64,000 nucleotides of DNA, from assembly GCF_963921235.1 (NCBI RefSeq), contig NC_086108.1:27220001-27284000 (forward strand), written 5' to 3'. Below the pieces are notes generated by a model. That model was not told the origin of the DNA. It worked only from the letters and a program-made list of their open reading frames with translations, and ran no database searches. Within the stretch, counting starts at the first letter, position 1. Each line of letters begins with the position of its first letter. Shown here one piece after another: positions 1-64,000 of this stretch. Origin of the DNA: Mobula hypostoma (taxonomy: Eukaryota). The translations under genes and the position numbers were made by a program.

Positions 1-911
1 TCAAAATGCTGACTGTTTATTCCTCTCCATTGATGCTACCTGACCTGCTGAGTTCCAGCAGTATTTTGTGGATTTCCAGCATCTGCAGAATCTCATTTCT
101 TTATTCAATGGCCGAAGCTGGTTTCACAGAAAGAGAGGAATGAGGCAGAGGCATAATTTCTACAGAAGAATGACTATTTAAACTTGGAGGCCTTGATGAA
201 CCATGAAGTAACAGGTATGATATAACCAGTATATAATGCAAACGGTAGTGATAGTGAGCAGGTGAGATAGAGGCAATGGAGCTTTGAATGAATGAATGGA
301 GACTTAAAGAATGGGTCAGTCAGACGAACATTGCATCTGTCAAACTTTAAAGATACTGAAGAAATCTATAGTATTTCTAAGCTGTGTCATTTTCTATGTA
401 TCTTCAGGATGTCCCTTAATGTTTCATAGCCATCATGGTACAAAACAATCTATTGAACTAAGTGAGTTAAGCAATGTCTGTCTGTCAGTGTTTTGAGTTG
501 AAACCCTACATCAGTCACTGAGGCAGCTCAGTCCACTGAGTTCCTGCAGCAGGTTCAGTGTTGCTTCAGATTTCAGCACCTGCAGTCTGTTCTGATCCCA
601 AATTACAAAACACATCAGCTAATTTATGACAAAGTAGTATGAGTTCAGCTAATTAGTTCTTGCCACTATTCATTGAGATATGGTGTGAGCCATGACATCA
701 CAGCGACCTCACTCTTCCCACTTCCACCTCTCCCACCATGTTTCAGCTTCCCTAATGATCTTCCCCTCTCTGACCCTGAACAATCAACACTCAGTTTTGT
801 CCTTGTGTCCCTACCTTGGTGAGTTCCAATGTTGGCATGATATTGATTTTCCATCTCCTCTGCCTTCATGACTAATCCTTTAACCAGGAGTCCTCAACAT
901 TTCTCCCATCT

Positions 912-1318
912 CCCAATTGCCCACCACTGAGAATATCTACCATAAACGCTGCCTAGGCAGGGCGAAAAGCATTATCAGGGATGCATCTCACCCCAACCAT
1001 GGACTTTTTACTCTCCTCCCATCCAGTAGGCACTACAGGAGCCTCCACTCCCGCACCAGCAGGCACGGGAAGAACTTCTTCCCTGAGGCTGTAACACTGC
1101 TGAACCTCTCATCACAGCACTAAGCAGTATTGCATCTGTATTGTACTGTCTTAGTACTTTTATATTTGTGTGCTGTAGCACATTTTTATTCGCAGTTATT
1201 TTGTAAATAACACTATTCTTTGCATTTCTGGTCAGATGCTAAATGCATTTCATTGGCTTTGTATCTGTACTCTGCACAATGATAATAAAGTTGAATCTAA
1301 TCTAATCTAATCTAATCT
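912..1318 (+). mobile_element. Rex1/Babar-type LINE, 3' fragment
   Basis: C-terminal peptide 'IIRDASHPNHGLFTLLPSSRHYRSL', 3'UTR and (AATCT)n tail; closely similar to 9393-9787 and 56222-56617. Confidence 0.85.
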
Positions 1319-1924
1319 CCAGAATTCCACATGTGTTATTGTTGTCATTTTCCCTCAGCTTGCATATTCTAGTCACCTAGAAAGGTCCCAAAACAGTATG
1401 TCACCCAGCATCACCCTTTCAGAGGCACAGTATGTATTTTGTTCTGTCCATCTCTGCCACCTAAAACTAAAATTATCCTGTTTTGACTAATTAGCAGTTC
1501 CAGAAATGAAATATCAATTTCTTTTTCCATAGACACTGCCTGACTTTTGAGTATTTTCAGAACTTCCTGTCTTTATTTCAGATAGCCAGTAGCTACAGTA
1601 TTCTTTTCTCCCTCAGTTGGTCAAAGTAATTGGGTCACCTTAATGAGGTAGCAAGGATGGAAACCATATGGCTAGATGCAAACAAAGTTTTATACAAAAA
1701 ATGAGCTGAGATCTGGCAGTTTGTTCAAGGACTTTGGAGTGATAGGAAGGATTAGAGTCCAGGAAGTTTATATACAAGGGTATAAGGATTAAGAATATGT
1801 GTGCAGAGGAGACATCAATTTAAAAAGGGAAAGATAACAAATGAGAAGTGTTGGAGCCTCTTAGATAACATGGGCTCAAGAAAGGAAGTTGAGTGCTTGG
1901 GGATGCGCATAAGCGGACAAGAGA

Positions 1925-3010
1925 TTGAGGAAGCATTAGCAATGATCTTTCAAGAATCACTAGGTTCTGGAATGGTTCCGGAGGACCTGAAAATTGCAAT
2001 TGTCACTACACTCTAAGAAGGATGGAGGCAAAAGACAGGAAATTATAGGCCAGTTAGCCTGACTTCAGTGGTTGGCAAGACCACTGTGGTTGAAGGGGGA
2101 ATAGAGTTAGAAAGAAGTGGATCACTTCTGGTTGGTTGCTGGTGACTACTTGCGTTCTTCAGGAGTCAGAGTTGAGACTGATTCTTCTCACATCATATGT
2201 CAATGATTTGCATGAAGGAATTAATGGCTTTGTGGCCATGTTTATAGACAATACCAAGATAAGTGGAAGGGCAGGTTGTGCTGACAAAGCAGGGAGCTGA
2301 GGAAGGACTTAGGCAAGTTAGGGGAATTGGCAAAGAAATGGCAGATGGAATGGAATACAGTGTAGGCAAATATATGTTCATGTACTTTGGTAGAAGGAAT
2401 AAAGGCATAGTCTATTCTCTAAATAGAGAACAAATTCAGAAATCAGAGGTGCATAGGGTCTTGGGAGTCCTCATGCAGGATTCCGTAAAGGTTAACTTGC
2501 AGGTTGAATCAGTGGTAAGGAAGGCAAACACAATGTTAGCATTCATTTCAAAAGAACAAGCATATGAAAGCAAGAATGCTAATGGCTCTGGACCCATTCT
2601 TGCTAGAATTTAGAAGAGTGAGGGAGGATCTCATTGAAACCTATCAAATATTGAAATTACTATATAGAGTGGAGTAGGAGAGGATGTTTCCTATGGTAGG
2701 GGATCCTAGGTTCAGAAATCACAGCCTTTGAATACAAGGATTTCCCTTTAGTACAGAGATGAGGAATTTCTTCAGCCAGAGAGCTGTGAATCTATGGAAT
2801 TAATTGCCCAAGATGGCTGTGGAGGCCAAGTCATTGGGTATATTTAAAGCAGAGGTACATTGGTTCTTGATTATTAAGGATATCAAAGGCTATTGGGAGA
2901 AAGCTGGAGGATGGAGTTGGGTGGGATAATAAATCAACTGTGATGGAATGGTGGACCAAACTTGATGGGCTGATTGGCCTAATTCTGCTCCCACGCCTTC
3001 TGCTTTTATG
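1925..3010 (+). mobile_element. Degenerate CR1 LINE (RT and 3' end, internal deletions)
   Basis: Peptides 'EALAMIFQESLGSGMVPED' and 'VNLQVESVVRKANTMLAFIS'; CR1-type 3'UTR; similar to 17012-19430. Confidence 0.85.
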
Positions 3011-3710
3011 GATTTGGACATGGATGTACTGGTCACACTGAGAGCACAAGAGTTGTGAGGAGAAACTGGACAGCATTTGCTTAGAGGGCATGGATGAGGA
3101 GCAATGCAGCAGCCGGTAGGTGACTTCAGCCGTTGTTAATAAGAAATCCTTGCATACCCCGAAGCTGCTATTTCATGCATTGACATAAATGCAAAGGATA
3201 TGATGCTAAGGGGATCCTTGCTTGAGTAACAGATACTGGGGTTTGCATTGTTCTCAAAAATAAACTCTGGACCAGTGGCTCTGACAATAAGACCTGCAGT
3301 GTGTAATTTATGGTCAACCTAGGGCAAGTAATGGCCAATGAAAGTGAGCATGTTCATTTGTGTCGTCTGTTTTGGGCAACTTGCCCCAGCCTGGGATTCA
3401 AAGGCCTTCCAACTAACCAGTTATAACAGAAGGTGGACAGTCCTTTGTACTTAAATCACTTGGATGATCATCTGCAAATGTATATTGAGAAACTGCAGGG
3501 AGAGAGAAAGCAGCAAAGTCAAACAGATATGAGCAATCAAATAGAACAGCAAACTGGAATGTGCAAAGGACTGTATCTTTATCCGTCTAATTTTCTAGAG
3601 CAAGCAATTGAAATTAAATTGAATCAGGTCTTGCTGTTCTCTTCTTCTGCTCCTCAGACTTATTTTCACAACTTCCGCCTTTCATGCATTCCCAATGCCA
3701 CTCCCTTTAA

Positions 3711-3808
3711 CAACACACATAAAATGCTGGAGGAACTCAGCAGGTCAAACAGCATTTATGGAGAGGAATAAACAGTTAGGTTTCGGGCTCAGACCCTTTA
3801 TTAGGATC
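3711..3808 (-). repeat. Penelope terminal-repeat-derived short repeat with decayed hammerhead core
   Basis: 'cacacataaaatgctggaggaactcagcaggtc...gtttcgggctcagaccctt' resembles the Penelope terminus at 49608-49700. Confidence 0.7.
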
Positions 3809-4005
3809 TCTCTGTCTTATCCAGTGTGTACAATATGTCGGATTTACAATCCAAGCCACTCCCAATGATCACTCCCAATGAAACACAATTTAAGCTAGCA
3901 GTGACATAAAAAGAAACCATAAAAGCTCTAATAATACAGTGTCCTTAAATTTGTGGTAATCCCGGATTAACAGATTGCCTATATTTTTGGATGCTTCTTC
4001 CAATA

Positions 4006-5318
4006 CAGGTGGCCCCCGTTTTCCGAACGTTCGCTCTATGACACCTCGCTGTTACGAAAGACCTACATTATTTACCTGTTTTCGCGAACAGAAGATGTTT
4101 TCACTGTTATGAAAAGAGGCAGCACACGCCCGAACAGCCAAGCTCCTCCCCCGGAACTGCATTCTAGCCGCTATTGCTTAAACACGTGCTTTATCTCGAT
4201 TTATTTTGTGCATCCGTTAGCAAGATGAGTTCTAAGGTATCAGAAAAGCCTAAAAGAGCTTGTAAGGGTGTTACACTTAGCGTAAAACCAGGCATAATTC
4301 AGCATTTCGATCATAGTGAACAAAGTAAGGACCTTGTCCGCATGTTGAACTTGCCTGCATCCACCATTCGCACTATTTATACGCAGAGAGAAAGAATTTT
4401 GAAAGCTGCCGATGTTACTGTTGGTTCTGCTCGTAGCAAAGTGGTCTCTCTTAGTTGGCATCCAATAATGGATAAAATGGAAAGTAATTGCTTGAGTGGA
4501 TTGATGGGTGTACGAAGTGTGGTGTTCCGTTAAGTTTTCTTATACTTGAGAAATCAGTCAGTCTTTTTAATAAGCTGAAACAGAAAGCACTGGACGATGG
4601 TGATAAAAGTGTTGCAAAAGTGGAATTTAAAGGTAGTCATGGGTGGTTTGATTGGTTTCTGAGGCAGCTTCATAGTTTAAGCGGTGGTCCCTAACCTCCG
4701 GGCCGCGAAGAATGCAGTGGTGCAGTGGTAGTCGGGACGCACATAGCACATCTTTAAGAAAAAAGCTGAAATAAACAAACTAATTAATTAGATGCCGCCC
4801 GGTACGTAAATGTTGGCCCAGATCAGAGGCAATTGCCGATTGTGTCAGGTGGTTATTTGTATAAGCAAATGTTTAACTGTGATGAAACTGCAATTTATTG
4901 GAGTCTTCCGGATTCCAGTAAGTGAAACTACACTGTACATACATTATTTCTACTTTATATAGGCTGTGTATTTTTATGTGTTATTTAGTATGATTTGGCA
5001 GCTTCATAACTTAAAGGTTACTGGAGAGAGTGTTTCTGCCGAGAGCGCTTCCATGAGATTTTCGCTGCGCTAGACAGTGCTGCAGAAAAGTATTTTTACT
5101 TTATATAAGCTGTGTATTTATCATATCATTCCTGCTTTTAGTATATGTTACTGCTATTTTAGGTTTTATGTGTTATTTGGCATGATTTTGTAGGTTATTT
5201 TTTGGGTCTGGGAATGCTCAAAAATTAATAAATGGTAATTGCTTATTCACTTTAGGACATTCCAGCTTACGAACCGTTTCATAGGAACACTCTACCTTCA
5301 GATAGTGGGGGAAACCTG
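4006..5318 (+). mobile_element. Tigger/pogo-like DNA transposon, internally deleted
   Basis: TA|CAGGT...ACCTG|TA termini; transposase N-terminal fragments; 'FNCDETAIYW'-like remnant near 4871. Confidence 0.85.
4225..4680 (+). pseudogene. Tigger transposase N-terminus (HTH and CENP-B-like domains), frameshifted
   Basis: ORFs 4174-4533 and 4488-4694: 'LNLPASTIRTIYTQRERIL', 'EFKGSHGWFDWF'. Confidence 0.8.
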
Positions 5319-5570
5319 TAATACCTAAACATAGTGGTAAAATATATTTTAAGGTGAGCACAGTCTAGCAGCAAGTCACTTTTCTTGTGATTGCAAGATC
5401 CTGCTGGACATTGTTAATGTGGAATGCTGCATGTCTGATTCACTGATTTATTGTTGGATGCCAAGGGCAGATAGATAGGTAGATAGATACTTTATTGATC
5501 CCCAAAAAAAATACAGTGAAGTAGTAGCATTACCAGTGCACAGATATACTGATATATCAATATTAGAAGT

Positions 5571-5833
5571 GAAAAGGAAAGGGTCGTCACATCCGGAGTA
5601 TCTCCAGTTAGCGGATGATTTCCCGCCCTGCCTCTCTGATGTAGTGGGGAACCGCGTACAAGGCAAGTTACAGCAGTGGTTTGCCATTGGCTTCTGCCGG
5701 GTGAGTTTCCAAAGAGATCACCAGCTCGTAACCCAGCACGGGTGGAAAGCATGCATGGGTGCCGGCTGGATTTGAACTCGGGACCTTTTGTATCGAAGTC
5801 TGGCGCTGATACGACAATGCACCCAGCCAGGTC
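5571..5833 (-). mobile_element. tRNA-head SINE with RTE-like body
   Basis: 10-bp TSD TATTAGAAGT (5561-5570, 5834-5843); B-box-like GAGTTCAAATCC on the minus strand; RTE-like 'caatggcaaaccactgc' motif; interrupts a LINE-tail-like repeat starting with (AGAT)n near 5469. Confidence 0.7.
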
Positions 5834-6151
5834 TATTAGAAGTAAGAAAGAATAAAAAATAAGTTACCTCAAACAGTCTAACAAGCAGGGGAGCTGTGTG
5901 ATATCAGTCATAGCAAGGAAAAGGCCTCAAGTTGCGGTGTCGCCTGTTTATAGCCACCCATTACTGGCAGTGCTGTCCCAGTGTTCGCTCTTCAGGAGGC
6001 AAGCCATATTGTGTTTAACCGCAGACTGCTGCAACATTCATGGACCCAGGGTGTGACTGTATTTCAGTGATACAAGCACCAACTATTCCTCCCTTACATT
6101 TAATTTTCTTTGCTCTACCCCTTGCTCACACTCCCTTTCACAAGGGTGCAC

Positions 6152-7440
6152 TGTTATGATCCAAGTCCAGAGGGAGAGATACTGGAACAGATGAACAGTT
6201 CACTGACTTTTAATAACTGTGCAGAATTAAAGGCAAAACACTAAACACTAGGCCAACAAAGCCATTAACTAAAACCCTCAAACTGAAATCTAACATTAAC
6301 ACCGCTGCTCAGAAGCTGTCACTGATCACTAAACAAATACCTCTTCTTTACAGCATCAATCAAAGTGGAAATCTTCTTTCTTGGAATAAGGACAAGGGTA
6401 AGCGCTGCTGTGCTTTTGGTCAAGACTCATCAAGACTGAAACAAGAGGAAGGGAGTCAACTGCCTCCGCAATGAAACACTACTTAGCTGTAATGTGCATA
6501 TTCACAATTGTGTTTGCCCAGTGGAGCAGCCCACCTATGAGGGCATCCAGATCCCGCAGCAGAATTTGTGATTTTGACAGGACCCCTCCGCAGGTGCAGA
6601 GCTGTGCCCACTGGAAACCCCAGATGAGAGACTTATCCAGGATATCACAGGCCGGAGCCCAACAACATCTCTAAGAACCATACCCCTCCCAATCCACAAG
6701 ATACTGGACCCTGCCCACACTTGGCAAAATGCCAGAATCTTCACTGATGCTGGTGGCACAGTCTATATGAGTCTTTGTTGATCACCTTCTGAACTCCAAA
6801 TGGTCCCATGTAACATGGGGCCAACTTGCGTTTCTCAACTTACAAAGGAAGATCTGTGGCTGCCAGCCGGGTTTTCTCTCCTGGCTTGAGGGGTCTCACT
6901 TGTCAGCGGAGTTAACGCCGGGTCCGTTGTCAGCTGTTCTCTTTCCACCGGTTCATTTTCTTTGTGGTTGAGCCTTGCTGACAAGCATGTGTGGTTATGG
7001 CCCACGTGAAGAGGGAGAGACACTGGAGTGGATGAACTGGTCACTGACTTTTAATAAGAACTGTGCAGAATTAAAGGAAACACAATAAATGCTAGGCCAA
7101 CAGGACTGTAAACTAAAACTCTCAAACTGAAAGCTAACACCAATACCACAGCCCAGAAGCAGTAATTTAACACTAAATGAATACCATTCCTTTACAGCAT
7201 CTATCTAAGTGGTAGTCTTCTCTCCCAGAACAAGGACAAAGGTAAGCAGGGCATGTTGACATTGCAGTGCTTTTGTCAATGCTGGACAAGACTGAAATGA
7301 GAAGAAGGGAGTTAAATGGCACCATGAAGAATCACTAATCATTTAGAATGTGCATACACACAAGTGTGATTGCTGACACTGTTTAGCGGCCTACCCTATG
7401 GGGGCACCCAGATCCCATGGCAGAGTCCATGGTTATGACA
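6152..7440 (-). mobile_element. Internally deleted sushi/chromovirus-like Gypsy: LTR, gag start, chromodomain, PPT, LTR
   Basis: Diverged direct repeats 6152-6579 and 6979-7440; the minus strand at about 6630-6710 reads 'VQYLVDWEGYG...DILDKSL' (chromodomain); LTRs homologous to 58362-58795. Confidence 0.8.
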
Positions 7441-7532
7441 CCCTTTGCACTATGATAATGATTTTAACTGCTGTAAAACCTGAGCACTGTATCTTTGGTC
7501 TACTCACCTCACATAAAAAAGAATGGAAACAC

Positions 7533-7785
7533 AGCAACACACACAAAGTACTTGAGGAAACCAACAGGTCAGTCAGCATCAATGGAGGGAAACAAATAAT
7601 CACCTGAGACCCTTCATTGGAAAGGAAGAGAGCAGAAGTCAGAATAAAAGGGAGAGCTGGCAGGAGGCCAACTGAGGGTAAAGGTAAAGTGGACGGGGGA
7701 GGGGAATGAAAAGGAATAATGTGAGAAACTAGGAGATGACAGGTGGAAGAGGTCAAGGGCTGAAAAGGAAGGAATCTACAATCTG
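7533..7785 (-). repeat. Penelope 3'/terminal-repeat-derived relic
   Basis: 'cacacacaaagtacttgaggaaaccaacaggtcagtcagcatc...gagacccttca' followed by a purine-rich tract, as at 49608-49990. Confidence 0.65.
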
Positions 7786-8889
7786 CTTCTGTAGAGTAAG
7801 CTGCCACACACACAAAAAATACTGAGTATTATCAAATAATGTCTCTACAATGTCGTGTATGAGGTCAGCACTGGGAAAGACACTAGGCTGTTATCGTCGC
7901 AGCTCTTTTACAGATTAGTTTTACAACATCTAATCCAAACAGCTGAGAGGGTAAGTATAGCCTTCATTTACCACCTCATCTTTCCAAAAGGATAGGGCTC
8001 TACAGGAGTGAGATTAAAACCCATGACTTTCCAACTCAGAGCAGAAGTGTTACCTACTGAGCTGTGAGAAAGAAAGTAAAGAGAAAAGGCAATCTGTGCA
8101 ATACTTCGCCACATTCTCAGAATATCATTACAACTGATGAACTATTTATTTTGAAACACAGTTAATTCTGATAGTTAAGAGAATGCAGAGATTACAGTGA
8201 TAGAAAATGAGTCCACACAACTATAGAAGATTATGCAATGAAATGTGCCATTTGGATTGTCATGTTATCTTCACTCATTGCTGGGGAGGATCACAGGCTG
8301 CTGTTCTTTCCTCAATTCCTAGTAGATCCTTCTACTCCCTCTTCCCTTCAATAATGCTATAATTTCTACTTTAATGATTTCCTATGCTGAGGTTTTCCAT
8401 AACTCAACAACATCCCAAAACTCTTATCAATCAATTTGAAATGCTTTATGATTCATACCCTCAAGATACCAAAGGAAGTATTCCTTCTCTCTTCATCTGA
8501 TCAATACACTGAACAAAGTGAAATACTTCTATTAAATCACCCCGTGCTTTACATCTCCAGTGGAATTAGTTTCTGCATTTCAAACCCCTTTATGAGGATT
8601 CATTTTCACTCATTCCTTAATATCTGCTGCATTGCTTTCTGCAGATCTCAGTGATGGAAGATCAACCCCAAGTCCCATCTCAGTTCCTTTTACTAATATA
8701 TCTATATCTATAATCTCTCTATCTATATATATAGAGACATATTGAGAACAATCGTAGTGAATTTTTTTCCAGACTCTTTATTTCTATCAAGTAGCTTTTA
8801 ATGAGTGCGGCACATTAAGAAAATTCACCTCTGTCCCAGGATACTGACGGACTTTTACCGCTGTACCATTGAGAGCATACTCACCAAAT

Positions 8890-9034
8890 CTTCTCCATGG
8901 ATTGTCACCTTGTCGCGGTGGAGAAGCTTGTGTGGTCCTGAGATCCCGAGAGCGATGCCGTCTGGAGCTACGCTCCTGGTAGGGTCACCCATGGTGGTAA
9001 GGTCGAGGGTGAGGTTCCTGATAAAGAACAATCC
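8890..9034 (+). ncRNA. Candidate HDV-like ribozyme fold (probably inactive copy)
   Basis: P1 CTTCTCC 8890-8896 / GGAGAAG 8920-8926; P2 GGATTGT 8899-8905 / ACAATCC 9028-9034; P3 ACC 8907-8909 / GGT 8917-8919 around a 7-nt L3 TTGTCGC; A-rich J4/2. Confidence 0.55.
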
Positions 9035-9298
9035 AACCAAGACCTCAATGGTGGAACAGACGGATGAAGTTACTTCGAACTCAACGACTGTGAAGGTGGA
9101 TGGAGGCTGCAACAAATCCATCAGCTCCAATCGTCATGGTTTCCATGCCATTGGAATCAATTGGTTGATTTGTGAAGTATCGTGTCCTTCTTGGAGTGCA
9201 ACAGCAAGTACGTATTAAACAAATGCACGCACAGGTGTCTTCGCTCTGTACGGAATGAAGACAATCATCTTCGACCTTGAGGGATAGCCACGACAATG
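8890..9298 (+). mobile_element. Non-autonomous RTE-clade element (5'UTR fused to 3' end)
   Basis: 11-bp TSD ACTCACCAAAT (8879-8889, 9299-9309); 5' part resembles RTE/BovB-type 5'UTRs ('ccttgtcgcggtgg', 'gtagggtcaccca'); RTE-like 3' end 'gagggatagccacgacaatg'. Confidence 0.75.
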
Positions 9299-10009
9299 AC
9301 TCACCAAATGCATCTCAGTGTGGTATGGCAATTGTCCAGTATGGCAAAGCACTCCAGCATGTGGTGAAAACTACCCAGCGGATTATCGGCACCCAATTGC
9401 CCACCATTGAGAACATCAACCATGAACACTGCCTGGGCAGGACGAAAAGCATTATCAAGGATGCATCTCACCCCAACCATGGACTTTTTACTCTCCTCCC
9501 ATCTGGTAGGCGCTACAGGAGCCTCCGCTCCCGCACCAGCAGGCACAGGAAGAGCTTCTTCCCTGAGGCTGTGACCCCGCTAAACCTCACATCACAGCGC
9601 TAAGCAGTATTGCACCCATATTGAACTCTCTCAGTACTTTTATATTTGTGTGTTGTAACACTTATTTTTATTCACAGTTATTTTGTAAATAACACTATTC
9701 TTTGCATTTCTGGTCAGATGCTAAATGCATTTCATTGGCTTTGTATCTGTACTCGGCACAATGACAATAAAGTTGAATCTAATCTAATTTAATATAGGGT
9801 GGACATTGTATAAGCAGCCATATCTGATGCTTTCAAAGTCAGTTACTGTGTGTTTCAGTGGAAATTTTTTGTTTGCTAAAATCACTTTATTTTTTTGGAA
9901 TTTAAATATTTTACTGTGTCTCTTACTATTTGTTATTGATTTTAAAGCATGTTTATGTCTATTTGAGGGGTATATGGGGTTCAAAATATACGTGATAGTG
10001 GAATCTTTC

Positions 10010-10300
10010 TTCTCAGGTCTTCTGTCCTCTCCTATCAGATTCTCCCTTCTCCAGCATTTTATTTTTTTCACCAATTAACTTCCAAGCTCTTTACACCAAC
10101 CCCTCCCACTCCTCTGGTTTCTCCTATCACCTACCACCTTGTGCTTCATCCTCCCCTCATCCCCTCCCCCCCCCATTACTCTGACTTCTCCTTTTCCTTT
10201 CCAGTCCTGATGAAGGGTTTTGGGACAAAACGTATACTGTTCACACTTTTCCATAGATGCTGCCTGACCTGCTGAGTTCCTCCAACATTTTGTGTGTGTT
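10010..10300 (+). repeat. Penelope 3'/terminal-repeat-derived relic with CTGATGA core
   Basis: Pyrimidine-rich tract followed by 'agtcCTGATGAaggg...aaaacgtatactg...gatgctgcctgacctgctgagttcctcc'. Confidence 0.75.
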
Positions 10301-12456
10301 AGTCTTATCTGTGTTGGCTGTTATCTGTCCCTATCTGTCATCAACAATGAGGCCTTATTGTAATCATCTTCAGGAAGTTGTGAATATGATTATTCTTGCT
10401 CAGACCACATCTGGGAGATAATGTCTGGTTTTATTCATCACACCTCAGCAAGTGAAGATTACACAATGTACTGTAAATGAATGTGTTAAAAATGGGTTAC
10501 AAAGATTTGGCTTGTATTCTCTTGAACGAAGATGGTTGAACTGATTTTTTTTTGGCAGGCATCACATCCAAAAGATGGCACATCTGAGAGTGAATAGAAA
10601 AGGATTTGCATATTTGAATTTAAAATACATTCAACAGCTTGCCAAGCAACTTGTTCTTTCAAAATCATCATTTTATTCTGCAATTAGTGTGGGAAATTAA
10701 GAATTTGTCCCTGTATATCATCATTATTTGACCATTCCAACCATGGTCTTATTTTAATGTTATATTCCAATCATTTGCAATACGTTTTTCTGTATGAAAG
10801 ATGCAGAATATTCCAGAGACCCTGGATAAATGCTACCCTTTGGCACTGTTAACTGATTGTGCTGAGATTCCAGTGGAATATTAAAATACCACCATGAAAA
10901 CTCATCCCAAATTTTTCAATCAATTCCAAAAAGTTAAGTTATATTTGCCAGAGGTTTCATTTGTATGCAAGACTCTGCAATCGTTTTGAACTCAAAGGAA
11001 ATCACAGTGTAACTTGTTTTCCCAATTTTTTACCAGCAAACAAGAGAATGAAAATATTCTGCAAATGCAGAATCTCTTGAGTATGGAAATATTACCTATT
11101 TATGAGCTATATCCTTATTGTACAAACAACCATGGTAAATAATCTTAAGCATGGTTACATTGCACTGGTACCATAGCTGAAGGAAGATCTGACTCTTTAC
11201 AGGCTATTTAGATTCCCCTGCCAACCCCCAGGATCTCTACAGAACACTGATCTATCATCTAAATCCACCTCTCTTGTTGAATTATAATTTATTATTTCAC
11301 ATTTTTAATGTCATAGAAGAAGGTCATTTGGCAAGTCAACTCAGTGTTAATATCTCAGAACAATTTTACCAATCACATTCTCCTATTTATTTCACTAAAA
11401 CGTAATCTCTCTTACCTCCCATGAACAGCCCCAGATTTGCTCACTATCACATACGCCAAAGGAAAATTACAGAAAGCAATGAATGACACAGCAAGCGCTT
11501 CTGTGGGATGTGAGAGGACTGTTAGCTGAATTATATATGGTCACAAGCTCCCAACAGACAGCTCCCAAGATCAGAATTGCATCTGGTTTGCTGGAACTAT
11601 AAGTCAGCTTCACTATGCCCCCCTCCTCCCAACATTAGCACCAGGACCTTTGCTGAATTTGGCCCTTGTAGACTGCTGTATTCAGATTCACCATCTAATT
11701 CCAATTCACTGCTTTACCTCAGGTGGGAGTTTCAGATAATGACTTGCTGGACATTTCCCTCTCACTCCGCTTTGCTTTCCTCTAAAATAAATTCCAAGCA
11801 AAACCCAAACTAAACACACTTCAAGAGCATACTAGAGAGGACTCTTGCTCCTGATCAGTTCCCATTGTGGTCAACTACTTGTTCTTATCCACCTTTAGTT
11901 TGTCTTAATCACTATGCAAAGGGAACATTCTTCTTTATGTTTTATTAAATTTTATTTTATAGAATAAATCAAAAATTTATAAACTACTGCAATGAATAAT
12001 AAGCAGATTAATAATGAATTAGCTTGTTCTACTGTGGTTATAGCAAAGTGAGAAATTGCAACATTTGTTTTGTAAATTTTGTATTGGATAAGAGTGTAAC
12101 CAATTCTCTTTCACAAAAAAGTTACACCTTTGGATGCAAGAATCAAATTGAGCAAGTAAGCAGCTGATCATGGAATAATTAACATAGTTTATTATCTGAA
12201 AATCTCTTCACTAGCATTCAGGCAGTTTTAAACCTTTAATTCCCTGAGTGTGGTTCCTCATCTAAAATATTCCTTTTCCCTCTTTACACTTTGAATGAGT
12301 TAACCTGACTAGAGAGGAGCCAAATACTTCACCTCCTCTGAGAAAATTAGCTTGAGTAAGTGGCTGAAATCTCAATGGGAGATCATTTTGTGACCAGTGA
12401 TGGTAATTATATTATTTTAAAATAAATATGGAAAAAGATACAACTTGTCCACAAGT

Positions 12457-12702
12457 TAGCATAAGGGTTAGCACAACGCTTTACAGTAGAAGGAACCCAG
12501 GTTCAATTCCTGCTGCTGTCTGTAAGAAGCTTGTATGTCCTCCCCATGAAATCATGGGTTTCCTCCAGCGCTTCAGTTTGTAGTTTAATTAGTCATTACA
12601 AATGGTCTCGTAGTAAGGCTAGGGTTAAATTGGGGACTGCTGGGCAGTGCAGCTCGAAGAGCTGGAAGGGACTATTCCACGTTATATCTCAATAAATAAA
12701 TA
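12457..12702 (+). mobile_element. tRNA-derived V-type SINE, internally deleted
   Basis: B-box GGTTCAATTCC; V-domain-like 'ttgtatgtcctcccc...tgggtttcctcc'; (AATA)n tail. Confidence 0.7.
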
Positions 12703-12712
12703 CATGTATATT

Positions 12713-13428
12713 GTTAGAGTGCACTTATGTATTCACCTTGGCAATGCTAAAGTAGATGGTTGTGCCTTTAAGTGAAAACGGTGATGTCATTTTGCTCGTG
12801 TGGAGTAGAACGAAGAGTTGCCACGTCCTAGACAGAATGAGTCAGAATTGAGTGTTTTTCCCAGGTTTGGTGAGGAAAAGTGAATAAAATTTAATAATAT
12901 CCATGTAATTTCATTTTATACTTGTTTGTAAAACTGGAATATCAGTAATTTGACATGTTTTACATGTGGATGCTATAGACTTTCACAAGTAAATTGATTA
13001 GTGCTGGATTGCATGATTGTGCAATTTTCCTTATCGGCCTAGTAGGTTAGCCATTTTTTAGTAATTTAATTTAAACTACAAAGCAATATTTTATAAAAGT
13101 TCTTATAGAAGGTTATTTTTTGTTTTTCTGAATATCAATGTAACAGAGTAATGTGAATGTGTTAATATCTGTTCACATAGAGTGAGTGAGGAGAACTCAT
13201 TTCAAAGTCTAGTCTATACACATTTAGAAGTTAAGCACATGTGTACCAAAGTGAGTACACTTCTTAGTTAAGATGAGAAGTAGTTATTCATATTTTTGAT
13301 GTTGTGCATAAGGTACAGGGTTGGTGGGATTCCAACATTGTTTGTATTGTTTTTTTTAAGAACTTCAACTACCGTATTGGTTCTATATATTTTGTCTTAA
13401 TTATTTTCATACTACATACGTAACAACA
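12713..13428 (+). repeat. Possible solo LTR
   Basis: TG...CA-like ends (tgttag...gtaacaaca), AT-rich; no TSD found. Confidence 0.3.
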
Positions 13429-13769
13429 GTGTGGTCCAAAATGAAGCTGAGATTGTCACAGCAGAAACTGCTCACCTTGTCTTTTTTATTTCGATACCCT
13501 CTTTCTGCAGACACACCCAGCCGTGAGATACCAGACAAGGTAATTTGGTTCCAGACAATTGGTTTATTGATCATTGCAGAATACCTTCCCGGTGTTCCCT
13601 GCTTCCTGCCCTCTCCTTTCCCTTTTACTAACCATGATTCCCTTTTCCCTGCCCTCTTCCCACTCTCATTTCACACTAGAGACCCATTTCAGAATCAGGT
13701 TTATTATCACTCATATACATTTGAAATTTGTTTTGTTTTTGCAGGAGCAGTACAGTGCAGCAGTGCAGT

Positions 13770-16090
13770 CCTGGCTAGGTTCCACCAGCATGTTGATTTT
13801 GTCACTAGAGGTGAAAGTACACCAAACCTGGTTTACACTAGCACACCAGGTGCCTATAAAGCAGTGCCCCGACCCCTCATTGGACTCTCAGATCACTTAT
13901 CTATAATGTTAATTCCAGCGTACAAACCGGTGATCAAATGGTCAAACCAGTTGTAAGGGTGGTGAAAACCTGGCCTCAGTGTGCAATCTCTGCACTGCAG
14001 GACTGCTTTGATGGTATAAACTGACGACTGTTCAGGGAGGCTGCTACCTACCTCAACCATGTTAACATCAAGGAATATGTGGATTCTGTGACCAGCTACA
14101 TACAGAAGTGTACCGAGGATGTTACCATCATGAAACACAACCAGGTGAGGGAAAATCAAAAGCCGTGGCTTACTGCAGAGGTCCGTGCCAGACTGAGGGA
14201 TCATGATGCTGCTTCTAAATCGGGAGATGCGACAGCTCTCAGGGAAGTGAGAACTGTGCTTTCCTGCTCCACCTGGAATGCAAACTGGGAGCATTCTCGG
14301 AGAATTTACCGCCAATTCTGTAATACCAGAAACACGAGGTGCATGTGGCAGGGAGTTCAGATGATTAGAAACTACAGTTCTACCCTACATGTCAGTGACC
14401 TGGGTGTTTCACTCCCTGAGCAGCTAAATGCTTGCTACACCCAGATTGATCTACAGAACATAGTTTTGCAGAGGAAGGCACCCTTCCCCCCCCAGGGGAG
14501 CAGACACTTCATCTGGCTGAAGCTGAGGTGAGAAAGGCCCTGAACAGAGTCAACCCATGCAAAACTGTGAGGCCTGATAATATAGCAGATTAGGTTCTGA
14601 AAGACTGAGCAGCCCAACTGACAGATATATTCAACACCTCTCTGGAATAATCCATTGTCCCCTCGGTTTTCAAGGTGGCAACCATCATTCCAGTGCCAAA
14701 GAAGGTAACAGTAACCTGCCTAAATGACTATCGTCTAGTGGCATTAACATCAACCATTATGAAATGTTTTAAGCGGCTAGTCATTAAAGCCTTTCTCCTG
14801 TTTAGATTGGACCTTTATCACTCAAATCAATCCACTGATGACACAATAGCCTCTGTCATATCCCACCTGGAAAATGGGGTCTCATAAGCCATTCTGCTAT
14901 TTACAGACTTCATTTCGGTGTTCAACACCATCATTCCCCTGAAATTAGTAGGGAAACTGTCCTCGCTGGGTCTCAGCGCCTCCCTCTGCAATTGAATACA
15001 GGACTTGTTAACAGTAAAGCCACAGTCAGTCCTTTAGGGCAGCAATGTCCTTTGTCCCATTATGCTGAGCACTGGTGCTCCCCAAGGCTGTGTGCTCTGA
15101 CACTGCTGTTCACACTGCTGGTGTATGACTGTGTCGCAGGTTCCAGCTCAAACCACGTCATCAGGTTTGTGGATGACACAACAGTAGTTGGCTTTATCAA
15201 GAACGATGACAAGATGGAGTATTGTGAGGGAGAGGGGTAGCTGCTGGATTGGTGTGAGAAGAACAACCTAAGCCTGAACATGGAGAAGACCAAGGAAATC
15301 ATTGTGGACTTCAGGAAGGTGCAGACAAACCATCCCCCTCTGGAATACATGGCTCCTCCATAGAGAGAGTTAAGTGCACCTGGTCCCTGGGAGTTCACAT
15401 CATGGATGACCTCACGTGGTCCCTTAATATCACCTCCCTGAACAAGAAGGCATAGCAGTGCTTCCACTTCCTCAGAAGACTGAGATAAGCAATGCTCCTA
15501 CCCACACCCTCCACCCTCCTCCATCTTAACTTCATTTTGTAGGAGCACCATTGAGAGCATACTGACAAGTTGAATCTCCATCTGGTATGGCAGAAGTCAA
15601 ACATCGGACCTGAAGTCCCTACAAAGGACTATGAGAGCAGCTGAGTGGATCATAGCGGTGTCCCTGCCATCCATTTGGGACATTTATCTGGATTGCTGCA
15701 TAGGCGGGGCTCTTAGTATAATTAAGGATCCCTCATATCCATCCAGCATCCTTTTTGACTTTCTACCATCAGGCAGGAGACTGTGATGCATAAAAACAAG
15801 AATGGTCAGGATGAGAAACAGTTTCTTTCCCCAGGCCAATAAGCTTCTGAACTCCCTGCCACATCGTCTTTGAAGTGTCACTGATTTACCTTACAATATT
15901 TAATATTAATGCACTTTAGTTTGTTATTTTTGTGTGATTTATCTATAGATTTTATCCTTACTTTCATTAAGTTATCGAGTGCTTATGTACTTTAAACTCT
16001 GGTATAAAGAATTGTCTCGTTTCTATATACATTATATACGTTATATACATGTATGTAGTTAAATGACGGTAAACTTCATTTGGTTTGACA
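13770..16090 (+). mobile_element. Rex1/Babar LINE, degenerate (end of endonuclease plus RT)
   Basis: 'HQHVDFVTRG', 'LSDHLSIMLIPAYK', '[18 protein letters not shown]', RT motif 'RFVDDTTVVG'; many stops and frameshifts. Confidence 0.9.
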
Positions 16091-16169
16091 ATACATAAAA
16101 TTACTACAGTACTGTGCAAAAGTCTTGTGTGCATATATATATATCTATATCTCAGACTTTTGCATAGTA

Positions 16170-16740
16170 GCAAGTGGGAGGAATTTAAAAGTAAGATAAG
16201 AAGAGTTCAGGACTAACATGTTCCTTTTGGAGTGAAGAGCAAAGCTGGCAGGATTAGGGAATGCTAACTGACAAGGGTTATTGAGGCTCTGGACAAGGAA
16301 AAGAAGGAGATATGTGTCAAGTTTAGACAGCTGGGATCAAAAAAAGTCCCATAAGGAGTATAAGGGATTAGAAGTACACATAAGAAGGAAAACCAGAGAG
16401 TAGAAAGGAGACGTGCAATATTCTTGGCAGATAAAGTAAAAGAGAATCCAAAGAGTTTTTGCTAAGTCTGTTAAGAACAAAATGGTAACTAGGGTAAGAA
16501 TCGAAGTGGTGATGTTTCTTAAATAAATAAATACTTTTCATCTATATTTTCTGTAAGTTGGTCATGAAAACTAAGGAGTTTGGGGAAGAGAACAATAACA
16601 TCTGGAAACATTTTATTATTACACTGGAAGTCTTGAAGCACATTAAAATGACAAATCCCAGGGATCTGACTGGGAGGTTGTGTTTATCCAGGGAAGAAAT
16701 TGTTGGGGCCCTGGGAGAGATTTTTGTATCATTGTTTGCA
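16170..16740 (+). mobile_element. Old CR1 ORF2 fragment
   Basis: 'gcagataaagtaaaagagaatccaaagag' (ADKVKENPK) and 'REEIVGALGEIFVS'. Confidence 0.6.
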
Positions 16741-17011
16741 TGTGTCTCTGATCCCACCATCTCCCGTGGCCGTGAGTTGCAGAAAACAACTATGGGCTGC
16801 GTGATCTCTCCTCTCACATCCCTTTTAATCTCCTTACTCTCACCTATTCCAATTTATTTTTGATGAACTTAACAATGGACAAAATATTTTGCTTAATCTA
16901 TCCTAACTATGCCTCTCATAGTTTACTATACCTGTGTTAGGTCTCCTTCAGACTATCCAATCCCACTTTAAAACTGAAGTCCTCTAATCCAGGTAGAATC
17001 CTCATGAAAAC

Positions 17012-19430
17012 AGGTCGGCACTGGATCTCAAGAGAGAGAATTTGTAGAATGCCTGCGAGTTGGCTTTTTAGAACAGCTTGTTGTTGAGCCCACTAGGGGA
17101 TCGGCTGTACTGGATTGGGTATTGTGTAATGAACCGGAGGTGATTAGAGAGATTGAGGTGAAGGAACCCTTAGGAGGCAGTGATCATAACATGATTGAGT
17201 TCACTGTGAAATTAGAAAAAGAGAAGCTGAAATCTAATGTGTCGGTGTTTCAGTGGAGTAAAGGAAATTACAGTGGCATGAGAGAGGAACTGGCCAAAGT
17301 TGACTGGAAAGGGACACTGGCGGGAAAGACGGCAGAGCAGCAGTGGCTGGAGTTTATGCGAGAAATGAGGAATGTGCAAGACAGGTATATTCCAAAAAAG
17401 AAGACATTTTCGAGTGGAAAAAGGATGCAACTGTGGTTGACAAGAGAAGTCAAAGCCAAAGTTAAAGCAAAGGAGAGGGCATACAAGGAAGCAAAAATTA
17501 GTGGGAAGACAGAGGATTGGGAAGTTTTTAAAACCTTACAAAAGGAAACCAAGAAGGTCATTAAGAGAGAAAAGATTAACTATGAAAGGAAACTAGCAAA
17601 TGATATCAAAGAGGATACTAAAAGCTTTTTCAAGTATATAAAGAGTAAAAGACAGGTGAGAGTAGATATAGGACCGATAGAAAATGATACTGGAGAAATT
17701 GTAATGGGAGATGAGGAGATGGCAGAGGAACTGAACATGTATTTTGTATCAGTCTTCACTGAGGAAGACAGCAGGATACCGGACACTCAAGGGTGGCAGG
17801 GAAGAGAAGTATGCACAGTCACAATTACGACAGAGAAAGTACTCAGGAAGCTGAATAGGCTAAAGGTCGATAAATCTCCTGGACCAGATGGAATGCACCC
17901 TCGTGTTCTGAAGGAAGTAACTGTGGAGATTGTGGAGGCATTAGCGATGATCTTTCAAAAGTCGATAGATTCTGGCATGGTTCCGGAAGACTGGAAGATT
18001 GCAAATGTCACTCCACTATTTAAGAAGGGGGCAAGGAAGCAAAAAGGAAATTATAGACCTGTTAGCTTGACGTCGGTGGTTGGGAAGTTGTTGGAGTCGA
18101 TTGTCAAGGATGAGGTTACAGAGTACCTGGAGGCATATGACAAGATAGGCAGAACTCAGCATGGATTCCTTAAAGGAAAATCCTGCCTGACAAACCTATT
18201 ACAATTTTTTGAGGAAATTACCAGTAGGCTAGACAAGGGAGATGCAGTGGATGTTGTATATTTGGATTTTGACAAGGTGCCACACATGAGGCTACTTAAC
18301 AAGATAAGAGCCCATGGAATTAAAGGAAAGTTACATACGTGGATAGAGCATTGGCTGATTGGCAGGAAACAGAGAGTGGGAATAAAGGGATCCTATTCTG
18401 GTTGGTATTCCACAGGGATCAGTGTTGGGGCCGCTTCTTCTAACATTGTACATCAACGATTTGGATTATGGAATAGATGGCTTTGTGGCTAAGTTTGCTG
18501 ATGATACGAAGATAGGTGGAGGGGCCGGTAGTGCTGAGGAAACGGAGAGTCTGCAGAGAGACTTGGATAGATTGGAAGAATGGGCAGAGAAGTGGCAAAT
18601 GAAGTACAATGTTGGAAAGTGTATGGTTATGCACTTTGGCAGAAAAAATAAATGGGCAGACTATTATTTAAATGGGGAAAGAATTCAAAGTTCTGAGATG
18701 CAACGGGACTTGGAAGTCCTTGTACAGGATTCCCTTAAAGTTAACCTCCAGGTTGAGTCAGTAGCGAAGAAGGCGAATGCAATGTTGGCATTGATTTCTA
18801 GAGGAATAGAGTATAGGAGCAGGGATGTGATGTTGAGGCTCTATAAGGCGCTGGTGAGACCTCACTTGGAGTACTGTGGGCAGTTTTGGTCTCCTTATTT
18901 AAGAAAGGATGTGCTGACGTTGGAGAGGATACAGAGAAGATTCACTAGAATGATTCTGGGAATGAGAGGGTTAACATATGAGGAACGTTTGTCTGCTCTT
19001 GGACTGTATTCCTTGGAGTTTAGAAGAATGAGGGGAGACCTCATAGAAGCATTTTGAATGTTAAAAGGCATGGACAGAGTGGATGTGGCAAAGTTGTTTC
19101 CCATGATGGGGGAGTCTAGTACGAGAGGGCATGACTTCAGGATTGAAGGGCGCCCTTTCAGAACAGAAATGTGAAGAAATATTTTTAGTCAGAGGGTAGT
19201 GAATCTATGGAATTTGTTGCCACGGGCAGCAGTGGAGGCCAAGTCATTGGGCGTATTTAAGGCAGAGATTGATAGGTATCTGAGTAGCCAGGGCATCAAA
19301 GGTTATGGTGAGAAGGCGGGGCAGTGGGACTAAATAGGATAAAATGGATCAGCTCATGATAAAATGGCGGAGCAGACTCGATGGGCCGAATGGCCTACTT
19401 CTGCTCCTTTGTCTTCTGGTCTTATGGTCT
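17012..19430 (+). mobile_element. 5'-truncated CR1 LINE
   Basis: ORF2 in two frames (17122-18492, 18422-19057) with 'KFADDTK'; 3' tail ...CTTATGGTCT; TSD AAAAC (17007-17011, 19431-19435). Confidence 0.95.
17122..19330 (+). pseudogene. CR1 ORF2 reverse transcriptase, frameshifted
   Basis: 'KSPGPDGMHPRVLKE', 'NYRPVSLTS', 'FADD'; small deletions near 18270 and 18405 and premature stops. Confidence 0.9.
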
Positions 19431-19519
19431 AAAACTGGTTTTGATGACTCCACCTCCAAGGGCTGAAGGCTCTTCCTTTGTGGCTGATTAATGACCGTAC
19501 ATTTAATACCCAACAAGTT

Positions 19520-19780
19520 AGAACAAAGATAGGAGAAATTTCTTTAGCTAGCGGGTGGTGAATCTGTGGAGTTCGTTGTCACAGGTGGCTGTGGTGGCAG
19601 GTTATTGTGTGTACTTAAGGCAGAGCTTGAACAGTTCTTGATGGGTCAGGACATGACAGGTTACAGGGAGAAGGCAGGAGAATGGCTTTGTGAGGAGAAT
19701 GGATAAGGCATGATGAAATGCCGAAGCAGACTCAATTAGCCGAATGGCCTAATTCTGTTCCTGTATCTTATGGCCTTATG
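19520..19780 (+). mobile_element. CR1 3' fragment
   Basis: Second diverged copy of the CR1 3' end ('gggtggtgaatctgtgg...gaatggcctaattctgttcct...cttatgg'). Confidence 0.8.
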
Positions 19781-21169
19781 CTTTTAAGTTGTTGGAGCTA
19801 GCCTTGCTAAAAGTGACTTGAGGAAAGTACTTACTTTCTGATAATTAGATTAGATTAGATTATGAGGACACGCAGTCCTCTTTTGTTATTTAGCAATAAT
19901 TAGATTGCTATTGGAGAGCTTTCCCTTTGGCTGGGCACTGTGATAGTAACATTTTTAATGAGAGACTTTGCAGACATATTAATTGTGGCCTTTAATAGTC
20001 AATAATGTGAAAATCATCATTATTGCCACAGAAAAGACGCATACATTATGCAGCATAATATTCCCAGCAGGTAAACCTCTTGTCAAACCACAGAGACCTT
20101 CTTTCCCACTACGGTGCGTCTAGGAAACAAACTGCTTAATGCACACAATTTATTGATTACTTATTATAATTCTGTGGTCTGCTAATCTCATAATTAAAAG
20201 CTTGAACATTGTACCTAACTTTAATATTCAGTTTTTAAATTGCTAATGATATTAATGAAGCTAGAACATTAGTATATAGGTCAGACCTTGATTCATTGGA
20301 TAACCTTTCACGGTTTTCTGATCCTTTCTTACATCTTAAAATCTGACTATTTAACTCTCTGTGGACTCCCAAATTAAGTTCCTCCAAAGCTACTATTCTC
20401 TCCACTCCAATATTTACTCTTTCATACTCTCTGACAGTACAGGTACATCTGTCAGCTTTGAAAAGTCATTCATCAAAATTGAAAGGGAGCATTAAGTTGA
20501 TGCAGGATAATTGAAAGAAGAAACGAGTGATAATTTGCATGCTAGTGAACGGAAAGCTGTTCACTCTGGAGGGAACTGAGAAAATAATTATTTAAACTGA
20601 AAGCAGGAACAAGTGAACCGAATTAATTTCAGCAATTTTCATCAGCATTCCAAGTCTTGTGTGTGCAGTTATGTGTAGTGAAAGAAAGCCAAGTGCAACA
20701 ATCTGTAAGACACAAATTAGTGGCTTTCTTCTGCATTGGTATGATGGATAGTATAATGGTGAAGCCGAAGACACCCACTTCCAGAGAGGTTACGTCCTGT
20801 TTTGACCCTAGAACAACAAACCGCATGACAGAAAAATCACTTCAGGCAACTTCAGTTTTACTCCACAATGCCAGTTGTAAATGTAAGATTGAATTTGTGT
20901 CACTTTTCAAATTGAAACAATTAACAATTAATTCAGTCTGCAAGCAGCAGACTAAAACTTGAAATTCTGAAGAAACCAAATTAAGATGGTTGTGTTTTTA
21001 TTACACTTGTAATCTGCAGTCAGTTACAATTGTTATCTTAATAAATCCATTGTAAGGTGGATAACTCCAGCATCCTGTGGCTCATTATTGACATTATCTT
21101 CATAAAGTCTGATTTACATGGTTCACTCATCCCTGTTTTCATCTCCCCTCTTTTTTGGACGTAAACCAT

Positions 21170-21510
21170 TGATCATAGAAAAATACAACACTGGTATAGA
21201 CCCTGAACTAATTAATCTAATGATATCTAATCCCTCTTCTAGCCTTCCATTCTTTGCACATGTGTGTGCCAATCTTAAAGCTGCTGATATGCAACTGTTT
21301 TATCAGTCTCCACTACCATACTGACAGCACATTTCAACAATCCACCAGTCTCTGTGTAAAAAATATCGGCTGCTCACATCTCCTTTGAACTTCCTCATTC
21401 TCATCTTAAATGCATATTCTCTAGTAGTAGGCATTTCAACTCTAGGAGAGAGGTTCTGCTCTCTATGTCTCTGATAATTCTATAAATTGGTGAACTTCTA
21501 TCAGATCTCC
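21170..21510 (-). mobile_element. Old CR1 3' fragment
   Basis: 'catagaaaaatacaacac' tail; 'ccaccagtctctgtgtaaaaaa' is the reverse complement of the FFTQRVV-type region. Confidence 0.55.
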
Positions 21511-22042
21511 TATATGCTGGAATCCAACTATTGTCATCATTGTTCCTGAGAGTTCATTGGCTGGCACTTGCAGAGAAATACCGAGAGTTCCATGTTAACA
21601 TTTATCACAGATGTGTCAGAATATTCAGGGCTTCTGCACGTATGTAGAGGTATCATCAACTTGCTGACTGAGCTCCCTTAGCAATTATTTTGGGTTGTGC
21701 TCCAACAGCAGGCCAGTGGCAGATTTCCAGAGTACAAACCTGCTCTGCAGTTATTGCTGGGGAATCCATGTATTGAAATGCTTCCAAGGTAAGCCTGAGT
21801 TAGGGAGAGCAAACCAATCCTAACTGGAGAAAAATAGCTGCAAAGAACAAATATAAAGTCCTTTACATGTTTTAGTTAATTAATTTGCTAGAAATGCTTT
21901 AACTTGGATGAAATTGCTTCGCTGTGATTTTAAGTTCTTTAATTTGTTTTTACTTATAATGGTTTTAATTGCTTTTTTGTTTTGAATGTTAATGAACATT
22001 CTCAATATGTAGAAGCTTTCAAGGTATTGATATACTTGACAT

Positions 22043-25000
22043 AAACACAAGGGATTCTGCAGATGCTGGAAATCCAAAGCAATACACACAAAATGCTGGT
22101 GGAGCTCAGCAGGTCAGGCAGCATCTATGGAAATGAACAGTCAACATTTCAAGCTGAGTCTCTTCACCAGGACTGGAAAGGAAGGAGCAAGACATTCAAT
22201 TTGATTGGGAGAAGTGCACAGATGCAGTAGTTCATCATCATGCAAGGCCACTGAGAAGATTTAAAAAGTGGGGAGTTCCTTTCAGTGAGAGATTCGATTG
22301 AGGGAAGTGCACAGACACAGTAGCTCATCATTGCACAAGGCTGCTAAGAAGGTTCCACGATAAAAGGGAGATACTGTCTAGCAGAGCGGTTATTGAAGAA
22401 GCAGTCATCAGGATAGCGTGAGTCAGAGTAGTAGAGCTTTGGCTCATCAGGGCTTCGGTGAGGACGAACCTAGATGAGGTAAAGAGGTAAGTTACTTTCA
22501 TATCTACATTTTCCTCTAATTTAAAAATAGTGGGTATGACTGCAAGGCCAGTTTTCTGCTCTGGGTGTTAGATGTGGGATTTCCAGGAGGCTTCTAGTGC
22601 ATTTCTCCCTGATGGCAACATCTGCACCAGGTGCATTGAGCTGCAGCTCCTTAGAGACTGAATTAGGGAACTGAGGCTTCACCTCAATGTCCTTTGGCTT
22701 GTTAGGGAAAGTAAGGAGGTGATCAATAGGAGCTACAGGCAAGTAGTCACCCTGGGGCCATAGGGGACAGATCAGCGGGTGATTGTCAGAAAAGGGAAGA
22801 GAGAGTGTCATAATAGTGGAGAATACCCCTGTGGTCATCCCCCTTAACAATAAGTACTCCATTTTGAGTACTGTTGTGGGGGGAGGGGGGGAATGACATG
22901 CCTGGGGAAGTAACAGTGGCCTTGCCTCTGGCACTGGTCTGATATTAGGAGGAACTTGGGAGCATAAATTGGGAGCAGATGTTCTTAAGGAAATGTGTCG
23001 CAGAAATGTGGCAAATGTTTAGGGAACATTTGCATGGAGTTCTGTATAGGTACTTTCCACTGAGGCAGGGAAAGGATGGTAGGGTGAAGGAACCCTGATG
23101 TACAAAGGATGTGGAAAATCTAGTTAAGAAAAGAAAAGCTCACGAAAGGTTCAAGAAACTAGGCACTGATAGAATTCTAGAACATTACAAGTTTGCCAGG
23201 AAAGAGTTTAAGAATGAAATTAAGAGACATAGAAGGGGCTATGAGAAGGCCTTGGCGAGCAAAATTAAGGAAAACCCCATGGCATTCTACAAGTATGTGA
23301 AGAGCAAGAAGATAAGCCAAGTGAGAATAGGACCAATCAGTTGTGAAAGTGCAAACGCTGCTTGGAATTGGAGGAGTTAGCGGAAACACTTTGCTTCAGT
23401 ATTCACCAGGGAATAAGACGTTGGACATTTTGGGGATGGACTGAAACGCTTGAGCATATATACATTAAGGAAGAGGATATGCTGAAGCTTTTGAAAAGCA
23501 TTAAGTTAGATAAGTTGCTGGGATCAGACAAACTATAACCCAGGCTAATATTATACGTGAGGAAGGAGGTTGCTGAGCCTCTGGCGATGATCTTGGCTTA
23601 TCAATAGGGACAGAAGAAGTATTAGAGGGTTGCAAATGTTGTTCCCTTGTTCAAGAAAAGGAGTAGAGATAACTCAGGAAATTATAGATCAGTGAGACTT
23701 ACTTCAGTGGTGGGCAAATTGGTTGAAGAAGATCCTGAGAGGCAGGATTTATGAGCATTTGGAGAGTCATAATCTGATTAGGGATAGTCAGCATGGCTTT
23801 GTAAAGGGTAGATTATGCCTTAAGAGACTGATTGATTTCTTTGAGGATGTAGCACATTGATGAAGGTAGAACAGTGGATGTAGTGTATATGGAGTTCAGT
23901 AAGGCATTTGATAAGGTTCCCTATGCAAGGCTCATTCAGAAAATATTGAGACATGGGATCCAAGGAGACCTTGCTTTGCTGATCCAAAATTGGTTTGCCC
24001 GCAAAGGCAAAGGGTGTTTGTAGATGCTTTGTATTCTGCATGGACGTTGGAGACCAGTGGTGTTCCACAGGGATCTATTCTGAGACCCCCCCGCCATTGT
24101 GATTTTTATAAATGAACTGGATGAAGAAGTAGCAGGAGGGTTAGTAAGTTTGCTGATGACACAAAGATTGGTGTGTTGTGGATAGTTTGGAGCGTTGTCA
24201 GAGTTTACAGTGGGACATTGATAGGAGCCAGAACTCGGCTGAGAAGTGGCAGATGGAGTTTAACCCAGATAAGTGTGAAATGTTTCATTTTGGTAGGTCA
24301 GATATGATGGCAGAATATAGTATTAATGGTAAGACTCTTAGCATTGTGGAGGATCAGAGGGATCTTAGGGTCCAAGTCCATAGGACACTCAAAGCTGCTG
24401 TGCAGGTTGATAGTGTTGTTAAGAAGGCATATGGTGTGTTGCCATTCACCAACCTTGAGATTTATTTCAAGAGCCGTGAGATAATTTTACAGCTACATAA
24501 GACCTTGCTCAGACCTCACTTGGAGTACTGTGTTTAGTTCTGGTCACCTCACTACAGGAAGGATGTGAATACTATACAGAGAGTGCAAGGAAATTTACAA
24601 GAATGTTGCCTGGATTGGAGACCATGCTTTATGAGAATAGGTTGAGTGAACTTGGCCTTTTCTCCTTGGAGCAACGGAGGATGAGAGGTGAACTGATAGA
24701 GATGTATGAGATGATGAGAGGCATTGATCGTGTGGATAGCCAGAGGCTTTTTCCCAGGTTAACATGACTGGTTTAGTTTTAAGGTGCTTGAAGGTAGGTA
24801 CAGAGAGGATGTATGGGGTCAGTTTTTCACAAAGAGAGTTGTGGATCAATAGAATGCACTGCCAGCAACGGTGGTGGAGGCAGATACAATAGAGTCTTAG
24901 ATTGGTACCTGGAGCTTAGAAAAATAGAGGGCTATGTGGTAGGGTAATTCTAGGCAGTTTCTAGGGAAGGTTACATGGTCGGCACAGTATTGTGGGCAGA

Positions 25001-25635
25001 GGAGCCTGTAATGTGCTGTAGATTTCTATGTTCTATGTTCTAAGACACCAGAATAAAAAGGTAGAGGGAAGGGAAGGAGGATAGCTCAAAGGTGATCAAA
25101 GCCAGGTGGATGGGGTAGGTAGGAGTCTGGACAGGAAGGAATCTGACAGGAGAGGAGAGTAGACCATAAGAGAAAGAGAAGGTGGAGGAGAAAAATGGGA
25201 GGTGATAGGCTGGTGAGAAGAAGTAAGAGGCCAGAGTGAGGAATAGAAAGGAGGGGAGGGAACATTCTTTTCACTGGAAGGAGAAATTAATATTCATGCC
25301 ATCAGATGGAGTTTATGCAAATGAAATATAAGGGAAAATATGCAGATGCTGGAAATCCAAGCAACACACACAACATTCTGGAGGAACTCAGCAGGCACTG
25401 GTGAAGTGTCTTGGCCCAAAATGTCGACTGTACTTTTTTTCCATCGATGCTGCCTGGCCTGCTGAGCTCCTCCAGCATTATGTGTGGGTTGCTTGGAACA
25501 TAAGGTGTGGCTCCTCCACACTGAAGGTGGCCTCATCATGGCAAAAGGGGAGGCCATGGACCAACATGTCAGAATGGGAATGGGAATTGGAATTAAAATG
25601 TTGGGCTATGGGCAAGTTCTGCTTTTGGTAGATGC
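22043..25635 (-). mobile_element. Old Penelope 3' fragment split by a CR1 insertion and a foldback insert
   Basis: Terminal repeat at 22043-22194 continues at 25042; 25275-25635 is homologous to the GIY-YIG C-terminus at 50000-50180. Confidence 0.75.
22195..25041 (+). mobile_element. CR1 LINE retaining both ends, with a large internal deletion
   Basis: TSD AAGACA (22189-22194, 25042-25047); duplicated 5'UTR monomer; ORF1 N-terminal Cys motifs near 22555-22635; jump to ORF2 near 22940; RT remnants; (TTCTATG)n tail. Confidence 0.85.
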
Positions 25636-25944
25636 AGCAGAAGCATTGGGTCTTTATCGATTGTCGCTGTTACCTTCAGCCACTTTGTGGGTTGGGCTTG
25701 TCCTAACCTTAGCCTGTACAAAGACTTGCTGCTGTGCAGGATCCTACCAGTTTGGATTAAGGCACAATATCCAACAATATATCTATATCTACTGTGAAAG
25801 GAAATTGATTGTTAGTGATCACGGTTCCTTCAAAAAGAATGTTAAATGTTACTTGTTTCAATAGGCTTATGATTTTCGAGAAAAATATTTTAGGTTTATT
25901 TGTTGTAATACATTTCTACATTGTTTAGGTTCTACTATGTTTAG

Positions 25945-26565
25945 TAGATTAAGTACATTGTTCCCTGAAAGTGGTGTCGCAGGTAGATAGGGTGGTGATG
26001 AAGACTTTTGGCACGTTGGCCCTCGTCAGTCAGGGCACTGAGTAGAGTAGTTGGATAGTTGGCTGTTACATTGCAGTGGTACAAGATGTTGGAGAGTGCA
26101 CATTTGGAATATTGTGCTCAGTTTTGATCACCCTGCTATAGGAACTAGAAAGAGTGCAGGGGTGGTTCATGATGATATTGCTGGGACTCAAAGGTCTGAG
26201 TTATGGAGATAGACTGAGCAGACTGGGACTTTGTTTACTGGAGTGTTGCAAATTGAGGAAGGATCTTGCAGATTGTTAATAATTCATGAGCAATGTGAAT
26301 TTGTTAATGTGCACTGTTTCTTCTTTTTCCCCATAGTCAATAAATCAAGAACTAGAGGTCATAGGCTTAAGGTAAGAGGGAATCTGATGGACAACTTGTT
26401 CACCCAGAGAGTGGTCCTATAAGTAATCAGCTGCCAGAAGAAGTGGTTGAGGCAGGTACTATAACAACATTTAAGGTACTTTGAGGGATATGAACTGAAT
26501 GCAGGCAGATGAGATTATCTTAGATGGGAATCTTGGTTAGCATGGACCAGTTAGACCAGAGAGCT
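25945..26565 (+). mobile_element. Old CR1 3' fragment
   Basis: 'catttggaatattgtgctcagttttga' (HLEYC.QF) and 'SRTRGHRLKVRG...FTQRVV'. Confidence 0.8.
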
Positions 26566-28535
26566 TTATTCAGTAAATCTAATGAGATAAATGCCAACAT
26601 GGCTTCTGCATGCTATGACAGCAACGATGAACTATAATAGAAAAATTGTAAACACCTTCTTATGAAGCATTTTGGCATATAGAGAGGTAAAAAGATCGGG
26701 GAAGTTGTTTTACAGCTAACTCTCTCTATATCATGTCCTCAAATGGTCACAAGTGCTGAACTGATCCAATGAAGTAACGTTAACTTGAAAATTCATGCCC
26801 ACATTTCATGTTCCACTCTGTTTGCCTCCTCTTCGCCCCCATCACTTTAACAAAGCCTGCAGTGGTGATTATGATGCTAACCAATGCTCAAATCAAATCC
26901 TTCAGAATTAATTAATACTTTCCCTTTAATTGTTTTTGCTCCTTTACTTTTAAATGACAGAGATTTCAGTTGCACAGCATTATACTCAGACCTCAAAGCA
27001 TATCTGAACTCATAAAGATACTTGTGAGCCAACTCAGAAAACTGAGCATAATTGACATGTCAAGTTTGGCAAGCAGAAAAGACCTCTTGTGCCCTGTAAT
27101 TACAACTAAATTGACGCATAATGGTTATTTTTCAGACTTTATTTGACTTTTCCACCGAATCACCCCTACAGTATTATATCTCTAAAATTTAAACCTTAGC
27201 AGTTAGAAAGGAAATGCTAAAATGTTGTGAACAGTCATTCAGCTGTATAACCCCATGATCGGAACATCTTGTTAACTGATTGAATTTTAGAACTACTTTA
27301 ATCCATTTATTCTCAGTGAAAGGAATAATCATAGGTACCATCAAAATATTAATTACACAAGAATAAAAAATCAATAGACCAACTTGAGTGATTGCAATGA
27401 TAATATATTGAACTTGACAGTAACTTCTGGATCGTAACATCCTGTACTTTATAAAACACTCTTTTGAAGACATCACCAATGGGCATCTTTTTGAAATCAC
27501 AAATTTGACTTCAACGTTTTACAAGCCATTTCTTGCTATGAAAACCTTTGAGATTGCTATATCATTTTAAATAATGATGCTAATTTTTAGCCACAATTAC
27601 TATCATCATTAGAGCATAAATTTTAGGTATGAATCTTAATTCCCCCAGATATATAATTTACAACTCTGTATTTTTAAAAACAATTTTCATTTTCATTTTA
27701 TTTTCTAATGTCTAATTATGATCTGTCATTTTGTACCATAAGGATATTATATCAGAATCTTTCTTTTAATTAAAATATCTTTTTAGTTTTTTTCCTTCTG
27801 ACAGAGGTTTGATCTGTAGTGTCAATAATTTCTTTATTCCTACAGATACTGCAAGACCTTCAGTGATCCTCCAAATGATCATTTGTTTGACAATATTTCA
27901 ACATCTGCAATCTCTTGCGTCTTATAGAATTTTTATTTACCTACCAGTTGGCGATAGTGCTCAGTAATTTCCATTTTTTTTCCTTATCCTTTGAGCACAG
28001 GTGGTGAAGGTTCATTTAGCCTTTGTTGTTGTCCCAACTTTGTACCTGAAGTGAATTGTTTTCCATATCATTTCCAAAAGCAGTTAAGAACCAATCATCT
28101 GGCATGGGTCTGGGTTAGACTAAACGAATGTAAATACAATCAGCAATTTTACTTGATTGATGATGTTGGGCATCAAAATCAGGAATTCATTTAACCTTGG
28201 GAAGAGATGAATCCACATCCCCGAACCTAGTCGTACACTATGGGAAGCTTCATTTCATATCAAGGGCCATTGTGTCTTTGAACGGATTGGGTGCTTGCAA
28301 TGATGAAACTAAGACATAAAACATGGAAGCGTATGCATGTACAGTTCAGTATGTCCTTACTCATTTCATTTAAGTTTGAAATGATATCATATTGTAAAGA
28401 AGGAACATTCTGACATATTAAAAGCAGCAAAACATGGCAGCTACTGAAAGCCAACATTAGGAGAGAGATGCAAAGAAGTAAATTGGGAATCAATGTTTCA
28501 TTAATGTCAAACTATAGGCAATATCTTTATATTAG

Positions 28536-28823
28536 TGTAGCGATGTGCTACACACAGCGCTAGAATAACCACACGGAGTCGATGAGTTAGAGTTGCGATG
28601 AAAGAGATTTATTCAAACTTCGCGGCCCGCTTTAAAGCCTTCCCGTTCCCGCCCTCCCTGGGCGGGACTACTGTGGGGAATGCATATTCCCAGACCCTTT
28701 CTGCGCGCAGGATTTTCCCCCTGCTGGTGAAGATGGCCTGGCGCCCTTTTTTGCTGCCGGCCCTCTGCCTGCGTGCGCTGTTTCGTGAGCCGGTTCGTGG
28801 GTGCCAGAAAGTGGGTCGCCACA
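28536..28823 (-). repeat. 3' LTR
   Basis: Direct repeat of 34347-34634; adjacent G-rich PPT at about 28827-28836; AATAAA on the minus strand. Confidence 0.97.
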
Positions 28824-31800
28824 TAACCCCCCCCCAGAACTGGCAATACCTCCCCCAATGTCCACAGTCTGGATCGGCCTCTGTTTGGGAGGTCTGCCCC
28901 TGCGCCGCGGTGCCTGAGCCTGGACCGGTTGCGCCAAGTCCACATGGGCCGGTTTGAGTCGGTCCACCGTGAAAACCTCCTCTCTCCCCCCAGTGTCCAG
29001 CACAAACGTGGACCCGTTGTTCCTGATCACCTTAAACGGCCCCTCGTAGGGCCGCTGTAGCGGTGCCCGGTGTCCGCCCCGTCGTACAAAAAGAAACTTA
29101 CAGTTCTGCAGGTCTTTGGGTACGCAGATCGGGATCTGTCCGTGCTGTGAAGTGGGTATGGGGGCCAGGTTACCGAGCCTCTCCCATAGTCTGTCCAGGA
29201 CTGCTGTGGGTTCTTCATCTTGCCCCCTTGGGGCTGGTATGAACTCTCCTGGGACGACCAGGGGCGCGCCGTACACCAACTCGGCCGACGAGGTGTGTAG
29301 ATCCTCTTTGGGTGCCGTGCGGATTCCGAGCAGGACCCAGGGAAGTTCGTCCACCCAGTTAGGCCCCTCCAGGCGGGCCATGAGAGCCGATTTCAGGTGA
29401 CGGTGGAAGCGCTCCACTAGTCCGTTCGACTGTGGGTGGTAGGCAGTTGTGTGGTGTAGCTGTGTTCCTAAAAGTCTGGCCATAGCCGACCACAGGCTGG
29501 AGGTGAACTGGGCGCCCCTGTCGGAGGTAATGTGGGCCGGTACCCCAAAGCGTGCTACCCAGGTTGCGATCAGTGCTCGGGCGCAGGATTCGGAGGTGGT
29601 GTCGCTGAGCGGGACTGCCTCTGGCCATCTGGTGAACCGGTCTATCATAGTTAGGAGGTACTGCACTCCTCGTGACACTGGCAGGGACCCCACGATATCC
29701 ACATGGATGTGGTCGAACCTCCGGCGGGTGGGTTCGAACTGCTGTGGCGGAGCCTTGGTGTGCCGCTGCACCTTGGCCGTTTGGCACTGCATACACGTTT
29801 TGGCCCATTCACTGACCTGTTTACGAAGTCCATGCCACACAAACCTGTTGGAGACCAGCCGGACAGTTGTCCTGATGGAGGGGTGCGCTAAGTTGTGAAT
29901 GGATTCGAACACCCGCCGGTGCCAGGCTGCTGGGACGACGGGGCGGGGTTGGCCAGTAGCTACGTCACATAGTAGGGTCCTCTCACCTGGGCCTACGGGG
30001 AGGTCTTGGAGCTGCAAACCGGAGACTGCAGTCCTGTAACTGGGGATCTCAGCGTCTGCCTGCTGTGCCTCTGCCAGCGCTGCATAGTCCACCCCCTGGG
30101 ACAGGGCCTGTATGGTAGGTCTGGAAAGTGCGTCTGCCACGACATTGTTCTTTCCAGAGACGGATGTCCGTCGTGTACTCGGAGATGTAGGACAGATGTC
30201 GCTGCTGGCGGGACGACCAGGGGTCAGACACCTTAGTGAACGCAAAGGTAAGTGGTTTGTGGTCTGTGAACGCGGTGAAGGGCCTACCTTCTAAGAAGTA
30301 CCTGAAATGCCGGATTGCCAGGTATAGTGCCAATAGCTCCCGGTCGAAAGCACTGTATTTGAGTTCAGGTGGTCGTAGGTGTTTGCTGAAGAATGCCAGG
30401 GTTTGCCAGCGACCCTCGATGAGTTGTTCCAGCACTCCACCGACTGCTGTGTTGGATGCGTCCACCGTGAGGGCAGTAGGAACGTCCGTTCTGGGGTGCA
30501 CTAGCATTGCGGCGTTTGCCAAGGCTTCTTTGGTTTTAACGAAAGCGGTTGCGGCCTCTTCGTTCCAGGTAATGTCCTTGCCCTTACCCGACATTAGAGT
30601 GAACAAGGGGCGCATGGTTCGGGCTACTGAGGGGAGGAAACGGTGGTAGAAATTCACCATACCCACGAATTCCTGCAAGCCTTTGATTGTGTAGGGTCGG
30701 GGGAAGTGGCGGACCGCGTCTACCTTGGCGGGCAGCGGGGTTGCCCCGTCTTTAGTAATCCTGTGGCCCAGGAAGTCGATGGTGTCGAGTCCGAACTGGC
30801 ATTTGGCTGGATTGATTGTAAGGCCGAATTCACTCAGGCGGGAGTAGAGCTGGCGGAGGTGGGACAGATGTTTCTGACAACTACTGCTGGCTATGAAGAT
30901 GTCGTCCAAATAGATGAATGCAAAGTCCAGGTCACGTCCAACCGCGTCCATTAACCGCTGGAAAGTCTGTGCGGCATTCTTTAGACCAAACGGCATTCAG
31001 AGGAATTCGAAAAGTCCGAACGGGGTGATAAGTGCTGTTTAGGGGATGTCGTCCGGATGTACAGGGATTTGATGGTATCCCCGGACGAGGTCTACCTTGG
31101 AAAAGATCCTTGCGCCGTGTAGGTTTGCTGCGAAGTCTTGAATGTGCGGCACAGGGTAGCGGTCTGGCGTTGTAGCCTCGTTCAGTCTGCGGTAGTCACC
31201 GCATGGTCTCCAGCCCCCCGTTGCCTTGGGCACCATGTGAAGGGGGGAGGCCCATGGGCTGTCGGACCGTCGTATGATCCTTAATTCCTCCATCTTCTTG
31301 AACTCCTCCTTCGCCAGTCAGAGCTTGTCCGGGGGAAGCCTTCGAGCATGGGCGTGGAGGGGTGGTCCCTGGGTCGGGATGTGGTGCTGTACTCCGTGTC
31401 TGGGCATGGCTGCCGTGAACTGCGGTGTCAGTACTGATGGGAAATCTGCGAGGACCCTGGTGAATTCATCGTCGGACAGCGTGATGGAGTCCAGATGTGG
31501 GGCTGGCAACTGTGCTTCACCCAGGGAGAACGTTTGAAAAGTCTTGGCGTGGACTAATCGTTTCCCTTGCAAGTCGACCAGCAGGCTGTGGGCTCGTAGA
31601 AAATCTGCCCCCAGCAGTGGTTGGGCCACGGCGGCCAGTGTGAAGTCCCACGTGAACCGGCTGGAGCTGAACTGTAGCTGCACCGTGCGGGTGCCGTAGG
31701 TTCGTATTGCGCTGCCATTAGCGGCCCTCAGGGTGGGTCCCGGTTCTCTGTTGCGGGTGTCGTAACTCGTTGGAGGTAAGACGCTGATCTCCGCTCCGGT

Positions 31801-31903
31801 GTCGGCCAAAATGCGGCGTCCCGACTGCTTGTCCCAGACGTACAGGAGGCTGACCTGATGGCCAGCCGCCGTAGCCATCAGCGGCGGCTGGCCCTGGCGT
31901 TTC
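28824..31903 (-). pseudogene. pol: Gypsy pol (protease, RT, RNase H, integrase)
   Basis: 'LADTGAEIS'; 'FIYLDD'; 'TVDASNTAVGGVL'; HHCC; 'HVDIVG/TSDRGAQF/ERFHR'; stops near 31318, 31039 and 30998, frameshift near 30165. Confidence 0.95.
31860..31893 (-). promoter_or_regulatory. Stem-loop of the gag-pol -1 ribosomal frameshift signal
   Basis: Perfect 12-bp stem GGCCAGCCGCCG/CGGCGGCTGGCC with a 10-nt loop, 5 nt downstream of ...GAAAC; pol is in the -1 frame relative to gag. Confidence 0.75.
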
Positions 31904-33622
31904 ATAGAAACATAGAAACATAGAAAATAGGTGCAGGAGTAGGCCATTCGGCCCTTCGAGCCTGCACCGCCATTTATTATGATCATGGCTGATCATCCAA
32001 CTCAGAACCCAGCCTTCCCTCCATACCCCCTGACCCCTGTAGCCACAAGGGCCATATCTAACTTCCTTTTAAACATAGCTAATGAACTGGCCTCAACAGT
32101 TTGCTGTGGCAGAGAATTCCACAGATTCACCACTCTCTGTGTGAAGAAGTTTTTCCTAACCTCGGTCCTAAAAGGCTTCCCCTCTATCCTCAAACTGTGA
32201 CCCCTCGTTCTAGACCTCCCCAACATCGGGAACAATCTTCCCGCATCTAGCCTGTCCAATCCCTTTAGGATCTTATACGTTTCAATCAGATCCCCCCTCA
32301 ATCTTCTAAATTCCAATGAGTACAAGCCCAGTTCATCCAGTCTTTCTTCATATGAAAGACCTGCCATCCCAGGAATCAATCTGGTGAACCTTCTTTGTAC
32401 TCCCTCTATGGCAAAGATGTCTTTCCTCAGATTAGGGGACCAAAACTGCACACAATACTCCAGGTGTGGTCTCACCAAGGCCTTGTACAACTGCAGTAGT
32501 ACCTCCCTGCTCCTGTACTCGAATCCTCTCGCTATAAATGCCAGCATACCGTTCGCCTTTTTCACCGCCTGCTGTACCTGCATGCCCACTTTCAATGACT
32601 GGTGTATAATGACACCCAGGTCTCGTTGCACCTCCCCTTTTCCTAATCGGCCACCATTCAGATAATAATCTGTTTTCCTATTTTTGCCACCAAAGTGGAT
32701 AACTTCACATTTATCCACATTAAATTGCATCTGCCATGAGTTTGCCCACTCACCCAACCTATCCAAGTCACCCTGCATCCTCTTAGCATCCTCCTCACTG
32801 CTAACACTGCCACCCAGCTTTGTGTCATCCGCAAACTTGGAGATGCTGCATTTAATTCCCTCATCCAAGTCATTAATATATATTGTAAACAACTGGGGTC
32901 CCAGCACTGAGCCTTGCGGTACCCCACTAGTCACCGCCTGCCATTCTGAAAAGGTCCCGTTTATTCCCACTCTTTGCTTCCTGTCTGCTAACCAATTCTC
33001 CACCCACACCAATACCTTACCCCCAATACCGTGTGCTTTAAGTTTGCACACTAATCTCCTGTGTGGGACCTTGTCAAAAGCCTTTTGAAAATCCAAATAT
33101 ACCACATCCACTGGTTCTCCCCTATCCACTCTACTAGTTACATCCTCAAAAAATTCTATGAGATTCGTCAGACATGATTTTCCTTTCACAAATCCATGCT
33201 GACTTTGTCCGATCATTTCACCGCTTTCCAAATGTGCTGTTATCACATCCTTGATAACTGACTCCAGCAGTTTCCCCACCACCGACGTTAGGCTAACCGG
33301 CCTATAATTCCCCGGTTTCTCTCTCCCTCCTTTTTTAAAAAGTGGGGTTACATTAGCCACCCTCCAATCCTCAGGAACTAGTCCAGAATCTAACGAGTTT
33401 TGAAAAATTATCACTAATGCATCCACTATTTCTTGGGCCACTTCCTTAAGCACTCTGGGATGCAGACCATCTGGCCCTGGGGATTTATCTGCCTTCAATC
33501 CCTTCAATTTACCTAACACCACTTCCCTACTAACATGTATTTCGCTCAGTTCCTCCATCTCACTGGACCCTCTGTCCCTTACTATTTCTGGAAGATTATT
33601 TATGTCCTCCTTAGTGAAGACA
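31904..33622 (-). mobile_element. 5'-truncated young CR1 LINE nested in the Gypsy
   Basis: Uninterrupted RT; (TTTCTATG)n tail; TSD GTTTC (31899-31903, 33623-33627); very similar to 45568-47282. Confidence 0.97.
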
Positions 33623-33834
33623 GTTTCCTGGGAATTTGCAGGGCGGTCTGCAGCGGCGGGCCTCCGTGCCCCACCGCTGCTGGTAGAAACACCATTGTTC
33701 GTTGGGCTCCTCACTCCCATCGCCGGGTTTTGTAGGCTCTGCTGCCGGGCCTGGTCTGGTCTGTCGTTGGGCACACGGCTTGGTAATCTGTCCGACGGAT
33801 GGCCCTCTCTCTTTCCTGGCATTCCACAGCGCAT
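32002..33834 (-). CDS. Chimeric 610-aa ORF: about 70 aa of out-of-frame gag sequence fused to an intact CR1 RT domain
   Basis: ATG at 33834; junction '...ANSQET|VFTKEDINN'; 'KFADDTKLGG'; ends at the native CR1 stop. Expression unknown. Confidence 0.5.
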   Translation of the reverse strand: MRCGMPGKREGHPSDRLPSRVPNDRPDQARQQSLQNPAMGVRSPTNNGVSTSSGGARRPAAADRPANSQETVFTKEDINNLPEIVRDRGSSEMEELSEIHVSREVVLGKLKGLKADKSPGPDGLHPRVLKEVAQEIVDALVIIFQNSLDSGLVPEDWRVANVTPLFKKGGREKPGNYRPVSLTSVVGKLLESVIKDVITAHLESGEMIGQSQHGFVKGKSCLTNLIEFFEDVTSRVDRGEPVDVVYLDFQKAFDKVPHRRLVCKLKAHGIGGKVLVWVENWLADRKQRVGINGTFSEWQAVTSGVPQGSVLGPQLFTIYINDLDEGIKCSISKFADDTKLGGSVSSEEDAKRMQGDLDRLGEWANSWQMQFNVDKCEVIHFGGKNRKTDYYLNGGRLGKGEVQRDLGVIIHQSLKVGMQVQQAVKKANGMLAFIARGFEYRSREVLLQLYKALVRPHLEYCVQFWSPNLRKDIFAIEGVQRRFTRLIPGMAGLSYEERLDELGLYSLEFRRLRGDLIETYKILKGLDRLDAGRLFPMLGRSRTRGHSLRIEGKPFRTEVRKNFFTQRVVNLWNSLPQQTVEASSLAMFKRKLDMALVATGVRGYGGKAGF

Positions 33835-34306
33835 CTGCTCGGGCTGCCACCTCCCGGGGGTTGCTGAAATCTGCGTCGGACAGCAGCAGGCATATGTCCT
33901 CGGGCAGTTGCTCTAGGAACGCCTGCTCAAACATGAGGCAGGGTTTGTGTCCTTCAGCCAGGGCCAGCATCTCGTTCATTAATGCTGACGGCGGCCTGTC
34001 TCCCAAACCATCCAGGTGCATTAAGCGGCGTGCTCGTTCGCGCCGTGAGAGTCCGAAAGTCCTTATGAGCAGGGCTTTGAATGCTGTGTATTTGCCGTCC
34101 TCCGGGGGCGACTGTATAAACTCCTCAACTTGTGCAGTAGTCTCCTGGTCGAGGGAGCTCAGCACGTAGTAGTAGCGAGTGGACTCCGAGGTTATCTGCC
34201 GAATGTGGAATTGTGCTTCTGCTTGTTCGAACCATAAATGGGGTCGCAGCGTCCAGAAGCTTGGCAGTTTTAACGAAACTGCGTGAACAGATGCAGCGTC
34301 GGTCAT
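33623..34306 (-). CDS. gag: Gypsy gag
   Basis: Open frame 'MTDAASVHAVSLKLPSFW...WCFYQQRWGTEARRCRPPCKFPGN', truncated by the CR1 insertion a few codons before its end. Confidence 0.85.
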
Positions 34307-34330
34307 CTCTGGTCCAAATATCGTTTGGGC

Positions 34331-34344
34331 CGTCGGGGTCACCA
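34331..34344 (-). other. Primer-binding site, tRNA-Trp
   Basis: TGGTGACCCCGACG 2 nt inside the 5' LTR; complementary to the 3' end of vertebrate tRNA-Trp. Confidence 0.85.
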
Positions 34345-34346
34345 AT

Positions 34347-34634
34347 TGTAGCGATGTGCTACACACAGCGCTAGAATAACCACACGGAGTCGGTGAGTTA
34401 GAGTTGCGATGAAAGAGATTTATTCAAACTTCGCGGCCCGCTTTAAAGCCTTCCCGTTCCCGCCCTCCCTGGGCGGGACTACTGTGGGGAATGCATATTC
34501 CCAGACCCTTTCTGCACGCGGGATTTTCCCCCTGCTGGTGAAGATGGCCTGGCGCCCTTTTTTGCTGCCGGCCCTCTGCCTGCGCGCGCTGTTTCGTGAG
34601 CCGGTTCGTGGGTGCCAGAAAGTGGGTCGCCACA
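34347..34634 (-). repeat. 5' LTR
   Basis: Direct repeat of 28536-28823. Confidence 0.97.
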
Positions 34635-35139
34635 TTAGCATATTTACACAAGGGGAATGCTCACACTTCTTTAACCATGCCATCTTGCACAATTACCTGC
34701 TGCCAGGTTTTTATGAAGTGGAGACATTAGGAAACTAATGACAAGAACATTAGCTAAATATTACATCCTAAAATTCTGACAGCAGAAGTGCAGGCAACTG
34801 TGCACTGTGGAGGCAATTAAGGTGTGAAGATTTCCCCAGAGTGAAAATCTTAACATAAAGCTGCTGTTTATAAACCAAAGAACATGCCTGATATCCTCTT
34901 CTAATAGTTCATTCAACATCTCATTTACCATGCTGTCTTGTAAGTATATGGCATTAGTTATTTGTGAGAATCAGCTTCTTCTTCTCAGACACCCTCAGCA
35001 TGTAACTAAAAGTCCAATGTTTGGTAGACAACTAGCATGCCAATGAAAAGATGGGTTGAACAGCCTACCTGCTTTTTTGTTATAACTAACTTGTTAAAGA
35101 TACATCTCAGAATGGGATAGACATTAGGTATGTCGTAAT

Positions 35140-35500
35140 TGACCTCCTCAGTTTTTATCAATGCACCATAGAATGATTATTCAGATGCATCATGGGTTGC
35201 TATGGCAACTGCTCTGCCTGAGACCAGAAGAAACTGCAGAGAGGTATAGACACAGTTCAGCACATCACAGAAGATAGCTGTTTCCACAACCCCCACCCCC
35301 GCCCACTGATGCCTCAGTACAGCAGCCAACATAATCAAAGATCCCATTCATTCCGACATTCTCTTTTACCACACCTCCCCCCCCCAACTCCCAGTGGGCA
35401 GAAGATACAAAAATATGAAAGCATATACCACCAGACTGAAAGACAACTTATATCCAACTGTTATACATCTACAGAACAGCCCCTTGGTGCAATAAAATGG
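35140..35500 (+). mobile_element. Old Rex1/Babar-like 3' fragment (tail apparently continues at 39784-39819 and 40264-40390)
   Basis: 'ttttatcaatgcaccatagaa', 'aagaaactgcagagag', 'aacataatcaaagatccc'. Confidence 0.7.
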
Positions 35501-35619
35501 ATTTTTTATATATATATATATATATAGTTTACCACATTCACCCCTCCTTTTTTTTAAAAAGAGTCCCGCGGGGTGAAGTGACTGACAATATTTACAACAA
35601 GTATATTTACAGGTTAAGT

Positions 35620-38600
35620 CTATCAGGCGGTCGAGTCCATCACTGTGACCTACGTAGCACCAGTGGTGATTGCACCAGCGACGGCAGTTGTGCTGGCTCC
35701 GGCCTGACTTCAGGTGCCAGCACGTTAGGCGTCGGTAATCCCTCGTGCGTGTGCGTCGCGCCCGGTATGGGAGTGTCATGTGGTGTCTGTGTAGCGCTTG
35801 GAGTGTACGGTGTCTTTCGGGTATATATATCGGTGGATATGGGGTTAATAGTCACCATGGAGTGTTCAGGATAGGGGCCCGGTGCTCCTGCGGGCACTAG
35901 GTCACAGATGGAAACCGTGTCCTCCCGCCCATCAGGTAAAACCACATAGGCATACTGGGGGTTTGCATGAAGTAAGTGAACCCTCTCGACCATCGGGGAG
36001 TATTTATCGCTCCTCGCATGTTTCCGGAGCAGCACTGGCCCCGGGGACGTCAGCCAAGTGGGTAGGGTGGTCCCAGTGGTCGACTTTCTAGGAAAAGAAA
36101 AGAGTCGGTCATGAGGGGTGGCATTCGTGGCTGTGCATAACAGGGAGCGGATGGATGGAGTGCCTCGAGAAGGACCTCCTGCCAGCGGGAGACCAGCAGT
36201 CCCTTTGACCTGAGGGCTAAGAGTGTGGCTTTCCACACCGTGGCATTCTCCTTCTCTACCTGTCCATTCCCCTAGGGATTATAGCTCGTTGCAATACCCC
36301 TAGACAGCAGGTATTGGTGCAGCTCGTCACTTATAAATGAGGACCCTCTGTCACTGTGGATATAGCATGGGTATCCGAACAGAGTGAAGAGCTTGCGCAG
36401 GGCTTTTATAACTGACGTGATAGTAGTGTCGGGGCAGGGATGGTGAAGGGGAACTGTGAGTACTCGTCGATAACATTAAGAAAATACACATTGCGGTCGG
36501 TGGAGGGAAGGGGGCCCTTAAAGTCAACACTCAGTCGCTCAAAGGGGCGGGTGGCCTTGATGAGTTGTGCCTTTTCGGGTCGGTAGAAGTGCGGTTTGCA
36601 CTCTGCGCAGACTTGGCAGTCCCTGGTCATCATCCTGATCTCTTCAAGGGAATAAGGCAGGTTCCGGGCTTTCACGAAGTGGAAAAGCCGGGTGACCCCC
36701 TGGGTGGCAAAGATCTACATGTAGGGTGTATAGCCGGTCGATCTGCGTGCTGGCACACGTTCCCCGGGACAGGGCATCGGAGGGCTCGTTGAGCTTCCCA
36801 GGCCTGTACATGATGCAGAGTTGAAGGTGGAGAGTTCGATTCTCCACCTCAGAATTTTATCATTTTTGATTTTGCCCCGCTGTTGGTTACTAAACATGAA
36901 TGCGACTGAGCACTGGTCAGTCAACAGGGTGAACCTTTTGCTGGAGAGATAGTGCCTCCAGTGCCTAACAGCTTCCACTATGGCCTGGGCCTCTTTCTCC
37001 ACTGCGGAGTGCCGAATTTCAGGGCCTTGAAGGGTACGGGAGAAGAACGCCACTGGTCTTCCCACCTGGTTGAGGGTAGCAGCCAGCGCAAAGTCAGAAG
37101 CGTCACTCTCTACCTGGAAGGGAATGGCCTCATCCACCACATGCATTGCTGCTTTGGCAATGTCCCCTTTTATGCAGCTGAAGGCCGCGCGGGCCTCGGC
37201 TGAGAGGGGGAATGTGGTGGACTTGACCAGGGGGTGGGCCTTGTCTGCGTAGTTAGAGACCCATTGGGCATAATATGAAAAGAAGCCCAGGCACCTTTTG
37301 AGGGCTCTGAGCATGTTGGGAAGAGGGAGTTCCAACAGGAGGCGCATACGGTCAGGGTCAGGGCCAATGACTCCATTCTCCACGACACACCCAAGGATAG
37401 CAAGTTGGGTGGTTCCGAACACACACTTGTCCTTGTTATAGGTGAGACTGAAAGCTTTGGCCGCTTGGAGAAATTTTTGGAGATTGTTGTCACGATCCTG
37501 CCGGTCATGACCGCAGATAGTGATGTTATCCAGATAATGGGAACGTGGCCTTCAGTTGGCACTGGTCCACCATCCAGTCCATTTCCCTCTGGAAGACAGA
37601 TACACCATTCGTGACACCAAAGGGGACACGCAGGAATTGATAAAGCCTGCCGTCCGCCTCGAAGGCAGTGTAAGGGCTGTCATCCCAGTGGATGGGGAAC
37701 TGATGGTAAGCGAATTTTAGGTCTATGGTCGAGTACACCTTGTACTGTGCTATCTGATTGACCATATCCGCGATGCAGGGTAGAGGGTACACGTCGAGCT
37801 GTGTGAACCTATTGATGGTCTGGCTACAGTCCGTGACCATCCTATTCTTCTCCCCATTCCGAACAACCACCACCTGCTCCCTCCATGGACTTGTGCTTGC
37901 CTCAATGACCCCCTCCCTGAGCAGCCACTGCACCCCTGACTTAAGGAAGGCTCTGTCCCCCGCGTTGTACCTCCTGCTTTTAGTTGCCACAGGTTTACAG
38001 TCGGGGTCAGGTTGGCGAACAGCGGTGGGGGAGGGATCCTGAGGGTGGAGAGGCCGCAAGTGGTGTCGGTAGTGTGGCTGTTGGCATGGTGTTGGGTGGG
38101 ATGTGCGGGTCAGTGTGTGGGGGTGGTCAGTAGCGGGGTATGTGATGTATCCCTACAAAACTGGGGATTTACAACAGTAATTGGTGGGAGGGGCTCATCA
38201 TACTCTATTGTCACATTTTTCAGGTGGCTCTGGAAGTCGCGCCCCGATAGCACAGGGGCACACAGTTAAGGCGTGACCAGTAACGTAAAGTCTCAATATT
38301 CTGTGTCCTGCACCACTAGCGTCGCTACACAACACCCCCCCCACCCCCCGGATATCTGTTGTATACAACCCAGAAGCCATGGTGACCCTTTGACTTACCG
38401 GCCGTATCACGAGTCTGCAATGCTGCACCGTGTCCAGGTGGATAAAACTCTCCGTGCTGCTCGTGTCAAACAGGCAGCTTGTCCTGCGCCCCTCCTCCAG
38501 GATGTCCATCATTGACCTTGCAAGCTGGTGGGGAGCGCTTTGGTCGAGGGTCGCAGAGGCCAGGGTTGAGTCGCTGTCTTGGTCCGGCGCGGTGGGGTGC

Positions 38601-39524
38601 CCCATGAGTACCCGTTGGTCTTAGGCAGTGAGAAGTGGCGCCGACCAAGATGGCCGCCCCCATGTCTCGCACGTGGTGGTGGCGTGCAGGGAAGATGGCG
38701 ACAGGCAACATGGCAACCCCCATGTCTCGCACATGGTGGCGGCGTGCAGTCAAGATGGCGACCCCCATGCCTCGCACGCGGCGCTGCTCGATCCTACTCG
38801 CAGTTTGGACTTACAGGCCTTGGTGAAGTGGCCCTTCTTTCCGCAGCTGGAGCAGGTAGCTTGTCGGGCCGTGCAGTGTTTCCGGGGGTGCTTCTCCAGT
38901 CCGCAGAAGTAGCACTTCGCGGACTCACGACTGGCAGCAGCCGAGGGAGATTTGCCGGTGGGTTGCGGGGTCTGCGGCGCCCACGAGGCCATCGGGGGAT
39001 CGCGTGCCTGGACAGCCTCGGAATTGTGCAGAGCGGTCTCCAGCATGTCGGCCAGCTCCATTGCCGAACGTAAGGTGAGATCAGATTTTTCCAGCAGCCG
39101 CTGGCGAATATACACTGACCTGGTCCCCGTGACAAGAGCGTCTCTCACCAGGAGCTCCGCATGCTGTTCTGCAGTCAGTTCTTGGCAGCCGCAGGTCTGC
39201 ACGAGCGTCTGTAGTGGCCGGACAAACTCAGCACTCGACTCCCCGGGTCGTTAAGCGATACCGTGCATAGACGGTGTTTATCAGCTGCAAGTATTGTCCT
39301 TTGAGGACGCTCATCACACCATCATAGCTCGGCTGGTCTCTGATCATCGAGTAGACCTATGGACTGACCCAGGAAAAGAGAACTCTGTTCTTCGTTGTGG
39401 ACTCTGTCACTTCAATTGCCTCTAGGTATGATTCGAAGCCGGCCAGCCAGAGTTCAAAAGCGTTTCCAGTTTCAGGTGTTTGCGGGTTGAGGTCTAACTT
39501 GTCGGGTCTCAGAACACGTTCCAT
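35620..39524 (-). pseudogene. Gypsy gag-pol with multiple frameshifts
   Basis: ATG 39524 'MERVLRPDKLDL'; two CCHC knuckles; 'FDTSSTES'; 'PFGVTNG', 'YLDN'; 'ESDASDFAL'; 'SVDFKGPLP'. Confidence 0.9.
38648..38785. repeat. Tandem repeat (about 3 units of 45-60 bp) at the gag-protease linker
   Basis: Recurring 'aagatggc..cccccatg(t/c)ctcgcac.tggtggcggcgtgcag'. Confidence 0.85.
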
Positions 39525-39819
39525 GTTTTAAAATTACTGCTAATAAAATTGATGCACCATCAATAACTCCAAAAGACTGGAAGTAGAGTAAATACTGAAA
39601 GGCTTTTATTAGCAGTAAAATGTGACCTCCAGCATGCTGAGTGTCTGCCCGTGGACTGAGAGGAGGAGCCATGGCCCAATCACCTTTATTCAGGGGTCTG
39701 TGGGAGGAGCCACAGGGGCAGTCAGCAGAGGGGTGTGTCCAGCCAGGTAACCCAGTTACAACATATATATATGGTTTACCACAGTCTGACTACACAACAC
39801 TTTTTTCTGTAACACTTTA

Positions 39820-40263
39820 AGGCTGATTTATACTTGTGCGTACGAGCTACACCGTAGGCCTGATTTACACTCTTGCGTAGCTCTACGCTGTAGTGAGCAT
39901 GCATAATTGTGTCTGCGTCGCTCTGCAATTCACCGCCAAAACGCTAATTGGCGGTGGGCTTTCTATGCCAATGTGTTCAGTTTCTTCCTGAGAGACATGG
40001 ATGAGGAAATGCATTTCAAATATTTTCGGAGGTCGGCAGGTAGATTTGACAATTTGGTTCATCGTCTCCAACCATTTACTTCGCATCAGTGTACAGACAT
40101 GGCGGAGAAAAGCAACCGGAAATGTGTAGGAGGAAAAGCGATGCTACCAAGCGGAACAATCACAGTTGTTGTGGTCTGCGTCGCCGTGACGCGTGAGTTA
40201 CATTTTTGGGGAGGTGCACGTCACCCTACGGCGTACATTTGACGCCGAAGTATAAATTGGGCT
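39820..40263 (+). mobile_element. PIF/Harbinger-derived MITE
   Basis: Imperfect TIRs 'aggctgatttatactt'/'aagtataaattgggct' flanked by TTA/TAA; internal peptide 'LRDMDEEMHFKYFRRSAGRFDNLVHRL' resembles a Harbinger transposase N-terminus. Confidence 0.75.
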
Positions 40264-40635
40264 TAACTCTGCATTCTATTCTTGCTTGCCCTAGTACTGC
40301 CTCAGTGCTATGCTGTAATGAAATGATCGTACTGATGACATGAAAAACAATTTTTAAGCTACATGTGACAATAATGAACCAAGTTTACCTATTTATTAGC
40401 TGTAGCCTCCATAAAGATGACTGTTCAATCAAAATATAGAGGGAGAGTTTCATTGTGCATTGAGTGAATAGTCAATTGAAACAACATGAGCAATTTTCTT
40501 TTAACATTTTCTCCCTAATAACAACCAAATCCTGCTCTCTCTTCCCATGAACAGAAACTGAACTCTTTGCTCTGCGTTATCAGTCTTTGTTTAAGAAGTT
40601 GGGGTATTTGAGGCACAATTTTAACCTCTTTTCTA

Positions 40636-42232
40636 CAAACCCCATTTCCAGAAGAGTTGGGATATTTTCCAACATGTAATGAAAACGAAAACCTGTGATA
40701 TGTTAATTCATGTGAAACTTTATTTAACTGACAAAAGTACAAAGAAAAGATTTTCAAAACGCAAACAACAGGTTCAACAGTTTTACTGATCAACTTAATT
40801 GTATTTTGTAAACATACACAAATTTAGAATTTGATGGCTGCAACACACTCAACAAAAGTTGGGACAGAGGCATGTTTACCATTGTGTTACATCACCTTTC
40901 CTTTCAATAACACTTTTTAATCGTTTTGGAACTGAGGATAATAAGTGTAGTAGATTTGCAATTGGAAATTTTGTCCATTCTTGCTTGATATAAGATTTCA
41001 GCTGCTCAACAGTCCGTGGTCTCCGTTGTCTGATTCTGCTCTGCATGATGCGCCATACATTTTCAATAGGAGATAGATCTGGACTGGCAGCAGGCCAGTC
41101 AAGCACGTGCACTCTGTGTCTATAAAGCCATGCTATTGTAGCCTTGCAGAATGTGATCTGACATTGTCCTGCTGAAATAAGCATGGACGTCCCAGGAAGA
41201 GAAGTTGCCTTGATGGCAACATATGTCTCTCTAAAATCCTAATATACACCTCAGAGTCAATGGTACCTTCACATACATGCAACTCACCCATGCCGTGGGC
41301 ACTGATGCACCCCCATACCATCACAGATGCTGGCTTTTGCACCTTTCGCTGATAACAATCTGGATGGTCGTTTTCATCTTTGGCACGGAGAACTAAACGC
41401 CCGTTTTTTCTGAAAACTAGCTGAAATGTGGACTCATCTGACCACAGCACACGGTTCCACCGTCTTTCAGTCCATCTGAGATGAGCTCAGGCCCAGAGAA
41501 TTAGTTGGCTTTTCTGCATAGAGTTGATGTATGGCCTCCTCCTTGAGTAATACAGTTTCAAGTTGCATTTCTGGATGCAGCGACGGATTGTGTTGAGTGA
41601 CAATGGTTTTCTGGAGTACTCCCGAGCCCAGGTAGCTATAATTGTCACGGTAGCATGACGGTTTCTTAGGCAGTGCCGCCTGAGGACTCGAAGATCACGC
41701 GCATTCAACAGTGGTTTCTGACCTTGCCCTTTACGCACTGAGATGTCTCTGAATTCTCTGAATCTTTTCACAATATTATGTACTGTAGATGTTGAAAGAT
41801 CTAAATTCTCTGCAACCTTGCATTGAGAAATGTTCCTTTTGAACTGACTAACAATCCTCTCACGAATTTTGGCACAAAGGGGTGAGCCACAACCCATCCT
41901 TGCTTGCAAAGACTGAGCCTTTGATGGACTCACCTGCTACCAATTAGCCTGCTTAATGTGGAGTCTTCCAAACCAATGATACTTGAATATTCCGTGCACT
42001 TTTCAATCTTATTTTAACTCTGTCCCAACTTTTGTTGAGTGTGTTGCAGCCATCAAATTCTAAATTTGTGTATATTTATAAAATATAATTAAGTTGGTCA
42101 GTAAAACTATTGAAAATCTTTTCTTTGCACTTTTGTCAGTTAAATAAAGGTTCACATGAATTAACATATCACAGATTTTTGTTTTTATTGCATTTTGGAA
42201 AATATCCCAACTTTTCTGGAAATGGGGTTTTG
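40636..42232 (-). mobile_element. Full-length Tc1-like transposon with long (about 230-bp) IR/DR-type TIRs
   Basis: TA TSD (40634-40635, 42233-42234); termini CAAACCCCATTTCCAGAA; outer and inner 'agttggga' repeats. Confidence 0.95.
40876..41903 (-). pseudogene. Tc1 transposase (DD34E), frameshifted
   Basis: Three ORF pieces: paired-like HTH 'STSTVHNIVKRF', 'WSDES', 'QQDN', 'SPDLSPIENVW'. Confidence 0.92.
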
Positions 42233-42389
42233 TAGCTCTTGTCCTTATTAAATATAAACTTCGCAACACTTAAACCATCTGCTAAATAGTTTATGGTGAT
42301 TATTCCCATTGTAGATAGTCAGCAGAAGAACGAGAAACAAGTTAATGAATAGGTCAGTATGAATTAAGTAGAATGAGCCAATCCTCTTT

Positions 42390-42546
42390 AGGGGAATGGG
42401 GGTAGAGAGGTCAGTAGCTTTAAATTCCTTGGTGTAAACATATCAGAAAATCTGTCCTGGGACCAGCACATCAGTGTCATCACAAAGAAAGCATGACATT
42501 AATATTTAATATTTCAGTTATATTTGAGAGAGAGAGAGTGAGTGAC

Positions 42547-42588
<42 letters not shown>

Positions 42589-43373
42589 GTTGATTAAGCA
42601 TTCTTTTTGATTTAAATAATCCTTTACTATAAATGTCTTTTCCATCCTGAGATGTATCCTAACAAGTTGGTCATACCTAGCACAAAGGAAGTGGGTAAGC
42701 TGTTCAACAATCCATTATGGGTTATGTGTATAAATAAGTGAATTGCATCTGTCATCACACTACCACATGATACTTGCGTGCCTCCCTTAAAGTAAACACA
42801 AAGTTAGACTTACATTTCATACACCTAGGGCTTTCTTTGAATTAGATTAATGTTTTAAACTTACAAAACATAACAGCGTAGATTCGACATGGTACTAAAA
42901 ACCTAACAAACTTCTACAGATAAACAATGGAGAGGATCCTAACTGGTTGCATCACTCCTGGTGTGGAAACACTAACACACGGGAACAGAAAGTGGTGGAT
43001 GCAGCCCAGTCCATCACAGGCAAAGCCCTCCCTGAAAATGAGTTACATTTACATAGAGCGCCACCACAGTAAAGCTACATCCATTGACAAAGACCCTAAC
43101 CATCTCTCCTCTCACCACTACCATCAGACTGGAAGTACTGAAGCCTTAGGTCACACCAAACCAGGTCTATAATCTCCAGGCTCTTCACTCACCACTATTC
43201 TGGACTGACTATGTCCAGTAGACTCACTTTCAAGAACTCTTTACAACTCATGTTCTCAGTAGTTTTTTATTTGTAGTTCATCTTATTTTCCACACTGTTT
43301 GTTTGTCTTTATGTGTATTTTTTTCATAAAATTCTATTGTATTTCTTTTGTTCCTGTAAATGCCTGAAAGAAA
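42390..43373 (+). mobile_element. Old Rex1/Babar 3' fragment interrupted by an LTR-like insert (about 42496-42875) and by CR1
   Basis: 'gtagagagggtcagtagctttaaattccttggt' (VERVSSFKFLG) continues after 42875; the insert ends '...aaaacataaca'. Confidence 0.7.
42525..42586. repeat. (GA)n/(GT)n microsatellite
   Basis: Directly visible. Confidence 0.95.
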
Positions 43374-43397
43374 TGTCTGGTCAGGGAGAGCGAGGAG

Positions 43398-44156
43398 GTG
43401 ATAGAGAGGAGTGGAAGGCAGGTGGTCACGCCGGGGCCACGGGAGGCAGACAAGTGGGTCACGGTTAGGAGGGGGAAGGGGAAAAGTCAGGTGATGGGGA
43501 GTACCCCGGTGGCTGTGCCCCTTAACAACAGGTACTCCTGTTTGAGTACTGTTGGGGGGGACAGCTTACCCGGGGGAAGCGACAGTGACCGTGCCTCCAG
43601 CACAGAGTCTGGCCCTGTAGCTCAGAAGGGTAGGGCAAAGAAGAGGAGGGCAGTTGTGATAGGGGACTCGATAGTAAGGGGGTCAGATAGGCGATTCTGT
43701 GGACGCAGTCCAGAGACCCGGATGGTAGTTTGCCTCCCTGGTGCCAGGGTCCGGGATATTTCTGATCGTGTCCAAGATATCCTGAAGTGGGAGGGTGAGG
43801 AGCCAAAGATCGTGGTACATATAGGTACCAATGACATAGGTAGGAAAAGGGATGAGGTCCTGAAAGGAGAATATAGGGAGCTAGGAAGGGAGTTGAGAAA
43901 AAGGACCGCAAAGGTAGTAATCTCGGGATTACTGCCTGTGCCACGCGACAGTGAGAGTAGGAATGCGATGAGGTGGAGGATAAATGCGTGGCTGAGGGAT
44001 TGAAGCAGGGGGCAGGGATTCAAGTTTTTGGATCATTGGGACCTCTTTTGGCGCAGGCATGACCTGTACAAAAAGGACGGGTTACACTTGAATCCTAGGG
44101 GGACCAATATCCTGGCAGGGAGATTAGCGGGGGCTACTGAGGTGACTTTAAACTAG
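43398..44156 (+). pseudogene. CR1 ORF1 SGNH/GDSL esterase-like domain (5'-truncated, premature stop at 44001)
   Basis: 'VIGDSIVRG', 'HIGTNDIG', and 'DGLHLN' downstream of the stop. Confidence 0.9.
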
Positions 44157-44161
44157 AATGG

Positions 44162-47100
44162 TTGGGGGGTGGGAATCAAATTAAAGAGGCAAGGCGTGAG
44201 GAGGTTAGTTCACAACAGAGGGATGGGAACCAGTGCAGAGAGACAGAGGGGTGTAAAGTGAGCGTAGAAGCAAAAAGTACAAAGGAGAAAAGTAAAAGTG
44301 GCAGGCCGACAAATCCAGGGCAAGCATTAAAAAGGGCCACTTTTCAACATAATTGTATAAGGGCTAAGAGAGTTGTAAAAGAGCACCTGAAGGCTTTATG
44401 TGTCAATGCAAGGAGCATTCGTAATAAGGTGGATGAATTGAAAGTGCAGATTGTTATTAATGATCATGATATAGTTGGGATCACAGAGACATGGCTCCAG
44501 GGTGACCAGGGATGGGAGCTCAACGTTCAGGGATATTCAATATTCAGGAGGGATAGACATGAAGGAAGGGGAGGTGGGGTGGCGTTGCTGGTTAAAGAAG
44601 AGATTAACGCAATAGAAAGGAAAGCCATAAACCGGGAAGATGTGGAATCGATATGGGTAGAGCTGCGTAACACTAAGGGGCAGAAGACGCTGGTGGGAGT
44701 TGTGTACAGGCCACCTAACAGTAGTAGTGAGGTCGGAGATGGTATTAAACAGGAAATTAGAAATGTGTGCAATAAAGGAACAGCAGTTATAATGGGTGAC
44801 TTCAATCTACATGTAGACTGGGTGAACCAAATTGGTAAAGGTGCTGAGGAAGAGGATTTCTTGGAATGTATGCGGGATGGTTTTTTGAACCAACATGTCG
44901 AGGAACCAACTAGAGAGCAGGCTATTCTGGACTGGGTTTTGAGCAATGAGGAAGGGTTAATTAGCAATCTTGTCGTGAGAGGCCCCTTGGGTAAGAGTGA
45001 CCATAATATGGTGGAATTCTTCATTAAGATGGAGAGTGACATAGTTAATTCAGAAACAAAGGTTCTGAACTTAAAGAGGGGTAACTTTGAAGGTATGAGA
45101 CGTGAATTAGCTAAGATAGACTGGCAAATGACACTTAAAGGATTGACGGTGGATATGCAATGGCAAGCATTTAAAGGTTGCATGGATGAACTACAACAAT
45201 TGTTCATCCCAGTTTGGCAAAAGAATAAATCAAGGAAGGTAGTGCACCCGTGGCTGACAAGAGAAATTAGGGATAGTATCAATTCCAAAGAAGAAGCATA
45301 CAAATTAGCCAGAGAAAGTGGCTCACCTGAGGACTGGGAGAAATTCAGAGTTCAGCAGAGGAGGACAAAGGGCTTAATTAGGAAGGGGAAAAAAGATTAT
45401 GAGAGAAAACTGGCAGGGAACATAAAAACGGACTGTAAAAGCTTTTATAGATATGTAAAAAGGAAAAGACTGGTAAAGACAAATGTAGGTCCCCTGCAGA
45501 CAGAAACAGGTGAATTGATTATGGGGAGCAAGGACATGGCAGACCAATTGAATAATTACTTTGGTTCTGTCTTCACTAAGGAGGACATAAATAATCTTCC
45601 AGAAATAGTAAGGGACAGAGGGTCCAGTGAGATGGAGGAACTGAGCGAAATACATGTTAGTAGGGAAGTGGTGTTAGGTAAATTGAAGGGATTGAAGGCA
45701 GATAAATCCCCAGGGCCAGATGGTCTGCATCCTAGAGTGCTTAAGGAAGTAGCCCAAGAAATAGTGGATGCATTAGTGATAATTTTTCAAAACTCGTTAG
45801 ATTCTGGACTAGTTCCTGAGGATTGGAGGGTGGCTAATGTAACCCCACTTTTTAAAAAAGGAGGGAGAGAGAAACCGGGGAATTACAGACCGGTTAGCCT
45901 AACGTCGGTGGTGGGGAAACTGCTGGAGTCAGTTATCAAAGATGTGATAACAGCACATTTGGAAAGCGGTGAAATGATCGGACAAAGTCAGCATGGATTT
46001 GTGAAAGGAAAATCATGTCTGACGAATCTCTAGGATGTAACTAGTAGAGTGGATAGGGGAGAACCAGTGGATGTGGTATATTTGGATTTTCAAAAGGCTT
46101 TTGACAAGGTCCCACACAGGAGATTAATGTGCAAACTTAAAGCACACGGTATTGGGGGTAAGGTATTGGTGTGGGTGGAGAATTGGTTAGCAGACAGGAA
46201 GGAAAGAGTGGGAATAAACGGGACCTTTTCAGAATGGCAGGCGGTGACTAGTGGGGTACCGCAAGGCTCAGTGCTGGGACCCCAGTTGTTTACAATATAT
46301 ATTAATGACTTGGATGAGGGAATTAAATGCAGCATCTCCAAGTTTGCGGATGACACAAAGCTGGGTGGCAGTGTTAGCAGTGAGGAGGATGCTAAGAGGA
46401 TGCAGGGTGACTTGGATAGGTTGGGTGAGTGGGCAAACTCATGGCAGATGCAATTTAATGTGGATAAATGTGAAGTTATCCACTTTGGTGGCAAAAATAG
46501 GAAAAGAGATTATTATCTGAATGGTGGCCGATTAGGAAAAGGGGAGGTGCAACGAGACCTGGGTGTCATTATACACCAGTCATTGAAAGTGGGCATGCAG
46601 GTACAGCAGGCGGTGAAAAAGGCGAATGGTATGCTGGCATTTATAGCGAGAGGATTCGAGTACAGGAGCAGGGACGTACTACTGCAGTTGTACAAGGCCT
46701 TGGTGAGACCACACCTGGAGTATTGTGTGCAGTTTTGGTCCCCTAATATGAGGAAAGACATCTTTGCCATAGAGGGAGTACAAAGAAGGTTCACCAGATT
46801 GATTCCTGGGATGGCAGGACTTTCATATGAAGAAAGACTGGATGAACTGGGCTTGTACTCGTTGGAATTTAGAAGATTTGAGGGGGGATCTGATTGAAAT
46901 GTATAAGATCCTAAAGGGATTGGACAGGCTAGATGCAGGAAGATTGTTCCCGATGTTGGGGAAGTCCAGAACGAGGGATCACAGTTTGAGGATAGAGGGG
47001 AAGCCTTTTAGGACCGAGATTAGGAAAAACTTCTTCACACAGAGAGTGGTGAATCTGTGGAATTCTCTGCCACAGGAAACTGTTGAGGCCAGTTCATTGG

Positions 47101-47183
47101 CTATATTTAAGAGGGAGTTAGATATGGCCCTTGTGGCTACGGGAGTCAGGGGGTATGGAGGGAAGGCTGGGGCGGGGTTCTGA
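44162..47183 (+). pseudogene. CR1 ORF2 (APE endonuclease plus RT)
   Basis: 'NARSI', 'GITETWL', 'GDFN', 'SDH', 'FADD'; net 12-nt deletion creating TAG at 46031, and a +1 frameshift near 46877. Confidence 0.95.
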
Positions 47184-47329
47184 GTTGGATGATCAGCCAT
47201 GATCATAATAAATGGCGGTGCAGGCTCGAAGGGCTGAATGGCCTACTCCTGCACCTATTTTCTATGTTTCTATGTTTCTATGAAAATAAATGTAACATAT
47301 GGATTTTGATAATAAGTCACTTTGAACTT

Positions 47330-47610
47330 TAATTAATTTAGAGATACAGTGCAGAACAGGTTCTTTCAGCCTACCAAGCCACACCCCCCAGTAACCCCTG
47401 ACTACCCTGATTTTACCCTAACCTAATCAAGGGGGTTTTTACAATGACCAATTAACCTACCTGTTATGTCTTTGGACTGTGGGAGTAAACCAGGGGACCG
47501 AGTGAAAACCCATGCATTCCATGAGGAGGATGTACAGAGACTCCTTACAGAGGACAATGGGATGAATTCTGAACTCCAACACCCGAGCTGTAATAGCGTT
47601 GTGCTAATTC
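47330..47610 (-). mobile_element. tRNA-derived SINE (HE1/V-SINE-like)
   Basis: 'gtctttggactgtgggagtaaacc...aaacccatgc' V-domain-like sequence; 'gtaatagcgttgtgctaa' head; AT-rich tail. Confidence 0.65.
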
Positions 47611-48644
47611 TAGGCAACCATGGTGCTCGATTTGAGTGGATTGCTCTGTGTGCCACTTTAGGCTTGGTCAACAGAATGGCTTCCAGTAACATAATAAATA
47701 TAATAATTAAATAATATTAGAATGATATAGCATTTGTCATGGCTGATAATAACTAATTTGGTTATAAAATAAAAGATGTTGAAAAGATCCAACGTTTTGC
47801 ATGCACCTTGTATTAAAAGGCATAGTTGTTATTATTCTTCTGTCAGCCTGTTTGGGTTTATTTTTGATATCTGATGGCAATGACTCAGAACAAATTTGCT
47901 TTCACAGTATCCAATGCAATTTAGTCGGAAAATCTGGTCAATAGTGATGAAGTATAAAGAAAGATAGACAGTGCGGCTGGAAAACCAATGTAATATTTCT
48001 GACATTGGATCTGTGATAGGAGCATAAACTTGGCAAATTGGGCTAGAGCATTCAATGAAAAATGGTTTTATCTATAAATGGCAGTTTTATTATTATATAA
48101 GCAATTGGATAAAGTTAATGGCTAGAGTTGTTGTAGGTCTCCGTAGCAAGTAACTATTTATACAATGGGGAAATCATCTACCATAACCTCGGTACTACCA
48201 AGTGCCCTCCAGCAAATGCTAAAGCTTAGTTACTACTGAATTTTAGGAAAGAAGGCAGCCAACTTGAAGACTTAAATGGCTTTGGTTTATTTGAAGTCAA
48301 AGCAGAGGTGCCACTAAAACAATACAATCTTTGACATAAGAACATACTAACAGGAGCATCCATCGAATTGTTGTACTCAAATTTGTTAGAGTGAAGCATG
48401 AACACACACTTTCTGAAGTAAGTGTATTTCCAGTTGAGTCAAGATGGACACTCATTGATTGCTGTGTGTTGAATTGGACTTGTAACAATGGCACTGAAGT
48501 GAAGATTCAATATGCTCCAGCTTTCATCTCTCCACAAGGCATGTCCTGACATGATCCTACATCAAATGAAGCCAGCGGGGAATTTTCTTTCAGTCAATTG
48601 TGGGGAAAATAGACAATGAAATTCAGTCTTCTATTACCCTTACA

Positions 48645-49253
48645 GTCAATATCATCTATGAGTGTATTGACCGGCTGCATCATGGCCTAGTATAGAAACA
48701 CCAATGCCTTTGAATGGAAAGTCCTACAAAAGGTAATGGAATCAGCACAGTACATCACAGGGAAAACCCTCCCAACTATTGAGCACATCTACATGAAGCA
48801 CTGTCATTGGAAAGCAGCATCCATCATCAGAGACCCTCACCACCCAGGTCATGCTCTCTTCTCTGCTGCCATCAGGTAGAATGTACAAGAGCATCAGGAC
48901 TCACACCACCAGGTTAAAGAACAGTTTCTAACCCTCAACTATCAGGCACTTGGATTAAAGGGGATAATAAAAGGGGATAACTACACTCACTTTCCCCATC
49001 ATTGAAACATTTCCACAACCAATGATCTCACTTTAAGGACTCTTTATCTCATTATCTCATGTTCTTGTTTGTTATTGCTATTTATTTATATTTGCATTTG
49101 CTTAGTCTGTTGTCTTCTGCACTCTGGATGATCTTACATTGATCCTATTTGGTAGTTACTATTTGCCAAGTATGCCCACAGGAAAATGAATTTCAGGGTT
49201 GTATATGGTGACCTATATGTACTTCGATAATAAATTTACTTTGAATTTTGAAT
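48645..49253 (+). mobile_element. Rex1/Babar 3' fragment
   Basis: 'catcatcagagaccctcaccacccaggtcatgctctcttctc'; tail 'taataaatttactttgaattttga'. Confidence 0.8.
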
Positions 49254-49660
49254 CAAAGGTCTGATTAATGACATAAAACAATACTTGGAAGAAGATTCAT
49301 TCTTTACAGAGTGGTTCATCTCTGCTTCTTAAAATGTTTACCTTCACAATCTTTGTTCTCCATTTCATTTGTTCATTAAATGTTTTTTCCAGGTCATTAA
49401 TTCCAAATGCTATCAAGTTACTTTAGCATGCAGTTTTGAATAAACTATCAGCCTAATTTCTATGCAAAGTTTAGGGATTTGGGGATGAGTACACAATTTT
49501 CTGATTCAGAGACCACAGGACCTGGTTGAAACTTAGGCTACGTACACACTAGACCGGATAATTTTGAAAACGCCGGTTTCGAGTAAAAACGACAGGCATC
49601 CACACTATCAAAGTTGCTGGTGAATGCAGCAGGCCAGGCAGCATCTCTAGGAGGAGGTAC

Positions 49661-49696
49661 GGTCGACGTTTCAGGCCGAGACCCTTCGTCAGGACT
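49661..49696 (-). ncRNA. Minimal type-I hammerhead ribozyme motif
   Basis: Minus strand reads agtc-CTGACGA-agg gtctcgg cct-GAAA-CG-TC-gac; predicted cleavage between 49665 and 49664. Confidence 0.75.
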
Positions 49697-49990
49697 AACT
49701 GAAGGAAGAGTTAGTAAGAGATTTGAAAGTGGGAGGGTGAGGGTGAGATCCAAAATGATAGGAGAAGACAGGAGGGGGAGGGATGGAGCCAAGAGCTGGA
49801 CAGGTGATTGGCAAAGGGGATATGAGAGGATCATGGGACAGGAGGTCCGGGGAGAAAGACGGAGGTGGGGGGGACCCAGAGGATGGGCAAGGGGTATAGT
49901 CAGAGGGACAGGGGGAGAAAAAGGAGAGTGAGAGAAAGAATGTGTGTATAAAAATAAATAACGGATGGGGTACAAGGGGGAGGTGGGGCA

Positions 49991-50882
49991 TCAGCTGAAG
50001 TTAGAGAAGTCAATGTTCATGCCATCAGGTTGGAGGCTACCCAGACGGAATATAAGGTGTTGTTCCTCCAACCTAAGTGTGGCTTCATCTTTACAGTAGA
50101 GGAGGCCGTGGATAGACATGTCAGAATGGGAATGGGATGTGAAATTAAAATGTGTGGCCACTGGGAGATCCTGCTTTCTCTGGCGGACAGAGCATAGGTG
50201 TTCAGCAAAGCAGTCTCCCAGTCTGCATCGGGTCTCGCCAATATATAGAAGGCCACATCGGGAGCACCGGACGCAGTATATCACCCCAGCCGACTCACAG
50301 GTGAAGTGTCGCCTCACCTGGAAGGACTGTCTGGGGCCCTGAATGGTGGTAAGGGAGGAAGTGTAAGGGCATGTGTAGCACTTGTTCCGCTTACACAGAT
50401 AAGTGCCAGGAGGGAGATCAGTGGGGAGGGATGGGGGGGACAAATGGACAAGGGAGACGTGCAGGGAGCGATCCCTGTGGAAAGCAGAGATGGCGGGGGA
50501 GGGAAAGATGTGCTTAGTGGTGGGATTCCATTGGAGGTGGCGGAAGTTACGGAGAATAATATGTTGGACCTGGAGGCTGGTGGGGTGGTAGGTGAGGACC
50601 AGGGGAACCCTATTCCTAGTGGGGTGGTGGGAGGATGGAGTGAGAGCAGATGTACGTGAAATGGGGGAGATGCGTTTGAGAGCAGAGTTGATAGTGGAGG
50701 AAGGGAAGCCCTTTTCTTTAAAAAAGGAGGACATCTCCCTCGTCCTGTAATGAAAAGCCTCATCCTGAGAGCAGATGCGGCAGAGACGGAGGAATTGCGA
50801 GAAGGGGATGGCATTTTTACAAGAGACAGGGTGAGAAGCGGAATAGTCCAGATAGCTGTGAGAGTCAGTAGGCTTATAGTAG
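49991..50882 (-). CDS. Penelope C-terminal fragment: RT thumb/linker plus GIY-YIG endonuclease (open frame)
   Basis: 'YYKPTDSHSYLDY', 'CKRNKCYTC', 'GVIYCVRCSRCGLLYIGET', 'LGSLQPDGMN'. Confidence 0.85.
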
Positions 50883-51758
50883 TTATTCTTGTTGTTTGCG
50901 TCCACACTAGACATTTTGCAAAATATCTCTGTCCACATTAAAATGGATATTTGGGAGAATCTGCTCCTACTGGGCATGCGCATACACATCTACAGAAAAC
51001 AAGCAAAAGGGAAACGGTATAATATTTACGTTTCCATGGCAGTGTTGTGCTATTTCCATTGGTCAAAAACTAGAGTACCAACAACAACAGCGAAAGAAAG
51101 TTTTCAACAATGTCTTCGAGGAATACAAAGAAAATCTCCGCTGGAAAAAGCAGATCGAACTTCTTCGTTTAGAATGACAATGAAGTCGAGCTGTTTCTGC
51201 GAGTTACAAACGACTACAAAGTCAGCAAAGCAGTGGAGAACGTGGAGATGTTTAACTCCAGACAAGCTATTAACGTAGACAATAAAGTAAACAACACATG
51301 CATGAAGCCGTCCTCTACCCAAGATCAACAAGAGAGTGGAATCTTCTGCCGCCAGACCTGCGCAGTATTTCTGACATTAATATTTTTAAAGATAGACTCA
51401 ATCAAATCAATTTAGGGGATCTAGTCAAATAAGCTCACTTTACAATTTAACTCTCACGCCGTTCACACCGACTGCGTGATATAACAGCTGTCCAGCAGTG
51501 CTTGCGCAGTACCAAGCAGAAGCAGAAAAAGCATTGTTGTTGTGGTGTTGTCATGACAGCATTTTTAAATATCTCCATTTACCCCATCGACACTACAATG
51601 TGCAACAATCATTTTCAAATTTACACACTCTGGAGAGTGTTTTAGAAAAGCTCCATTTTTGGGGGATGAAAACCCCGTTTCAATGTGGACGGAGGGTCCA
51701 AACGAAGAGAAAAAGCTTCATTTTCAAAATTATCCGGCGTAGTGTGGACGTAGACTTC

Positions 51759-52786
51759 GGGTACATCCACACTGCGCCGGATAATTTTGTATACAAAGCT
51801 TTTTCTCTTCGTTTTGACGTTCTGTCCACACCGAAATGGCGTTTTCATCCCCCGAAAATTGAGATTTTCAGAAACGATCTCCAGATTGAATAAATCTGAA
51901 AACGCCTACTATCCGTCGTAGTGTGTACAGGGTAACTGGAGAGATTTAAAAACGCTGTCATGACTACACCACAACAACAATGCTTTTTCTGCTTCTGCTT
52001 GGTACTGTGCAAGCTGTTATAACGCACAGTCGGTGTGAATGGCGTGAGAGTTAAACTGTAAAGTGAGCTTTTTCGACTATTTAAAAACGCTGTCATGACG
52101 TGCCGGAACAGATAGCCGCAGCGCGGCATTTCGTTGTCTTCTTGAACGCAACCACCTAACAATTTCAGAACAGACGGCAACGAGACTGAAGCCAGAAGGG
52201 TTGGAAGTGTACTCACCAAATACTTTGACCCATAGCTTACTGAATAAATAAGTATACTCACTTTGCCCTGTTTTCGTCCCTGCTTGTATGAACATGGTTC
52301 ACCTATTTATGCAAGTACCTGCTCTGACAATAGATGTGTAACAGCCTAATGTAACATTGTATGGAAATACAAGATAACACTGATGCAGACGTTTTATACA
52401 TTTAACAAGGTGCTTTATTAATGCAACAGAGTTAGTCAGTTTTTCAATGTTCGTCGTCAGCCGGGTCATACTGTCCGTGAACTCCCTGTCGGTTGCCTCC
52501 ATACGCTCCAGTATTTGTTTTTTTAGTGTTAAGTCCTCCTGAGCAAGAGCCAAGAGCAAGTCCTTTTAAGTTTTTCTACTCTGTGACTGGACAAACGCGC
52601 ACCAAGTATACCATTTCCTCTTCGTTTGTTTTCTGTGTGTCCTGCGCATGTCCAGTAGGAGGAGATTTACCCAAATATCCATCTAATGTGGAAGGAGATA
52701 TTTTGAAAAACGTTTAGTGTGGACGCCTGTCGTTTTTACTCGAAACCGGCATTTTCAAAATTATCTGGCGTAGTGTGGACGTAGCC
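51759..52786 (-). mobile_element. Non-autonomous PIF/Harbinger copy B, inverted relative to copy A
   Basis: Termini GGGTACATCCACACT...AGTGTGGACGTAGCC|TTA; ORF 52299-52559 'LLALAQEDLTLKKQILERMEATDREF' looks like a coiled coil of the Myb-like accessory protein. Confidence 0.85.
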
Positions 52787-53597
52787 TTAAACATTCAGAA
52801 ACACACAGAAAAATGTTTAACAATGTGTGAAGTCCTTTCTGTTACAAAACTTCAATCATCAGTTTAGCTAGTGTGAAAAGTGCAGTAACATTATCCTGTA
52901 ATCTCCTGTTACTTTACACTACAAAAGCTCTCAATGGCAAGATAAACCAGTTTATATTGCCCATGACAGTGTAAAGGCAATATATTTTAATTCAATTTCT
53001 TTTTACATTTGACAGATTTTGAGACATAAAGCACTGATTAAATCTGAATGAAGCACTATGATTCATCTTAGAAAACTCAAAGCATGATTCCCATCAAAAA
53101 TGCAATAAGCATATTCTCACAACTGTGTATTACCACATTGCATTGAATGGGCAATTGGGAAAAGATTGCGGCTGTGTCATTTTCCAATTATATCGTCTAA
53201 GTAACACTGGGTAAGCCAGTCTCTTGCAGGAAGATTTTGCTCTGTATGTCAAACACACTTCGGTTAATTATTCCCAAAAATGTACGATGAAGGAAGAGCA
53301 CAGACTCAGCAAACATTCCTGCCAATATACCAATCACCTGGCTTTATTTCCTGGCCTGCAAGTTGGCTGATATTATTTCCTTAGGTTCTGCACTCTTTCT
53401 ATTCACACTTCTTGACTGAAAATATGTCGACTCTTTGCCTGTCTACATCCTCCCCAGAGTCCTTGACTATGTTTTGATATCTTAAATTTATGTCAGTAAT
53501 CACAACAATTTTATGTCTATATCCCTACTATCTCCTTTGTTATAATAAGCTTTGCAACAAAATTACAGGACATTCTCTGTGAGAGTGAACATAATAA

Positions 53598-54860
53598 TCT
53601 ATCCCTTCGCAAGGCAGAAGGTCCTGATGGAGTACCTGGTAAAGCTCCGAAAACCTGTGCCAACCAACTAGCGGGAGTATTCAAGGACATTTTCAACCTC
53701 TTACTGCTATGGGCAGAGGTTCCGACTTGCTTCAAAAAGGCAACAATTATACTAGTGTCAAAGAAGAATAATGTGGGCTGCCTTAATGACTATCGCTTGG
53801 AAGCACTCACATCAACAGTGATGAAATGCTTTCAGAGGCTGGTTATGACTAAACTGAATTTCTGCCTCAGCAAGGACCTGGAACCATTGCAATTTGCCTA
53901 TCGCCACAATAGGTCAACGGCAGACGCAATCTCAATGGCTCTCCCCATGGCTTTAGATCCCCTAGACAACACAAACACGTATGTCAGGATCCCGTTAATT
54001 GATTATAGCTCAGCATTTAATACTATCATTCCCACAATCCTGATTAAGAAGTTGCAGAACCTGGGCCTCTGTACCTCCCTCTGCAACTGGATCCTCGACT
54101 TCCTAACCTGAAGGCCACAATCTGTATGGATTTGTGATAACATATTCTCCTCGCTGGCGATCAACACTGTTGCACCTCAGAGGTGTGTGCTTAGCCCACT
54201 GTTCTATTCTCTGTATTCACATGACAGTGTGGCTAGGCATAGCTCAAATACCATCTGCAAATCTGCTGATGATACAGCCATTGTTGGTAGAATCTCAGGC
54301 GGTGACAAGAGGGCGTACAGGAGTGAGATATGCCAACTAGTGGAGTGGTGCCACAGCAACAACCTGGCACTCAATGTCAGTAAGACGAAAGAGCTGATTG
54401 TGGACTTCAGAAAAGGTATGACGAAGGAACACATGCCAATCCTCATAGAGGGATCAGAAGTGGAGAGCGTGAGCAGCTTCAAGTTCCTGGGTGTCAAGAT
54501 CTCTGAGAATCCCAAAATAATGATATATTCATAAAGAAGGCAAGACAGTGGCTATACTTTATTAGGAGTTTGTAGAGATCTGGCATGTCAACAAATACAC
54601 TCAAAAACTTCTATAGTTGTACCGTGGAGAGCATTCTGACAGGCTGCATCACTGTCTGGTATTGGGAGGGACTACTGCACAGGACCGAAAGAAGCTGTAG
54701 AAGGTTGTAAATCTAGTCAGCTTCACCTTGGGCACTAGCCTACAAAGTACCCAGGATATCTTTAGGGAGTTGTGTCTCAGAAAGGCAGCGTCCATTATTA
54801 AGGACCTCCAGCACCCAGCACATGCTCTTTTCTCACTGTTACCATCAGGTAGGAGGTACT
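53598..54860 (+). mobile_element. Rex1/Babar LINE RT fragment
   Basis: '[18 protein letters not shown]', '[11 protein letters not shown]', 'DYSSAFNTI', 'SADDTAIVG'. Confidence 0.9.
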
Positions 54861-55239
54861 GTGTTTTCAGTCTGTTACTTCCTTGTTTCACTTGCAATCT
54901 CTTTTAGGGATAAACCCGCATTTCACTCTGGCCATGTGAAGTTTGTGTTAATGGGGCAGAAATCTGGGCAACTTTATTCTGAATATGAGATGTCCACATT
55001 TCAGAGGGCCACAGGAAATTGGGGAGCAATTTCAGAAGTCATTGTTTTTGGTTTTTTTTTGTAACTAAATACTAATCAGGAGTGAGTGCATTTGTATCTC
55101 CCTGCATTACAGAATAACAAAGTGGTGGATGCTGACTTGTGGTGGTAGATCTATAATGCATTCCTGAGCATGGTGTCCGAAGTTACACACCAGACCAATG
55201 TGTCAGATTGCTGCATGTGTATGAGGAGTCCTAACTACA

Positions 55240-56617
55240 CCATGGAGGGATGCCACGGGCCTCGAATGACTTCCGCCCAGTTGCACTCACCCCCATCATT
55301 GCAAAGCGCTTTGAGAGACTGGTTCTATCACATCTGAAATCCTGTCTGCCCACTACCCTAAATCCCTACCAATTTGCCTATTGCACCAACAGGTCAACAG
55401 AGGACACCATTTCCATGGCACTTCACTCTGCCCTGACCCACCCGGACAGCCCCAACTCTTATGTTAGAATGCTGTTCATTGACTTTAGTTCGGCATTCAA
55501 TACTGTGATCCCCTCCAAGCTGATCACCAAACTTCACCAGCTTGGTATCAGCTCATCCCTCTGCAATTGGACTTTGGACTTTCTGACTAATAGACCCCAA
55601 TCAGTTAAGTTAGACAACCTCTCTTCCTCCACTCTCACCCCAAACACTGGTGTGCCTCAAGGCTGTGTGCTGAGCCCTCTTCTGTACTCCCTTTTCACCT
55701 ATGACTGCATTCCTGTACATGGTTCTAACTCCATAATCAAGTTCACAGACGACACTACGGTGTTTGTCCTGATCAGAGGGGATGACGAGACGGCCTACAG
55801 GGATGAAGTCCAGCCCCTGGCTGCATGGTGTGCCGACAACAACCTGGCCTTTAACACCAGAAGACCAAGGAGATCATTCTGGACTTCAGGCATGCTAGGA
55901 GCCACACTCACGTCCCCATCTACATCAACGGAGCTGTAGTGGAGCGTGTATCAAGCTTCAAATTCCTTGGTGTCCACATTTCTGAGGATCTCACCTGGTC
56001 CCTGATCTCCTCCATCCTGATCAAAAAGGCACAACAGCACCTTTATTTCCTGCAGAGCATCAAGAAAACTCACCTCTGTCCCAGGATACTGACGGACTTT
56101 TACCGCTGTACCATTGAGAGCATACTCACCAACTGCATCTCAGTGTGGTATGACAATTGTTCCGTATCGGACTGCAAAGCACTCCAGTGGGTGGTGAAGC
56201 TGCCCAGTGGATTATCAGCACCGAATTGCCTACTATTGAGAAATCTACCATAAACGCTGCCTGGGCAGGGCGAAAAGCATTATCAAGGATGCATCTCACC
56301 CTAACTATGGACTTTTTACTCTCCTCCCATCCAGTAGGTGCTACAGGATCCTCCGCTCCCGCACCAGCAGGCACAGGAAGAACTTTTTCCCTGAGACTGT
56401 GTCCCTGCTGAACCTCACATCACAGCGCTAAGCAGCATTGCATCTATATTGTACTGTCTCAGTACTCTTATATTTGTGTGCTGTAGCACTTTTTATTCAC
56501 AGTTATTTTGTAAATAACGCTATTCTTTGCATTTCTGGTCAGATGCTAACTGCATTTCATTGGCTTTGTATCTGTACTCAGCACAATGACAATAAAGTTG
56601 AATCTAATCTAATCTAA
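55240..56617 (+). mobile_element. Rex1/Babar LINE, 5'-truncated, relatively well preserved
   Basis: ORFs 55250-55939 and 55939-56253: 'NDFRPVALT', '[13 protein letters not shown]', 'KFTDDTT'; (AATCT)n tail. Confidence 0.93.
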
Positions 56618-56675
56618 TATAAATCCCTTTTGATGACCAGGAAGACAGTTGGGGGAAATTATCTAGCTTCTCTGG

Positions 56676-58003
56676 TGTAGGTATTCTATTTTGGGGGAGA
56701 CGAGAGGTAGTATTGTATTCCAGCCAACCTCGACCCACAGTGTGGTAGCCTTAAGGGACTTGAGCTTTAATAGCTTTGTGGAGTGTGCTTTAAGGGTTGG
56801 TATTTCCCTACATCCTATTTATTTAACCGAAAGGTCCCAACTTTTAAAGTGATTCCCCATCTGATGGAGAATGTTGGTGTAGGTGGTATGATAAGCATAG
56901 GTACCAGTCAGTAAGTATGGCAAGTTTGAGCAGGAAGAGCATCCTGGGATGGCTGTGTCTATGCCTAATGGTGTTGCGAAGATGGGCACTCACTGGACAT
57001 TGAATAGCACCGACTTGGTATGCAGCTCCTAAGCCTACCCGTGGCTCCCCACAGGGTGGTGCAGCTGCTGTTGTTTGGGATATGTGGTGCCGTATGTATA
57101 CCACCCCACTGCCCCGGCTGAGCACCTTGCCCATGCTGGTCAGCATAGTAAGAGGGTTATTGCAGAGGAAAGAAGGTTTTAGATGGTGGACTTTCCCAGC
57201 ATGTCTGGCTGTCTCAGGAACTGATATCAATGGCCTTACATTACCTGCTCACAAAGAAAGGTGGCACTTGTGCAGTTATTAGTCAAGAATGCTGCACCTA
57301 AATGCCCAGCGGGTCAGAGAACACCTGGCCAATCACATCTCAGAGTTGGTGGGTAAAATTAAGTTGGGTATCATCTCATTGGCTATTACACACCGGGGGA
57401 GAGCTGATGGCCTTTTGGGGTGCAGAGAGGCTGATGGACTACTGTATTACACTGGGTGGGGTGTCTATTGGTTTACAGTACTGGGTATTTTACTTTTGTG
57501 TTTTATATGTAGCTTACTAGGGAGCTCACAGTGGTCATACTCGTCTGAGTGTCAAATTGTCACAGTGTCGCAAGTTTCAAAGGATGACATGTCATGTGGG
57601 GGTATGGCTTACTTGCCAGTCGAAACACGGCAGAAGGAGCTTCACTATTAATTGGTCCATTTAAAAACTGCACCCACTCTTTCCCATTGGCCAGCTTGCA
57701 CGCCACAGCACCAATTTCCAGTTCCGGTCATCTAGGGGTATAAAATAGCATGTGTGGGAGGCTTGGTCTCTCTTTTCCTTTGTGTGTAGGGCACGCTTCA
57801 CAGAACCATTGTGAATGTATTTTCCATGTGCACTTTTAACTCGGTACCTTTTTGTCGAATACTTAGTTTTGTAGTTTGTGGAATTTGGGGGAACTTAAAA
57901 GTTTGACTGAATGTTTTACTGTTTGTTAATGATTAATATGCTTTTTCATAGTCTGTGTTTTCTGTCTCACTCACCAATCGCATGAACCTGCTTCCACGTT
58001 ACA
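56676..58003 (+). repeat. Unclassified LTR-like segment
   Basis: TATA-like GGGTATAAAA near 57736; LTR-like end '...ccacgttaca'; no partner LTR or TSD found. Confidence 0.35.
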
Positions 58004-58361
58004 GGAAGCAAGTTCTGTATGTATATCAGACTTGTGAATTTCATAATGTTATGGGAAGGCTTGTATGTACGGCGTTTGTCAACTGCATAATAACTGCAAA
58101 CTTTGTTCCTCGTTCCATGGATGTTGTGAGTTGATTAGTTTTTCATTTCATCTCCTCAACCAACTGAGTTTCCTCCAATTGCCCCCATGCTCCAACATTC
58201 ACGAAGAATTAGTCAAGGCCTCCCATTATGAGAACCTGTGAAGGATCTGGGAGGAAAAATAATTTAGAATTGACTTTTGAATGCATATCATCTGAAGATC
58301 TATTTGATATGTATTTTCTATACTGTTGGAGATTGGTTCTTGCACAAATGTCTATACAGAG

Positions 58362-61300
58362 TGTCACAGCTATGGACTCAGCCATGGGGTCTGGGCATCC
58401 TCACCGGAGGGCTGCATAATGGGATCGGCAATTAGACTCGAGAGCATGCATATTCCAGCCCATTTAACGCCGTCCTTCTTGTTTCAGTCTTGTCAAGTGT
58501 TGGCCAAAAGCACAGCAATATCAATGCTCCCTGCTTACCCTTGTCCTTGTTCTGAGAAAGAAGATAATCACCTTAGATTGCAAAGAAGTGGTATTTAGTT
58601 AGTGTTAAGTTGTTGCTTCTGAACTGCTGTGTTGGTGTTAGCATTCAGATTTAGAGCCCTGTTAATGGCCCTGTTGGCCTAGCATTTATTGTTTCTCCTG
58701 TAATTCTGCAAAGTTCTTATTTGAAGTTATTAAACTGTTGATCCACTTTAGCGTCTCTCCCCCTGCCCTTGGGCCATAACTGCACACCTGTGTCAGCAAG
58801 ATGACCGCAAAGATAATGGACCCAGTGGGCAGAGAACAGCCAGCCATGGCCCTGGCATTCATTGGTCAGATAAGAGAGAAGTTACAGTCAGTGGATGCTG
58901 CGTTGGCAGAGGAGACTCACACAGTGTGACAGCTACTCACAGAATGACAAGCCCAACTCAAACTGAAGTTTGTGGAGGGGAAGCTAAAATCGGTGGAAAC
59001 AAGTTTGGCCAAAGTGTCTCATGAAGTGTGACAGCTACTTTCAGAGTGGTAAGCCCAGTCCAAACAGGGGGAACAGGTATTAGCCCTCACAGTGACAGTT
59101 CTGCAACTCACCACAGACAGCTGGAATTGGATGGCAATGATTACTGCTCTCATATCAGTTATTACTGCTCCTGCTGTTGCAATTCAGCAATCTTCAGCAA
59201 GGTCAGTCCCACTCTCAACATCTCCTACATCCTGGGACTCACATAGCCAATAAGGCCCTGACTCCCATGTCCGGGCCAGAACCGAGTATTCCTCCATCAG
59301 GTAGATACTCCAGTGACCCTGACAACTGCAGGAATTTTATTACCCAGTGTGAGCTGATTTTCCAAGCCCAGCCACTTCGGTTTGGTGTTGATGCACATAA
59401 ACTGCCTTACATGGTGAATCCCTTAGACAGACCACTATACAGACTGTTCAGTACTCTACAGCAACAAGGTTCCCTGCAGCCAGCCATTCCAACAACTTAT
59501 AGTCGAGTTCAGGAGAGTCTTTTGATCTTCCAGTACAGTGTCTGAAGGCTGCTCGCTGACTCCTGGACCTGTGCTAAGAGAAAGGGACAGCGATGGACTG
59601 CACTGTAAAGTTCCAGATGCTTGCAGTTGAGACGAAGTGGAACGAGAGATTCCTCACCATTGTCTTCCAACGTGGGATGAATGCAGGGATCCAGCGCGAG
59701 ACCACAGTGCATGACAAGCAGGACAGCCTGGATAGCCTGATAAATCCGGCCATTCGAATAGATAACTGGGCAACAGAATGGCACAGAGAAAGAATGCGCC
59801 GAGCTCCCTACTCCTTAGATTACAGATTGTCTTCACCCCCTTCCACATTACTCAGTGTACAGTTTGCAGAAGAGCCTATGCAGGTTGGGCATTTGTGCCT
59901 ACCTCAGGAGGAACAAGATCAGCCTCGACTGTGCAATCTAGGACACTTTGGGACATCATATCCCAAGCACCCAATAAATAGAATACCGTTCCCAGGAGAG
60001 GGAATTCTGATGGATCACTTCTCCCTGCAAACATCTTCCCCAGTTGCGCCCTGATCCCAGCTTCTTGTCGTGGGAGTCTCCAACATGTGAGTTTCAGATA
60101 TTTTTTGACTCTAAGGCAGCAGGAACCGCATGGATGTCTCTCTGGCTCAAAGATAGAGAGTTCTGACAGCAATTGAGAGAGAATATTGATGCAGAGGCTC
60201 TGGATGATTGGCCTCAGGGCACTGGCAAGATCCACCTTTCCACAGAACCCTTCCAAATTGTGCCGGAAGGAGCAGCTCTCCTTCTATCTTGTTGATTCTC
60301 CTGAACCTCCGCTGGTGCTTGGCCTTCCCTGGCTATCTTAACACAAACCATGTATCAATTGGTCCTGAAAGGCACTCCAAGACTGGGAACCGGCATGCCT
60401 ATCTATCTGTCTGGTCCAACTCAAGCCCCTGTCAACATATCCTTCCTGTGCAAACCGCTTGTGTGGGCCTGTCTAGCATCCAGCGAATATGCTGACCTTC
60501 TTGAAGTCTTCAGAAAGAAGAAAGCCATCTCCCTGCCTCTCTACCAGCCCTTTGACTGCTCCATTGACCTATTACCCAGTAATAGTCTTCTTTGGGCTAG
60601 CTGCTTTCCCACACTTGACCGAAGACGGTGGCCATGGAAGAATACATCAGGAGGCATTGGCCTTAGGAGTTATCTGTAAATCAAAGTTGCCAGCAAGGTT
60701 GGCCTTCTTTTTTTGTGAAGAAGAAAAATGGCAAACTCCATCCCTTTATTGATTATCAGCCCCTCAACAACATCACAGTGAAGAACTATTGCCTCTTCCC
60801 CTACTTGCCTCGGTGTTTGAACATCTCCAAGGAGCAACCATATTTCCCAAGGTAGGTCTGCTCAATCTTACAACCTGGTTCATATCCAAGAAGGGGACGA
60901 GTGGAACACAGCATTCCACACCTCCATTGGCCACTATGAGTAACTCGTGGTCTGGCCAACTGTTTTGCAGGCTCTGATCAACTATATGGACCAGGCCATG
61001 TTGAATCAGTTTACTTTCCTATATTTGGACAAAATTCTTATCTATTCCAGCTCTGTCCAAGAACATGCCAAGTATGTCCAGAGGGTTCTTAGATGATTCT
61101 TCAAGAACAACATTTATGCCAAGCCAGAGAAGTGTGAGTTCCATAAAGAGTAAGTGTCATTCTTGGGCTACATCCTCACCCCTTTCTCCATTCAAATAGG
61201 CGCATGTAAAGTTCAGGCAGTCACAATGGCCCAATCCATGTACAGACAAACAGGTGAGGCTCTTGATAGGGTCTGAAAACTTTTATTGCCACTTCATTAG

Positions 61301-61889
61301 AAATCTCCATTTCATCGCGGCCACCATAAATGCACTCAGCAGGATTCTTATGTACAACTGAAGGAGAATGAAAGTGACGCTTCACAACAACTCCAGAGCA
61401 GTACCTACCAGTCCCACCCTGTCCATTCTTTCTGGTGACTTGGGAGTTGCGCCTAGCGAGTGGGGGGTGGGGGTCCCTCTCACAACCACAGATTCTGCCG
61501 CGGGGTCTGGTTGTCCTCGCAGACGGGCCTTGGAAATGGGATGGGCAATTAAGCTCATGAGTGTGCAGGTTCCAGTCAATTAGTGTTTCATAGCGGTGGT
61601 ACTTCGCTTCAATCTTAACCAAAAGCACAGCAAGGTCAATGCTCCCTGTTTACCTTTGTCCTTGTTCCAGGAAAGAAGACAAGTGTTTAGATTGACACTG
61701 TAAAGGAGTGGTATTTATATACTGTTAATTTACTGCTTCTGAGCTGCAGTGTCACATTAGCTTTCATCTTGAGAGTTTTAGGTAGTCTAGCCTTTAATTC
61801 TGCGCAGTTCTTATTAAAAGTTGGTGAACTATTCATCTAATTCAGTGGCTCTTCCTCTGCACTTGGACCATCACTGCACATCCCTGTCA
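58362..61889 (+). mobile_element. Old sushi/chromovirus-like Gypsy lacking most of RNase H and integrase
   Basis: Diverged LTRs 58362-58795 and 61478-61889; G-rich PPT 61458-61477; gag 'RYSSDPDNCRNFITQCELIFQAQP', 'EEPMQVG'; decayed RT (YLDKIL near 61021); TACAGA near both flanks. Confidence 0.88.
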
Positions 61890-62845
61890 TACAGAATGTT
61901 TGACATTGCGATTTTAAAATGTTTCTAAGCATCTTGCTTCTGGGGATGAGTTTCCAATTCCTAATTATGCTACTTCTATTTATCATTACCAGCCACAGGT
62001 AAAAACAAAGATCACTTGGCAAAATTGCAAGGATTAATTATCATGTTCCTTTTGTTTTTCTCAGAATAAACGTAAGAATTATCTTCTTGCTGTGTGGTCA
62101 TGCAAGCTTTAGCTGGAGGGCTGTTGTTCTAATTATTAATCAATGATCCCATTTTATTGCAGATGATTTTGAATCAAACCCCAGGACTCAGATCATTAAT
62201 TCTCCATGTGCAGCTCAGTCCTTCTAACCTGATTGAGTCTTCTTCTGTATCATTCCTGGAGGCTTCATTTGTTGCCATTTTGCTAAGCTAATAGCAAAAT
62301 CATTTATTTTTCTGTTTTCTGTCAGAAGAATGTGCAGTTCAGTCTGAGTGAAATGTTACCTTCCTTTTATCAGTTACACCTCCTCAACCTTTACACTCAG
62401 AGTTTCAGGAAATCTACAGAGATACAAGGTAGTCTTTTATGACTTAACAACTCAGCTATTTTAATTTTGTCTTTCACAACACTTGAAGAAAATGCAAGGA
62501 GGTGGCGGCTCTTTCATCTTCAAAGAGCTGGAATTGGCACAGTAGACCATGTGACTTTGCTGGTTGTCCTACGGCCAGGATGAAGGCCTCTGTGAGGGTC
62601 TCACATTTTTTTAGAGTGTAGTTAGAGGGTCATTGAGGGAAGCAACATGGAAAAGAGCTTTCAGCCCACAATGTCCCCATGGACCATCAGCACCTATTTG
62701 CATGGATCTAATTTTTTATGCTCCCCTCATTCTCATCATATTCCCCTGGATTCTGCAACTCACCCAGGTACTTGGAGCAATTTACAGTGGCAAATTAATC
62801 TACCCACCTGCCCATCTTTGGGAAATGGAAGAAATCCTGAGTATC

Positions 62846-63396
62846 TAAAATCCTCACTATTTCTTATAAATGCACCATAGAAAGCATTCTTCTAGGGTGC
62901 ATCACAACCTGGTATGGACGTTGTCCTGTCCAAGACCAGAAGAAGCTGCAGAAGATCGTGAACATGGTACAGCACATCACACAAACCAATCTTCCGTCCT
63001 TGGACTCACTTTACACCGCATGCTGTTGGAACAGTGCTGCCAGGATCAAGGACACCACCCACCCAGCCAACACACTTTTCGTCCCTCTTCCCTCCGGGAG
63101 AAGGCTCAGGAGCTTGAAGACTCGTACGGCCAGATTTGGGAACAGCTTCTTTCCAACTGTGATAAGACTGCTGAACGGATCCTGACCCGGATTTGCGCTG
63201 TACCCTACAAATATCCGGACCTGCCTCTCGGTTTTTTGCACTGCCTTACTTTCCCTTTTCTATTTTCTACTTATGATTTATAATTTAAACTTTTACTATC
63301 TGCTATCAATTTGTACTCCAGGGAGCGCGAAGCACAGTATCAAATAATGCTGAGATGATTGTACGCTCTAGTATCAATTGTCTGGCGACAATTATC
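62846..63396 (+). mobile_element. Rex1/Babar 3' fragment
   Basis: 'IKDTTHPANTLFVPLPSGRRLRSLKTRTARFGNSFFPTVIRLLN'. Confidence 0.85.
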
Positions 63397-64000
63397 AATT
63401 GTTTGTCTAGAGGAATGTACAAACACCACACTGACAGCATACAAGGTCAGAATGAACCTGGATCTTTCACACTGTAAGGCAATAGCTCTACCAGCTGTGC
63501 TACTGTTCTGCTCTTATGCCAATTACATTAGATCCTATTACCCCTTTCGTCTAGCACTTTTAATTCTGATACACCTTGGGCTGCCTGCACTCAGCTCCCA
63601 TCAGAAGCACTTGGTATGCTGTGTTCCTAATTTTATTGAGGTTTCTAACATGTCTACTGACCCCATCACTTAGATTTGGAAGAGAAGTTGAAAGACAGGG
63701 AATGCCATGATCCTATTAATATTTGAAATTGATGAGTAGGAAGTGAACAGATAATCCATCAATCCCAGATCACATCATAGCACTGGACCAAGAACATCAA
63801 GACCAACTCCATCTGCAACCCCCTGCCATGGAACATATGTGAGGGGTGAGAAAAGCAAAGCACAAACACATCATCAATTTGAGAAAAAAAATGCACCAGA
63901 ACATTACTCCAATACCTTACATTTGTTAAGTCATGTCAAGCTTTCTGTCATGTGTACAAGTTCAGGTGCAATGAAAAAAAACAGTTTGCAGCAGCATCAT

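What the first reader, a model, noticed from the sequence alone, without database searches (positions are those of the whole stretch)
39534..39618. Gypsy with no tRNA PBS but a perfect 15-bp PBS-position/LTR inverted repeat (self-priming candidate)
Seen: just inside the 5' LTR there is no TGG. Instead 39534-39548 (TTACTGCTAATAAAA) is the exact reverse complement of LTR positions 39604-39618 (TTTTATTAGCAGTAA). On the element strand the LTR arm contains AATAAA. Known: Tf1/sushi-type chromoviruses self-prime by pairing the PBS with the transcript 5' end. Inference: this element, which has two CCHC knuckles and no visible chromodomain, may self-prime, or may use the hairpin to mask the 5'-LTR poly(A) signal (the hairpin cannot form at the 3' LTR), or both.
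Basis: partly seen in the sequence, partly recalled or inferred. Interest (0 to 1): 0.7.

Follow-up and report, generated by a model that had tools for sequence, protein, structure and literature searches.

The report
Self-priming signature in animal Gypsy clade
This decayed jumping gene and its distant animal relatives have no docking site for a host tRNA; the spot where DNA copying starts instead matches a stretch of their own terminal repeat letter for letter, so they likely prime themselves with their own RNA, as yeast Tf1 does, although they do not group with the Tf1-type elements sampled here.

Summary
Confirmed. 39534-39548 is the exact complement of 39604-39618. It begins 1 nt inside an LTR end mapped independently at 39550. 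The host looks like a ray. The element is a broken copy from a compact Gypsy clade (single ORF, two CCHC knuckles, chromodomain in 0 of 36 relatives). 43 of 45 loci with a located gag start carry the same inverted repeat. In 26 families the arms are 25 different 11-mers; pairs 1-13 give 331 Watson-Crick, 0 G-U and 7 mismatched cells; none has TGG. All 18 readable outgroup Gypsy elements have TGG. Ray copies vary at paired positions. Wobble-free covariation fits a primer that is copied into the PBS, so self-priming is likely (0.7). A poly(A) hexamer lies in the arm in 19 of 26 families, so masking is at most a second role. Open: the transcription start (a TATA/Inr-like pair lies about 40 nt upstream of the arm), the cut site, and an origin independent of chromoviruses (AU p 0.22 for sisterhood, 0.013 for grouping with fungal-type ones). 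My searches found no paper on this clade; this scan noted it before on other DNA. New variant of a known kind.

The parts
39550..39783 (-). 5' LTR, 234 bp, TG...CA
   Evidence: loose ends with unlike flanks at 39550 and 39783 in contigs of related copies; sequence
39685..39690 (-). AT-rich hexamer at a TATA-box position, 33 nt before the Inr-like A (promoter role inferred)
   Evidence: a TATA-box-like motif stands here in 4 contigs of run X1 (loose ends)
39654..39659 (-). Inr-like TCAGTC; candidate transcription start near 39657 (inferred, not mapped)
39604..39618 (-). LTR arm, the predicted self-primer; holds AATAAA at 39610-39605; predicted 3' end at 39604
39551..39603 (-). rest of the LTR between the arms, starting GCC (RCC in 20 of 26 families); folds as an inner stem; would be the template of minus-strand strong-stop DNA
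39549..39549 (-). 1-nt spacer between the LTR's terminal CA and the PBS-position arm
39534..39548 (-). PBS-position arm, exact complement of 39604-39618, no TGG
38753..39524 (-). gag (ATG at 39524), interrupted; two CCHC knuckles
38201..38620 (-). protease region, interrupted (assigned by position and likeness to intact relatives; no Pfam hit for this piece)
36718..38152 (-). reverse transcriptase and RNase H, in two frames
   Evidence: Pfam RVT_1 and RT_RNaseH; 89% identical to a Mobula hypostoma protein
35643..36714 (-). integrase, in several pieces, no chromodomain
   Evidence: Pfam rve
35537..35555 (-). polypurine tract
   Evidence: sequence
35516..35536 (-). remnant of the 3' LTR, lost beyond a TA run

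Best explanation
The inverted repeat marks the primer site of a compact, chromodomain-less Gypsy clade that likely starts reverse transcription with its own RNA instead of a tRNA. Shown: the inner arm lies at the primer-binding position, 1 nt inside the 5' LTR, and matches an LTR arm exactly in family after family with different sequences. Inferred: (1) in the transcript the LTR arm pairs with the PBS over 13-19 bp; (2) the RNA is cut at the 3' end of the arm, at the conserved AAA|RCC junction next to a small RCCT..AGGY hairpin, probably by the element's RNase H as in Tf1; (3) the freed 3' end primes minus-strand DNA over the remaining 20-70 nt of LTR, which then jumps to the 3' R region; (4) plus-strand synthesis copies the primer into the new PBS, which would explain why the arms change together and never use G-U; (5) where the arm holds AATAAA/ATTAAA, the same helix may also hide the 5' poly(A) signal. 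The copy in this window is broken and cannot move by itself.
For: Position: the arm starts 1 nt after the LTR end in the window and in relatives with two LTRs, and it is absent after 3' LTRs. Spread: 43 of 45 loci with a located gag start show the repeat; a 44th, L024, has the complement in its 3' LTR up to the contig end. Covariation: in 26 families, pairs 3-11 are Watson-Crick in 26 of 26, against 0.38-0.66 for cross-family pairing at the variable positions 4-11; 2 of 650 cross pairs reach 11 bp and none 13. Pairs 1-13: 331 WC, 0 G-U, 7 mismatches; 25 distinct 11-mers; TGG in 0 of 26. In a sequence-only alignment of 20 of the 26 families, 14 of 16 pairs change on both sides (79 cells), 0 of 500 shuffles reach that, and slid controls are 33-47% paired against 96%; RNAalifold finds the same helix. 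Ray copies: the only arm variants among the 40 rows shown are at paired places, 39537 with 39615 (99% and 79% of depth in X9; 0 and under 0.5% in X1 and X3) and 39540 with 39612 (99.9% and 99.5% in X9). Control: 18 of 18 other Gypsy elements with a readable LTR junction, Mag-like ones and the second element of this window among them, have TGG within 0-5 nt and at most 7 nt of self-complement. Precedent: Tf1 pairs its first 11 bases with the PBS and RNase H cuts after base 11 (PMC7175516, passages); about half of Tf1 cDNA keeps a PBS copy at its 3' end (PMC11042837, passages).
Against: No cut, primer or cDNA end was observed. The transcription start is unmapped: only contigs were available and no start or end sites were listed. 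In the ray LTR a TATA/Inr-like pair suggests a start near 39657, 39 nt before the arm, so the primer would carry a long unpaired leader or need a second cut, unlike Tf1. A conserved A-G at -11/-10 (A in 16 of 26, G in 21 of 26) would instead fit an 11-nt primer, yet pairing above cross-family level runs to about position 16, and the ray arm has T at -11. No consistent TATA position was found across families. L057 has no such repeat in 118 nt upstream of gag, and L035 and L038 have mismatches at the priming end. Family representatives were chosen as the member with the longest run, and the 20-row alignment left out L003, L035, L038, L043, L071 and L073; both choices favour clean pairing. The read variants are unphased, and 90 of 130 rows were not shown; in X1 and X3 the frequencies at 39540 and 39612 differ (39% vs 8%, 14% vs 27%).
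Confidence: 0.7

Rival explanations
1. Still tRNA-free priming, but the arm comes from the 3' LTR copy at the far end of the RNA, or from a second RNA molecule, so that the genome ends pair before copying starts.
For: The 3' end of the RNA always holds the arm with its upstream letters, which would explain pairing beyond position -11 wherever transcription starts. The DNA cannot tell the two LTR copies apart.
Against: The local 5' fold is favourable (z -3.95) and carries a conserved hairpin at the junction (13 of 17 vs 1.2 in shuffles). The Tf1 precedent uses the 5' copy. A cut after the 3' arm would remove the R sequence needed for strand transfer on that molecule (inference).
Confidence: 0.12
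2. The helix is kept only as an RNA structure that hides the 5' LTR poly(A) signal, and priming happens in some other way.
For: AATAAA or ATTAAA lies at the end of the arm in 19 of 26 families; the helix can form locally only at the 5' LTR.
Against: 7 of 26 families keep the duplex without the hexamer in the arm, and some of these or their close kin have a hexamer downstream, outside the helix (L009, L015, L025). A purely structural helix should accept G-U, as the neighbouring stem does (13 of 88 pairs, partly by construction of the search), but the duplex has 0 in 338 cells. The register to the LTR end is fixed to the base, and no other primer site exists.
Confidence: 0.08
3. A tRNA fragment or another host small RNA primes at this site, and the LTR match is incidental.
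For: Half-tRNA primers exist in plant copia lineages (PMC6317226, passages). I had no animal tRNA library to screen against.
Against: 25 different 11-mers in 26 families, each matching its own LTR; no TGG; no tRNA-like Rfam match at 39300-39900 (2 weak unrelated hits).
Confidence: 0.03
4. A DNA-level process (hairpin formation, conversion between the arms, or end processing) keeps the repeat, without a role in priming.
For: Strict Watson-Crick matching is also what DNA-templated repair would give.
Against: It leaves the element without any minus-strand primer, and does not explain the fixed 1-nt register, the RCC junction, or the absence of the repeat in tRNA-primed outgroups.
Confidence: 0.04

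Closest known systems
Tf1/Tf2 of Schizosaccharomyces pombe, Tj1 and the Tf1/sushi group of chromoviruses (PMC7175516, PMC4600332, PMC10085805; passages read)
   Same: No tRNA PBS; the sequence just inside the 5' LTR is complementary to an LTR segment; a predicted internal cut frees the primer; further stems lie beside the primer duplex.
   Different: No chromodomain and no SH3_Tf2-1 match in 36 relatives; two CCHC knuckles; separate long-stemmed clade in the RT-RH-IN tree; duplex of 13-19 bp rather than 11; arm usually ends in the poly(A) hexamer; arm not shown to be the RNA 5' end; a short local RCCT..AGGY hairpin is seen, and the three-duplex pretzel was not tested.
Plant Tcn1 chromoviruses and TAR (Houba, Osr-1) copia elements (PMC6317226, passages read)
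   Same: Self-priming predicted from the same criterion: at least 10 bp of complement between the LTR and a site 0-5 bp inside it. TAR shows that the trait also occurs outside chromoviruses.
   Different: Other superfamily or clade, and plant hosts; the present clade is in animals (rays and sharks, a crustacean, cnidarians, Trichinella/Trichuris by protein names).
Mag-lineage Gypsy elements (here: loci with a PFG[VI]SSAP RT motif, the label is recalled)
   Same: Two-knuckle gag in one ORF with pol (recalled for Mag; L215 and L216 show one strict knuckle match each); adjacent to the focal clade in the trees.
   Different: Six loci of that scan with readable LTRs (L212, L213, L214, L216, L217, L219) all have a TGG PBS; the join in the tree is between two long branches and is flagged as unsafe.
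Cigr-1 of Ciona and the unplaced MolGy clades (PMC6238403, PMC8556966; passages read)
   Same: Recalled, not from a call: Cigr-1 has an LTR of about 245 bp, one ORF of about 1200 aa and a SURL-like gag, which fits this clade's size (elements 4.0-4.4 kb, LTR 150-300 bp).
   Different: Not testable: no reference sequence was at hand and the original paper was not held. In their main texts neither paper read contains the words PBS or primer.

Membership tests
Ty3/Gypsy LTR retrotransposon | gag-PR-RT-RH-IN order between TG..CA LTRs, with PPT | tested here: met
   5-bp target duplications in most relatives with both LTRs
tRNA-primed Gypsy | TGG-starting PBS within a few nt of the 5' LTR | tested here: not met
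   0 of 26 families against 18 of 18 readable outgroup elements
Tf1/sushi chromoviruses | PBS complementary to a segment of the own LTR | tested here: met
Tf1/sushi chromoviruses | chromodomain at the integrase C-terminus | tested here: not met
   0 of 36 relatives at E 0.01; none in the window piece; the same library finds it in 6 of 19 outgroup proteins
Tf1/sushi chromoviruses | placement within the fungal/vertebrate chromovirus group by RT-RH-IN | tested here: not met
   grouping with 5 fungal-type loci (3 with a Pfam chromodomain) rejected, AU p 0.013; no named Tf1 or sushi sequence was in the set
Chromoviruses in the wide sense | common origin with the chromovirus core | tested here: inconclusive
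   free trees place the clade outside a 99-supported core, but one clade of both is not rejected, AU p 0.22; long branches, quick search
Tf1/sushi chromoviruses | primer is the first 11 nt of the transcript | tested here: inconclusive
   A-G conserved at -11/-10, but pairing extends to about 16 and a TATA/Inr-like pair lies upstream in the ray LTR; no raw RNA reads
Tf1/sushi chromoviruses | RNase H cut that frees the primer | not testable with these tools
   RNase H domain present; activity not observed
Tf1/sushi chromoviruses | three-duplex pretzel structure | not tested
   definition in PMC10085805; only a local hairpin was scored
Mag lineage | RT placement inside Mag, and a tRNA PBS | tested here: not met
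   separate 100-supported clades; Mag-like loci have TGG; sisterhood remains possible
Cigr-1 clade | RT clustering with Cigr-1 | not testable with these tools
   no reference sequence; paper not held
Troyka | 3-bp target-site duplication (recalled) | tested here: not met
   5-bp duplications in relatives; PMC12440569 has no passage on primers

The most novel reading that the evidence does not exclude
A widespread animal Gypsy lineage evolved self-priming independently of Tf1/sushi, from tRNA-primed Mag-like ancestors. It cuts its primer out of the inside of the transcript, tens of nucleotides after the cap, at a junction marked by a small hairpin, and it uses the poly(A) signal itself as the primer's 3' end, so that one helix couples priming to read-through of the 5' LTR.
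Probability: 0.3. Interest if true: 0.78.

Novelty: new variant of a known kind. Interest (0 to 1): 0.58.

Why it matters
Among Gypsy elements, the papers read tie self-priming to the Tf1/sushi chromoviruses. A large chromodomain-less animal clade with the same logic would mean either a second origin or a much older, wider trait. These elements would escape control by tRNA supply and tRNA fragments (inference), and LTR annotation tools that require a tRNA PBS would miss or down-rank them. The exact, wobble-free covariation gives a sequence test for primer copying that can be applied to other clades, and the fixed AAA|RCC junction predicts a cut site to the base.

Tried and rejected
No whole genome is held for the window, so copies were studied through run contigs. 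Viral contigs gave no relative. No listed run was on record as RNA, and all were contigs; no RNA start or end could be read, which is no evidence on expression. Search for a shared TATA position upstream of the arm across families: none consistent. Splice-acceptor reading of the T-rich..AG upstream part of the arm (prompted by note e1-7811049): rejected, because pairing continues through and upstream of the AG, AAG/GAG forms are common, and the ray arm lacks it. The hairpin after the arm is not significant family by family; only the RCCT..AGGY motif count is (13 of 17 vs 1.2), and the ray copy lacks the AGGY form. ARAGORN found no tRNA in the window. The ESM Atlas gave only generic Gag clusters. 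A gag search for a named clade member gave 25 unnamed proteins. PDB search: best hit Ty3 Gag-Pol, not clade-informative. Tree rows left out: P0018 (motif not found), and P0019, P0044, P0107, P0122, L016 as near-duplicates (those present); a 35-row subset served for the AU tests. In one search, 6 of 24 loci with a long direct repeat (L116, L126, L132, L138, L158, L165) had no readable junction and were not scored; no chromovirus locus gave a positive control. Literature: nine searches found no paper describing self-priming in a chromodomain-less animal Gypsy clade. The library lacks most subscription papers and Repbase Reports; two papers asked for by recalled id were not held; I did not read Butler 2001 or Lin and Levin 1997; the supplements of PMC6238403 were listed but not read and could name this clade.

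Full report
Observation. Only one other perfect inverted repeat of that length and spacing exists in the window, and 50 shuffles gave none. The element lies on the minus strand. Contigs of related copies from public runs leave the window into unlike flanks at 39550 and 39783, which fixes a 234-bp LTR with TG..CA ends without using the repeat. The inner arm begins at 39548, one base inside, where a primer-binding site belongs, and reads TTT, not TGG. The outer arm ends 54 nt before the LTR end and holds AATAAA. Gag starts at 39524. Gag, protease, RT-RNase H and integrase follow in Gypsy order but are interrupted by stops and frame changes. A polypurine tract precedes a 3' LTR that survives for only about 21 nt. 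The copy is old and inactive. Its closest proteins come from Mobula, Hypanus and Hemitrygon, so the host is probably a ray.

The clade. The RT-RNase H piece finds 657 long relatives (120 listed) at 55-89% identity, with names from sharks and rays, a crustacean, cnidarians, Trichinella and Trichuris, and many unnamed marine metagenome proteins. Most of the 67 proteins over 1050 aa are single ORFs of about 1200 aa with two CCHC knuckles. None of 36 scanned has a chromodomain or SH3_Tf2-1 match, while the same library finds a chromodomain in 6 of 19 outgroup proteins. Relatives with both LTRs are 4.0-4.4 kb and mostly show 5-bp target duplications.

The repeat across the clade. Two scans gave 88 loci (80 of 420 confirmed metagenome hits kept). 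A gag start could be placed in 44 of them and in the window. 43 of these 45 have an inverted repeat of at least 9 bp whose inner arm lies just before gag. L024 is cut by its contig end but has the complement in its 3' LTR; L057 is a true miss. Where both LTRs exist, the arm follows the 5' LTR and host flank follows the 3' LTR. The 43 loci fall into 26 families. Taking the best member of each, pairs 3-11 are Watson-Crick in all 26, pairs 12-13 in 24, and pairing falls to cross-family level by positions 17-18. Over pairs 1-13 there are 331 Watson-Crick cells, 7 mismatches and no G-U; the arms are 25 different 11-mers; none of the 26 has TGG. An arm from one family rarely fits another family's site (2 of 650 reach 11 bp). 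A sequence-only alignment of 20 of the 26 families puts both arms in register; 14 of 16 pairs change on both sides, beyond all 500 shuffles and all slid controls, and RNAalifold predicts the same helix. These counts lean towards clean cases, because representatives were picked by longest run and six families were left out of the alignment. Within the ray family, the only arm variants among the 40 rows shown lie at paired places (39537/39615 and 39540/39612) and are nearly fixed together in run X9; they are unphased, and their frequencies differ in X1 and X3.

Control. Other Gypsy elements were collected by two RT-motif scans. Of 24 with a long direct repeat around RT, 18 had a readable junction; all 18 have TGG within 0-5 nt and at most 7 nt of self-complement. 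They include Mag-like loci and the second Gypsy element in this window. Six were unreadable, and no chromovirus gave a positive control.

Mechanism. A retroelement's PBS is re-made in each cycle by copying its primer (established knowledge); for Tf1, about half of the cDNA keeps a PBS copy at its 3' end (PMC11042837, passages). If the primer is the LTR arm, any change in the arm is copied into the PBS, which gives exact double changes without G-U steps. That is the pattern found. A helix kept only for RNA stability should accept G-U, as the stem beside it appears to do (13 of 88 pairs, partly by construction). The arm ends at a conserved AAA|RCC junction, and RCCT is followed by AGGY within 22 nt in 13 of 17 families against 1.2 in shuffles; the ray copy forms a longer inner stem instead. 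By analogy with Tf1, where RNase H cuts after the 11-nt primer (PMC7175516, passages) in a multi-duplex structure (PMC10085805, passages), I infer a cut at this junction. None of these steps was observed. AATAAA or ATTAAA ends the arm in 19 of 26 families; the other 7 keep the duplex without it, and some have a hexamer further down. Masking of the 5' poly(A) signal is therefore a plausible side role but not the cause of conservation.

What stays open. The start of transcription is unknown. A and G are favoured at -11 and -10 from the arm's end (16 and 21 of 26), as an 11-nt Tf1-like primer would predict. But pairing extends further, and the ray LTR has an Inr-like TCAGTC at 39659-39654 with a TATA-position motif 33 nt upstream, which would put the start 39 nt before the arm. 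No shared promoter position emerged in other families, and only contigs were available. The arm could also be supplied by the 3' LTR copy.

Placement. In RT-RH-IN trees the clade is one group with support 100 on a long stem, outside a chromovirus core with support 99, and next to Mag-like rows by a join flagged as possible long-branch attraction (quick searches). Grouping with five fungal-type chromovirus loci is rejected (AU p 0.013); sisterhood with the whole core is not (p 0.22). No named Tf1, sushi, Mag or Cigr-1 sequence was in the set; outgroup labels rest on Pfam domains and recalled motifs. So the element works like Tf1 but fails the Tf1/sushi membership tests of chromodomain and placement. 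An independent origin is likely but not shown. The clade may be Cigr-1 or a MolGy clade (recalled resemblance; PMC6238403 and PMC8556966, passages, do not mention PBS or primer in their main texts).

Novelty. The papers read list self-priming for Tf1/sushi, plant Tcn1 and TAR copia (PMC6317226; PMC4600332; PMC6934838; PMC5006619; PMC3601003; all passages only). Nine searches found none for a chromodomain-less animal Gypsy clade, but the library lacks most subscription papers and Repbase Reports, and two papers were not held. This scan had noted the same feature on other DNA, in this and other genomes; I saw those notes after reaching my reading and do not count them as support. Verdict: real, clade-wide, likely self-priming; a new variant of a known kind; interest 0.58.

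Noticed in passing
window 28536-34635 (-): A second Gypsy element (CsRn1-like gag, label recalled) with 289-bp LTRs 98.6% identical and a TGG tRNA-type PBS; it served as an internal control.
   Followed up: partly
window 31900-33623 and 45567-47285: A CR1-type LINE (label recalled) inserted inside the second Gypsy element is 96-99% identical to another copy 12-15 kb away in opposite orientation, so it is a young family.
   Followed up: no
window 51422-52079: A long imperfect palindrome (arms of 253 nt, 9 nt apart, plus outer arms), probably a non-autonomous DNA transposon; it holds the only other perfect inverted repeats of 15 bp or more with short loops.
   Followed up: no
window 40637-42230: Inverted arms of about 230 nt at 93-95% around a 1.1-kb core, just upstream of the element; probably a DNA transposon.
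   Followed up: no
window 35516-35536 and 39762-39773: The LTR has a TA run about 10 nt after its start; the 3' LTR breaks off in an expanded form of this run.
   Followed up: no
L029:2212-2330 and upstream LTR; L078: An 18-nt stretch right after the PBS arm also occurs as a direct repeat in the U3 part of the same LTR.
   Followed up: no
L071:150-260: The LTR-end plus PBS junction is duplicated about 55 nt apart; the count used the second copy.
   Followed up: no
L001-L008, L089-L219: Many prokaryotic genome assemblies in the collection hold contigs with eukaryotic LTR retrotransposons, i.e. host or environmental contamination.
   Followed up: partly
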